Of a DNA stretch of 64,000 nt, positions 1-64,000 are shown one piece after another. Made by a program: the position numbers and the translations under genes. Source of the DNA: Patellaria atrata CBS 101060 (Eukaryota); NCBI GenBank assembly GCA_010093705.1, contig MU006099.1, forward strand, positions 558,001 to 622,000. The letters run 5' to 3'. The notes below the pieces were generated by a model. It saw only the letters and a program-made list of their open reading frames with translations, did no database searches and was not told where the DNA came from. Each line of letters starts with the position of its first letter. The stretch's first letter is position 1.

Positions 1-17
1 AAGATCATGAATCGATA

Positions 18-2391
18 TCAATCCTCCTCGAATCCTATACCGGACACCTGTCCGAGAAAGTCATTCTTCTTCTCACCCTTCAGTAAAGCATCAATATCGA
101 CGTTACCGCTGGTCAAATAGCGCTCGCTGACTCCAACGTTGACGCGCTGAGCTAATAGAGCTTTTAGCTCCGCTCTTAGTGCTTGCACCTCCCATTTTGT
201 CAAGCTCCTTGCTTCCCGTTCCTTTTGTTTTCTCCCATTGCCCCGTCCTCTCCGCCCAGCAGATTCCTTATCAAGCTCTTCACTATCATATTCAACCCCT
301 AGTTCCTCAGCAGCCTTCTTCATCCACTCATCTTCAGTATTCTTCTTCTCTTTCGCTATTGTCATATCCGCTATCTTCTTTGCCAGAGTAGCTCTAGGTT
401 TCAAGCGCGCTACAACTCGTCGATCTATATCTAGGGAACGCATGAAGTAAGATCCACGTTTGCTGGAATCTCGAGCGTGGACCTTGGCAACGAGTCGACG
501 GACACCTGCAACTTCTTCAGGAGCACAAAGTAGGATGCTAGACCCGGTATTTTCTGCGCGTGCTGTACGCCCAGATCTATGGACATACATGTCCGCGGCA
601 CGAGGGAGATGGTAATGCACGACAAGCTGGACGCCCGGGATATCTAAGCCTCGTGCAGCGACATCTGTCGCAATGAGGATGGAGCCAGGGCGTTCGGTGA
701 AACGCTCAACAGAGCGGAGACGGGCCTTCTGTGGCATCTGTGAATGTAGCGCTAAAGCTGGAAGGTTAAGGTTCTGTAGGAATGGTGTAATACGCCGGAC
801 TGCGGATATTGAATTGGCAAATACTAGCGTTCGGAAATTTGGGTGATAAAGAATCAAAGAATATAGATAGAGATCCTGTTAAATTCGTCAATGATACACT
901 TTCAATAAAGACATAGATTCGTACCTTCTCAGTGCCTGCGCACTCTACTAGTCCCTCCTGAAGACCTGTAGCCATCTGAGTAACTGGATTAACATCTATA
1001 AACTTAGGTTTCGGTTCTCGGAAGTTGAGCTTTTTCAACAAGTATTCCATGGACTCTCGATTGCTCATAAGATCACCGTTATATCTACCTTTGCCGGCTA
1101 ACTTCTGTTGCAGTTCCTTCTGAAAGGTTGCGGAAAATACAAGGGTCTGCCTCTCTACATACTCCTTGACAGGAGTTTCCTCTGGTTTATCGTCGTCTTT
1201 CGTTTCTTCTTGGTCAAGGACATTCAGGATCTCCTCAACCTCTTTGAAATGCCCCTCACTGAGCAACCGGTCGGCTTCATCAACAATAAGAAATTTTATC
1301 CCTCGAAGCCAGCTTATCAGGCCTTTACCATTGCTGATTACTTCCCATAGCCGGCCAGGTGTTGCAACGACAATATCTGCAATAGCAAGCTGACGCTGTT
1401 GCTTTTGAACTGAGAGTCCACCAGTCACCGTGGCGATTGAGGGCGCCCTGATTTCGATATCACCTTTGGAGCAGAGAGCAGTCATATGCTTTGAAATCTG
1501 GTGTGCAAGTTCTCTAGTAGGTGATAAGATTAGGGCAAGAGGATCGGAAGTTTTGGAGTCCTTTGGTTTGTCCCTTGCTTCTTCTTTACTGGATTCACTC
1601 AAATAGTATTCTAATATAGGTATGCCATATGCCAACGTTTTTCCCGATCCTGTAGGTGCTTTTGCTATAACATCGTGACCTGCCATTACCTCCGGTATGG
1701 CTGCTGACTGAACAGGAGTGGGTTTGGAAAATCCCAGCTTTGAAAGAGAGGAACAGGTCAATTGGGAAATATAGAGGGGAGCTTTATGCCACGCGCTAGT
1801 ATCCACATCATTGTCCAGTGACTCTTCCTCCAAAGTATCGAATCCTGCAGACGCTTTATCCGATACTTCGTTGTCTTCAGCCTTTTGTGCTTTAAGTGAA
1901 GGTACCTCCTTCATTTGCTTGGTATCCTTCTTTTGCTTAGTGTTCTCTTTCTTTTTCCTATTATCCCCTTTAGATTGTTGATCGTTCCCAGTCTTTGTAT
2001 CCTCGTCGGCCGTGGATTTACTTGTACCATTGAGTGTGTCTTTCTCCTCCTCATCGCTAAAACCATCCCACTCCTCACCAGTTTCTGCGTTGTCTGACTT
2101 CTCGTCCTCAGCTTCGAGCAGAGATGAATCGTTTATTGCTTTAAGGGTAATGCGCCCTTTATCATCCTTAATTATCTCTACGTCCTCAATCTCTTCAAGT
2201 CCAAAGAAGCCCTCATAATCGTCCATACGATCGGGTAGCGGTACCGCTTTCCAGCGAGGAGCGTTCGAATTCGAGACTTTCCGCTTTTTAGCGGCGTGGT
2301 TAGCATCTTCGATCTTTTGTCGCTTCTTTTGCTTCATTGCCGCAAATTTTGGAGGCAACTGCCTCTTGGTTTCACTGGTAATTGAGGCCAT
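18..2391 (-). CDS. MAK5: DEAD-box ATP-dependent RNA helicase (60S biogenesis); 2 exons, intron 876-924
   Basis: Motifs PTPVQ, APTGSGKT, PTRELA, TPGRL, DEAD, SAT, ARGLD and HRSGRTAR. A 49-nt GTACGA..TTAACAG intron joins ORFs 766-2391 and 18-857 in frame (GTEK|DLYLY). Confidence 0.93.
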
Positions 2392-2627
2392 GTTGTGGTG
2401 CTAGAGAGATTTTACAGAAGTGATGCTGCAACAAAAGGTTCGAAGACCCTCGCGAAAAACTTCCCTTGGTGAAGTGCTAACCGCGGAAACCGGCCGCACG
2501 AACCTCAAGCGTTGCTAGAACTCACTCTAGGAATTTCTCCTTTACTGTAAGATAACAGCGAATCATCTTGAAACCTCTAGACTCTTCGATCTTATGTACT
2601 CAGGGGATTGCTGATACACTGTGAGCC
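2392..2627. promoter_or_regulatory. Short bidirectional promoter shared by MAK5 and TRM7
   Basis: Divergent ATGs only 236 bp apart. An RRPE-like GAAAAACTT element lies near 2454. Confidence 0.45.
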
Positions 2628-3758
2628 ATGGGAAAATCGTCAAAAGACAAACGAGACGCATACTACCGTCTCGCGAAAGAGCAAGGTTGGCGTGCTCGTA
2701 GTGCCTTTAAACTCCTTCAGCTTGATGAGGAATTCAATCTATTTGAAGGTGTCACCCGAGTTGTTGATTTGTGTGCTGCTCCGGGGAGTTGGAGCCAAGT
2801 ACTTTCGCGCGTCCTCATCAAAGGAGAAAAGTTCGGTCGCTCTGCATGGGAAGATAAAGAACGTAAGGATCGATTAGCCGTTCTAAAAGCAAGTGTAATC
2901 AAGAAATCAGAGCAAGAGCTTCAAGAACCAGAAGGAGAGGTCCCTGAACCTTTGAGACCGCGAGAAAATGTAAAGATAGTATCGATTGACCTCCAACCGA
3001 TGAGCCCTCTCGAGGGTATCATTACATTACAGGCAGACATAACACATCCTTCAACCGTTCCGTTGCTCCTCAAAGCTCTAGATCCAGAGAGTTACGATCC
3101 GTCATCCACGTCCGCCGCGCATCCAGTGGACCTAGTGATCTCTGACGGTGCTCCGGACGTTACGGGTCTACATGATCTTGATATCTATGTACAGAGTCAA
3201 CTACTCTGGGCTGCGCTCAATTTAGCATTGTGCGTCCTAAAACCTGGCGGCAAGTTTGTTGCGAAGATCTTTAGGGGCAAAGATGTGGATTTACTGTTCG
3301 CACAGCTCAAGATAGTTTTTGAAAGAGTGAGAGTTGCAAAACCACGTAGTAGCAGAGCGAGTAGTATTGAAGCTTTTGTCGTCTGCGAAGGGTTCAATCC
3401 CCCTAAGGGGTTCAAAGCAAGTCTTGACAACCCCCTTGGTGCTGCTCAAAAATTACCAGTAGACCCCGAGAAACCAAGGGAAAGGACCAAACTATACAGG
3501 CGACTTCGAGAAGATGGCATTACGGAACTAGAGTTGGGTTCAGATGAAGAGAAAGAGGGTGAAGATGTTCGATGGATAGCACCATTCCTCGCGTGTGGAG
3601 ATCTATCAGCATATGACGCAGATGCGTCCTACCATCTTCCCAAGGATAGGGTTAGTCTTGACCCAGTACAACCTCCCACTGCTCCACCATACAAGCGAGC
3701 ATTAGAGATGCGGAAAAAAGCTGGGGGAGCATACGGTAAAACCAAGGGTTTAATTTGA
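2628..3758 (+). CDS. TRM7: tRNA (cytidine32/guanosine34-2'-O)-methyltransferase, FtsJ family
   Basis: [64 protein letters not shown] and the C-terminal [12 protein letters not shown]. Confidence 0.95.
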
Positions 3759-4113
3759 TGGATCCTCGCATTTTATCCGAACGCTACGTCAGATCGCATT
3801 ATTCGGCCCTTTAATATGCATACCACTACTCGCCGAAAGCAGAACAACCACTTCGTCTATAAAGCTTTCCTGATTTCAGAGGGATTAATGAGTCACAGCC
3901 TGAGTGCCTCTGTACAGTACGGCCGTACTTTAATTCAATCGAATCAAAGACCACAAGAAGACGCCTCTTTCAGCCATCCACGTGATATCGCGCTCATAAT
4001 TACGCCACACGAGGAACCCCTCGCGTCTTCATAAACCCCTCCGATCCCATCAGTCCTCTCAGGCACAAATCCTTCAATCCTAATACAACCTCAAATCCCC
4101 AAAAGTCTCCAAC

Positions 4114-4596
4114 ATGTCCACCACCACTGCCCCTGAAACTTCTGAATCATACATGCTCACCTCCCCACCCAACTTCCAAAAACCACCTCCCGGCACACCC
4201 GTCTTCGTCACAATGCCTGTCCGCGATCTTCCCCGCGCCCAGCGGTTCTACTACACCGTCTTCGGATGGCGCTACCTCGCTCACCCCTCCGATCCAGAGC
4301 GGGTCATCTACTTCACTCCTGGCTCGATCATGGGGTCTTTAGTGCTCGTAAAAGACTCCTCCAACACTACGCAGTCGATTGCTACACTGAAGGAGGATAT
4401 CGAGAGGGGAGTCACGAGAACAGGACCGTGTGAATACGTCCTCGTGGAAGATGTTGAGGAGACGGTGAAGAAGATTATGGAGGCCGGGGGGATGATGGAG
4501 AGGGAGCGTTTTGTGGTGGGGGATCATACGGAGATGGCGTTTTATCGCGATACTGAGGGGAATGTTGGGGGTGTATTGAAGTGGTTGATGCCTTAG
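4114..4596 (+). CDS. VOC (glyoxalase/bleomycin-resistance) family protein
   Basis: PVRDLPRAQRFYYTVFGW, VEDVEETVKKIMEAGG and AFYRDTEGNVGG motifs; intronless 160 aa ORF. Confidence 0.85.
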   Translation: MSTTTAPETSESYMLTSPPNFQKPPPGTPVFVTMPVRDLPRAQRFYYTVFGWRYLAHPSDPERVIYFTPGSIMGSLVLVKDSSNTTQSIATLKEDIERGVTRTGPCEYVLVEDVEETVKKIMEAGGMMERERFVVGDHTEMAFYRDTEGNVGGVLKWLMP

Positions 4597-4637
4597 GCGT
4601 AGAGGAGACTATTTAAGGAGGTGAAGTAAGATAAGAA

Positions 4638-4820
4638 ATAAGGTAGTATCTCAGCCTAGGTAACATTATGCTGGGTTGAGATATTATACCTAGAATAATG
4701 GTAGCCAGGATGAGATACTATACCTTATATAATGTTACCTTAGTTGAGATATTATACCTAGTATAATGTTGTCTAGGTTAAGATCGTGTGCTTAGTATAA
4801 TGTTGTCTGAGCTAAGATAT
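4638..4820. repeat. 34-bp degenerate tandem minisatellite (4 units at 4678, 4712, 4746, 4780 plus a partial) preceded by an inverted copy (4638-4669)
   Basis: Units gagatattatacctagaataatggtagccaggat / gagatactataccttatataatgttaccttagtt / gagatattatacctagtataatgttgtctaggtt / aagatcgtgtgcttagtataatgttgtctgagct. Confidence 0.85.
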
Positions 4821-4843
4821 TGATGACTAATAAACTGTGAATA

Positions 4844-6677
4844 ACGTGCTTCACCAGTCAGTGGGACACACCAGTCAGTGGGACACCCCACCAAGATCAA
4901 CCAGCGTTTTCATACAATTACTCCACTACAACAAAATATATTCAAATAAAATTATGCTTAGGAGCTACTTGAGACACTAGTACATTGACGCCTTGTGTGG
5001 CCTTGGATATGGCAGTTAGAGCACGTTGGTGCTGCTCGCTGTCGCGTCTGACCAGCCCAGTTCTGGTCGGCCTCCTACTCCATATTTTCCAACTCCTCAG
5101 CTATAAGCTGGGCCTGCTGAGCCTGTAGAGCCCCTCCATGCGCGATATACCTTCGGCGGTGCTGCTGTTTCCGTTTTCGACGTTAATTTTCTGTACGAAG
5201 CTCTATATTCTGCTTTGCAAGTATGGTAGCGGAATGCATCGCCATCTGGCATCCTTTAACAAGTTGATTGATTGCTCGGCTAGTAGGGCACTGTGACTGA
5301 TGCCGAAGGATGTCCCGTATAAGCTTTGCCTGCTGCTCTAGCTGGGCAGTAGTATGTGGTGTTTCTGAAGTCCATTGAGGTGCTTCCCTATTAGCCGTGC
5401 CTGGTGGAGTCAAAGTCTTCGTGATTGGAAGTGACGATATGACGTGCTCAGGGTCGTATGGCACTAGGCCCGTAGCAAGAAATCCGCTTCTAATATTCTG
5501 ATCTGTAAAGACAGATAGCCGTACCTTAGTATATATTGCTAGGAAGTCTTCTTTATCAATATGGTGGATTCCATGACGGGCGAGCTCTTGAACCTGGTGA
5601 CCGTACGCAACCTTTAGAGGAGAGTAGCAGCTTACGTCAAGCGGCTGAAGACGATGTGACGTATGCGACGGCATGCAGAGGGTAATAATCTTAATTTTCC
5701 ATACAGTATTGGTCAAATTCAGGCGTTGCGTGGCTACCATGACCGTCAAGTATAAGTAGACGGTAGACCCCCTTTGTATAAGACTTTGTACAGTTGTCAA
5801 AGTGCTTAATCCATTCGAATCCTAGTTTATTTGTTGTCCAGCCATTATCGCTAACAGCGAGCATCCAGTCACCGGGTAGACCCTGATACCAGCTTGACTG
5901 GTGGAGCTTTCCTGGAAGGATAACGAAGGGCGGGATTGCCCACCCGGTGGCATTAATACATTCAATCACCGTTGACCATTCGCGATTGCCCGGTTGTATG
6001 AGAATTGCTTGGCCTATAGTATCAGAGCTTGTAACGACTTTTGATGTCGCAGATACACCCATCATAAATCCAGTCTCGTCAAAGTTGTAGCTATCTTCGT
6101 CTAAGATGCCATACTTCTGGCGCGTCTCGTTTACACGCCCATACCACTCGCGAAATATGTCTCGATCTTCGCATTTCGCGCCTTGAGAATGAAACTTCCT
6201 ATTCCATTTTGTCTGTAGGTCTGGCTGGTTGTTGATAAAGCGGCATACCCAGTTCTTACCAGCGGGTGTGGGAGGAGGATTCTGGCCGCGTGCCGCGAGT
6301 AAATGGTCTGCCATTCGTCGTACTTCGATGATATGGGGCGGAAATCCGCGTCGGTCGAGATCTAGGACCCATTCTACGAGTGCCTGCTGCTCAGATAGCT
6401 GTAGCTTTCGTTTTTGCGAATTAGACACGCTCTAAGGTGTTATGCCATGTACGCGACGATGGAGAGTAGACTTTGGAACATCGTACAATCCGGCGGCCTT
6501 CCGGACACTTGAAATTCTGTTTTCTTGAAGCGACTTAGTAGTAATAAGTAACCTACCTTCTTGCCGGGGCTTCTGAAGGTTCTGTGTTAGTGGCATTGTT
6601 GATTTTGTTGAAGACGTGGGGTGGTTTTGGTGGGATGTCCCACTGACTGGTGTGTCCCACTGACTGGTGAAGCACGT
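4844..6677 (-). mobile_element. Full-length Fot1/pogo-family (Tc1-mariner) DNA transposon, 1834 bp
   Basis: 51-bp TIRs (4844-4894 and 6627-6677, 1 mismatch) starting ACGTGCTTCACC, each with two 17-bp direct repeats. TA target duplications at 4842-4843 and 6678-6679. Internal transposase. Confidence 0.96.
4958..6596 (-). pseudogene. Disrupted pogo/Fot1 DDE transposase
   Basis: HTH_psq/CENP-B HTH, YNFDETGF, LILDGHGSH, LQPLDV and C-terminal zinc knuckle CSNCHIQGHTRRQC. Premature stops at 6432-6434, 5183-5185 and ~5076, and a +1 frameshift at ~5693. Confidence 0.92.
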
Positions 6678-6810
6678 TATGGTAGGGTTTACCGAGAGGT
6701 TCATCACCATATACTGTAGTAAGTGGTAGAGAGGATATAATTTATCGTGATACGAGCTACCGTTGACGTAGATCATTGATTCTCTATTAAAATCCTCAGA
6801 AAAACATATA

Positions 6811-7956
6811 TCAGTGTGACAGAAGTGGCAGTCTCTTCGCCACAAACCAAGCCCAATACAAAGCCGCCTTATCCTGACTAGGAAATCCTCCCCAGTTATC
6901 TGCGATGCTGGCCAGGATCAAGTCGCTGTAGAGCGCAGAAAACGTGCCAAAACACACCACAAATGCTTTGAAAACCCCTCCGAACGTTGACGAAAACGCG
7001 CTCTTCTCTTCTTGCTTGTTCCCTTCACCGTGTCTTTTGTAGAAGTATGCACCGACCGCCCCTGATATGACGACTATTGCGATTCCGAAGCTGTAGCTGA
7101 GATCGCGGACGCCTTCGTTCGAGGGAAATGCCTCACGGACTATTGATAGGAGACCGACCATCCCAACGATAGTCCCGCACAGGTATAGGAATAACCAGTA
7201 TAGTGGTGTTCTTTGCGGGTGCCCTTGAACAAGTGAAGTCGTAGTTTGCGAGTATTCACTGTGCCAGCCAGAGTGGTACTGTGAAAAGTTATCGTCTGAT
7301 GGGACTGGACTATGATGCATATATGGGCTTTTAGGTAAAGGTAAATATTGTCTTGATCCGTAAGGATGGTAGCCATGGTTTGAATGCTGAACGCTAACTA
7401 ATCTCACACCGTCCGTTGACCTTTCTTGTGTGTGTGGACCGTTTTCTCTTCTTAGTATCCAAGCTCGATGTATGGTAATGGTAGACTGGGTAATGGAAAA
7501 GGTAAGTTTCCAGACCGCGATGAGAATGAATTCCCACCGGATCCTACATCTCCACATCGAAACGCTTGCTAACGGTATCGTTGTTATGATAGTACCCATA
7601 GCAAGCCCGATATCGAAGGAGCTATGGGTCAATTTATGAAGTGGCCATAGTGGTGAACGTCCGAAACCGATCCATATAATAGCCCAGTAGGTGAGGAGGT
7701 GTGATACTATGCCAATACCTCCGTAAGGTAATGCATAACATTGAACCTCTCCAGCTACTCCTGCGGTTGTGTTTCGAGAGGGCAAAAGATCGTCTAAGCC
7801 TCGAGGTAACTCTTTTCCAAGAGGATTCGCAAGTGTTTTTGAGGAAAAGAATATCAAGAGTGGTAAAGCTATGGCGTTCGGGTTCGGACACAAGCGTAGT
7901 AGAGACATTTCGTTTACGACTGTTGTTATAGCATACACAAACTCCACTGACACCAC
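6811..7956 (-). CDS. Fungal multi-pass membrane protein of unknown function (first ATG probably ~7908)
   Basis: 381-codon ORF with several hydrophobic segments and a CYALPYGGIGIVSHLLTYW block typical of a fungal hypothetical family. Start uncertain. Confidence 0.7.
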   Translation of the reverse strand: MVSVEFVYAITTVVNEMSLLRLCPNPNAIALPLLIFFSSKTLANPLGKELPRGLDDLLPSRNTTAGVAGEVQCYALPYGGIGIVSHLLTYWAIIWIGFGRSPLWPLHKLTHSSFDIGLAMGTIITTIPLASVSMWRCRIRWEFILIAVWKLTFSITQSTITIHRAWILRRENGPHTQERSTDGVRLVSVQHSNHGYHPYGSRQYLPLPKSPYMHHSPVPSDDNFSQYHSGWHSEYSQTTTSLVQGHPQRTPLYWLFLYLCGTIVGMVGLLSIVREAFPSNEGVRDLSYSFGIAIVVISGAVGAYFYKRHGEGNKQEEKSAFSSTFGGVFKAFVVCFGTFSALYSDLILASIADNWGGFPSQDKAALYWAWFVAKRLPLLSH

Positions 7957-8825
7957 TAGCTGATTAATGAAATAGAAAATAATTGTAATAATGGTTAAAA
8001 AGGAAACCGTCGTCTAAAGAATATCAAGATGTGCGAAAGAAACGAGAAGGAAGGCATTATAGCCTTCCCCCACCTATGGCAAGGCTGAGGCTGATGGAAG
8101 ATGTCAGAGAAGGAATGAAACAAGAGATCTCTGGACCAGACTCCTGAGAGAGAAGTATGAAGCTTTTTCCGGAGATCATACCTTCAGCTCTAGGTTGAGG
8201 AACCGTAGAACTGGGAATCGGGCAGTACATTGACACTGATTGGGGGGACTTCAAGCCCTTTCCTCAGCCTTGCATATACAACGGGAAGTCAATATGAACA
8301 TGGCCCCATGTGGCATGAGCCTGCAGACCAGAGTCAATTGCGTTTGAGGGAATCAAAGCATGCCAAAGTTTATAACAACCGAATCCGCACTCCTGAGATT
8401 CTATCAATATGCCGGTGTACCTACAATCGGCGGCTGTAGATTTTGTGTTTCCCAATAGGAGAAATGAACTCTTGGTATGTTTGACTACGCAACCATCCAA
8501 CATAATGATAAAATGGGAAAGAAAAAGAAATCAAAACTGCTTATAAGAGGAGATGAATGCAGATACCCATTAGAAGAAGGTCGAGGAAATGGAAGAGGTT
8601 CAATAGCGTACAGTGCTCCCGTCCGGGTTAACGCGGCCCGTGCACTGGTTCTAGCGACATCGCGAGTTGTTGATCATTATGACTGTTCATTCTCCCACTA
8701 AGTTATTTATTACCTTTCGTAAATCGCTTCTCCTACTTAATAAGACCACATCATTCACACATCCTCATTCTAAGTCTGTACAAGTCGACAGAGATATCAA
8801 ATCAAGTGATATTTTACCACATACA

Positions 8826-9368
8826 ATGAGCGCCATAGAAGTACATGAAGATCGTATAATTGGCGATGCCAGATATATCGTTTCAAATGATCGGGAATTC
8901 ATCTCCCACAAATTCATCCAATCTGCTTTCGATAGCCCAGATATGTACTGGACACGGCCCATGAGTCTAGAGGACATTGAGACAATGGTCAACAATAGCT
9001 GCACGCTGGGTGTCTTTTTCAGAGGACCCTCATCGGGATCAATAGTTTCCAGTACGCAAGTCGGGATGGCTCGTATGCTCACGGATTATGTGACATTCGC
9101 CTACTTGACAGACGTGTACATAGATCCGGAGCACCGTGGTCGAGGACTGGCGAAATGGTTGATGCAGTGCTGCGAACAGATGATGGATCAGATGCCAGAA
9201 CTGCGCCGGTGTGTATTGCTCACAAAAGGCGCGGAGAGATTTTACGAGAAGGAAATGGGTATGGAAGTCATAGGAACAGACAAGAACGGTATGTCTGCTA
9301 TGGCTAAACCGGGGAGAGTAGCACTGTCACTCGTAGAAGAAAACGAGAAGAAACGATATCCGGGATAG
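8826..9368 (+). CDS. GNAT-family N-acetyltransferase
   Basis: QVGMARMLTDYVTFAYLTDVYIDPEHRGRGLAKWL (acetyl-CoA motif A). ATG at 8826 in a CACAATG-like context. Confidence 0.88.
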   Translation: MSAIEVHEDRIIGDARYIVSNDREFISHKFIQSAFDSPDMYWTRPMSLEDIETMVNNSCTLGVFFRGPSSGSIVSSTQVGMARMLTDYVTFAYLTDVYIDPEHRGRGLAKWLMQCCEQMMDQMPELRRCVLLTKGAERFYEKEMGMEVIGTDKNGMSAMAKPGRVALSLVEENEKKRYPG

Positions 9369-9569
9369 TGTTGGATCGGAAGCTGCTGTGGCATAGGTTG
9401 GAGCGCGACTTTTCCTATTGAATATTCAAGGTATATATAGGTCGTTACTATTCCAATCCTAGCCAACAGTACAGGTAACCAATCTCTGGAGTGCTTTCAA
9501 AATATCTCCAAACACCGATAAAATATCCATTTCCAAATTTTTGCGCCAATAAACAACCCACACGCGCTC

Positions 9570-11142
9570 TTAGAACAGACTACTCTTTTTCTTCGCCAAC
9601 TTGTTTGCACTATCTCCCTCACTCCTCAACCCCCAAAAACTCTTCTTCTTTTTGGCCGTCTGGGTCCCTTGATCCCCAAAGAAACCACTCGCTGACGCCT
9701 GTGCCTGTCCATACGGATGCAAATACGGGCCCGCCGGCTGCGGTCTCGGTACCGGTGCATTGATCCTAATCTGCGGGCCCTGCGACGAAGGTCTGAAAGG
9801 CCTTTGTAGTAACGGCGCTGAATGTCGTTGTGTCGGAACGACAGGTTGGGGGGGTCGGAGCAGTGGCGGTGGTTGTGAGTACGGCTGAGGTTGTGGTTGA
9901 GGTCGTCGTGGAGGTAGTGCTTGGCTTTGTGTCCCGTAGATTTTCTTAAGACGCTCGGTTTCTCGGTCTACTTCGGTTTGCTTGCGGCGTGCTTCTTTTT
10001 GGGCGGTTTGTTTCTCGGCTTCGAGGAGTTTGCGGAGGCGTCTGTCTTCGGAGGAGAAGGTGGGGTTAGAAGCTGCGGGTTGGACTTGGGTGATTGGGGC
10101 CGGCTGAGTGCGGTTGTATGAGTTAGTGGAAATAGGAGGCAAGGATTGGCGTTGAGCTCTCGCGTAAGGTTGGGATGTCTGAACGGGTTGAGAGATGCGC
10201 TGGGCAGATGCGGAAACTTGTGGAATAGAAGTCATTATGATCGGAGGAGGTTCGACGGGAGAAGAGCCCTTGCGGTTGAGAATCCCTCCGCTGTTCTTGC
10301 GTCGGGAGCTAATGTTGAAGACGTCCTTCATCTGGCCAAAGTATATATCGCGGATCACAGCGGCGCTTAGGAGAAGTACAACTTCGAGACCTTTGGGATC
10401 CTCCATATCTACGCGGTAGAGATTGGGCTCGTATATAGAAACTTCCCGCAGACCACCGAAAAGGGCAACTGCAATGTCCGGTTCTTTATTCTTCTTCTTA
10501 TGGTTATCCGTCGATTTTCCAGTCATAAAACAGGTCATATCCTTGGAAAGCTTGCCATCTTTTCGCCATACGAAGTTCAACTTTGGGGTTGTAGCGTCGG
10601 TAACCGGGTCGTTGAGACGTCTATCTATGGCGGACGCGCTGGGCATGCGAAAGGTCTGTTGGGGCATACTAAACTCATACGTTGAGCTTCCACCCCATGA
10701 TCCAGGTTTCTGTCGTACTACCACATTCTGATCAGGCTCATATAGCTGAATCGTAAAGTCGGTGGGTGTTATAGGTTGAGGAGGAGGCGGTACGCCGCCG
10801 TTCCGCCGTATCTCATCCTGGGATAAAGTCGGTTGAGTCCATTCCGGTCTTATTAACACTTCTCCGAAGAGCACTTCGGGATTAAAAGAGTCGAATAGTG
10901 CTACCGCATAGCAATTTTTCGAGCATGGTAAGGCTGGGTCGAGGTGATGTAGGTCATACACCGGCTCTGGTTCCGACCCGTTCTGTGAGAAGAGGAAAGA
11001 GTGGTGATACTTGATGGCATCGGCGGACGGTTTTAAGAAGAAATCTGATTGTCGTTAGATCTCTATTCTGTAACATTATATCGCACGAAAATAGTCAAAT
11101 GCAGCGCAGCGGATACCTACTTGGTAGATTCTCATCTATCAT
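9570..11142 (-). CDS. Conserved fungal hypothetical protein with Pro/Gln-rich C-terminus; intron 11045-11120
   Basis: Exon 1 MIDENLP spliced via GTAGGT..CTAAC..CAG into NFFLKPSAD, continuous with ORF 9570-10961. Confidence 0.85.
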
Positions 11143-12213
11143 GGTGGATTGGCGTGATATCGTATCACTCGTGGTTGAGTAGAGTTGTAGAATAAGTAGG
11201 AGGTCACTGAGAGTTTAGGGTCGAGATACGGGATGTGCATCGTGAATTTGTGATGCTGGAGAGAGACATTGGACAATGGTTGTGTGGCAGAGTCGTGGAG
11301 CTACGCGTTTCCACGAGGCTGTGATGTGCATGGCCGACTTTACACCCACCTCTTCAAACGCTATCCAAGAAGCCTACCCAGCTGTACAAACTTGTAATCC
11401 TACTGTACTCCTTTAAACGAACGCACCTATGGCGATTGTTTCAAGTTTTGAAGTCTAGATATGCATGCAAAGGACTGCTCCGTTATTCGTACTCAGCCGC
11501 TAACCCCTGTCTTAGAGCACCATGAGGTCGATGATACAAGGCTGACTGTGCTATCTATATCCATGAAGTTTCGAGTCAATGTTGGTTTGGAAGAATAAGC
11601 TTCTATGGCTCTGTATGTCAAACCCTCAAAAGTCAGTTACCTGCGCCTTTCGACGTCCTTCGACTTCAACCCACATAACTCCGTCCAAGAACTCTCAGTC
11701 CTCACTCTCAGTCCTCGATTTGATTCGATCGATACATGGTCATATTATTCGTTATGACTATATCCTACTTATAGGTCTTTGAAATCTTTATCATGGCCGA
11801 GTATAATATGTATCTCTTCTCCGACTCTCTTTCTACTCGTCTTTTAGTTTAGATATGCACTAGTATGTGCGGGAACATCTTCAATAGGTCTTTTTTAAAG
11901 CTCCCCCAGATATACATGTTTCCGACCGTAACCTTTCAAGGGCACGTCAGCGCCCACGTAACACTTCATATAGAGCTAGTACTATGATCTACATTATATG
12001 AAACTTTCTTATTTCAATCTTCCCTAGATTAACAATCAGCACAGTGTTAAAGGGCCTATCCTAATTAGTCCTTCATCTTCTAGTCACCGAGAACTCTAGT
12101 TGAAAAGCTACATATCCAGTCTATACTTATATTTCAGTTCTAAGGTCCTAAAAATTTAGAAAAGTTGCTTGATTTGATCTCGATCTCTAATTCACCGTTT
12201 GAGAAGCCTTGAT

Positions 12214-13749
12214 TTAGAATAAAGTGTCGAGAACAGCTTGGCCCATTCCGCATGCCTTCAATTTCAGATCAAAATACAACCTCATCAAGTCCTCCATAGA
12301 GTCCTTGGTGAGTCTTCCGCAGTATTTGACATCCTTACCGTAGGGAAGGTTGAAGCTGCCAGTAACGTTGACGACAGTTTTCTCCAATGGTTCCCAAGGG
12401 CGCTGCATCCTGTTATACGACTCCCAAGGGTGCGGCGTTTTATTACACGGCTCCATTAGCAAAAATCGGTAATGAATCGACGGGTTGATATATCCATCCT
12501 CATAAACGCTCTTCAACCCGATGTATTCTCGTTGTTTCTCTTCATTCATATGCCTAATGCCTTTACTGTTATGGGTATACAACGGGAGGACCTCGACATG
12601 ACTATCGTTTACACAAATGACGATCGCCCATCTACATTTGTGTAGGTATACATCATGTTTTACCTGGATGCAATCCTGTCCATCAATTGGGATTCTCTGG
12701 TCCCCACAGAGGTCTATAAGTTCCGTCTGTACGATATCTCCTGGCCGGAAATCAAACCCTAGGGCAATGCGGTCCTTGCTTTCGTAGACTTCCTTTGGTA
12801 ACATATAACCGTACGGCCTAGAATAGCGACGAGACGTTTGTAGGTAACCGCGACCAGATTTTTGAGTCCGATTAGGTCTCTCGAATTCTTTTGGTCTACG
12901 ATTTGGCATAAAGTTCTTGAGTCCCCGCCTAGCTTTGTCCCATACTTTCTTCGCGCGGCCAGAGTTGTTAGCACGTTCGATAGGTTCTTTGTCGTCCACA
13001 TCGGGATCGTCTATCTGCTGATTATAGTCAGTGTCAGAAAACCCTTCATCCTCGGGGAAGTAGTTATGGTCAAATGGATTCGAGTTTTCAATCTCACTCT
13101 CTTCCATATCCTCCTCAAAAATGGGGCCATTTGCTTGTCGTGGAGAGTCTACCCTGTGATTACTAAGATGAGGTTGGTCAACCTTCTTCGGAGCATTTAC
13201 CCTTTCTCCCCCTTGAACGAGCTGCTCAGCAACCTCCGGAAGATCCTCCATGAACTTTGACCGAACCGGTTGGTTAGATTCCTGATTCATGTCAGTGTTC
13301 TGCTTGAGCTCAGGCTCCTGCTCGGCGTCAGACTCTTCGACAGGGAGGGGTGACGTACCATTACTGGTTATCGACCCATGCATATTGAACGGGACGTTGA
13401 AACTAGGTTGAGCGCTGAGGTTCGTCGCCGAACGATTTCCAACCACATTTTCAGAGGCGCTCTTAGCACTCTGTGTACCGGAATTCTTACCATTAGTGTT
13501 ATCAATCTTCGCAACAGGCTGCTGACCTACCACCGGGGACTTACACTCGCGAAAATTGGTCTTCAAAGAGGACTGGTTCTCGGGCCAACCACTATGCTTC
13601 AACGAGGGCTCGTTCTCAGGCCACCCGCGCGGGACCACCTTCGGTCGGTTTGACTTACGACGAATATGGTTCATATATGCTTGCTTACTGAACTCTTTTG
13701 AAACGTGGCTGGGAGTCTTCCGCAGAGGACCAGTCGTAGATAAAGGCAT
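12214..13749 (-). CDS. Hypothetical protein: disordered N-terminus plus C-terminal DUF6590-like / PemK-MazF-like domain
   Basis: 511 aa intronless ORF. C-terminal pattern FRPGDIV..KCRWAIV..VLPLYTHNSKG..CGRLTKDSMEDL. 36-nt internal duplication at 13561-13626. Confidence 0.75.
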   Translation of the reverse strand: MPLSTTGPLRKTPSHVSKEFSKQAYMNHIRRKSNRPKVVPRGWPENEPSLKHSGWPENQSSLKTNFRECKSPVVGQQPVAKIDNTNGKNSGTQSAKSASENVVGNRSATNLSAQPSFNVPFNMHGSITSNGTSPLPVEESDAEQEPELKQNTDMNQESNQPVRSKFMEDLPEVAEQLVQGGERVNAPKKVDQPHLSNHRVDSPRQANGPIFEEDMEESEIENSNPFDHNYFPEDEGFSDTDYNQQIDDPDVDDKEPIERANNSGRAKKVWDKARRGLKNFMPNRRPKEFERPNRTQKSGRGYLQTSRRYSRPYGYMLPKEVYESKDRIALGFDFRPGDIVQTELIDLCGDQRIPIDGQDCIQVKHDVYLHKCRWAIVICVNDSHVEVLPLYTHNSKGIRHMNEEKQREYIGLKSVYEDGYINPSIHYRFLLMEPCNKTPHPWESYNRMQRPWEPLEKTVVNVTGSFNLPYGKDVKYCGRLTKDSMEDLMRLYFDLKLKACGMGQAVLDTLF

Positions 13750-14937
13750 AGTGATGATATTAGGGGAATTAGCCTTTTTTGAAGGTTTGAAGGGGTGTAA
13801 AAGATTTTGAGTAAATGTTTCTGCTTTCTATACACAGTATAGAACAAGTGAGACGCTTCTGTCGACGGGCCTAATGATGGTGAGGAATTAATTGCTTAAA
13901 TATATCAATTTTTCACTATATTCCATCCTCTTTGAAATTTGTCTACAAGGTACAATGCACGTGGACTAAGACATAGTCGCGAGCATCTTAAGAAGACAAT
14001 GGCATTGTCTTTCGCCTTTGATGGTTGGAGACGTTGACAAAGGGTCCAGTCGGCGCTTTGTTGCGAATTGGATCAGGGGGAACAATGGGTTTGTTCCTAA
14101 GATAACGGTTATGGTGGGAATGGCAAAGAAGTTCGTCGAAGAGATGATCCTCATTCTAGGGGCAGGGTGACTAGAATCTGGATTAGCTCCAAGTTTCAAC
14201 GATTCAACCGTAATATCAGTCAGAGCATAACCCGATAAAAGAGCTTGTCTTTATCCTCCTTTGCTCCTAGAGATAGTAGCATTCTTTCTTGGCGACCAAG
14301 ATGAGCATTCATTGCATCTAATGATGCCGTATCTCCTACTCTCTGTTCTTCTCCATGGCTGTTGGAGAATAAGATGCAAGTCGATGCGTCTCCAGATCTA
14401 GTACAAGCATTGAATGGTCTCCACGGTTACATTTTAACCCGAGAGGCTGATATCAACGTCAAGCCTGGACTATCAGGTCGGTCATCGACCTAAGATCCCC
14501 TTTCTGGTACGGCATTGATTACATGACAACACAGCTTACCCGGTCTTTTCTTGATCTCACTTCCGTCGACATGAAGGTGCTGAGATCTTGAAAAAATAGA
14601 GCGGCGCTTCATCATTGTCGCTAGCTATTTCGAACGTCTAAACTGCCTAACAAGCTCGGTATTTACCTTATACCTCAGTTTTGAGGTAAGATCGAGGGGT
14701 GTTGGGACTGAATGTAGTTAGAAGTCTCCTGGTCTGCCCTAAGGCAGAGCTTCTAAATAAGGTTTCAAAAATAACATCACGTGCGCACGCCCTTTTTTTC
14801 CTCTGCTAATTCCGCACCACATTGTGCTTTTATCTACCTTAACTTGCCTTACCATCTCACCTCCGCCGTATCTCCCCCCACAGAAAAAACCACACATCTA
14901 CAAACTCTTACGAGCGTAAGCTCACACCAACTCCAAA

Positions 14938-16035
14938 ATGCAAGGCTTCAACATGGGCCGGTACCACCCGCCCTCCTCCCTCGACCCCTCTCTCTCCAAC
15001 TCCAGCACCTCCCCACGCTTTAACCAAAACAAACACCCCCTCGGCTCCCGCGCAAAGAACATCTCAAAAGGAATCCTCATAGTCCGCTTCGAGATGCCCT
15101 TCGCAATATGGTGCAACACCTGCGAGTCGCGCAGCGGCAAACCCACCATCATCGGGCAGGGCGTGCGGTTCAACGCCGAAAAGCAGAAAGTCGGGATGTA
15201 CCATACCACGCCCGTTTTCAGTTTTAAGATGAAGCATGGGGCGTGTGGGGGTGTTATTGAAATCAGGGCGGAGCCGAAGTTGAGGGATTATGTGGTGAGT
15301 GAGGGGGCGAGGAGGAGGGATTATGGGGCCCCGCAGGATGGGGAGTTTGGGGGGAAGTTGCTAAGTAAGGAGGAGAAGGAGAGGAGGAGGGAGGATGCGT
15401 TTGCTGCGTTGGAGGGGAAGAAGGAGGATAAGACGCAGCAGAAGGTGGAGAAGAAGAGGGTGCAGGAGTTGTATGAGGTTAATGAGCGTGATTGGGCGGA
15501 TCCCTATGAAGCTAGTAAAAGGGTGCGGAAGGGGTTTAGGGTGGAGCAGAAAGAGTTAAAGGCAAAGGCGAAGGTTGCAGAACGGATTCAAGATAAATTC
15601 GGACTAGGGATGGAGATCGTGGAGGAGATAGAGGACGATGTGAGAAGAGCAGGTTTAATAGATTTTGGTGTGGGGGAGGCCAGTATAGCCGGCGGAAAAG
15701 CGACGATGAAACCTTTATTCGACATCCAGAGTAGAGAATCTAGCCTACAGACTGACAATAAAGTGAAAGGTAGGACGAAGAAAGAGGTTGAGGCAGAGAG
15801 AAGTAGGATCACCTTGCAGCAACAGTTGAAGGACAACACTATGGCGGTCCTCAACCCTTTTTCGCCGGATAATACTACTGCAACCAGCCCGAATACTAGG
15901 AGTCTTCGGATCATTGGGTTGAAAAAGAAGCAAACTGAATCAAATATCACCCAACGGAACTCGGGAATCAGCGACATCAAACCACCCGAGGTGATGAACT
16001 CGGCGATAGGGTTGGTCGATTATGAGTCGGATTGA
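14938..16035 (+). CDS. CWC16/Yju2 family splicing factor (CCDC130/Saf4-like)
   Basis: MQGFNMGRY start, VRFEMPFAIWCNTC..GQGVRFNAEK..HGAC zinc-binding motif, followed by a coiled coil. Confidence 0.9.
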   Translation: MQGFNMGRYHPPSSLDPSLSNSSTSPRFNQNKHPLGSRAKNISKGILIVRFEMPFAIWCNTCESRSGKPTIIGQGVRFNAEKQKVGMYHTTPVFSFKMKHGACGGVIEIRAEPKLRDYVVSEGARRRDYGAPQDGEFGGKLLSKEEKERRREDAFAALEGKKEDKTQQKVEKKRVQELYEVNERDWADPYEASKRVRKGFRVEQKELKAKAKVAERIQDKFGLGMEIVEEIEDDVRRAGLIDFGVGEASIAGGKATMKPLFDIQSRESSLQTDNKVKGRTKKEVEAERSRITLQQQLKDNTMAVLNPFSPDNTTATSPNTRSLRIIGLKKKQTESNITQRNSGISDIKPPEVMNSAIGLVDYESD

Positions 16036-16273
16036 CGTTCCCGCTATGACAGATCACGTTTGTATATGATTGCATAAAAAGGAGTTTGTATTGAGCATTT
16101 ATCGGCGTCTTATACCCCAGTTTGCGGAATATTCTATAAATCATAGCTTTTCATACCAATCGCGATCACTCCGCGTTTCCCAGGCCTCTGATGCGTAACA
16201 TTCCAAGGCGTCATAAATGGTGAATGGACGCATTCCAATCCTATGCTAATGGCCGTTATCTTTAATTAGAACT

Positions 16274-18517
16274 TTAAGCTGCGTTGTCGAGTATCAGCTT
16301 CGTGATCTTGCCAATGGCAATTGTTTGTCCCTATCGAATACAGAATCAGTAAGGATGAAAATACATGTTTTGGTAGGCGTAACTTACTTGATCTCTCAGC
16401 GTGAAGCGGCCCATCTGCGGATAGTCCTCAAATCTCTCCACGCAGACGGACGTACCACTAGTAACCTCAAGTCTGGCAATGATACTCATTCCCTTTGTGG
16501 CAAACCCTGGCGGCTTCTTGCTCTTCCTTCCGGTCCCCTTCTCCAGCTTATGTAGAAGAGAGCTGAATGTGACCTCTTCTGTAGCCGAATGAACGTGTAA
16601 TACGCAGTTGAAACCTGCGCTTAAGATACTCTTCAGTTCTAGTAATACAATCTGGGCCTCAAATGCTTGGACACAATGAACAGGTCGCTTCGGAGAGCAA
16701 AGTACAAAACCAGGCATAATGTCTTCTTCTTCGGCACCCCTGATTCTAATCCGTACCTGGTCACCGCAGGTAGCATGTTGAATTTCGTCTTCGGTTTCGC
16801 CATAAAGGGCCGAGATGCTGATGTTCTCGCGATTGGGCATCATGAGGTACGTGTTACCTTTCTTAAGCACGCCAGCTTCGATCTTACCCTCGATCATGGT
16901 GCCCATGTCGCGGTACTTGGCTGCAATAGGCATCATAAACGGAGCATTAACCTTCCTTTCGAGCGTTTGCATGCTATCGAGAAACTCAAGAAGGGAAGGA
17001 CCATCATACCAAGGGGCGATGTCCTTAGGCACTCGATCTTTGATACCGATCGTCGTCTGAGCGGAGATAGGCATGAATGTAAGGTCAGTCTTCGGGTTGT
17101 AGCCGACACCTCGAAGGAACTGAGCCAACTTAGTCGTGCACTCATCGTAACGTGCTTTGCTCCATTCGACCGTCGGGTCATCCATTTTGTTGACAACAAC
17201 AACGAGCTTGTTTACACCTTGAGTTTTGGCGAGTACGGCGTGCTCTCTGGTCTGCCCGCCCTTCTCAAACCCAGTCTCATATTCACCCTTTCGAGCAGAG
17301 ATGACTAGAACACCGATATCGGCCTGAGATGCACCACCAATCATATTTGGAACAAAGGTTTTGTGGCCAGGAGCGTCCAAGATAGTGTAGCGTCGTTTTT
17401 CCGTTTCAAAGAAGCCTCTCCCGACTTCCACTGTCTTGCCCTTCGAGCGTTCCTCCTTTGTGAGATCAAGTGCCCAAGAAAGATACCATGTTTCTCTTCC
17501 AGCTTCTTTGGCTTCTCGTTTGAATTTTTCCATCGTTCTCTCGTCGACCATTCCGGTGGCGTATAAGATACTGCCTCCAAGGGTTGACTTACCAGCATCG
17601 ACATGCCCTAGGAAAATAACATTAACGTGTTCCTTCCCGTACATCTCAGCTAAGACTTCCTCGTCGACATCTGCGGCTTGTTCTTTTGCAACTGCGTCAG
17701 CTTCTCGCGCTGCCGCTCTGGTTTCTGCCGCTGATGGGCTATTTCGACCAGAAGACGGAGCGGGTGAGGTATTGCCCGAATCCTCAGCTTGTGCCTCACC
17801 AGTCTTCTCCAGTGCTCTAGCGGCAGTCATTTTGGAACCCGCCTCAGGAGCGGATTTGTCGACATTCTCCTTTGCGGCCGATGGAGCGAGATCTGTACTT
17901 CCCAAGCTTAGAACTTTAGTACCACCTGTAGTCTCCACCTTCGGCGTTGAAGTATCACCAGTTATAGATAAAACCTTTGGTTTAGATGAAGAATCACCAC
18001 CGAGTGAGAAGACTTTGGCCTTGGCTGAAGCTGCTTCCGATGCTGCAGGTTTCTCCGCCGGCGGTGCAGGTTTAGAAGCCGGCTGTGAGAGGTTAGTTTC
18101 CCCCCTCTTTGCAATCACTGGTACCTGTCGCTGCTGTTGTTGGGGTTGTTGCTGGAAGTTATGTTGTTGATATTGACCGTACTGCTGTTGTTGGCCATAA
18201 GCACCTTGATTATACCCGTAACCTCCTGATGCTCCCTGATTATATTGAGGATAGCCTTGCTGCTGTCCGTATTGCGGATATCCATATCCCTGTTGCTGGT
18301 TATAGTACTGTCCTCCGCCATACTGATTGTAGCCTCCATATTGTTGATACTGTTGTCCTGGCTGGAAGGATTGTGCGCCGGGTTGGAAGCTCGAGGCGCC
18401 AGGTTGGAAAGCATGTGCACGAGGATTGTTTCCTATATTCAGATTCTGCTGTGTCTGTTGAGCTAGACTATCGTCTTGTGCATCTTTGTCGTCTTCCCAC
18501 GAATTGAGATCGGCCAT
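16274..18517 (-). CDS. SUP35: Translation termination factor eRF3; intron 16331-16387
   Basis: Q/Y/G-rich N domain, GHVDAGKS, DAPGH and NKMD motifs. Last exon GQTIAIGKITKLILDNAA* follows a GTAAGT..TAG intron. Confidence 0.97.
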
Positions 18518-19227
18518 GATGCAAAAATATTATGGAATAAGCGGGGCGAGTGCTTGAAGAGTCTTTGATAGTAATCTTCCTGAATGCGATAACGAGGTAC
18601 AGACTTTAGTTTTTCTGAGAAGTGGAGACAGAGGGATGGAGGGTCTTATACGAACTGCCTCACGCAAATTTCTGACCTAAATTGTGATCGTACTTGCAAG
18701 TTCTTGCTGTTCGAAGCATCAATTGGGGTAGAATTTCGAGGGGCAAAGCCAAGGCCCCCCGACACCCTCGAGACTCCCCCGCCCTTCGCCGCCCCCAGCC
18801 CTCCTTGACCGCAATACAACTAAGAGTGACTCTTACAGTATATCCTCGTCCTGTCACATACCTAACGAGATATCTAAGGTTACTGGTTAATGTGTATAGT
18901 CCTTGAACAATACTTATGTATATGACTCTATATAAATTCGAGACAGGTAATGGATGAGTCGCTTTTGTTTTGAAGCTATTGCTGCCTTAACTGTAACTTC
19001 ACATCACTGTGTGTTTGTTCACTTCACGCCCTCTACAAAGCCCAAACTTCCATTAACCTTCACAACCAAAGAGGTCAAGAGACCCAAGATGACTAAATTT
19101 CAAGTCACAAGGCTGTTTTGATTCATATTTAAGCCACTACTGATGAGTCTTCCTCCAACAAATCTCAAGAAACCAGTCATAGTCCTGCCACAAATTACTC
19201 TTGATACCAAGAATTAAGATACCAACG

Positions 19228-21618
19228 ATGGAGGTCTTACTGGGCAAGGTATGTAATACATCTCATAAACCAATCCTGAATGAAGTTCTGGAGAGCTTAG
19301 TGTGGAAGAATACTGATATGCGGGGCCAGGTCACCCAGCAGGCGATGAACTATGCTATCCGTTCAGGAGTTAGCATCACAGCCGGATATGCAATTGGTCA
19401 GTTCTCTCGGCTTGTTAAAAATGTCGATAAGGATAGCCATGAGAAGGATGAACTACGTGCCCTGCAACTACGGCTGGAGAGCAAAATCAGGATCATATCT
19501 CCCGCAATTGATATGATAGAGCTCATCGCCGCTCGGGGTAATACCTCCCTAGAATCCGCCGTCACGTTGACCAAATCATTGAGGTGGGATATCCAATCAT
19601 TGGGTCAAAGGCTAGCGAAAGCCGCATCAGATGAAGAGTTACTCCGTAAAAGTGTTTCGAAACCCGGGTCGAGAGTGGAAGCAGAAATAGAGCTTAAGCT
19701 CATCGTTGTAGCCATCAAGAAGCTTCTCGATAGGATCGAGGATGCCGTACCCCTGATCAATCTCGCAATCACGACCTCGGGTGTAAATCTCTCAACATCC
19801 CTACCAGCGACCGTATCTCCATCGAGGTTGTTGCAGGCGAGCACGTTCCTTACTTCTGGAGATACCCAGTACTCCATGTCATTATCTAACTCTGTTCAAA
19901 TTGGGCCCGTTTTCACCTTGTCATTATACATGCTATTCTCCGGTCATTCGAATAGACCTCAGTTTGAAGACAGCATCCGCGAGACCACCTGGAAAGAAGT
20001 CTTACACAAAGCTAGGGTAAAGCTTCTGAGAGTACCCCTACACAAGGTCTCATCTTTACCGTGCACGGGAACTCCATATGCGTCACCTTCTAAATCAACG
20101 TCAAACATACACCATGATGATACTCTTCCAGAGAAATTTCCCTCGGAAGGCAAGCCTCATGAGTTCGCCTATCAACTGCTCGTTATAGAAGACCTTGATG
20201 ATGACCGGGTGCACACATTTGAAGAGGACGAGCCGCAGCCGGGTCCGTTCGAAGACGTTGAATCAGCCGGTATTCGCGAGGTAATACCAATTCATGAAAT
20301 CTCCAAGATCTTTTATGCAGATACTGGGAAGATACTTAATATCGGTGCAGACGGGGAGACGAATAACCCGATCTTGCTGCTGAAGCGTGATGTCAATGCA
20401 AACCCGCCCCGAAGGATGATGGACCAAATCACTGAGCAACATGATTTGTACCAGGATATTCCGGAAAGTGACTACGGGGACACTAACCAGGCTCATCTAG
20501 ATGCACAAATTCACAGAGAGTTTTCTACCGCACCGGATACGGATCGTGACGATGAAGCCAATATCAAAGCGCAAGCATGGCGTCTCCCTCTAGACTTGGA
20601 TCGTGAATGGTTAGCGTTCGAGGTATACATAGAGGAACCCGAGTCGGGGTCGGAGGATGAAGGGACTATCGATCCACCCTCTAGTCCACCCGTACACGAC
20701 TCTGGCTTTCGCTCAACATCTGCTGGTCCGTCACTTGCATCAGCATTCTCGAATTTACATCTTCGAAACAGCCCGCTGAGCTCACCACCCTTCCCCGCTT
20801 CATCCCAAATACAGCCAGCAACTTCCAGAGTATACAGTGGCTCTTCACTTCCAGCAATACGTACATCCTTGTCGCTCCTCGAAATGCTGGTCCGTCTCAC
20901 TGCACTTCAACAATTCCAACAAGCGTCCCACCTCTCTATACCTGATGAGTTATTAACATTCTTCCTATCCGAGTCAAGCACTACCGGCGCTGGGAGCGAC
21001 ACGCAATTACGCAAACGGGTAAGGAGAGATGCCAGAAGGCGGGTAGGATTCGACCCTTACGATGAGAGTCCTATCAAGTTTCGCACAGAAGAGTATCTTC
21101 AGCAAGGGGGGCAACAATTCATCGATAACGCCCATCATGAGTCTAACTATGAAGGCGATGAACATCAATATGAGAATAGTGAGTGGGAGACACCAGGATC
21201 ACCCAACCCTGATGTCCCACTTCCTTCACGCGAAGGACCACCACCGGAGTCATCGAGGGCTGGAACACCAAGCAATGTCTCCTCACCTTTGTTTCGTAAG
21301 AGTGGTACTCAAAGCTTTCCATCAGGGAGGGTCGCTGGTTCATGCATGGTAAATCGGTTTCCTCCTGCGTACCAGCGGGCTCATAGCTCGCCAAGCAGAT
21401 ACCAGGATGACGAACCTCCATTTCCACAACCTCGATCTCAAACTGGTCGACCTTCTACACCATCCTCTGGATCAAAGACGAGACAGGGTGTACTAAAGCG
21501 AGAGGGCACCTCGATGAAGAGTCCTTTGGGTAAAGCACAGAATCTTGTGGTAAGATCTGAGTCGGATTCTGCGATTGGTACCAGCCCCAGCAGTGCAGAC
21601 AAAGCAAAGGAAGTGTGA
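19228..21618 (+). CDS. YRB30: RanGTP-binding protein (Yrb30 family); intron 19249-19329
   Basis: MEVLLGK|VTQQAMNYAIRSG, IISPAIDMIELIAARGNTSLES, AVPLINLAITTSG and LSLLEMLVRLTALQ blocks. Confidence 0.85.
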   Translation: MEVLLGKVCNTSHKPILNEVLESLVWKNTDMRGQVTQQAMNYAIRSGVSITAGYAIGQFSRLVKNVDKDSHEKDELRALQLRLESKIRIISPAIDMIELIAARGNTSLESAVTLTKSLRWDIQSLGQRLAKAASDEELLRKSVSKPGSRVEAEIELKLIVVAIKKLLDRIEDAVPLINLAITTSGVNLSTSLPATVSPSRLLQASTFLTSGDTQYSMSLSNSVQIGPVFTLSLYMLFSGHSNRPQFEDSIRETTWKEVLHKARVKLLRVPLHKVSSLPCTGTPYASPSKSTSNIHHDDTLPEKFPSEGKPHEFAYQLLVIEDLDDDRVHTFEEDEPQPGPFEDVESAGIREVIPIHEISKIFYADTGKILNIGADGETNNPILLLKRDVNANPPRRMMDQITEQHDLYQDIPESDYGDTNQAHLDAQIHREFSTAPDTDRDDEANIKAQAWRLPLDLDREWLAFEVYIEEPESGSEDEGTIDPPSSPPVHDSGFRSTSAGPSLASAFSNLHLRNSPLSSPPFPASSQIQPATSRVYSGSSLPAIRTSLSLLEMLVRLTALQQFQQASHLSIPDELLTFFLSESSTTGAGSDTQLRKRVRRDARRRVGFDPYDESPIKFRTEEYLQQGGQQFIDNAHHESNYEGDEHQYENSEWETPGSPNPDVPLPSREGPPPESSRAGTPSNVSSPLFRKSGTQSFPSGRVAGSCMVNRFPPAYQRAHSSPSRYQDDEPPFPQPRSQTGRPSTPSSGSKTRQGVLKREGTSMKSPLGKAQNLVVRSESDSAIGTSPSSADKAKEV

Positions 21619-21923
21619 GGTTGATAGAGAAACCCCCTATAAGTAGTTGTTCATAGTCACATAAGCCTTCGTGGGTTTGCAAGTGACATCAGATACCCCT
21701 TAGAGACTGTACGGTAGTATAGAATCAATATCATTATAATTCATGTACTCTTCAAGTCCAAATAATATCCTCACTCTCCGTAACTTGCCCTCTCTTGATG
21801 ATTGCGCCATAATCAACCAGAATCCCGCTAATGAAGTGACTTATCGTGTATTGCTGTTGACGCATGGCTCCCCGCCTCGAACCTTGTCTTGGCATGGAGC
21901 TTAGACAACGCGAGATACCTTAA

Positions 21924-23460
<1,537 letters not shown>

Positions 23461-23729
23461 GTACTATGTGATTTTATGTACGGAGTAACGATGGATGAGT
23501 TCCGCCGGCCGGTGAATTGTAAGGTGTTTGGCGTGTAGTCGATTACTTCTTGATGGATAAATGTTCTCTTATCTAGTATGTGGGATTCAGTGGGTACGCG
23601 GGAAATATATAACCTTTAAGGCAATCAATTCATGTCTAAGCCTGAGCCAACACTCTATCCCTATCATGCTCCAGCAACGCCATGCTGGTTATATCGAATC
23701 CACATAAACCACAACATCAAAGTCTACTT

Positions 23730-24370
23730 TCACCGTCTTTTCTTACTTACTACCGTAGTAAATCCATCTTCATCCACCTCTGGTTTCGGTTTCTCTTTCG
23801 GGGGTGCTTGGACAACGCCTTCCATCCTATCCTCATCATCATCCTCGCTCCCACTCTCCTCATCCACACTATCCAATTCCCCCCCATGATTATGCTCTAC
23901 CGCTTCAATATGCCCCACACCCACCGGCCTCCCCTTCCTCTCTTCCCACTCCCTCCTCATCTCCCCCAACTCCTTCAAATCGCCTTCACTGATACCCTTC
24001 CGCAATCTCATAATCGTCTTAGCCACCTCCACTTCGCTCTCGTCTTCGAGACTAATATCAAACTCATCGCCCATGACTTGGAGTAACACATCTTCAATGT
24101 CCTCGGCGTCGGTGTCGGGTTTGGTGACTATGAGCTCGGAGAGGGCGCCGGCGAGCCAGTCACGCTTGTCCGCACTGTCGGGGCCACCCCATTGGTTTTG
24201 TACAGCGAGGGTTAAGGCGGGCCAGCGGGAAAGTGATAGAGCGATTGCGAGGTCGAGGGAGGGGACTTGGGTTTTGGTTACCGGGGCTGTAGCGGGGATT
24301 AGCTTCAGGTTTTCTCGGGAGTGGATCAGAGAGACATACGTAGAATTTGAGACTCAGTTTGCGAAGTCAT
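23730..24370 (-). CDS. TSR2: Pre-rRNA processing protein Tsr2 (WGG domain); intron 24287-24339
   Basis: WPALTLAVQNQWGGPDSADKRDWLAG..VMGDEFD..EDES and the C-terminal VDEDGFTTV. Confidence 0.92.
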
Positions 24371-24992
24371 AATCGGTGATATCGAGGTTTACTTGGGCGA
24401 GGAGAAGAGTTTTAGGGAGAATTGTGGTTATAGAGAGCTATGAGTTCTCTGGACGAATGTCGGGGAGGTTTTCTTTGATGGGGACGGACTTGGCGTTGAA
24501 CCCCGCCGCCCTCCGCGCCGCGAAGGAACTACGATCGCCATGATGTACCCCGAACTTTACTGTGCCGCTCGTTTACATAAGAGATGAAATTTCTTATAGG
24601 GTTAAATACGGTTTTGGAGAGTATCTTAATTTTGGGGTGGAAGATTTTGAAACTGAAATAAATTAGAGATTTGGCTGATTCGGCTGATTCGGCTAGGGTT
24701 ATAGGGTCAATGGAAGGTTTACCCCTGATATCGACATCATCGCACAGCTCTCAGGGAGCTATCGGGCTATCTACAAGTACCAGCTTCGAGTACCTCACGT
24801 ACTTCATTTCTCCAAATGTGCAGGGCTTCCTTTGGAAACACAGTATTACTATTCAAGTACCTCAAGTTAATGTCTATTTCCACGTGATATTGAATTCTTT
24901 TGTGTTGTTTTGAACGACCCTCTCGGTTCCTCCTGTCCTTTCCATCCGGCCTATTGTGATTCAAGAGCGTTTTCCTCATATATATCTCCACC

Positions 24993-27685
24993 ATGCCATT
25001 GAATACAATTTCTGTCAGCGCAGCAGTTACGCCGACGGTCATTGAAACATGCTTCAAACATTACCTTAATCGCAAGCAATTAGCTCAGAAACCTACGGCA
25101 CGTATATCATATCACGAAGGTTTACAACTCATTCGCCAATTCCTCCATTATGCTTCCTTCCATACCGTCGAAGAACTTCAGGCCTTCACAGCACAATGGG
25201 TCCCAGTGCCGCGATGGGTTAAGGTCGAGGAGATTGAAGTATCACAAAAGAGACTCGAGTGCGCAGCAGCGCACATACAAAAACAGCTTGGACCAAAAGG
25301 AGTTGAAAAGGTTGGGGGAAAGAATTGGTGGCAATGGAGAAGAGACAATGCGCCTCTGAAAGCAGAGTGGATTGAGATGCGCAAGGATTATAGTGAGCGT
25401 AAAAGGACCGGCGAGAAAGGGCAGAGAATCATGATGTACATTCATGGTGGTGCGTACTATTTTGGTAGTGTCGATGAACATCGATATCAGGTGCAAAGAC
25501 ATGCGCGCAAGCTGAAGGCGAGGGTACTCGCACCAAGGTACAGATTAGCGCCACAGTTCCCATTCCCGTGTGGGTTACAAGATTGTCTTGCTACGTATTT
25601 GCATCTGTTGGAGACACATCATCCGTCTACTATCCTACTAGCTGGAGATTCAGCTGGTGGTGGGATGGCATTGAGCTTACTCGTCATATTACGAGATCAA
25701 GGGGTTCCTTTGCCGGCGGGAGTGATACTTTTATCACCATGGGTTGACTTGACGCACTCATTTCCAAGTCTAGGAGGAGACGGAAAGCTCGATTACATAC
25801 CCTCGCACGGTTTCGTCCATAAACCATCGATGGCCTGGCCGCCGCCAAATGATGATGAAATGGAAGAGCTTTACAAAGGTCTGCTGGATAACACCTCGCA
25901 GGTTAATGGAGTCAAGTCACCACAATTGAAAGCTGAGGCAAAGAAAGTTGAAAAAGATAAGGTCCGTGGGTATTCGGTGTCTCACGAGCGAGACGACCCA
26001 GAAACAACACTTAGAAAGATTGATCCCGACAAGAGCCCCAAAGCTGGTCCACACCTCGATCTTACTATCACAATTGATGGCAAATTGGTCAAACTCAAAG
26101 ATCAAATCCAATTGTATGCCCGCAATTCTCTTACAAACCACCCACTGGTCTCTCCAGTTCTGCAAACTACCTTAGGGGGCCTTCCTCCAGTGCTTATACA
26201 GGTTGGCGGTGGAGAACTGCTCCGGGATGAGCAGATATATCTAGCCCATAAACTTGCGAATCCTTTGAAATATAAACCTAGTCCAACTTTCCTCGCCGAG
26301 TACGATCCCGATGGTACCCTACTCTGGAAATACAAATCAACTGATGTACAGCTTCAAGTATGGGACGATTTGTGTCACGTCGCGCCCACTCTATCCTTCA
26401 CCCGTCCTGCAAAGTATATGTACCGCTCTATAGCTCAGTTCGGTGCATGGGCCCTCGCTAGGGCACAGAAGACAAGCATCGACATCCTCGACGACGACGA
26501 TATATCTGTCATCAGTAGTGCATCTTCTGTCAAAAGTTCTACTGAAGATTTAAAGAAGGCAACTGATGGGTCGGATACAGTTCGTGGACGATCAACAACT
26601 GTCGCGGTTGGAAAAGCAGGAGATTCTCTTCCACCGTTTCAGAAGCATATGATTCGCCAACGCGTTGATCGGAACGGAAATATCCACCCACTCGAGCCTG
26701 CGTCCGAGCTACCAGCACTAAACGTTCCGCCAGAGGAAATAGGTGTGATTAAAGAAGGACCCGTAAGGAAGTGGATGACAGCACAAGCGAAGTGGAATGG
26801 CAAGTATGCTAAACAAAAGCGAGCGGTGCAGCGGAAGCGCCTGAGCGAGATGCAAAAAGGGTATGAAGGTTTTGGCGAAGGTGCTGAGAGGGAAATACCG
26901 CCCCCGACTGCACTGGCGGGGAGGAGGTTAAAGGATATGCCGAAGCAAAAGAAGAATACAAGGAGTTGGGGTATGAGTTTGTGGAGTGTGTGGGGAAGTA
27001 AACATGATGAGGTTACTGTGAGTATTCCTACTATATTATCCCTCCTAGAAATTGAGAGAACGGAGAAGATACTAATATAAACAAGATTGAACGCGAAGAA
27101 AAAGCCGACCAAACAGAAACTGCCACAGATTCGAAAGAGACAGATGGAGCAATCACCGACACATTGACATCACCTACATCGTCTTACGCTCAATCTCGCT
27201 CACGGTCTCGCAGACGCCCCATTAAAGACGAAGGTCAAGCTGCTTCTCACTCTCAGGTAAATTTACCAACACTTACCCAACCTAATCTTCAAAAAGATGA
27301 TGCTCGAGGTCTCCCGGGTTCAGGCACAGATACCCCGACTACCGCAGGCCGGACCATAATACCAAAGACTGACACAGCAACTACAAGACCAACGAAGGGT
27401 GGAATCGCGTATCCGTTTAAATTGTCGGTCCCGGGACAGGATAAGGATGTCAATGCGTCGATGCTCACGTTAATGAGTATTCAGGGGCCGGGTACGCCGG
27501 GGTTCGAGGAGAGGAAGGAGCTTGAGGAGGTAGAGAAGAAGGGTGCTGAGGGCGAAAGGGTCATGGGAAAGGAAGAAAGTGGGGTTGCTACCAGTGGGTT
27601 GGATTCGAAAGGGGAGAAGGACATGGAGGAAGCAGTTCCGAAGAGACCTGAGCCAGAGAGGTTTATCACAGCCCCTGAGTTTTAA
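24993..27685 (+). CDS. Alpha/beta hydrolase, hormone-sensitive-lipase family esterase; intron 27018-27085
   Basis: HGGAY oxyanion motif, GDSAGG nucleophile elbow, E-LRDE and CHV catalytic His. Splice GTGAGT..CTAAT..AAG joins ORF 27164-27685 in frame. Confidence 0.9.
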
Positions 27686-28630
27686 ATGAATGATACCCGC
27701 GAAGTTGACGTAGCGCTATTAGATATTTGTAGTCTTACAATTTCTTGTGCTAAATTATGGGCCAAAAAACTCCCTAATTCCTATGACTTCTATCCAGTGA
27801 CGTGGGTTGTCTATACAAGAGTGTTTTTTACACTTAAGGGGCTAACTTTAGCCCCTGTAATCAAAATGAGTTTTCATATATACGTCATTCCGTGGATACT
27901 CATGGATGTCTGTGGATAATTACTCTGCGTTCTACAAAAATGCAACTGCAAGCTGCCAAAAATGAGTTAGTCGAATGTCGATCAACTTCCTCTTTGTTCG
28001 ATATTGACGGAAAAGGAAGACTTCTAGAAACGGGATAGTGCAATTAGGTAATAGAGTACTATTTTAATTCTCACCAGAACGTCCTTGGTCCCTTAGTTGC
28101 TCACTTCCAACCACACCAACATCCTGTTCTCTTTGCTTGCACTGATATCGCAAGTTGCTGAGTGATGGCATGATTATGGCGAGCTGAGAGTTGACGCTCT
28201 CACAGCGATGCGAGGTTCACACGCCAAGTATGCACCTTTCAGCTCGCAGTTTATCATCTACTCACACGTCTGACTTCGAGATTGGATAAAGGTGAAATCT
28301 TACCTCAACTATACATATTCGACTGTTATTCCATGGAACCGAGTTTAGAAAATTGGTAACCTGAGAGCTCTTTTAGTGGTGAAGTTGGTTTGTGGCTATC
28401 TCCTACCCCTACCAAATATGCCTCAAGAACCTAGCGAAGTGTTAGAGAAAGCTGAAAACTCACCTCGAATTTCTTATATAAACAGTCCTATTGTTTCCTG
28501 GAATTCAACTCTAGAAATCCGTTTCAAGCTCTTCAATAAATTTTCTCGTCTCCGTTTGCAGTTAGTACCTCAGTTCAACCTTTCACACCATAAGAGTTAT
28601 TCTGTGTAGTGCGTGTCAGTAAGGAATATC

Positions 28631-29301
28631 ATGGCAAACCGTTAGTCGCGCCCGCATCCAAGATAATATCTGCTTGTTAACCATATGAAGCGATCAACAA
28701 CCTCCTGAATCCCCAACCAAATGTGAATGTCCACCAACTTCTGGGGAATTTACCTCAACATGACATCCAGCAGGACAATTGGGGATTCCTGGATTTCCAA
28801 AACGGTCGGACATGGTATACATGTGACGAAAAAGTCGGCCTTCAATATGCTGACATTGGCCCCAACAAACTCATCGGTACTACCGGCCTCGCCTCGTGCA
28901 CCGCTATCATGATCGCCAACCGGAACTGTGCCATCGTGGGTCACTTTTCTCCAGGAACAGGCACTAATGACTTCCGCAACTTCGTCATTAACCCGTCCTG
29001 GTTACATCGTTTGCAGGGTGCGAATACCGGAGCGTGGATATTTCATGCTAGTAAAGATCAAGGCGAAAATGTACCACACAACGACAATTCGGGTACATGG
29101 TTGGACGTAAAAGATCTGAGGGATATCCTTCTCGATGACCTCCATTTGGATGAACTTAATATCGGGCTACTCATGTACAAACCTCCTGTGGAGGGGTCCC
29201 CTCTCGGTACGGGTGGAGAAGAAACTGTTATGGTAGATGGGAGAAATAGTCCTGGACTATTTCCTCAGGTGTATGCTCAGGGCTTTAATCTACTAACATG
29301 A
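28631..29301 (+). CDS. Hypothetical protein with CheD/CNF1-like Cys-His motif; intron 28641-28690
   Basis: ATG GCA AAC C|GTTAGT..TTAAC..AAG|CG ATC is in frame with ORF 28723-29301. TATATAA near 28475. Motif IGTTGLASCTAIMIANRNCAIVGHFSP. Confidence 0.72.
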
Positions 29302-30039
29302 TAGGAGACGTTAGTCTAGGAACCGAGGACTGCGATGACAGTCATGAATACAAGGGGCTTAGATGATCTTTCCTATCTTATTTTGATGTGCCCGTCTCGG
29401 TGATTAGCTATTCGCTGTATAAAGCGTAAGGGAGTCTCTGGGACCACGGCATAAATACGAAGGCCGTTCATATCGTTTAACTTTAGTACAACTACCATGT
29501 CGATTTCACTTCAATGTACTTTTGAGAGTCCATGTCTTGTCCAACAATGAGTAATGCGAATTGTCGGAGTGAAGATGAGAGCAGTAACTGCTATCTATTG
29601 AAATTCTAGTGACTGAAAAATAGATATTATCATTTACAAATTTGATGCTACCTATGGGGAAATAGCAATAATTCAAGTGCCGAGAAGACAAATACTTCCT
29701 TAAAGGGAATAGCACGTCTTGGCGAGATATGCATAGTTCTAACGACAGCGCGACATGCTATTTTCGGAAGTCTAAGATAGTTATATTATAGAGCAATTTT
29801 CTTGATGAAAGTGCCAGGGATAGACCCGTGCAGTTAGTTTTTGGAATGTGGACTGTGTCCATGGATTTTTTCATATAGTTCCTGATTGATAAATCTCATA
29901 CAAGACCGTCTCGGGCATTTTACCGTAGAGATAAGGACTCAGTTCCATACTCCATCTTTCCCCTTCGTTTCGTTTTCATTGAAGATTCCTCACAGTTCCC
30001 CTTCCGTTTTTTAAATTTCAGAATTAGCATCATATCACC

Positions 30040-31332
30040 ATGTCCGATTCATCATCCTCCAAGTTCTCCATTAAACCCCGTATCATTATACATGGTGGTG
30101 CTGGTAATATATCTCACGAGACTGTTCCTCCCTCCGCTATGTCTGAATACCGCCAATCTCTCCTTTCTGTGCTCTCTTCCTGCAATCTCTTACTCAGTCA
30201 CCCCTCTGCCACCGCTCTCGACATCGCCACCTACGCCGTGGCACTGCTAGAAAACAACCCGCTCTTCAACTGCGGACACGGCGCCGTCTTCACCCGTTCC
30301 GGAACCATCGAGCTTGAGGCTAGCATCATGGTCAGCGACGGACACCACAAGCGCGGTGTCGGCTGTATGTTGCTAGAACGAGTCAAGAACCCGATCAAAC
30401 TCGCACGAGAGATGCTGGTGAGGGGTGATGATGAAAATGGGTGGGGCGGAGGCGCTGGAGGTCATTCCCAGCTGAGTGGGCGGGCTCTTGAAAAATTGGC
30501 GGAGAGATGGGGTTTGGAAATGGTTGATCCCCGCTATTTCTGGACGAGGAAACGGTGGGATGAACATATAAGGGGTCTGGAGCGGGAGAAAAAAGGGAAG
30601 CATGGAAAAGATATTTATCGCCATGATATCCAGCCTCTCGATTGGGGAAAGGAACCAGGCTGGGATGGGGAGGAGTACTTACCCCAAGGCACCGTTGGTG
30701 CTGTTGTCCTCGATCGGTTCGGCACAATTTGTGTCGCGACGTCTACTGGTGGGTTGACGAATAAGCTCCCCGGACGCATTGGAGATACACCAACTTTAGG
30801 CGCTGGGTTCTGGGCCGAGCAGTGGGAGGAAAAGACTCCGAAGATGCTGTACCAGCCCAGTCCACCGGTCTTAAACACATCATTAGACCAACTATCCCGC
30901 GGTGATATATCCAGCTTCCTCTCCGCTTGTCTTCCTCATGGACTCTCATCCACAACACAGCCGCTTCCCTCCTTAGAGAAACAGAAGCCAAGCAAACAGC
31001 ACCGCGCCCTCGCCATGTCCGGTACTGGGAACGGCGACTCCTTCCTTCGCGTATCCGCTTGCCGTACCGCGGCTGCTATGTGTCGCTTCTCTACACCTGC
31101 GCCTTCCCTCCAGACTGCGGTTAGCGAAGTTGCAGGTCCTGGTGGAGAACTGCAACGCTCTGCTGGTGAGAGATGGGGAAATGGTACTTTTGACGGTGAG
31201 GGAGGGATCATTGGGATAGAGCTAATCGATGGTGAGGGAAAGGTTGCGTTTGATTTCAATTGTGGGGGAATGTTTAGGGCGTACTATGATGATGAAGGCA
31301 AGCCGAGGTTTGGGTGTTTTCATAATGAATGA
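30040..31332 (+). CDS. Isoaspartyl peptidase / L-asparaginase type 2 (Ntn hydrolase)
   Basis: IIIHGGAG, LENNPLFNCGHG, QGTVGAV (Thr nucleophile), TSTGG, GRIGDTP and SGTGNGD motifs. Confidence 0.93.
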   Translation: MSDSSSSKFSIKPRIIIHGGAGNISHETVPPSAMSEYRQSLLSVLSSCNLLLSHPSATALDIATYAVALLENNPLFNCGHGAVFTRSGTIELEASIMVSDGHHKRGVGCMLLERVKNPIKLAREMLVRGDDENGWGGGAGGHSQLSGRALEKLAERWGLEMVDPRYFWTRKRWDEHIRGLEREKKGKHGKDIYRHDIQPLDWGKEPGWDGEEYLPQGTVGAVVLDRFGTICVATSTGGLTNKLPGRIGDTPTLGAGFWAEQWEEKTPKMLYQPSPPVLNTSLDQLSRGDISSFLSACLPHGLSSTTQPLPSLEKQKPSKQHRALAMSGTGNGDSFLRVSACRTAAAMCRFSTPAPSLQTAVSEVAGPGGELQRSAGERWGNGTFDGEGGIIGIELIDGEGKVAFDFNCGGMFRAYYDDEGKPRFGCFHNE

Positions 31333-32042
31333 TGAGGACTTGACGAATCATATGAGTCTGGAACACTATCTTATCCTATGTTACATGATCTCAGGTGCGA
31401 TATTCTAATATCGACCTTATTATTACTGGGATCTGGTGCCTTTTACTTGCTTTGAACAGTGGAGTGTTCGCAACTCGGTCTATCTTGTACTCCCTCCTTC
31501 TAATGCGCTCTAAACTCGACTGTAAAGGGAAAAGGATAATCTTCGGTACCTTGAATTGTCTGAACAACCTAACAGTACAGATGTACAGTACAAGTTGTTG
31601 TTTTGCGCTCACGCTCCCAAGAGGTGGTTGACCTTACTTTACAGGTAACTTGAGGTGAAGGGAAACATGACAATTGATGAAATACCCCATAATTCCAATT
31701 CTTGAGGTCACCTATTGAGAGGTACTGCTCGTTGAGAACACTAGGTTGTGAAGAAGATGGATGGCACCTCCAAAATCCAAAAGGGTTTTTAGATGTTGTT
31801 GGAAACCAATCCGCAACCCAAGGGACCTCTGATTCCCGAGAAAGATTAGGCGTGGCTAGCGGGATCTTTGCCGCCAAAACTTGCTGCGTCGTCAATTCTA
31901 ATTCCACCTCCGAGCATCAGTATCCAGTCAGTCCTCCTAGAGTAATTCCAACTTTATATATACTGTAACAACAGATTCGGAAAATTATTGATATAATATA
32001 CGTTCAACAAATAGTTGAATAGGCTTTCCAGCATTCTCCACT

Positions 32043-33522
32043 ATGCAGGCCTCCCGATGGGCAACGCCGTCCACCGAACCGCCCTCGACATCACTCTCAG
32101 AGCAAGAACAACCAGAACCTTCTCCAGCTAAGCAGGAAGCTTCTACTCCCAACTTACGACCCGTACCTGAAGCTCAGGAAACATCCTACACAACCGTAAG
32201 CTTTATGCTTTTTGTATATTAATAGTGTAGACTTAACAATCAAATAGCAAGACTATCCCTCTTACCCCACCGACGACCCAGACATGGACGAGTTCGCCCA
32301 AACCCGTGCCCCCGACGACCTCTTCGACGACGACTTCGTCCCTATAGCCGAACCAGTTGAAGAAGTCGCGCCAGCACCTGCTCCCCCGCCTCCCCCTGAA
32401 CCGGCTCATGCACAGATACCTCGAGGTCCCAGAGGCGGAAGACCAGACCGTGGTGGCAGAGGTAGGGGGCGAAGCGATAGAATCGCACATCAAGTCCCTT
32501 CGCAGCATCAACCACAACAACAGAAGCTAGACACGGCATCCGCCGCTCCTCCTTCCACCACCGTTGCTCCTGCAGATGCTGACACCGCTGCCGGCGCAGA
32601 ACCTGGCGCGCAAGCCACTGGAGATGATAAGCAAGCACAACACAAGAAAGACGCCGCAGTAAGAGGCGACCGTAGTGCAACCGGTGGTGTGAAAAAGGTA
32701 CATACGACCCTACCCCATACCAGCATGCCCAAACCCCCAATCCCACCTAACCCCGCTAACCCCACCCCGCAGGACAAACTCACCGAAGAACAACTAACAG
32801 AGCGCCTAAACGCCATGTCCCTCAAAAATGCATCTCTCGCCGCCGCTCATGCGCGTGCCGAAGCTGACGCCTCCGCTTTCTCGGCCCGCGAGTCTGCCGC
32901 CGCGGTCGAGCGCGCCGCCCGCCAGAAGCAGGACCGCCAGAACAGACAGCAGATGATGGGTGAGCGCGAGCGGAACAGACAAAGAAAGCTTAACGCGCTA
33001 GGCGGACGCGAGTGGGACGCGGAGAAGGAAGAGAATTTTGCCGGCGTGGGTGAGGAGAGGAGGGGGAATAGGAGGGGTGCTTTTGGTGGTGTTGTGGCGC
33101 CGAGGAACGAAGGCCCAAGGAGTGAGAATGCGAGAGTGGATGCAGCGGATGATGCTGTGTCACATTCTCAGCCGTCGCGCGGTCGAGGTGGTGACCGCGG
33201 ACGTGGAGGCCGTGGGAGAGGTGGGAGAGGGAGAGGGAGAGGCGGCGATGGTGGTCCTGCAAATGTCAAATCGCGACCACAGCAAGCGCCCCCCACCGCG
33301 GATGAATTCCCAGACCTCCCGGCTGCTACAAAGAAGGACAAGGAAGGTGCTGCGCCGCCGAAACCACTCGAATTCCCAACCAGAGCAAAGACTGCCGGCG
33401 ATTCGCAGACACAGACTTCAGACCCACGGCCAGGCATCAACAAGCAGGAGAGCTTCGGTCTCGGAAGTCCCGGTGTGAGTGGAGAGCCTAAGAGCTGGGC
33501 GGATCAGGTGGAAGCAGCCTGA
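32043..33522 (+). CDS. RGG-rich low-complexity/coiled-coil protein, probably RNA-binding; introns 32196-32247 and 32698-32772
   Basis: Upstream exon MQASRWA.. splices (GTAAGC..TAG) in frame to ORF 32284. Contains RGG boxes, REWDAEK and C-terminal SWADQVE. Confidence 0.8.
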
Positions 33523-35110
33523 TGACTGTTCGCGCCTAGTGGAAACTGGGCTTGTTGATGCAGGGCGGATCACTGTGGACTTGAAAAATTGCATTGTACA
33601 CTATAGCATGGCGTTGGGATGTTATTGTGTATGCACCGTGGGATGGAGACGTCAGTGTTAGATTTGTAGAAGTGGGGTATTGGGTGGAACCTTTATGCTG
33701 TTATAGAGTCTGCGCTCTTCCGCTGCTAGTCAGAGGTATGTTTGAAGATAACAAGATCGTTCTTGGTGCGATGTCTTCCAATGGACAGATGTCAAAAGAT
33801 ATTCTATCTCCCCAAATAGACCACAGCCGGTAATTTCATCATGAAATATATAGAAATAGTCATTAATCCCATTAACAATCCTGGGACGAAATGCTCCAAC
33901 ATACGAAGAACATCCATAATAGGTGGGTGATCTGTGAAAATAAACACCAAAGCGTTAGCAATACGAAAAGAAAAAGTTAAAAAGAGCAGTTTGTAACGAC
34001 CTCGGAATTTAAAGATTAACAGCACTGATGCGGCTCCCTCAGAATGCCGAATTCACAATCGCAGGGGACAAATCTCTAGTTCACTATCGCTCGTCCAGAC
34101 GGCCAATATCTTCAGGAGCCTCCTTGCGGAGGTCTTTATCCCATCCCTGGCGCTGGCGAGGCTCGAACAGCGGACCATTCGAGCTAGCAGAGCGCGAGGA
34201 TCAGCATTAGGCATCAAGCCTTAGGCCAAACGCCCTTGATTATTGAGTTCTGAACTTCTTGGCACAAGCATGTAGCCCTTCGCACTCGTTTGAGCTTCAG
34301 TACGGGAGTGTAAACGGGAGCGGGAACCGCAACGGGAACGGAACGAAGCACGCCGCAAGCCGCGAGCTGAAGCTGCTTCCCGTACCGTATGAAATTCTGT
34401 ATTTCTGTGATTTGAAGCCTTATGTGATCTACGACAAATTTTCAGACAGTATTGATGGGAAAGAGAATTTCGGAGTCATACATAATTAGAATACCAATTA
34501 AGCACGGGCATTGCGTGAAATAGACCGATTAAGCTTTCAAAATGGGACAACTCGTTACGCTTTCCTTGCTGTTATTAGTCGTTGGTTTTAAAGTCTCGAA
34601 CCCATCTAGGAGAACAATCCTGACCCAAATATGGCGGCTAGAGACGCAGCTAGATCTACGATAGCGGCTGGCTTATCAGGTTGAGCTCAAGACTCACAAG
34701 GGAAATGACGAGCGTCTTTGAAAGACTGGCCTGAAGGATAGAACAACGGCGTATATGGAAGAATTGGAAGATGTTCACAATGGAAGAGGTATGAGACGGT
34801 AACGATCGAGGAAGGGAACATGATCGGTTTCAGTAGATATTCTTTCACGACGGCAGCCTATCATCTTGCCTGGAAATGGAGCGATATACGAAACCTCATT
34901 TTGTAATAGGAGCGTACCATACCAGAATAACGGCGCATTCAAGGGAATTCGAAGGAAGTATAAGTCGGTTCTACTTTTATGCTACGTAAGTACAAACACA
35001 TACGCTGATATCTGTATTTGCACTCGTTCATCGAACCTGTTGGAGAGCAAGGTTCGACAAGAAGTAGCGGCCTACCTATGGAAGGAACGCTCTATGTCAT
35101 AATAGTATAA

Positions 35111-37032
35111 CTAAACGTGGAGTTGGGCTGTGACGGTGGACGTTATGTAACCCTTGTACTTTTCCAGCTTCCCGTCGACAACTCCATTCGAACCGGCGTA
35201 TCGCTCAACAATCTCCGCAGATCGGCCGATGAAAAGCTTAGCGTCCAGTAGGTCATCGATATCGTCCCATATCGGTTTCTAATTACTATAGGTCAGAAGA
35301 AGAAGTGAATCTTCATGAAGTAACCTACAAAGAACTCTGTCTTCTTGATACGTTCTATGAGATCGTTTTTACGACCCTCAATTTTCATAACGTGGACTGT
35401 CTCACGGGACAGAATACGAATGTGTTCATGAGCTTCCTGACGGGAGACGCCATGGGCGACAAGTTTCATGATAATATTCTCGGTTGCCATAAAAGGAAGC
35501 TCCTGTTCAAGCTGAGATTTGATCATTGCTGGAAAAACAACGAGACCATTGGTGACGTCATCCAGCAATGTTAGAATGGAATCGGACAAGAGGAACATCT
35601 CAGGTATGTCAATTCGGCGAATTGCGCTGTCGTCCAGAGTCCTCTCGAGCCATTGACTAGAAAATGTTTCCGAGAAGTTAACGTTGATGTTGCTTAATTT
35701 TCGACCAAGACTGCAGACGCGTTCGGACCGCATCGGGTTCATCTTGTAACTCATGGCCGAGCTCCCAGTCTACTCAATTAGCTCATTGCCGACAGGACCT
35801 GGGAACTATTATTTACCTGTGTGGCTTCATGAGGCTCATCGAGCACTTTGTCGTGTGCTAGATGGCGAATGTCCTAATGACGATTATTCAAGAAAGGGTT
35901 AGAATTCGAAGTAGAGCATCTTACGGTAGCAATACGAATAGCGCTGGCACCAAATGCTGAGAGGGCATTGGCGATACGCAAATCGACTTTCCGTGTGTAT
36001 GTCTGAGTGGAGATATCATAGCAAGATGCAAACCCTGCTTTCTCGCAGAGGATCTTGTTGAGTTGATCAATCTTAGAAGTATCACCGTGAAAGATCTCCA
36101 TGAATGACGCCTATGTTCAGTGGTAAGTAAGGTTGCTGTTAGTGATATGGGAATACTACCTGAGTTCCCGTCGTGCCTTGGGCACCGCGAAATTTGAGGT
36201 TATTTCGGACATATTCAATATCTTCTAGATCGAGAACTAAGTCCTGCATCCACTGCGCAGCGCGACGCCCTACGGTGATAGGCTGAGCTGCTTGGTAATG
36301 CCTTTGCGTAAGATTTAGCAACGTCTCGCCTTACAAATACAAGAGCAATATAATCATATGGACATACGTGAATCCTAGGGTAGGTAAGTCCTTATACTTG
36401 AGTGCAAACTGGGACAGGTTATGAATGACCTTCGCCAATTTTGGAAGGACCAGATCAAGTGCGTTACGAAGAAAGATGAGATCGGCATTATCAGTCACCT
36501 ATGAGAGACATGTAAGATCTATGCAATCGGAATATTGCATACATTGACAGGAGAAATGAGAAGACATACTAAATATGTCTCGTTAGCTACGTTCAAGTGA
36601 AATGAGATAATTAAACTTGATATAACAAACCGTAACACGAGGTAGCCCCAACATGAATGATTCCAGCAGCATCTGGGGCATCTTTTTCGAGCGCAAATAC
36701 ATGGCTCATGACATCGTGACGGCGAATGCGCTCCTCAGCAGCAATCACTTGAAAGGCCTCATCGCTCACCACGAGGTGTGTCCGAATTGCCTCAATCGCT
36801 TTGTCAGTGATCTGGGCGAGCCCCAGTTGCTTTTCTGCTTCGGCGAGCCAGAGCCAGAGTTTGCGCCAGGTAGTAGCTCTCTCTCGGGCAGAGAAGATTT
36901 TTCTCATTTCAGGACCTGATCAACTCAGCGGTCGATCTGAGCAACCAACTACGACCAAAGCTCCAAAACATCACAATACTTACTTGCATAACGAGATGCC
37001 AACGGCGTCTCGTACTCGTCGTATTTTGGCAT
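35111..37032 (-). CDS. ADE13: Adenylosuccinate lyase family protein (divergent Ade13-like), multi-exon, with a stwintron at 36499-36631
   Basis: [49 protein letters not shown] and [15 protein letters not shown]. Introns include 36916-36983, 36302-36368 and 36111-36159. Confidence 0.9.
36499..36631 (-). other. Spliceosomal twin intron (stwintron), [D1,2]/[A2,3] dual type
   Basis: Minus strand reads TAC G GTTTGT..GCTAAC..TTTA-G-TATGT..TCTTAC..CATAG GTG ACT. Two introns share G36569. Confidence 0.8.
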
Positions 37033-37558
37033 GATTTTTGATAATACTGAATTAACTGTAGATGTTTCCAAGAAACCTAAGAACAATAACAAACTTTGAA
37101 AGACCTCAACCATAAGTGGGATCCTCGGTAATACTTTCCCCACCAGCCACTAACAGTTAGATCGAAAACTTAAACTGAACGGTATTTGAACAACCAGATA
37201 ACGGAGATGTCAGGCGGTAGTTATCTGACTGTCAGTTTACTATCATTACCAATATGCACAAACCAGAATTGACGCTGTACTGCTCATTCATACGCTCGAT
37301 TCTTGGCCGACTTTAAGATTCCGTGCTCGACAAGCGAACTTGATTTAACTATGTTATAGATATGATTTGATATGCTATCTCCTCCTTTCAGTAAATAAAT
37401 ACCTTGTACCGGCGCATGCGGGGAGAGTCGGTACCATTTCATCTTCAGCTGAGTGTTTGAAGTAACTGAAGGGCTGGCAGATCTCGTTGTGAGGACATAC
37501 ATTCGTGGAGTCGTACGCGAGACGGGATGATTCGCGCTACCATCGCGGCCAATATGCT

Positions 37559-39294
37559 CTACTCTGTATCCCCTCTTTCTTCTTTATCATTCAGGTGTGC
37601 CTTCAAGCCCCCCTTCCCAATCTTCATGGCTCTCTCCAGCTCCAGCTCCTCTTCTCTTAACCTACCTTTCCCGAACTCGAGATCTCTACGTTGTCGTCTT
37701 TTCTCTTCCTGCACTCTTCTCTCCCGCTCTGCAAGCGCCTTCTCTCTCCTATCCCGGTCCTTCCGCCTTTCACTCGCATCTTCGTCGTCCTGTCCATTAT
37801 CATGTGCAGCAGGCGGCGGTGGAAGGGTCGAAATGTAGGCATCGATGAGAGAGTCGCGAATGGCAGCTGGCAGAGTAATGTAGCGTAAATCTGTGAGGAC
37901 TGCAGATGGGAGATTCGAGGATGAAGACGCCCGATTGAGGTCTTTGAGAGGAATCGATTTCAACAACGTCGAGAGGTCAGATTTCGCGGCACTTTGCGGT
38001 AATTTTAGACGGGTAATGTGATCTCGATAGATTTTCTCGAGCTCTTTATCGCTAAGTCTTGAGTTGCGTAGCTCAGACTCCTTTCTATGCTTACGTTGAA
38101 ACTCTTTCCAGAATAACCTCGGGCTTGCGTGAGCATGAAGGAAAGCGATATAAGGTATACGGGGATCCTGTTGAGCTTGGGAGGCTTTTTGAGCCTTCAG
38201 GGTCTCGATACGAGACCTTGACCATATATCCCAGGCGGCCTTGCGAGCTTTGGTCGTGGGTAGTACAGTATAGCGTATGTCGTCTACTATACTTCCCGAT
38301 GAAAGTAGCGTCTCCCAGGGTGTAAAAGGAGAGATGTGGTGATCGTCCAGAAGTTCATGAAATAGTGCAATAGAGTCCTCTTCAGATAACGGTAAACCTT
38401 CTGCACCTTCTTCCCAGTCCCCTTCCCCATATTCGCCCGGGTCTAGTCCGTATTCCTCGCCCATGGCTGCGAGTTGGTATGCTATATCATCTTCGTTGAA
38501 CTCAACCGGCAGATTCGAATCAGGCTCCTCTGTGCGATGGCGCTTTGGTAGGTTTCCTTGCTCGTCATCTTCTCCTTCTTCCTCTGTGACCTCTACTTCT
38601 TCGTATTCTGAATCAAGATCTGCTTCGTCTGCTTGCTCTGCAGGCGTAATCGAGCATCTTCGAGCATCTTTTCCCTCGACAGCGACAGTCTCTCGATCAT
38701 TTTGGTTTTCGCTAGATTCACCTCTTTCTCTCTGCTCCCTGCGCTCACGTTCCATCCGGTCAAATTCCACTACGCCTTTCATAACATCTTCTGGGAATTT
38801 CCAAAAACTTTCTTTGGTCTCCGTATTATGAACAAACCTCCTCCCCAGTTTGGTTTTGACCAGAGTCCAGGGCGCGCAATTTGGAATAGCGTATCTGTGT
38901 TTGGGTCTGTCCTCGGGATGATGGCTTCTACGGCCTTGGTACCCATTTCCACCTTTAAAGCTTCCTCTTCCTCTAAAATCAGCTTGAGTTTGGCCCTGGG
39001 TTGAGTTGGTAAACGTGTGTGGGTAGGATGGCCCTGAGTATGGGTTTGAGAGATTAGTCGTAATATGAATTTGCGCAGCTGGAAAGGGAGTCGGAGTTCC
39101 TAGGGTAGGGCGGGTATATGTCGAAATTTTTGTTTCAGCGTTGTAATAATATGAATGCCCTAGTTAATGTCAATACGAGAATAGAACAGTTTGATGTCAA
39201 ATTTACCGGTTGGAGCCTTATGTTCTGTCCATCCTGGAGGAAGAGAGGGCAGAATTGGCGGCGGAGTCGCAGTCTTATGAGTGGATTTCAGCAT
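37559..39294 (-). CDS. WW + FF domain protein (Urn1/Dre4/TCERG1-like splicing-associated); intron 39160-39206
   Basis: LPPGWTEHKAPTG|HSYYYN..STYTRP WW domain, second WW-like segment (PWTLVKTK..SFWKFP) and FF repeats (FHELLDDHHISPFTPWE). Confidence 0.88.
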
Positions 39295-39558
39295 TCCGAT
39301 TGTCAAAGTAAAACAGTGTAAGCTTTACGGTATACAACAAATGTCAAGCTTGAGTTGAGGTTGCTACGCAGAGCCGCATAATAGACGGTTCTTGGCGATG
39401 ATCCATCACCGCAACGCGTCCGAGCTTGCCTGGAGCTCCAACCTAACCCAAAGTCAACCCCATAGCAGAACCCATAATCCGCAGTTCCCGTATAACGTCG
39501 CTATACTCTCGATCGAGTGAATTATCTTTCCCGAAGCTTGTTCACACCCTAGCCCAGC

Positions 39559-40502
39559 ATGTCAAGAAGATATGATTCCCGGGTTAGACACAGAACGCAG
39601 CTCCCACCGTCTCTATCTAAACTAACAAACAATTATAGACAACGATATTTTCTCCAGAAGGGAGGTTATACCAAGTGGAATATGCATTAGAGGCTATTTC
39701 ACACGCCGGAACCGCTTTAGGTATTCTAGCTCAAGATGGAATTGTTCTCGCAGCAGAGAGGAAGGTTACTTCTAAGCTTCTAGAGCAAGACACGTCAGCG
39801 GAGAAGCTCTATATCCTCAATGAGTACGTTCATGGTCCTTGGAGCCGTTTTTCTCACTGTTGTACTAACTATTATATCAGTAATATGATTTGCGCGGTAG
39901 CAGGTATGACTGCCGATGCCAACATTCTCATCAACTACGCCCGTCAAGCTGCACAACGATATCTCCTCACCTACAATGAAGACATTCCATGCGAGCAGTT
40001 AGTACGCCGCTTATGTGATTTAAAGCAAGGATATACGCAACATGGTGGTCTCCGCCCGTTCGGCGTGTCGTTCATCTATGCTGGTTACGACCCCCAGAGA
40101 CAATTTCAGTTGTACCAGAGCAATCCAAGCGGTAACTACGGTGGATGGAAAGCAACAAGCGTCGGAGCGAATAATGCTAGCGCCCAGAGCTTGTTGAAGC
40201 AGGACTATAAGGAGGAATGTGACCTTAAGGAGGCCTGTGGTTTGGCGGTGAAGGTGCTCAGTAAGACGATGGATTCCACGAAGCTGAGCAGTGAGAAGAG
40301 TAAGCTATTTGAGAAACAATTGCCATGATTTTTGTTCAAATGAAGAATGAACTAACATAACCCAGTCGAGTTTGCAACAGTAGGTCGGACAAAAGCAGGG
40401 AAAGTGTATCATCATCTTTGGGGTGCTGATGAAATCGACGCTCTACTCAAGGAGCATGACCTTGCGAAAAAGGGCGAGGAAACTGCAGAGAATGTAGGAT
40501 GA
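39559..40502 (+). CDS. PRE9: 20S proteasome alpha-3 subunit; introns 39583-39638, 39824-39880, 40300-40365
   Basis: [40 protein letters not shown] and [12 protein letters not shown]. Confidence 0.97.
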
Positions 40503-41314
40503 AGGGATATAGCGGCGTAGGAAGGTAGATAGACAGCGTAGCTAACCACGCTTATAAAATCTAACTTTAGCATGCGCTACACCCAGCCTTTGAATGGGTA
40601 AGCGCTTGAGTATGATCCTTTCAGCTCTTTCTTCTTCCATTTCTCAGCCTGGCGGTATGATGAGAGAGTAATACCAATCACTATATGGTCACTTAATTAT
40701 AAAATAGTTCAACATTACTCTTAAGATCAGATCTGTTGTCACTCTCGACCCTTTCATAAGCATTTGCGGAGAATTAAAATTCCTGATTTCGTTTGTTCTT
40801 GTCCCGTAGAGTTGATTCTGTTTGCGCTGTAGGACCCTTCGTTTCTCCCCTAATATCTGTACACCCCCTAATATGCTACCTTCTAATGGAGGAATCTATA
40901 ACCTCAACTCCATTCATTCTCTCTCTCTCCAATTTGCCTCTCCTTTACTCTTCTCTTACAATCCTCTGTCACTTTACGTTTATTGTACATGTAGAGGCGT
41001 GCCGTACAGTTCGACTTCCGTTAAACTTCCACTTGGCGGTGCAGTTAAGCCGGAGGACTTGCAAATGAAGCCGGACGGCCCGTACTTGCCCGTGCATACC
41101 CGATACTGGTCTCTCTGACCCGCAGCTGTACAAATGCTGTCTATGAGTTGTAGTGTCGGACATTCACAGATGTTACTTCCAGGTACTTCTGCCTGGCCCA
41201 CGGGGTATACATTAACGCAAGGCACTACCCGTACCGGCAGCCTTTATTACCTGTACATCTCCCCAAGACTTCCTTCTAAAACAACATCTTGCATCCCAAA
41301 TTCCACGTATAGCT

Positions 41315-41932
41315 ATGGTTCTAACCGAAGACGAGTATACGAGGATGGTGCGCAAGCTCGTTCTCAGTGCACGTACAGTCCGCTCGAGGCTCTTAAGGGG
41401 ACGCCGTCTACAACCTAATAAAGCAATACCCGCACAGCATGCCCATCGTCCTGGTCGTCCAGCAGAGAAGGTTGATGGGGGCAACAAGTTCAGGCGAGGC
41501 CATCGAGGGAACGTTGCTCCAAGCCGTACCGACTACGTCTGGGCCGAAAAGCTCATCATAGTACGCATGGGACAAATGGTGAAATCACCTTTGGCCAGGG
41601 GGCTCAACGCAGATCGCGTCGCCGCATTACTCACCCGCACGTTCGCGCGTCCCAACGATCCCATGACTCCAGCTGCGTTCCGTGCCATCTCTCGCAAACT
41701 GTTACACGAAACAAACAAGATGAGTGCCGTTATCTGGGCTGATACGAGGTTGAAGGATGGGAGCAAGCAGCCAAACTTCACCGCGACCGACGAAATGCAG
41801 CTCTATGAGTTTATAGCGGAAGGGAAGAGTCTCTGGTGTAACCGGTCCCGCGGAGCCATGCATGTAGATGCACCGGCAGGACTTAGACGCTACGCTGAAG
41901 ATGCTGCTGAAGCGTATACTATCCGTATGTAG
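41315..41932 (+). CDS. Hypothetical basic protein (205 aa), no recognisable domain
   Basis: ATG-initiated intronless ORF occupying its own intergenic space; Arg/Ala-rich. Confidence 0.5.
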   Translation: MVLTEDEYTRMVRKLVLSARTVRSRLLRGRRLQPNKAIPAQHAHRPGRPAEKVDGGNKFRRGHRGNVAPSRTDYVWAEKLIIVRMGQMVKSPLARGLNADRVAALLTRTFARPNDPMTPAAFRAISRKLLHETNKMSAVIWADTRLKDGSKQPNFTATDEMQLYEFIAEGKSLWCNRSRGAMHVDAPAGLRRYAEDAAEAYTIRM

Positions 41933-42178
41933 TGGTAGATGTTCACTATTGAGAGGACGAGAGTGACTGCCAGCCTCCAAAGGAACGAAGAAGGCGTGTC
42001 TATTCAATTCGGCCTGGAAGTATGCTTCTAAATATAACATTTCAGAATGAATATACTAATATTAGCTCAGAAGTACACTCTAAGTATCTTTCAGCTCCAG
42101 TGATTAAGTCTAGTATGGCCCAATATATCGGTACGGTGTTATTAGGAAATGGTTCACATATGCTCGACGGTGGTGGTG

Positions 42179-42416
42179 GAGCTCGGATGCTAAGAATCAT
42201 GTAATCTAGGACAAGGTATAATACTAGGAATAGTATAATATAGGTTAAGATATTACACCTAGAATTATATGATATAGGATAAAATAAATATAAGGTACTC
42301 TATATAAAATATTAAGCTACTCTACCCAGCATCATGTATTGTAGATTAAGCTAAGGTATTCTCCCTAGTATCATGTTTCATAGGTCGGGGTACTCTACTA
42401 AGCATCATGTATTATT
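42179..42416. repeat. Second, more degenerate array of the same 34-bp minisatellite family
   Basis: Units at 42179, 42213, 42247 (aagatattacacctagaattatatgatataggat), 42314, 42353 (aaggtattctccctagtatcatgtttcataggtc) and 42387 align with the 4678-4813 units. Confidence 0.7.
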
Positions 42417-42865
42417 AATCTAGCATCTATGCATAACCAAGCAATTCGATTAGTATATGGTCTTAGCGATAGTTAGACCGTAATAAGGAACAGATATACG
42501 CTCTAGAACAGGTACCCAAGCTGAAGAAAACCATTTGAAGCACATACTCACCTAGAAAGAGGTTTAAGTATAAATGAGATTAGGCAAAAGGGCCTCTGCA
42601 CACTCTGGAGTTATCTTTTTTTATTTTATTTTTTAAAAAAAGGGTCCAGTACTTCGTACAACTCCCGAAGAAGCAGTAGGCGATGATCTAAAGACGGTCT
42701 GGTAACGGTATCTCTTAGACTAGTCAAGCCAGCACTTTATTCTCCCTGTTGTATATACTTCTAAGGCCAGTATTGTACACGATGGTCACAAACTGTTAGT
42801 CACTAGAATGGAAGCAATCAAGGTGAAATCAAATTTCGTACATTGAATTGTGCGATTTGCGATAT

Positions 42866-45800
42866 CTACATATCATCCGAATCATATTCCTCATCCCTCA
42901 GCAGCGCCGGATATCTCCTACTCCTCAAATCCTGCTCCAGCCCGCCTTCTGATTCAGGGTCTAAATAACCTAGGCCCTATACGTTAGCACCTGGATAACA
43001 TTATTAATGATTAGGTATGGAGAATAGCTCACCTCGTCCTCCAAAGAAGCTCAATGCCACAGGTAAGAAGATCAAGGCATGTGATGCGGCAAATATCACT
43101 AAGGCGAGCCACACCCTAAAGTAATAGATCTCAAATATCTTGCTCCTTGTAAATGCCAGCACGAAGACACCCAAGAGCTTTGTGACCGTGATGCCACTGA
43201 AAACACTCGCGCCGACGTTCACTAGAGCCGTCCAGGCGCGAGCATCCTTACCTCTGGACTTATTCCGCGGGGCGCGCTCAAGGACCGATCGAGAAGGGAA
43301 GACGAAGGCGCGCGCGATGTGGGCGCAGAACTCAACCGAAATGCCGAGACAGATAATGAGATTGACGAGGGAGACGGCATTTAGTGAGACTTGAGCAACT
43401 GCCATTGCACCGACGATGTCAACAAGGGTCATAACGACAGTGATGGTTACTATTAGACCGGTTCGGATGGAGCCGAGGAGCACGCTTGTGACGAGCAAAA
43501 TGATTGCGAGGCCGGAACCGATGAGGGTGCAAGCAAGCCGGACGATGCTGCTATATTGATCAAAGAATATATAAAATTTAGAGTATGGAAAGACGGGTGT
43601 GGATGTGTGTTCACTAATTGAGGTAGCGATGCGCCGTGCAGACGCATATGCATTAATGAAGTCATCTTGGCTACGGAGTGGTGTGTGTGAGGTGCGGAAA
43701 TGGGAGGCGGGGATTGTGGTATGGTTATTATCTACAACCAGTGCATTACCATAGGAGGCTTGTCCGGCATAGGGGCATTCTTCTCCGGTAGGAGATGAAA
43801 GCCAACGGTTGAGGTAAGAGATGAACTCTTGCCCTTCAGGCATCCCTCTAAGCTGAGGATTCCAGGGTGGATCTCGGCCCTCAAGGCAAGGGCCTGACGG
43901 ATCAACGCAGCAAGTATCCAGTGCAGGATTGAGCCAAGTAAAGAAATCATCAACCCAACTAGCAGTGGGGTCGGCGATGTAAGAGACTTCTGAACGTTTT
44001 CTCTCTTGTTCAAGTATGTTCGCTAGTGATAGTGGATCGCAAGTCGAGAACCGACCACATAACTCTTGTTGATGTGTTCTTTCAGTAACATTGAGGTCTC
44101 GTGTTACAAAGTAGACGGGAGGTCCAGCATTGAAATAGTCGTATAAGTCATCGAAGAACTGAATCAAATATGAATCGCTCGGTATCGCGATCCGTTGGTC
44201 TAGCCCAAGCTTAACTGCGGGAATCAAGCCGACGCCTGCGGTAAAGAGTCCTAAGAAAATAGTCATTATAGCAACTTTAGTTCTCTTCCCGAGAAGCACT
44301 GGAGCATATGTTTTCCTGATGAACCGTTGGAGGCTACCCTCCTCATTGGCACCGAATACTACTCCATCGTGCACAAGGATAGTAGTAGCATCCGCTCTTT
44401 TAATTGTAATGCACGGAAAACAGTCGGCTCTACTCGCTTCTACCCTGCGCTGATTTAAAGCAAGAACTGATACGAACATCGTGACCTGTAGTAAGGCATT
44501 TATGAGTACAGCACCAGCCGCGTATGCTGCAAAATTCCTAACGGCAGGCATGCCAACGGCAGTACCTAAGGCAAATGCAACAGTCTCCGAAGTAGCGGAT
44601 AGCAGGATACTTGGACCCATTCTACCTAAAGCTTTCGACATGCGTTCGGAGATGGAACCTTCAGGGTAACTGATATTGACGCGTTCGAATTCGTGGACAA
44701 CGAGAAAAATGTTGTCGACGCCGACAGCCAATACTAGAAATGGGATGACCTCTGCGATGATAAGGGTAACCTTGATGCCTGCAGCGGAGAACAACCCAAC
44801 AGATGCTGAGACGGACATCAAAACAATGATAATGCCCACAATACCCAGCATAAACTTAGATTGTACAAACGCGTTTGCCGGGTTTTGCAAAATCGTCCTG
44901 AAGGTCAATGTAGTAGAACCTAGAGCTAAGGAGGCATACAGAAACATAATGATGTAACTGATGACAACGATCTTTGCGTCAGTATTCGATGATTTGTTGA
45001 GTTCCTGTTCTAAGCTTATCTCGGTGTTGAAGGAGAGTCGAAGTCCTCTATCGGCAGCTTCGCCTTGGACCATTCGTAACAAGTTTTTGAGATTATCTTC
45101 CCAATCCATGGCTTTCTCCAACTCTCGAGTGCCCTCAGCATGATTATTGACAACCCAAGTTGCCACCAGTGCCCTGGAGTCGATCACAGTCTTGTCCCAG
45201 CCGCCGAAGAGTAGTTTGGCTTGAAGAGGTTGACCGAAATCAGGCAAACAGCTAACTGGATTATTAACACACTCCAGAATTTGATCCTGCCAGTTATCTG
45301 GATCGACACCGGAGAACCCTCCTTGACCTTGGAAATAGCTCGTCACCGACTGTACGACACAAGCCTCACCAGTTGGCTTGAAGCAGACATCGTCAAAAGT
45401 GACACCTTCATCGATTGACCTGAGGCGCTCTACACGGCCCTGAACGTCGAACCACCAGGCCAGGGTCTCGTAGCTCATTACCGGCCCAGGACCGGAGGGA
45501 AAAGTGTCGTTCACGAGGAAGGCTTGTTCGGCACGGAAGAAAGGGCCAAAATTGGAGTCGAAGAATGCTTTTTCCTTTGCAGCATCCGAATTCGGAGCAA
45601 CCCACAGTCTCACAGGGTCAGTTTCAACTTCGAACCGCAACCAACCAAGACTTAGGAGAAGTACTACGATAACGCTAGAGACTATAGTGATGGCCGGAAA
45701 TTCTGCGCAAATGTATCCGAGCTTGCTGAAGGCCTTATCACTAAGGGTATTTAGATAGTATGGTTTTGTCGGCCGATCAAGGGTTCCCGCATCATGTACA

Positions 45801-46814
45801 ATGTCTCCTTCATCTTCGTCATCGCTAGGGTCGATGTCTTGAAGCAATCGGAGTCGCTCTGATTTTCGCTGAGAATGCTGTTGATACATGACATGCCCAG
45901 AGACACCCATGATGAGCAGCAAGATGAAAACAGAATAAATGATAATAACTGAGAAGGATAAACATGGTAAAGCACCAACATGACATTCCTTGATTTCCTT
46001 GATTTCAGGTAACTCAGGGCATGTGGCAGCACAATCGACGCATGCGCACCGGATGTTTTTGTCTGTATCGTTGCACTTCTTCGCGGTGTCATCCATTGCT
46101 TCCATTTCAGAAAAAATCGTAGAGTTTGGCCTGGGGAAGTTGATCTGGAACGGGCTACCCAGGAGACTCTTGTGTCCTAAGAAGGCAAGCAGTGCAGTAT
46201 AATTCTTTGCACCACCACCAATAAAGTCCATGGCGTTCCCGTTCGTGGGGCCAAATTTGACATCTTTGCAACTATCATAAAAGTCTGACCCATATTTGTC
46301 CGAGACTAGCACGTCTAATTCGGTAACGAGGAATTTTTCGTTTTTGGGTACAGTGTCGGTAACATTAACGAAGAGAGATTGGTTGGGAGAGCAGGTGAAG
46401 GTACAGAATAGATTGAAGAAGTTCTCTTTGCACGCTGGACAGGCTCCAATGATGGTTTCCGCCCGCTTAAGATTGGTACTGAGAGCCTCAAGCTATACAA
46501 ATTCAGTATATACTTTTCGGTCGATATAGCGTACATACCTGTTCGGACTTGCAGCAAACCTTGCTGTCATCCCATTTGCTGCCACAGATGTCCACGAGTT
46601 TTTTCCTCACTTCCGTGGTGGGATCCTCTGCCAGGTCATTGTCGGGGCATGGAAGCTCGGAGCCAAAGAAGCTCTGCTTCCCACAGTGCCCTCTGATAGC
46701 ACATCTCCCCGATTCGTGTACCTTAGTCCAATCAGGAGTTGATTCAGCTATCGAAGCCGTAACAAATATTAACAACAGCACTGCCAGCAGTTGCGGAAAT
46801 GTGTCCCGTCTCAT
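42866..46814 (-). CDS. NCR1: Niemann-Pick C1-like sterol transporter (patched/SSD family); introns 46493-46538 and 42970-43032
   Basis: Signal peptide, Cys-rich NPC1 N-domain, ETDPVRLW, SSD (EVIPFLVLAVGVDNIF), GLDQRIAIP and GISVEFCAHI. Confidence 0.96.
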
Positions 46815-47832
46815 CTGATCCTTGTTACTGGTCGGACAGCGCGCAGCCACCGAGGAATGGAGTATTTTATAGCTTCCAGTGTATGTATAGCTTAGGTGAA
46901 CGTCTACTTGCGCGCTACAGGTACTCTATGTATATTGCAAAACCTCAAGCAGTATGGAGCAACAGGGAGCTTTAGACTCGAGCTATAGGCTCTAAGGTAG
47001 GTATGAGTCGAGCGGCGTAGGGACCCCTTGGACGAAGAGTAGGTGTTGGGTTCGATCCAAAGTGTTCTAATGCATCCAAGCTAGATGTAAATGCATTAAT
47101 GGTTGTTCGTGGGATGTGTGATGAAGAAGTTGGTGGGAAGAACTAAAGTATGGTTTTGAGGTGTGGCAGTACAGACTGCAGCCGTCATTCAGGTACCGGA
47201 CCAAGCCTCAGATCGACGTCACGATGTGAGCTCTCCCGTCCACTTCCATCCCGCATCCCGCATCTCGCATCCCGATCACTAAAATGTCAACTGTACATGT
47301 ATCACTAGTAGTAGTGAGTTTGGACTACACCAATCTAAAAGTATTTCATCGCAAATCCATTGTAATTGAAAGGAAATACGACAGCAGAGCATGTACACGT
47401 TGAATTCCATCGATCAAGTTGGCACATGGCCCTTTTTTTTTCTCCATTTCGCCAACTAAAGTACAAAGATATGTGAAAGGTACAGAGAATGCTAATTGTC
47501 CCAGCTTTGGAAGCCAAATTTGCTGCCACAGCTGCTATCGCAATATGAAAGTAGAATTAGAGCGCCAACGACACCAACACCACCCAAGGAGAGTGCCATC
47601 TTCTCTCATCCACCTACAAGAAGATCAGCCCGGTATGCTAAGGGCGAAGACACTGCAAATGAAATCGAAAGGAGAGCGCCAGCAGAGCGTGATCCCAGCT
47701 AACTATGAGGGATGATTACAGCGTGAAAGCTCTAAACAAAGAAAGAAAATTGGTTCAAAGGTAGAGATACCTTCAACAGATCAACACTTAAGTTGGCGTG
47801 AATAGAATGGCTGCGGACTTGCATGATAGTCC

Positions 47833-50076
47833 TCAAGAGGCACTGGCAGCTTGCGCTGGTGACGCAGTCGCGCCTTCGCCTCCACGACCGCCTCGTCCTC
47901 GTCCACGTTCATTTCCGCGTCCTCCCCTACCACGGAAGCCACCCCGTCCACCACGACCTCCTTCACTATCACTAGCACCTCCACTGCGGTAGCCTGTTCC
48001 CTGGGCACCACCACGATTGCTGCTTTGCCACGTGCCAGCTCCCTGTGGCCGGTATGGACCGCCGGTGCGATATATCTGGACATTAGTCTTCTCACGAGAT
48101 TTATGGTCCTTGTACTCTTGGCTAATTCGACCGAGTGCAGCTTGCATGTCTTCTGGTGAGTGGAACCAGATAATCGAATTGAACTTCTTCAACTCAATCC
48201 GTTCTACTTTAGCCTTATCTTCATCCGCGAGCAATGCTCGCGTTGCATCCTCATTCTTCAGATCTATGTTTGATATGAAGAGGGCCCGGCTCGGTTCCCT
48301 CTTCATAGATGTATCGTTCTTGGACTCTATTTTTTCCAGAGGAGCGGTGCCATTCGGCTTCACTTCGCTAGGAATAGATTTCTCGGATCCAGCGCTCGGG
48401 ATATTGGCCGACGTAGTTGATGGCTGAGGCGTAGCTGGCTTGACTGGCACTTTTGCAGCTGCAGGTGCGGGAGAAGGAGCTGTACGTACTGGTTGAGCTG
48501 CTGGTGTTTTGTTTTGTTGAGTTGGGGGGGTGGCCGTTGCTGGAGGCAGTTGGGTACGAGCTGGTTGCGGGGCTTGAGGGGCGGAAGCAGAGGGAGCGGT
48601 AGGAGCCGAAAGCTGACTCTGAGCTTGCGCTTGCTGAGGTGCTACACCACCAGGAGGACCGGACAAGGTGGTGGATGGAACTAGGGGTGCCGCTTGTGTT
48701 TGCTGCGCTGGAGCTGCTTTGCCTGTGCGATGAGAGAAATTGAAACCCTGTGCCCTCATCTCCGTACCAATCCTTCCTCCATCGATATCCAGAACTAGCC
48801 AACCGTAAGCAGCGTCGGCCAAATTGAAGTTCCACATATTCTTGAACGCGCTCTCGTCGACTTGCCCAGCTTGTGGACCACCAACATGCCCTCCGAAAGG
48901 ATTACCGCCATTGGCAACAGTCGGCATCTTGTCGATAATCCCAATGGCGTATTGCAGCAATCTCTGTTGAGACTCGTTCTCGGCAACGGCTGGCTCTACT
49001 TCACCTTTGACGGTATCCCAAACGTCATTGAATGATGCTTTTGATGCTGCTAGCTTGCCACGATAATGATCAAGAGTAGGATTGACGCTGAATTCGTTGT
49101 ATGAGCTACCATATCGGAAATGGAGACCAGCGGAGATCGAAAAGTCGGCCTTGAGTGTCACAGAGATTTGATTGAGTAGACCCTCCCGAGCAGGTGAAGC
49201 GTGTGTGACAAAGACGCGAGTTTCAGTTGGGTCGTATACGCGGTTAGCAGTGTCAACAAGCTCACCCATCTGCAGGAGGGTCGTCCACATGGTTCCCTGA
49301 CCACCAGCGATCGTAGTTCTGCCTTCGCCGTTATCGAAAAGTTTGTGCATAACGACAGCACCGCCTAGTCCTAAAAGTCGGAGTTTAACCCCACCAACAT
49401 CTAATAGCCTAGAGTGAGCTTCATCGATAATATGCAAGTTATCAATCTTGTATTCTCCGGACCGCAGCTTTTCAAGAACTTGTACGTCTTCGCAAGCACC
49501 CCAGACGGTGTAGACCGGTACGTCTAATTTGAATTGACCGGTAAGAAATTTAGGCAACTCGGAAAGAGGTAGCTGTTCTCTCGAGAACCGTTCCTTAATT
49601 GATGGCTGTGCCGGTGCGGCTGCTATTTGGCGTTTGACTTGGTCATCGAGAAGTGGTGAGTATTGTGCTACATGTTTTAAAGTTTTCTCGGCGATGCGAT
49701 CTAAGGAGCGGTCGTCATAGAAACCGAAGTCACCGGTGTGGATGATGTAACTTGCTTTGGCATCGGCAGCAAGTTTGTTAAGGGATCTGAGGTTGCCTGT
49801 GCCGCTGTCAGCTACTTTGACGCCAACGAAATAAGAACTCGTATCTTAATAATCTCACCTCTTACATCCGCAATGCAGAGAACCCGCGCCGAACCATTTT
49901 GTATGACTCTACCTTGATTTGGAAGAAGTGGTGTGGCCCCGGGGACTGGGCCACTTCCGCCATTAGGAAGATAAGTCTGGTTAGCGTTGGCATATGTTCG
50001 AGGTTGCGTTGGAGCTTGCTGGTGCTTGTCAACATTCCTGTAATTCCTCTAAGATGAGAAAACTCACAGAAGCCAT
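47833..50076 (-). CDS. Metallophosphoesterase-like (DUF2433-type) protein with C-terminal RRM-like domain and RGG tail; two 5' introns
   Basis: RVLCIADVRG|NL, IIHTGDFGFYD, YTVWGACED, THASPAREG and AGLHFRY. RRM-like LFISNI..IIWF and RGG repeats. ATG GCT TCT|GTGAGT at 50076. Confidence 0.82.
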
Positions 50077-51297
50077 GGAGACTGAGATCGTAAGATGCAG
50101 CGAAGCAGTCAAGGGTTAAAAATTTCTTTCAGGGTCGCGTCGGTGATGAGGCCGCCACAAGTTGACGGTATCAAGATTACGGAAGTATTGTCCAGTCGGA
50201 GAATGGCCGTGAGGAGAATAAATTATTACAGAAACGCAGATGAGGTGGGCGAAGTAAAGGGAATTAGTTGTAGGTGCAAGCAGCTCGCAAAAAGGAAGCT
50301 GCACTATCCACAGAGATCTTTCTGGGGAGGCGCGTTTTAGAACTAGTTTTAGCGAAACTCTTGGCATTTTGGAGTGTCTTTCAGGTCGATCAAGGCACTA
50401 TGTAGGCAAAACTACATCCCTCCTGCGGCTACTGTACAATTGTCTCAAGGAGATGATGCATGTCACACATATTCCATTTAGATATTGCTCTCATTCCGCT
50501 CTACTGGTTGCTACAATACATTCGTTTACTTTTCCTGTACGCTTTGTTCCAAGTATACTGTCCACCTTTGGTTGCCCTTACCGTCACCGGTATTGCTATG
50601 TTTCTGAACTGTGACTGGGTACCACTTTTACAACTGAAGCTCTTTTCACCTTCTTACGACTAGACCCTAATAGAGACAACGAGTATCACAGGTCAATATT
50701 TATGACACTTCAGCACTTTTTCCGAAGGTACGGGTGGAAAGAGGAAGTAAGCCTGTAGCCCTGTACTGGCCATCAGAGCTTTATCTCTACTTTCCAAAGG
50801 TCATTACCGTATCAACCAGTAACAAGTTCGGCATAAAGGGATAGAAATTCCGCACTGACATCAATCATTTGACGAGAATCAAACCAAAATAGGAGACCAG
50901 TGAAGGTAGACAGTGAACTCCACCGACAAAAACCTACTTTGCTAAATTCTAGTCCTCTATCCTTAGTCTAACTGAATCTCCTAGAGTCGGTGCTGATAGC
51001 ACCAAAAAATCTTATTATCCAAGCTTTTGTTCCACAATAAGTCTAGGTTACGTATTATTCAACCGTCTTACAAATGTTCATTTTCCCAGTGCAAGTACAA
51101 TGTGAGCGTTGGCGTTATTATGCAAGCACTTTGTGAGGTTTCTGAATGTATAAAGAAAAAGGTGTTTCTTCCAAAAATCTCCAACGGTATATATCCTTGT
51201 CTCGAGCCGTGCTTACAAAATATCTACTTCAAATAGCAGATACGTGTTAATTTGACCTTCCACGGCTCTAAGATAGCCAAGGACTGCTTCTCCAAGA

Positions 51298-52278
51298 ATG
51301 GCAGATGTCAATGCCCAGTTCGAAGTCCTCAGAGAACTTAGACCTACTGATGGAGGAGAGAGAGGACAGTTCAACTGCGGTATCTACTTAGTACGAGATC
51401 GTAGTACTGGTCAAGTGTGCGTTCAGAAAAGGCTGAATCGTGGAAGTGCAGGTAGATGGTCCTTTCTACGCGAAGCCAGACTCATCCATGATAATCGACA
51501 TCCCAACATCATCGGATATATCGACCATTCATGGCCGCGTGGTGGGCCAATAGGGAGTATCTACACGGAGTACTGCGATCTTGGAGCCTTGGATAGCATG
51601 ATCATCAGGTATCGTCAAAATGAAAGACCTGTTCCCGAAGCGTTCGTTTGGTATATTCTCTACGAGATGACTAAAGCCTTAGCTTTCCTTCATGAAGGCG
51701 TCGTCATGACACCCGGAGAATATGGGCGCTGGAGTCATGTTGCTGTCATCCACCGAGACATCAAACCAGGTAACATGTTTCTCTCTTCTTTTGAGGGTGG
51801 GTATGTCCGTTGTGTCCTCGGCGATTTTGGCATTGCAATGAGTTCAGACGATCATAGAGATCGCTCTGGTGAAATGTTAAGGGACGTTTTCGATAGAGAC
51901 TGGTCCAGTCCCGAGGGTCCATCCAATAGGAGAGCCGATGTTTTCAGTCTAGGAAAGGTAATTTGTTCCCTTTGCTCACTCCAAATATATGGTCGGTATA
52001 TCAATGGGGCGGATGACATTCCAGCAGTTTATTCTAGGGATCTTCGCGACTTGGTAGATCGCATGATGAATTATAGAGCTGTAGAGCGAATTCAATCCAA
52101 AGACCTCCTCATAAAGCTGAAGAGAATACTTTTTCCCCATGGTCAATTCTTTAAGCTGGACAGATTACCCGCCTGGGCTTTACCGCCATTAGAGGAGCGT
52201 AGGAGAGTTCCCAGATATCAACCACAAGAACATAGACCATTTGACCCATATCAATCCTGGGTCCATCGGAATGTTTGA
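51298..52278 (+). CDS. Divergent Ser/Thr protein kinase (NimA/NEK-like)
   Basis: VQK (VAIK), HPNII, EYCDLGAL, HRDIKPGN, LGDFG, SPE and ADVFSLG motifs; intronless. Confidence 0.85.
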   Translation: MADVNAQFEVLRELRPTDGGERGQFNCGIYLVRDRSTGQVCVQKRLNRGSAGRWSFLREARLIHDNRHPNIIGYIDHSWPRGGPIGSIYTEYCDLGALDSMIIRYRQNERPVPEAFVWYILYEMTKALAFLHEGVVMTPGEYGRWSHVAVIHRDIKPGNMFLSSFEGGYVRCVLGDFGIAMSSDDHRDRSGEMLRDVFDRDWSSPEGPSNRRADVFSLGKVICSLCSLQIYGRYINGADDIPAVYSRDLRDLVDRMMNYRAVERIQSKDLLIKLKRILFPHGQFFKLDRLPAWALPPLEERRRVPRYQPQEHRPFDPYQSWVHRNV

Positions 52279-52846
52279 GCAACTCTTCACCATGCTAAGT
52301 CCCCTCAGCTATTGTAAGCTCAGTACATATTTAGGTAAATTAAAAAATATACTATTTCTGTGGTGATAAAAGCGAGTCGTAGTCTTACAGTAGGTACGTT
52401 TGGTGAGGGAAGTTTCAAATCGAACCAAATAGATGTTATGATGGATTAAAGTACGTGAACTCTTATTTTGTACTCCGTAGAGAATTTAAAAATCAATTTT
52501 GTTCATCGTTCTGTATCAGCTGAGGTCCCTGGACGGTTTTGAAAATGCCCTTTTATTTCGATTGCTCCTTTCGAATCTCGATTTGCCATTCATAAAGGAC
52601 GTCAAAAGAACGCTTTTCTGATTGGCCTAAACCAAACGGAGTCCACGGTTGGCAAAGCTGCGCTCTTAGTTCTATAGTCCACCGTAGTTCTCCCTCTTTA
52701 CAAGGGTCTAGGGTTAGAAAAAATTCCCAACTTTAGCCCCACGACATTTTCCTCCCGCCCTCTATAATCCACCTTACTTCTACTAATCTTCTTTCTTTGT
52801 TAATAATTTGGATCGAAGGTTTTACCCTCAAGCTCACCTCTCTAGC

Positions 52847-55800
52847 ATGGCGGAGCAACAGTTTGTAGAGCTACTTCAGACTCTACTCAAACGTGAGTTT
52901 TCCTTTGAACCTGGGGTGTGCTTTCCTGAATGCTTAAATCTTATAGCAAATACCGAAGGCGTCAAGGCTGCAACTGCAACATTGAACAAGGAATACTACA
53001 CATCCCCCGCATCTCTCACAGCTCTACTCCAGATTCTTACCTCCCATGAGTCGTCTGCCCTACGTCAGCTCGCGGCTGTGGAGTCGAGAAAGCTGGTCTC
53101 GAAACACTGGGCCGCCGTGCCAGCTGACCAAAAGCCGACAATAAGGAATCAATTACTTCAAACTACATTCACTGAAGATGATAAGCTTGTGCGGCATTCC
53201 AAAGCACGCGTCGTCTCTGCGATTGCACAGTATGACCTTGAGGACGGACAGTGGGGTGACCTTCCTCCATTGCTCCAGCGAGCCGCCGTGGAGCAAAACG
53301 CCCAACATAGGGAAGTCGGTGTATACATTCTCTTCACATTGTTAGAAACTCTGGGTGATCTGTTCACTGAGAATCTTACGGATCTCTTCACATTGTTCAG
53401 CAAGACTATCCAGGATCCTGAGAGCATGGACGTGAAAATTAACACTATGTTATGTTTAAGTCGCATTGCCATGATGGTTGACCCCGATGAAGATGAGAGA
53501 TCACTTAAACTGTTCCAAGACGCGGTTCCACATCTTGTTGCTGTACTCAAGGCTACTGTGGATGCTGGAGACGAGGAGCACGCTCTTCAAGCATTTGAGA
53601 TTTTCCAGACACTTATCGGTCTCGAAAGTGCTCTCTTAAACAATCATTTTGGTGACTTGATCAAATTCATGATTGACCTAGCCTCACAGACCGAGATTGA
53701 CGATGAGTACCGAGCACAAGCGCTGGCATTTTTAATGTCATGTGTAAGGTATCGCAAGCTCAAGATCCAAGGCCTGCGTCTAGGTGAACTTATAACTACA
53801 AAAGCTTTGCAAATCGTCACCGAGTTAGGAGATCTATCGGCTGAAGAGGAAGATGTGACTCCGGCTCGGTCTGCACTGGGTCTTTTGGATATACTTGCTT
53901 CCAGTTTACCACCAACTCAAGTTGTTGTACCACTACTGAAAGCAATCGGCCCGTACGTCACCTCTCAAGATCCTGACTATAGAAGAGCTGGAATTCTAGC
54001 ACTTGGCATGTGCGTTGAAGGAGCACCTGATTTCATCTCGACGCAGCTAAAAGAAATACTTCCTCTGGTTTTGCACTTGCTAGAGGATCAGGACATCAAG
54101 GTCCGTGCAGCAGCTCTCAATGGTGTTGCACGTTTGGCCGATGATCTGGCAGAGGACATGGGTGAAGAGCACTCACGCCTTATCCCAGCGCTTATCAAGA
54201 ACTTTGATCTTGCCATAACACAGGACCAAAAGAATGAACGGAATCTGGAGATTATCCGTGGAAGCTGTAATGCTGTTGACTCCTTTATCGAAGGATTGGA
54301 CACGGAAGACGCCGCCAAATACGTCCCCGAATTAGTACCGCGTTTTAGTCAACTCTTCGAACATGAGGATTACAAGAGCAGAATAGCAGCAATTGGCGCT
54401 ATTGGATCAATTGCCGCTGCGGGAGAAGAAGCGTTTCTACCGTTTTTCGAGCCTACTATGAGGGCATTAGGACCCTATATTTCTCTTAAGGAGTCTCAAG
54501 CCGATCTGGACCTACGCGGAGTCGTCTGTGACTCTCTAGGCAAGATTGCTTCAGCTGTTGGTGCGGAACCGTTCAAACCATACGTCGGTCCATTGATGCA
54601 TGCATCAGAGGAAGCCCTGCATCTCGACCATCCGAGACTACGGGAGACTAGCTATATCCTATGGAGTACTATAGCAAAGGTCTACGAAGAGAACTTTGAA
54701 CCGTATCTAGAAGGATGTATTCAGGGGCTACAAGAATGCTTACAGCAAGATGAAGCGGAAGATGAGGTTCAGCTTGGCGAAGAAGCTAAGGATCTCATAG
54801 GTGCAGAAGTTAGTATAGCAGGGAAGAAGGTCAGAGTTGTCAGTGCAACGAATGATGATGACGATGACGATATTCTTGATGGTATCGACGGAGACGATGA
54901 TGACTGGGACGACCTTCTCGGCGGTATGAGCGCTGTCGCTATGGAAAAGGAGATTGCTATTGAAGTTGTCGGAGACGTTATTACATACACCCGTCGCAAA
55001 TTTTTACCTTATTTCCAAAAGACGGTGGAGATCATTCTTGGAATGGTAGACCACGAGTATGAAGGTGTTAGAAAATCAGCCATTGGCACCCTATGGCGCG
55101 CCTTCGCTTGTCTCTGGGGTCTAGAAGAAGGTAGTGGAATGGAGAAATGGAAGCCAGGAATCCCTCTTCAAGTACAACCGACAGACGACCTAATCAAATT
55201 CGGTCGTCTGGTCATGACTGGTACTCTCCAGATCCTAACAACAGAAGAAGATCGGTAAGTCACGATCTGTTTGGTGCTTGCCGTTTTTTTTTGAAGCCTT
55301 TTGCATGATGACACACATTCGTTACACCCAGCTCACTCTGACGCCCGAAAGTTCGGTTGAAGTGAACGCGCTATTAATCCTGATATTTCTGGTTCCAAAT
55401 TTCATGTTAAGCGATGCTTTTATCTCCCTGTATTTGACTAATCTCATTCTAGAGCTACTGTAACCGACATCAATCGGTCGCTCGCAGCCAGCCTCAAACT
55501 CTGTGGCCCCGCTGTCCTTACTACCGAAAGCGGAACTGTTGTTAAGGAGCTCACGGAACAGCTTGTCATAATCCTCACCAAGAAACATCCCTGCCAGCAG
55601 GATTTAGGTGATGAGGGTGACGATGAAGTCATGGAGGAGTCATCGGAATACGACTGGCTAGTTATTGAAACTGCTCTTGACGTAGTGTCATGCTTTTCGG
55701 TCGCTCTAGGCCCTAGCTTCGGAGAACTGTGGAAGATATTCAACAAGCCTGTGATCAAGTATGCAAGCAGTCAGGAGAGGAGTGAGCGCAGCCAATCAGT

Positions 55801-56395
55801 TGGAACAATTGCTGAGTGTATCGGCAATATGGGCGTGGCATGTACAGAGTACACATCCGCTTTGCTCAAGTTGCTACTCCACCGTCTCAGTGATGAGGAT
55901 CCCGATACGAAGTCGAATGCGGCTTACGCTGTTGGCCTACTCTGCGAGAACTCTGGAGCTGAACAAGAGATCCTGAAGGCATACCCCACAATTTGTGCCA
56001 AACTGGACCCGATGCTTAGCGAAGGGCAACATGCGAGGATGCTCGACAACGCAGCCGGATGCGTGAGCAGGATGATCTCAGCACATCCAACTCATATACC
56101 TGTAAGTGAGGTATTACCGCGTCTTGTCCAGTTCCTTCCCTTGAGGGAGGATTTCGAAGAACACAAACCGATCTTCCAAATGATCTTCAAACTTTGTAAG
56201 TTATTTCTCGTCCTATGATTCCATCTTACGGACCTAACATACTGTGTAGATCAGTCTAATGATGCTACAATACAACAACTCACTCCTCAACTGATGCAAG
56301 TCTTCCAAAAGGTCGTGGAATCTCCAGAAGAGCAAGTCGATGAGGAGACCAAGACGAAGATCGTTGAACTAGTGCAATACTTGCAGAGTAAATAG
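52847..56395 (+). CDS. KAP123: Importin beta-4 (HEAT repeats); introns 52893-52946, 55255-55452, 56196-56249
   Basis: IBN_N (RQLAAVESRK), EGAPDFISTQL, KHPCQQD, EYDWLVIETALD and DNAAGCVSRM. Spliced frames verified. Confidence 0.93.
55300..55388 (+). ncRNA. Intronic box C/D snoRNA, snR71/SNORD29-like
   Basis: Box C ATGATGA at 55305-55311, guide ACCCAGCTCAC at 55326-55336 followed by D' CTGA at 55338-55341, small hairpin CCGAA-AG-TTCGG, box D CTGA at 55380-55383. Lies in a 198-nt intron. Confidence 0.85.
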
Positions 56396-58688
56396 ACGCT
56401 AGATGCGCCTCACTCGGTGTTGTTGGGTGGCAGGTCAAAAGAGTTCATATATCGGGTTGGCTGTGGCTGGGAAGGTAATGATGGCAAAAGTAATGATACC
56501 ACGAGGTAGTTCATGATTCTCACGACGAGCTTACGAGCATATGTTAGTTTCAGGAGGTTAATTCAATGTAGCAAATAGAGGGTTATGATGCATAACAATC
56601 TTTATGCATTCTGCATGAGCGACGTATAATTCTTCTGCTCTTTTGGATCTAAAAATTGTTAATGTAATCTTTCCGCCGTGTATAGCTTTTAGAGAGGGCC
56701 ATTATTTGAGGCAAGTAAAACAGGTCGTCGACTCTAAGATCTGCGGGTAGGTAACGGGGAACATAAGGTAGATACCTTATAATATCATTGTAGCACTAGA
56801 ACTACACCTCGCTTAGCTATGACTTTCGTTTATGACGTCGTGGAAACTCGGTGCGGTTGAGTTCTCTTTGACGGTCCATATTCAATTGAACTGAGCTATC
56901 AAGCTACCATTTTAGAATTTATGACAGGCCTTTGCTCTTTCTTTAGATTTTGATATTTTTTTTTTAAAGAAGTATCGGACTGTCAGGAGCAATGATCGTG
57001 CCCATCACCCCGTTATGGCCATCTTGTGACGACTATCCTGCCCGAATTCGGTCGGCAAGACGATGGTAAATTCCCAATCAGTTGTATACCAGACTTTTAC
57101 TAACCGTCTACAAAAGATCCATCTATGCGAATGCCGAATAGTCCAGTGCGGTTCCTCCTTGGAGTGTCCAAATGAGAAACGAAAACCCTGAGATTGTACC
57201 GTTCTATACTGTACCGTACAGGACAAAGACAGTCCATGGTACAGTACCCAAAATGATGATGCTCCTATCATTGAAAATGGAAGATTTCACAACGTTTAAA
57301 CATCCCTAGGAAGTATTTGTTAATTTACGTTAGTCTCCGTTTCGGTATCCGGTCCCTTAATATTTAGGGGCACAACTTGGCAGTTTAAAAACGGGAGCTA
57401 AAACTCTATTTAGACAACCCTGAACGGTTGCTTCTTAGAAATCCTTGCCGAGGATCTTCTACCTTTTTGTAACCTCAGGTCAAGGACGCCAAAGCGCCTT
57501 CAACTTGTACATGTACGAGTACGGAGGAGCGCCCCAGACGGCAGGCAGCGTCTCATCTTACTGTACAACCAAAACGCTGAAGGACATCGTATCTAATAAA
57601 ACAATGAATTTAGAGCTTTTACCACCGATATTGCACTCCCATATGACCCTCACAGTCTACAAAAGAAGCAAAAAATTATAAGCGTCTCACACATGTAGAA
57701 GGTATCCCTGGATCCTAAAACTAATACAGTGATCCAGTTCAGGCATTCTCCAATACACAGCAATTCTTAAAAGATATTAGAATTTGTCGCCGGGGAACAC
57801 ATGAATGGTCTCCATCCCGAAGCTTCTATTATAGTACAGCACCCTCCACTTCTACCTTGGCTCTCTCTCAGAGAGGATTAAGAATCTCTTAAGACGATCT
57901 ACGGTTACCATGACGTCTAATCTAAAGCTAAAATCTCCGATGGGGAGCTGAAACTTGATCTATTATAGCGTCTCCCCCTGGAACTTGCAGGCTTGAGCAT
58001 GAACATTCCAATCGCGCTAAACACCAACCTTTTGTGGGACTTATCAAGGCGCGCAACGACGTGTTGCAGCACGTTAAATTTTCGACAAAGCATTTGAAAA
58101 GCTTGTTTATAATGCTCCCTCCGTCAATCGCGGATTTCATCACTGTGGCGTCTGAGTATTTAAGCCCAAGCCCTCTAATCTTGTCGCAGTAGCCATGCTA
58201 TAACTGAGCCATGTCTACATCTCCACCACTCTTTTAGATGCAAGATAAGTGCTCTACGCCCCAAAGCCATGGTACTCAATTTGGAAAGGCGATTGGCCTG
58301 AGGTGGATAAGACGCTTCAGAACTTCAGAACTTCGGAACTTCCACTTATTCATGTTCTTATTGACCATATGACGACAAATAACTGACCTGTTCGTCGAAA
58401 ACTCTCGAAAAGAGTTAAACACCGTGGCTCTGCTCAACCAAAGGTGGGGTGGGCTGAGGCTTGATAATCTGTGTAGCTAGAATTCTATGATACACTCCGT
58501 ACTATTCTTTTCCTCCTTACCATCTTATTTAGTCACTTCTGCAGTCTTTCCGCCTTTGACTGTGTTTCACTCGACGAAAGCTTCACTCTCAGCTCTCGTG
58601 GCATTATTTAGTTCTTTGCCAGTCGTTCTTTATCATAGTCATTTCTCAGAGATATCCTTAATTACGTGATCTCAGGGAGGTGATAAAT

Positions 58689-60806
58689 ATGAGGATCATT
58701 TTATGGACTCTTGTTCTATGCCTCGCGGGTACTGTCCCTGCGATGGCCTCAGAGTTTGATAAGCATGATGGTGGCGAGTTAGGAATTCCGAAAAGAGAAG
58801 TCCACGAAGAGAATATGTGTCCAGCTGCAACAGTCACTATTACTGCTACAATTACAGTTGATTACACTGCCACTGCCTATCCTCACCGCGAGCAAGGGGG
58901 AGTCGTTAACGGCACATATCCTTTACCCGAGAAGACTAGAAGCAGCTATGAAGGCCCCATCGTCCCAAAGGTGATTATGAACCAACATCTCCTTATTATG
59001 ATGCGCCTAGTGGAGGATCCCCAGCGTATTATTCGAAACCTACAGAGGCTTACGGTGGTATCCCAACTGGTCCCTACAACCCTGTCCCTACGAACTCTTA
59101 TCCCCCGCCAGGAGAAAACAAATGCATTCGCTGCGAAGATCAACCTGGAGATGACGAATGGTGCGGCTACGACATAAACACCAATTACTACAAGTACGTT
59201 GTAAAAACCTGCAGGATAATTCATTATTCACTTCGGATCCAAAATACTACTATTTCTCCGGATGGTGTAGAAAGGATTGCTCTCACGGTGAACGGTCAAA
59301 TGCCGGGCCCACTTATCGAAGCGAATTGGGGAGATACGGTCAAAGTTACCGTCATCAATGAACTTGAGAATAATGAGACATTTATTCATTTCCACGGAAT
59401 CCGTCAGAACTACACAAATCAACACGATGGTGTTCCATCGATTACTCAATGCCCTATTGCTCCCAATGAATCTCAAACATATACTTGGGTTGCTTCCCAG
59501 TATGGATCTTCCTGGTATCTTACCACTTCGCTATTCAAGCATGGGAAGGTATTTTTGGTGGTATTATTATCCATGGCCCTCACTCGGCTGACTACGATGA
59601 GGATTACGGTATGGTATTCCTGCAGGATTGGGACCACGATACTGTAGACTCTATGTACGATTAAGCCCAATCTGTAACTGATCCCCTCGGTGGACCTCGT
59701 ACACTCGATACTAGCTAGATTAATAGCAAGAATACTTGGGGGCAATATAACCGATGCGGTCGGAGAACATACAGTCTTCGATTATGTGCCGGGAAAGAGA
59801 TATCTTCTCCGCGTAATCAATGTTGCCATCCAATCAACTTTCAAATTCTTCATCGGCGGTCACAAGTTTAAGGTTATCTCTACGGATTTCAGCCCTATCG
59901 TACCGTATGATGGTGAGATCTTGAACGTCAATATTGGTAAGCAGGTTTGTATTCAAACAGTAAGAGATTATAATTAATATGTTCCAGGCCAACGATATAA
60001 TCTCATTATTGAGGCCGACCAACCAATCAATAACTACTGGATGCGTTCGGACAACCAGAACGTGTGTGCAAATATTACGCAAGCTTTGGACACCAAAGCC
60101 ATTGTCCACTACGAAGGAGCTCCCACAGGTCCTCTCACTACCTCGGGCAACACTTATACAGGCGCATGTGTCGACGAGCCTATGGCCAGCTTAGTCCCGA
60201 TCCTGCAACTCAACGTAGGCAGCGAAATCGACCTAGAGATCAACAAAAACATCACCATCGCACCCAACGGCGATAACCCGAACCTCTTCAGATGGTACTT
60301 GTCCGGAACGATATTTAAGTCGCAATGGGGTGATCCTACATTGTACAACATCGTCGCAAACGGCACCGTACCAGACGACAGCGGGGATCTTCTCATCGAA
60401 ATCTCCAACGAGGGCGAGTGGGTGTACATGATCGTGCAGAGCGCTATGCCACTCCCGCACCCTATCCAATCTCCACGGTCACGATTTCTTTGTCCTCGGT
60501 CAGGGTCTTGGCGAATATACCTCGGGCACCCCTCTTAATCTCGTCAACCGGCCTCGTAGGGATACGGCCCTCATGGACGGCTTGGGATACCTTGTCATTG
60601 CGTTCATCACTGACAATCCGGGTGTTTGGCTCATGCATTGTCATGTCGGCTGGCATACGTCTATGGGTCTTGCGCTGCAGATCGTGGAGGCCATGGATCA
60701 AATTCCGCAGACGGTAGATGATCCGGAGATTATTTCGGATACTTGTAGAGCGTGGGATGAGTATGCTTCGAATAGGGGTCTTATTGTTCCTGATTCCGGC
60801 GTGTAG
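58689..60806 (+). pseudogene. Laccase (AA1 multicopper oxidase) pseudogene; intron 59937-59987
   Basis: Signal peptide, VNGQMPGPLIEANWGD, HFHG, HCHVGWHTSMGL and C-terminal DSGV. Frameshifts at ~58957, ~59520, ~59740 and ~60468; stops at 59662-59664 and 59716-59718. Confidence 0.9.
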
Positions 60807-61846
60807 ATAGTTGTGTTTATCGGTTTGGGTCTAGTGGTAGCCTAATTAGTACATATAGCGTTTTAGATAGATACATTTTGTGATTTATTAGGATTTATTA
60901 GGAATTCACTGTTCTTACTGTTGTAGTTATTGGGGAGGATATGTGCTGCATTGCAAATAATTGTATCAGCGGGTCTTTGCGGGATAGAAACAGCCCCATC
61001 AAATTGGGGTTCCAGCAACTGGGTCTACGGAAGGTTGTGATGTCACGATCACATTTCCGGGGTGTATATAACTTTTCTGCATGATACAAACGCTTTGTTG
61101 CTGGATTAGATCTGATCTTTTGGTAAGAAATGTGTGTCGACACCTCCCTCCTTATTCTTAGACTTCATGACCTGCCACAACTTGATGTCTTCCTTGTTTG
61201 TTTCTTGCGATACGAGAAGATTCAGACCTGTTGGTAAAATATGTACATGCCACGGGAGAGGCAACCACAACAGCTTTGAACCCACTGTTGAAGTAACATA
61301 TCAATGTAGCTGTGGAACTTATGTAAATAGTAGAAAAATTTTTATAGAGAAGTTAAGATGAGGAAAGCCCTGTGCTAAGGCCGTGATTGATTATCTTATA
61401 TACATTCATGGAGTCAATCTCTAATGTTTTCGATGATAATGTAATGTTCAACTGTTTTGGCCTGAGTCTATGGCTTCAATTGATGATTTTAATCCCTGAG
61501 GACAACACCCACTCCCGTCTATCGCGCCGCTGATCCATAACCCTACCATACTTCGTATAAACCTATACTTGAGTTCAAAGTGCAATGTTCCCCAGAGCGA
61601 ACAGCCCTCTTCATGGTGTTATTCCTTTCGTTATCATGCTAGTTATGATATAGATTCATTTAACGGAGTCGAAGGGAACCCGCAATAAGCCATGCTCTTG
61701 ACAAGTCAGCATTCTCAGCTTATTTCTTAGCACGACGTGCAAGGACATCCATCTGCAGACGCTCAAGCGACTGGGTCATGGCTAAGCAACCTGCAAATTA
61801 GTCATCCGTGATGAATCAAGGGACGAACACGCTCTCACATGTTCCT

Positions 61847-64000
61847 TTACCCCTTACCCTCGAACCCTCTATCCAGCTTCGCCGCGGCCGCTTTTTCGGC
61901 CTCTCCTCTCGTTCCTTGCTGTGTCCCTTGTCCCGGCCTGCCCGGATTTTCCTTCATGAAATGTTGCATCCAAGGTGCTAATTTGTCGAGCGATCCTGGT
62001 ATCGGTAACTGGGTTGCAGGAGCGTGCTTCTTGCCTTCGATATTGGAGGTGGGTGATCCCTTCGTTAGAGTGAAATCTGCAACACCAGCTGTAGCGGAAT
62101 GCAATTTGATATTCTCCTTACGTCTGAGGCCTACCTGTCCGCGGTTGTCCATGAAAGTTTCGTAACCATGTTGGTCGAGAACTTCGGATGGAACAGATTT
62201 TCGCCCTTCTAGGGAGCGGATCACAGCTTGATTTTCCTTGTTGCCTTCCATGAGGAAGCGTAGGCACATGATGGCATGTTCCTTGATGTAGGGGTTGTGC
62301 TCATCATGATTGCAGCAATTGAGTATGGCTTCGATGCCTCCGTGAATGCGGATTTGATCTTGGACCTGTCGAGATTTCCAGATTAGGGAGGATAAAACGA
62401 GAATGCAGAGTTTCTTGAGATTTCTCCACTCGAAGTCAGAGGGCTCATCGTGAGCTAATTGTGTGTAGGGGTCAGTTGGTGAAGGGAGATAGGGATCTGT
62501 TGGAGGTAACGCTGGCGCATTAACGTCGTATGGCCTTTCTACAGATACAGGAGCCGCTTGAGCAGCATAAGCCTGTTGTTGTTGGTGTTGAGCATTTCTA
62601 CGATGAGCGTGTATCGGACCCGCTTTTGGAATAGCTGCATCAAGTTCTTTCAGCAGAGTGACCAATTCACTTGTTATCTCCCACTCCGCCATCATCGACT
62701 TCCAAACGTCATGCTCGGTCAATATGGCAAAGAACTCAAGGTATTGATAGACACCTTCGTACATGCGTTCCATATCCCAGAGATTCAGTGGAAAGTCCTC
62801 CGGCATTGCACGACCGATGCAAATCTGGCCTTGAAGGAATATTAAGGCGCATGTTTGGGGTATAATATGACGACGGAATTCAGTAAACAGAAAATTGACC
62901 ATATGAACATCAACCTTTAGCGGATATGTAAGCCGCTGGGATGTCGACTGGTCTCTGCTTTCTGTCTCTTTGGACAGCGAAAGAGGCGATATCGATGCCT
63001 GTCGAGCGCGAAAGATATTTGTTAACAACTTCATTATAACAGCTTGGGCAGGCGATATGATATCTTTTGATCTACACAATATTAACAAGAAAAGTAGAAA
63101 TAGAAAGAGAGACTCACTCTCTGAAAGCATGGTACGAGAACGGCATCAGGCCGTTCATAAGGATTGCTTCCATTATCTTGACCATGAATTTGAAGTATAA
63201 CTCCTCTTCTCGGAGATCCCAAGCAGCGACAAAGATAAGAAGTTCTCGGAGCAGATTGCGACCATTGTCTTGCGCAAGAAGAATATGGCATCGGACAGTG
63301 TGATAATTTTTGATGGAATTAACCTCCTCTGGTGTTGAGCCATAACCAGGCTGCCGGGGTGATGTAGGAGGTACTACCCCTGACATGATGATCATTGGCA
63401 ATACTTCGATCTCGGTAGGACCAAGGATCAGTGGAACATCTGTCAGAAGACCACGGCCATCGTCTCCAGGGACTACGTAATCATCATCTTCGCTGCCTTC
63501 CTCTTCGCTCAGGTCATCTAGGAGCGCATCTGCTGGAGCAACTCTGATTTCCAGTTCTGCAACTGGTGGAGGCGGAGGCGGGGATGTTGGAGACATAACA
63601 GGAGAAGCAGGAGATATAACCTGGCTTGATACTACCGCTTGACGGTCAGTATCAGTCTCCAGACGCTTCATAAGATCATCCTTGCCATTTTGAAGGATCT
63701 TCGTACCATAACCAGCGGTATAAGCCATCTTGTAATCTGCTTCTACTGCCGGAGACGGCTCTACTATTTCTCCCTTGTTTGGTATCGAGAGTAGAATTTC
63801 AGCAACAGACGGTGATGGCATTCCGTTCTTAAAAGGACCATCTGTTACTGCGTCTCCTGTGCTTACCTGACCAAGCTCCATAGCAGCTTCGATTTTACCG
63901 GTCTCAAATTTGAGGTTATCAATTGAGCGTCTAAGTTCTCTGAGCTCGGCGTTCTGCTTAGCAACTTCCTCCCGGCTTTCTGTTTCCTCCGTGTCTCGTC
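61847..64000 (-). CDS. Ataxin-10/Ctr86-like protein, 5' end outside window; intron 63072-63117
   Basis: WRNLKKLCILVLSSL..VQDQIRIHGGIEAILNCC..DEHNPYIKEHAIMCLRFLMEGNKENQ (Atx10 homology domain). Frame open to the window edge. Confidence 0.85.

Follow-up and report, generated by a model that had tools for sequence, protein, structure and literature searches.

A candidate alternatively spliceable twin intron in the adenylosuccinate lyase gene of Patellaria atrata

The ADSL gene and its coding model

The window, which is the whole 64-kb stretch of Patellaria atrata CBS 101060 DNA that we analysed, carries a gene for adenylosuccinate lyase (ADSL) on the minus strand, where all features described below also lie. 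Its coding region (35111-37032) was defined by an exon model together with Pfam and structure matches. The protein deposited for this fungus (P0001, 494 amino acids) matched the locus at 100%. Both of its domains scored above the Pfam cut-offs (Lyase_1, PF00206, 74.4 bits with a cut-off of 27; ADSL_C, PF10397, 74.8 bits with a cut-off of 32.7), and the solved ADSL structure 5vkw_A aligned with residues 1-487 at an E value of 1.7e-166. The two domains and the full-length structural similarity place the protein among the adenylosuccinate lyases of the fumarase/aspartase superfamily.

Our own exon model has eight exons and encodes 485 amino acids, that is, P0001 minus nine residues. The discrepancy lies at the second intervening sequence; the remaining exons are intact, with 82% identity to the closest relative. 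Besides this sequence the gene has six ordinary introns of 47-68 nt, which served as our reference for splice sites. A census of introns bridging open reading frames across the window was dropped as a source of splice-site statistics, its 579 candidates being mostly spurious. At exon 8, a single 181-nt contig (X3) matched positions 35105-35278; the match ended exactly at the exon start, with seven letters beyond. This contig hints at a spliced molecule, though far from the second intervening sequence.

Two overlapping introns between the Tyr and Val codons

Exon 2 (36632-36915) ends with codons for G-A-T-S-C-Y, and exon 3 (36368-36498) opens with codons for V-T-D-N-A-D-L. The Tyr codon TAC occupies 36634-36632 and is followed by a G at 36631 and then by the donor GTTTGT from 36630. 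On the other side, G36498 directly follows the 3'-most acceptor and opens GTG ACT GAT (V-T-D). A preliminary description of this DNA had claimed that the motif GATSCY-VTDNADL is split by 133 nt here, and all of its coordinates and motifs were reproduced. The only single GT-AG candidate is 132 nt long (36630-36499); as had also been claimed, its removal leads to a stop, and translation gave ...SCYGD followed by the stop codon. In an exhaustive enumeration, no one-step GT-AG solution restored the frame across the 133 nt.

Within this stretch, two complete introns overlap by exactly one base. Intron A (36569-36630, 62 nt) runs from GTTTGT to TTTAG and carries the branch motif GCTAAC at 36587-36582, with 14 nt following the branch A. 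Intron B (36499-36569, 71 nt) runs from GTATGT to CATAG and carries the branch motif TCTTAC at 36517-36512, again with 14 nt after the branch A. The G at 36569 is both the last base of A and the first base of B. Donors, branch motifs, acceptors and the overlap all agreed with the preliminary description. We judged the sizes of A and B to be in the range of the six ordinary introns. The donor of A and the branch motif of B are not the best consensus forms; TCTTAC-type motifs are nevertheless the only branch candidates in some other introns of the gene.

Because one base is shared, A and B cannot both be excised intact from the primary transcript, and the conserved enzyme can therefore be reached only through two successive splicing steps. 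Our enumeration returned four formal two-step solutions. Two of them would need an intron of just 15 nt, and the remaining pair are the routes that had been proposed, in which A or B goes first and the same Y-V product results; these are the only feasible two-step paths. If A were removed first, G36631 would be fused to TATGT, creating a fresh GTATGT donor for use with the branch site and acceptor of B. If B were removed first, TTTA would be fused to G36498, creating a fresh TTTAG acceptor for use with the donor and branch site of A. Either order would excise 133 nt and bring the Tyr and Val codons together, so that the 485-aa enzyme would keep its invariant GATSCY-VTDNADL motif uninterrupted.

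These properties correspond to a spliceosomal twin intron (stwintron) of the [D1,2] arrangement. A, the internal U2 intron, has a donor, a branch motif and an acceptor of its own; its removal juxtaposes G36631 and TATGT; the second step is a canonical 71-nt external intron, GTATGT...CATAG, whose removal yields SCY|VTDN; and no lone canonical intron is equivalent. The same stretch also has the [A2,3] arrangement, in which the 3' intron interrupts the 5' intron's acceptor between nucleotides 2 and 3 (PMC5587772): a G stands right after the 3'-most acceptor and is joined to TTTA when B is removed. The two flanking Gs change roles with the route: on the [D1,2] route, G36631 opens the external intron and G36498 opens the Val codon; on the [A2,3] route, G36631 is exonic and opens the Val codon, and G36498 closes the external intron. 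We therefore consider it probable, at roughly 0.7, that the second ADSL intervening sequence is an alternatively spliceable [D1,2]/[A2,3] stwintron. That the spliceosome removes the 133 nt in vivo, and which order it might prefer, are matters we infer from sequence.

How often such a pair would arise by chance was estimated by shuffling the interior of the 132 nt 20,000 times, preserving dinucleotides and leaving the outer donor and acceptor in place. Success was defined as an overlapping pair of introns, each of at least 45 nt and each with a branch-like motif. A valid pair appeared in 440 shuffles (2.2%) when the inner donor was loosely defined and in 161 (0.8%) when it had to fit GTRNGT.

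Fold prediction placed a 9-bp hairpin with the loop TTA (-8.1 kcal/mol) at the junction of A and B (36561-36581). Its arms, 36581-36573 and 36569-36561, enclose the acceptor of A and pair the donor of B. Across the pre-mRNA, 3.1% of 25-nt windows folded equally well, so the hairpin is only mildly unusual. Speculatively, the pairing of the B donor with the 3' part of A could favour removal of A first, and the predicted hairpin might set the order of the two reactions.

Competing explanations and the junction in homologues

The strongest competitor keeps a micro-exon. Here intron A and a 44-nt intron, GTATGC...CATAG (36499-36542), are removed and the 26 nt between them (36543-36568) are retained, giving 494 amino acids as the dominant form or as a minor isoform that arises when the GTATGC donor outcompetes GTATGT. 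This path uses canonical GT-AG sites only, stays in frame and meets no stops. The preliminary description had named it as the competing model that inserts VCLLISPVN, and its product turned out to equal P0001 letter for letter, so it is also the choice of the public annotation. The 44-nt intron would use the branch motif and acceptor of B. It would be the shortest intron of the gene, yet by just 3 nt, and the distance of 30 nt from its donor to the branch A would not forbid it, given that 21-26 nt may serve in other introns here. By contrast, its GTATGC donor would have to compete with the consensus GTATGT for one branch site, and the 26-nt stretch has an intron-like GC content of 34.6% against an exon mean of 48.8%, with only 10% of exonic 26-nt windows as low.

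The protein family also speaks against the micro-exon. In 169 of 201 ADSL proteins, from bacteria to fungi, the Y/F|V junction is contiguous with zero insert, and none of these 169 clean homologues has residues where VCLLISPVN would stand. Among the 11 solved ADSL chains that were matched, the two with alignments shown have a gap exactly over the nine inserted residues. In an 18-sequence alignment, T108, S109, C110, V121, T122, D123 and N124 (P0001 numbering) were invariant. The segment had been called highly conserved and part of the active site: the conservation holds, whereas the active-site label found no confirmation in a paper, as the literature consulted on a substrate-binding role of the T-S motif residues yielded only statements on His159 and Ser289.

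Deposited or predicted models of other species showed the same trouble. Thirty of the 201 were broken at the Tyr|Val junction, and they came from at least four fungal classes. The 29 besides that of P. atrata belong to Xanthoria, Calogaya, Xanthocarpia, Flavoplaca, Caloplaca, Physcia, Ramalina, Mycoblastus, Arthroderma, Microsporum, Nannizzia, Trichophyton, Myotisia, Polytolypa, Trichoglossum, Geoglossum, Hirsutella, Purpureocillium, Cordyceps sp. and Madurella. Of the 28 that could be placed on the tree, 27 fell in a single clade, that of Patellaria; this distribution suggests a problem intron that is conserved. Models with a clean junction also occur in the clade, in Thermoascus, Lecanora helva, Ophiocordyceps and Xylogone. 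Apart from that of P. atrata there were 11 insertion-type models, and each of their inserts differed in length or sequence; the 6-residue insert of Trichophyton violaceum equals the opening of the 13-residue insert of T. benhamiae. Such differences from model to model are expected of annotation workarounds and not of real exons. Taken together, a retained micro-exon seems unlikely, and the public ADSL gene model appears to be wrong. Under the stwintron reading the 494-aa model is a gene-caller workaround, because callers cannot remove two overlapping introns.

A 1575-nt Logan contig from a relative, Purpureocillium lilacinum, leaves no room for introns and codes for a protein of 485 aa whose junction is clean; the contig's length points to a transcript. 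The protein was identical at 476 of 476 positions to a genome-derived model that lacks nine residues at the junction, and at this site other genome models from P. lilacinum have either an insert of 21 aa or a shifted frame. This insert bears on a second alternative, in which all 133 nt would be removed at once as a non-canonical GG-AG or GT-GG intron, the internal donor and acceptor being coincidental. The mature product would be identical. The in-frame insert found in several P. lilacinum models is only 21 aa (63 nt) long and, if it were the whole intervening sequence, would be too short for two introns. It is, however, equally well explained, as far as the peptides allow an inference, by callers that excised the 3' intron but retained the 5' one: the insert opens with Gly and closes with Gln, and CAA followed by the next G would supply an AG. 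Moreover, U2 introns that start or end with GG are extremely rare, and a complete internal acceptor, a donor and a pair of well-positioned branch motifs would coincide in about 1-2% of shuffles. The experimentally studied cases of the same architecture splice in two steps (PMC5587772). One-step removal is thus quite improbable.

Least probable of all, with hardly any weight left, is an error of sequencing or assembly that put the extra G into an ordinary 132-nt GT-AG intron, or decay of the gene as a pseudogene. A single-base error would produce exactly the observed picture, but the concern about the G, raised before, was met by contigs from two DNA runs (X1 and X2, word depths 320 and 459, possibly the assembly's own data) with 0 differences and 0 gaps over 35100-37100. 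A 132-nt intron would be twice the length of any other in the gene, the twin architecture inside it would be left unexplained, and none of the other exons is damaged. Models of many relatives, sequenced independently, imply the 1-nt problem as well: in 23 of the 23 anomalous models that retain SC[YF], the codon of the next residue starts with G.

The stwintron therefore remains our preferred reading for P. atrata, and the distribution of broken models raises the question of its age. Reading the intron state of relatives from their protein models only, we see about even chances that the ADSL stwintron is an old feature of one whole Pezizomycotina ADSL lineage, systematically mis-annotated and with some losses. 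On that equally balanced reading, the lineage would comprise Patellaria, many Lecanoromycetes, dermatophytes and other Onygenales, Geoglossomycetes and Ophiocordycipitaceae. Since the Val codon always starts with G, each [D1,2] form at the Tyr|Val site is also an [A2,3] form. Close fungal ADSL DNA was absent from the metagenome loci listed (at least 80): 79 had 46-54% identity and were uninterrupted and of bacterial type, and one locus, at 62% identity among the matches listed, had no room for introns.

A 276-aa protein with a clean junction (P0003) was considered as a partly spliced transcript and rejected. The genomic contigs that carry its cluster reach 133 kb, and P0003 is therefore no splicing evidence; the organism simply lacks introns 1-4.

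Implications and comparison with known systems

A first consequence is a correction to a public protein, in which nine residues that appear spurious stand in the invariant motif of the enzyme. Users of broken ADSL sequences inherit the error in alignments, in structure prediction and in drug-target work on purine synthesis in dermatophytes. What is new in this analysis, as judged from the models, is that 30 of 201 share one broken junction. Overlapping introns of this kind are beyond gene callers, and beyond RNA-seq aligners limited to canonical junctions. The short list of alternatively spliceable stwintrons would also gain a housekeeping, single-domain and easily assayed gene. If the clade-wide reading is true, there would be many independent lineages to examine for loss of a single internal intron, with canonical introns one nucleotide apart as the predicted outcome; these would form a natural, kingdom-wide series for testing the proposed mechanism of one-nucleotide intron shift.

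The literature we searched, with the supplement of PMC9024468 outside its scope, gave no match joining stwintron and adenylosuccinate, in line with the earlier remark, made without a check, that none was known from this gene. The terms adenylosuccinate, adenylosuccinase and ade13 occurred zero times in six supplement files of PMC12403724.

Several known systems resemble the ADSL case in part. The proliferating 'sister' stwintrons of Hypoxylaceae carry terminal inverted repeats of 45-55 nt (PMC8469720, PMC9024468). They share with ADSL the [D1,2] arrangement and some internal symmetry, which in ADSL amounts only to the predicted 9-bp hairpin at the A/B junction. The predicted fold of the candidate ADSL stwintron consists of three local hairpins, with neither end-to-end pairing nor long terminal inverted repeats. 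A second copy was absent from the 64-kb window, where the best other match was 12 nt.

Recursive splicing at ratchet points, in Drosophila and vertebrates, also removes an intron stepwise and regenerates a 5' splice site after the first step. The ADSL case would share the stepwise removal and the regenerated donor. In ADSL, unlike in recursive splicing, one unit physically interrupts the donor (or the acceptor) of the other, and the same distinction between stwintrons and recursive splicing is drawn in PMC5587772.

The [D1,2] stwintrons of lipS and bioDA are ancient and conserved across classes of Pezizomycotina (Flipphi et al. 2017, PMC5639578). Like them, the putative ADSL stwintron occupies a fixed position in a well-conserved gene. 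The lipS and bioDA stwintrons occur in several classes and were lost in some lineages, and the anomalies at the ADSL junction suggest the same. For lipS and bioDA, the comparison used the DNA of the loci, and the spliced forms had been confirmed (PMC5639578), whereas the spread of the ADSL form is deduced only from broken protein models.

The nearest counterparts are two alternatively spliced stwintrons with a one-G overlap. One lies in another gene, the alternative oxidase gene (aox) of Helminthosporium solani (PMC5587772, citing Ag et al. 2015). The other, in the DHA1 antiporter gene of Trichoderma reesei, is a [D1,2]/[A2,3] stwintron of 66 + 88 nt, whose two-step mechanism was shown experimentally with both intermediates cloned (Fekete et al. 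2017, PMC5587772). The cloned intermediates set it apart from the ADSL case, in which splicing is predicted from DNA. ADSL further differs in being a housekeeping purine enzyme, not a transporter, in belonging to another fungal class, and in its codon context, the stwintron lying between two codons on the [D1,2] route. The likenesses are close: a one-G overlap, flanking Gs, removal in either order with the same mRNA, which for ADSL is the predicted outcome, similar sizes (62 + 71 nt here) and an automated annotation that goes astray there. The alternatively spliceable [D1,2]/[A2,3] kind is already described from T. reesei and H. solani, and ADSL would be a new gene for it.

Structure of the second intervening sequence

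The adenylosuccinate lyase (ADSL) gene occupies 37032-35111 on the minus strand in eight exons, whose translations match ADSL_C. It is identical to the deposited 494-aa protein P0001, which its source assigns to Patellaria atrata CBS 101060 under the name adenylosuccinate lyase; P0001 lies over the Pfam cut-offs for both Lyase_1 and ADSL_C and is matched by solved ADSL structures (E 1.7e-166). Of the gene's seven intervening sequences, six are ordinary introns with GT-AG ends and lengths of 47-68 nt. One of these, intron 7 (35279-35328, minus, 50 nt), folds more stably than its composition would suggest (-12.1 kcal/mol; z -3.1 relative to mononucleotide shuffles), unlike the remaining ordinary introns, which show no unusual folding. 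A 181-nt contig from a third small run (X3), labelled as another organism, matches 35105-35278 with zero differences; the match reaches precisely to the opening base of exon 8, beyond which 7 letters do not match, and the contig would fit a spliced transcript. Directly upstream of the gene is a 534-aa open frame (37562-39163, minus) with WW and FF domains, the set of Prp40/TCERG1-type splicing and transcription factors; FF scores 27.9 bits against a Pfam cut-off of 22, while WW and TCERG1-WW stay under theirs. Since this frame is open at its 5' end, its gene probably extends further upstream.

The second intervening sequence (133 nt, 36631-36499, minus) separates the Tyr codon ending exon 2 from the Val codon starting exon 3. 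The preliminary description had placed here two complete introns overlapping by one G, and all of its motifs and coordinates were reproduced: intron A (62 nt, 36630-36569) with GTTTGT, GCTAAC and TTTAG; intron B (71 nt, 36569-36499) with GTATGT, TCTTAC and CATAG; the shared G at 36569; and a G on either side of the pair, at 36631 and 36498, all on the minus strand. The observation of the overlapping pair is confirmed. A single 132-nt GT-AG intron does shift the frame as described, with one surplus G and then a stop codon. We enumerated every GT...AG removal, and every successive pair of removals, giving the Tyr|Val junction. This exhaustive enumeration yielded no one-step GT-AG solution and four formal two-step solutions, two of which were dismissed because each requires a 15-nt intron. 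The remaining two remove A and then a 71-nt GTATGT...CATAG intron, or B and then a 62-nt GTTTGT...TTTAG intron. The element has every sequence-level feature of both types of spliceosomal twin intron (stwintron), [D1,2], in which A leaves first and the donor of B is rebuilt, and [A2,3], in which B leaves first and the acceptor of A is rebuilt. In both A and B, 14 nt follow the branch-like A, and their sizes are in line with the other introns of the gene. Randomising the interior 20000 times, with dinucleotides preserved and the outer donor and acceptor fixed, produced a valid overlapping pair in 440 cases under loose criteria and in 161 (also of 20000) when the inner donor had to fit GTRNGT. 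On sequence and comparative grounds, we put the probability that this intervening sequence is a twin intron at about 0.7.

The competing model of the preliminary description, in which A is removed, 26 nt are kept as an exon and a GTATGC intron of 44 nt follows, turned out to be the deposited 494-aa protein, letter for letter; the 485-aa model is that protein minus residues 112-120 (VCLLISPVN). The micro-exon form is mechanically possible, with a 44-nt intron just 3 nt below the shortest in the gene and a branch A 30 nt from the donor, which is why we allow that it may occur as a minor isoform. It is unlikely to be the main product: it would put a hydrophobic 9-mer into an invariant motif, which 0 clean homologues do. 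An alignment of 18 Pezizomycotina sequences shows no variation at T108, S109, C110, V121, T122, D123 and N124 (P0001 numbering), and two solved ADSL chains, the two with alignments shown of 11 matched, gap exactly over the nine junction residues of P0001. The GC content of the candidate exon is 34.6% versus an exon mean of 48.8%; values as low occur in 10% of exonic 26-nt windows versus 36% of intronic ones.

The junction in other ADSL proteins

A total of 201 ADSL proteins from two database searches were scored for the Y/F|V junction. It was clean in 169, with Y/F followed at once by V (in rare cases I, C or L) and then T/G-D-N, a group taking in bacterial, yeast, chytrid and many filamentous-fungal sequences; 30 were anomalous exactly at the junction, and two did not cover it. 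The anomalies were insertions of 3 to 43 residues (12 of 30), a missing or frameshifted downstream part (11) and a missing upstream part (7). The inserts vary by model in length or sequence, the 13 residues of T. benhamiae opening with the 6 of Trichophyton violaceum. All 23 anomalous models in which S-C-Y/F is kept go on with V, G, D, A or E, whose codons all start with G; this would be expected if callers took a donor lying behind a G, one base past the end of the Tyr/Phe codon. P0043, counted among the 23, may represent another situation, in which an intron follows V-T. The seven models with upstream loss all restart exactly at V-T-D-N or I-T-D-N, as would be expected if callers took an acceptor immediately in front of the Val (or Ile) codon. 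Taken together, these two patterns imply that donor and acceptor in the anomalous relatives would be one nucleotide out of step, as in the window.

A FastTree phylogeny was built from 70 of the 201 rows: all 28 near-full-length anomalous rows (partial P0009 and P0043 omitted) and 42 clean rows, chosen for named genera and the closest unnamed relatives; the 131 rows dropped were mostly bacterial, yeast, or redundant Sordariomycete and Leotiomycete sequences. One 38-row clade (local support 99) held 27 of the 28 anomalous rows, and the anomaly label required 7 changes on the tree versus a shuffle mean of 22, with 0/500 shuffles as low. Its members include Patellaria (Dothideomycetes), Xanthoria, Physcia, Mycoblastus and kin (Lecanoromycetes), Nannizzia, Myotisia and other dermatophytes (Onygenales), Trichoglossum (Geoglossomycetes), and Hirsutella, Purpureocillium and Ophiocordyceps, which we take to be Ophiocordycipitaceae. 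The 11 clean rows within it come from annotated genomes (Thermoascus, Lecanora helva and three Ophiocordyceps), from genomic contigs carrying long uninterrupted ORFs (P0008, P0025 and P0027), whose organisms evidently lack the junction intron, judging by these frames, and from short contigs (P0004, P0019 and P0125). The ADSL tree departs from the class tree, with Onygenales, Sordariomycetes and Eurotiales both in the Patellaria clade and in another, and Xylogone sp. PMI_703 has two ADSL proteins (P0158 and P0216) in different clades. The FastTree topology, the sole basis here, suggests two ADSL lineages in Pezizomycotina, from an old duplication or transfer. One metagenome locus, the sole one above 54% identity among the matches listed (62%), encodes residues 4-494 in 1504 nt, so that this eukaryote-like ADSL has virtually no introns.

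Among the relatives, Purpureocillium is the most informative. The 485-aa P. lilacinum protein P0125, encoded by a Logan contig of 1575 nt, has a clean junction and is identical at 476/476 residues to the genome model P0126, which is short of nine residues there. Further P. lilacinum genome models carry a 21-aa insert (three of 506 aa and one 791-aa fusion) or, in P0128, a frameshift at the junction. The ADSL of Purpureocillium takamizusanense is deposited as two genes, P0207 and P0210 (113 and 361 aa), split at the junction, the 113-aa protein terminating S-C-F-G-T. We take the short 1575-nt contig to be a transcript, in which case Purpureocillium would remove the intervening sequence exactly, although no annotation pipeline could model it. 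Two P. lilacinum models, P0128 and P0203, translate the same intervening stretch in different frames with colinear peptides, which would mean that the strains or assemblies differ by 4 nt in length immediately behind the Phe codon.

The 21-aa insert, with Gly first and Gln last, has two readings. Callers may have kept an in-frame 5' intron and removed the 3' one; or the insert may be the whole intervening sequence, whose 63 nt, too short for two introns, would indicate one-step non-canonical splicing. For the 133 nt of Patellaria, we regard one-step non-canonical removal as quite improbable, two-step splicing being the best-supported reading. An artefact or pseudogene is scarcely credible; both Gs and their surroundings read the same in the contigs from two DNA runs (word depth 320 and 459), which may be the assembly's own data.

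Splicing routes and known stwintrons

Removal of the twin intron would take two successive U2 reactions, each by intron definition and with either one first, both routes drawing on the same two signal sets and differing solely in order. Two-step splicing in either order has been demonstrated experimentally in T. reesei for an intron pair of the same architecture (PMC5587772), with both intermediates and the mature cDNA sequenced and a preferred route that varied with the data set. The 133 nt fold better than 200/200 shuffles (z -3.6). Part of this excess is a predicted 9-bp hairpin (-8.1 kcal/mol) pairing the first nine bases of B, donor included, with bases just upstream of the acceptor of A; 3.1% of 25-nt pre-mRNA windows fold equally well. 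Because removal of A would break the hairpin and release the regenerated donor, it might, speculatively, favour the A-first route.

The literature searched, which stops short of the PMC9024468 supplement and two early papers, nowhere describes a stwintron in ADSL, and ADSL names have 0 occurrences in six supplement files of PMC12403724. Alternatively spliceable [D1,2]/[A2,3] stwintrons with a one-G overlap are described in two genes (PMC5587772), and ancient conserved [D1,2] stwintrons in lipS and bioDA (PMC5639578). The proliferating symmetrical sister stwintrons of Hypoxylaceae (PMC8469720) are unlike the ADSL element, which has no long terminal repeats in the fold of its 133 nt and no second copy in the 64-kb window. 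Sequence and comparative evidence support the twin-intron interpretation, and the proposed ADSL twin intron is a textbook example of a known rarity. What is new is that the same junction is mis-annotated across a whole ADSL lineage, a useful and directly testable result.
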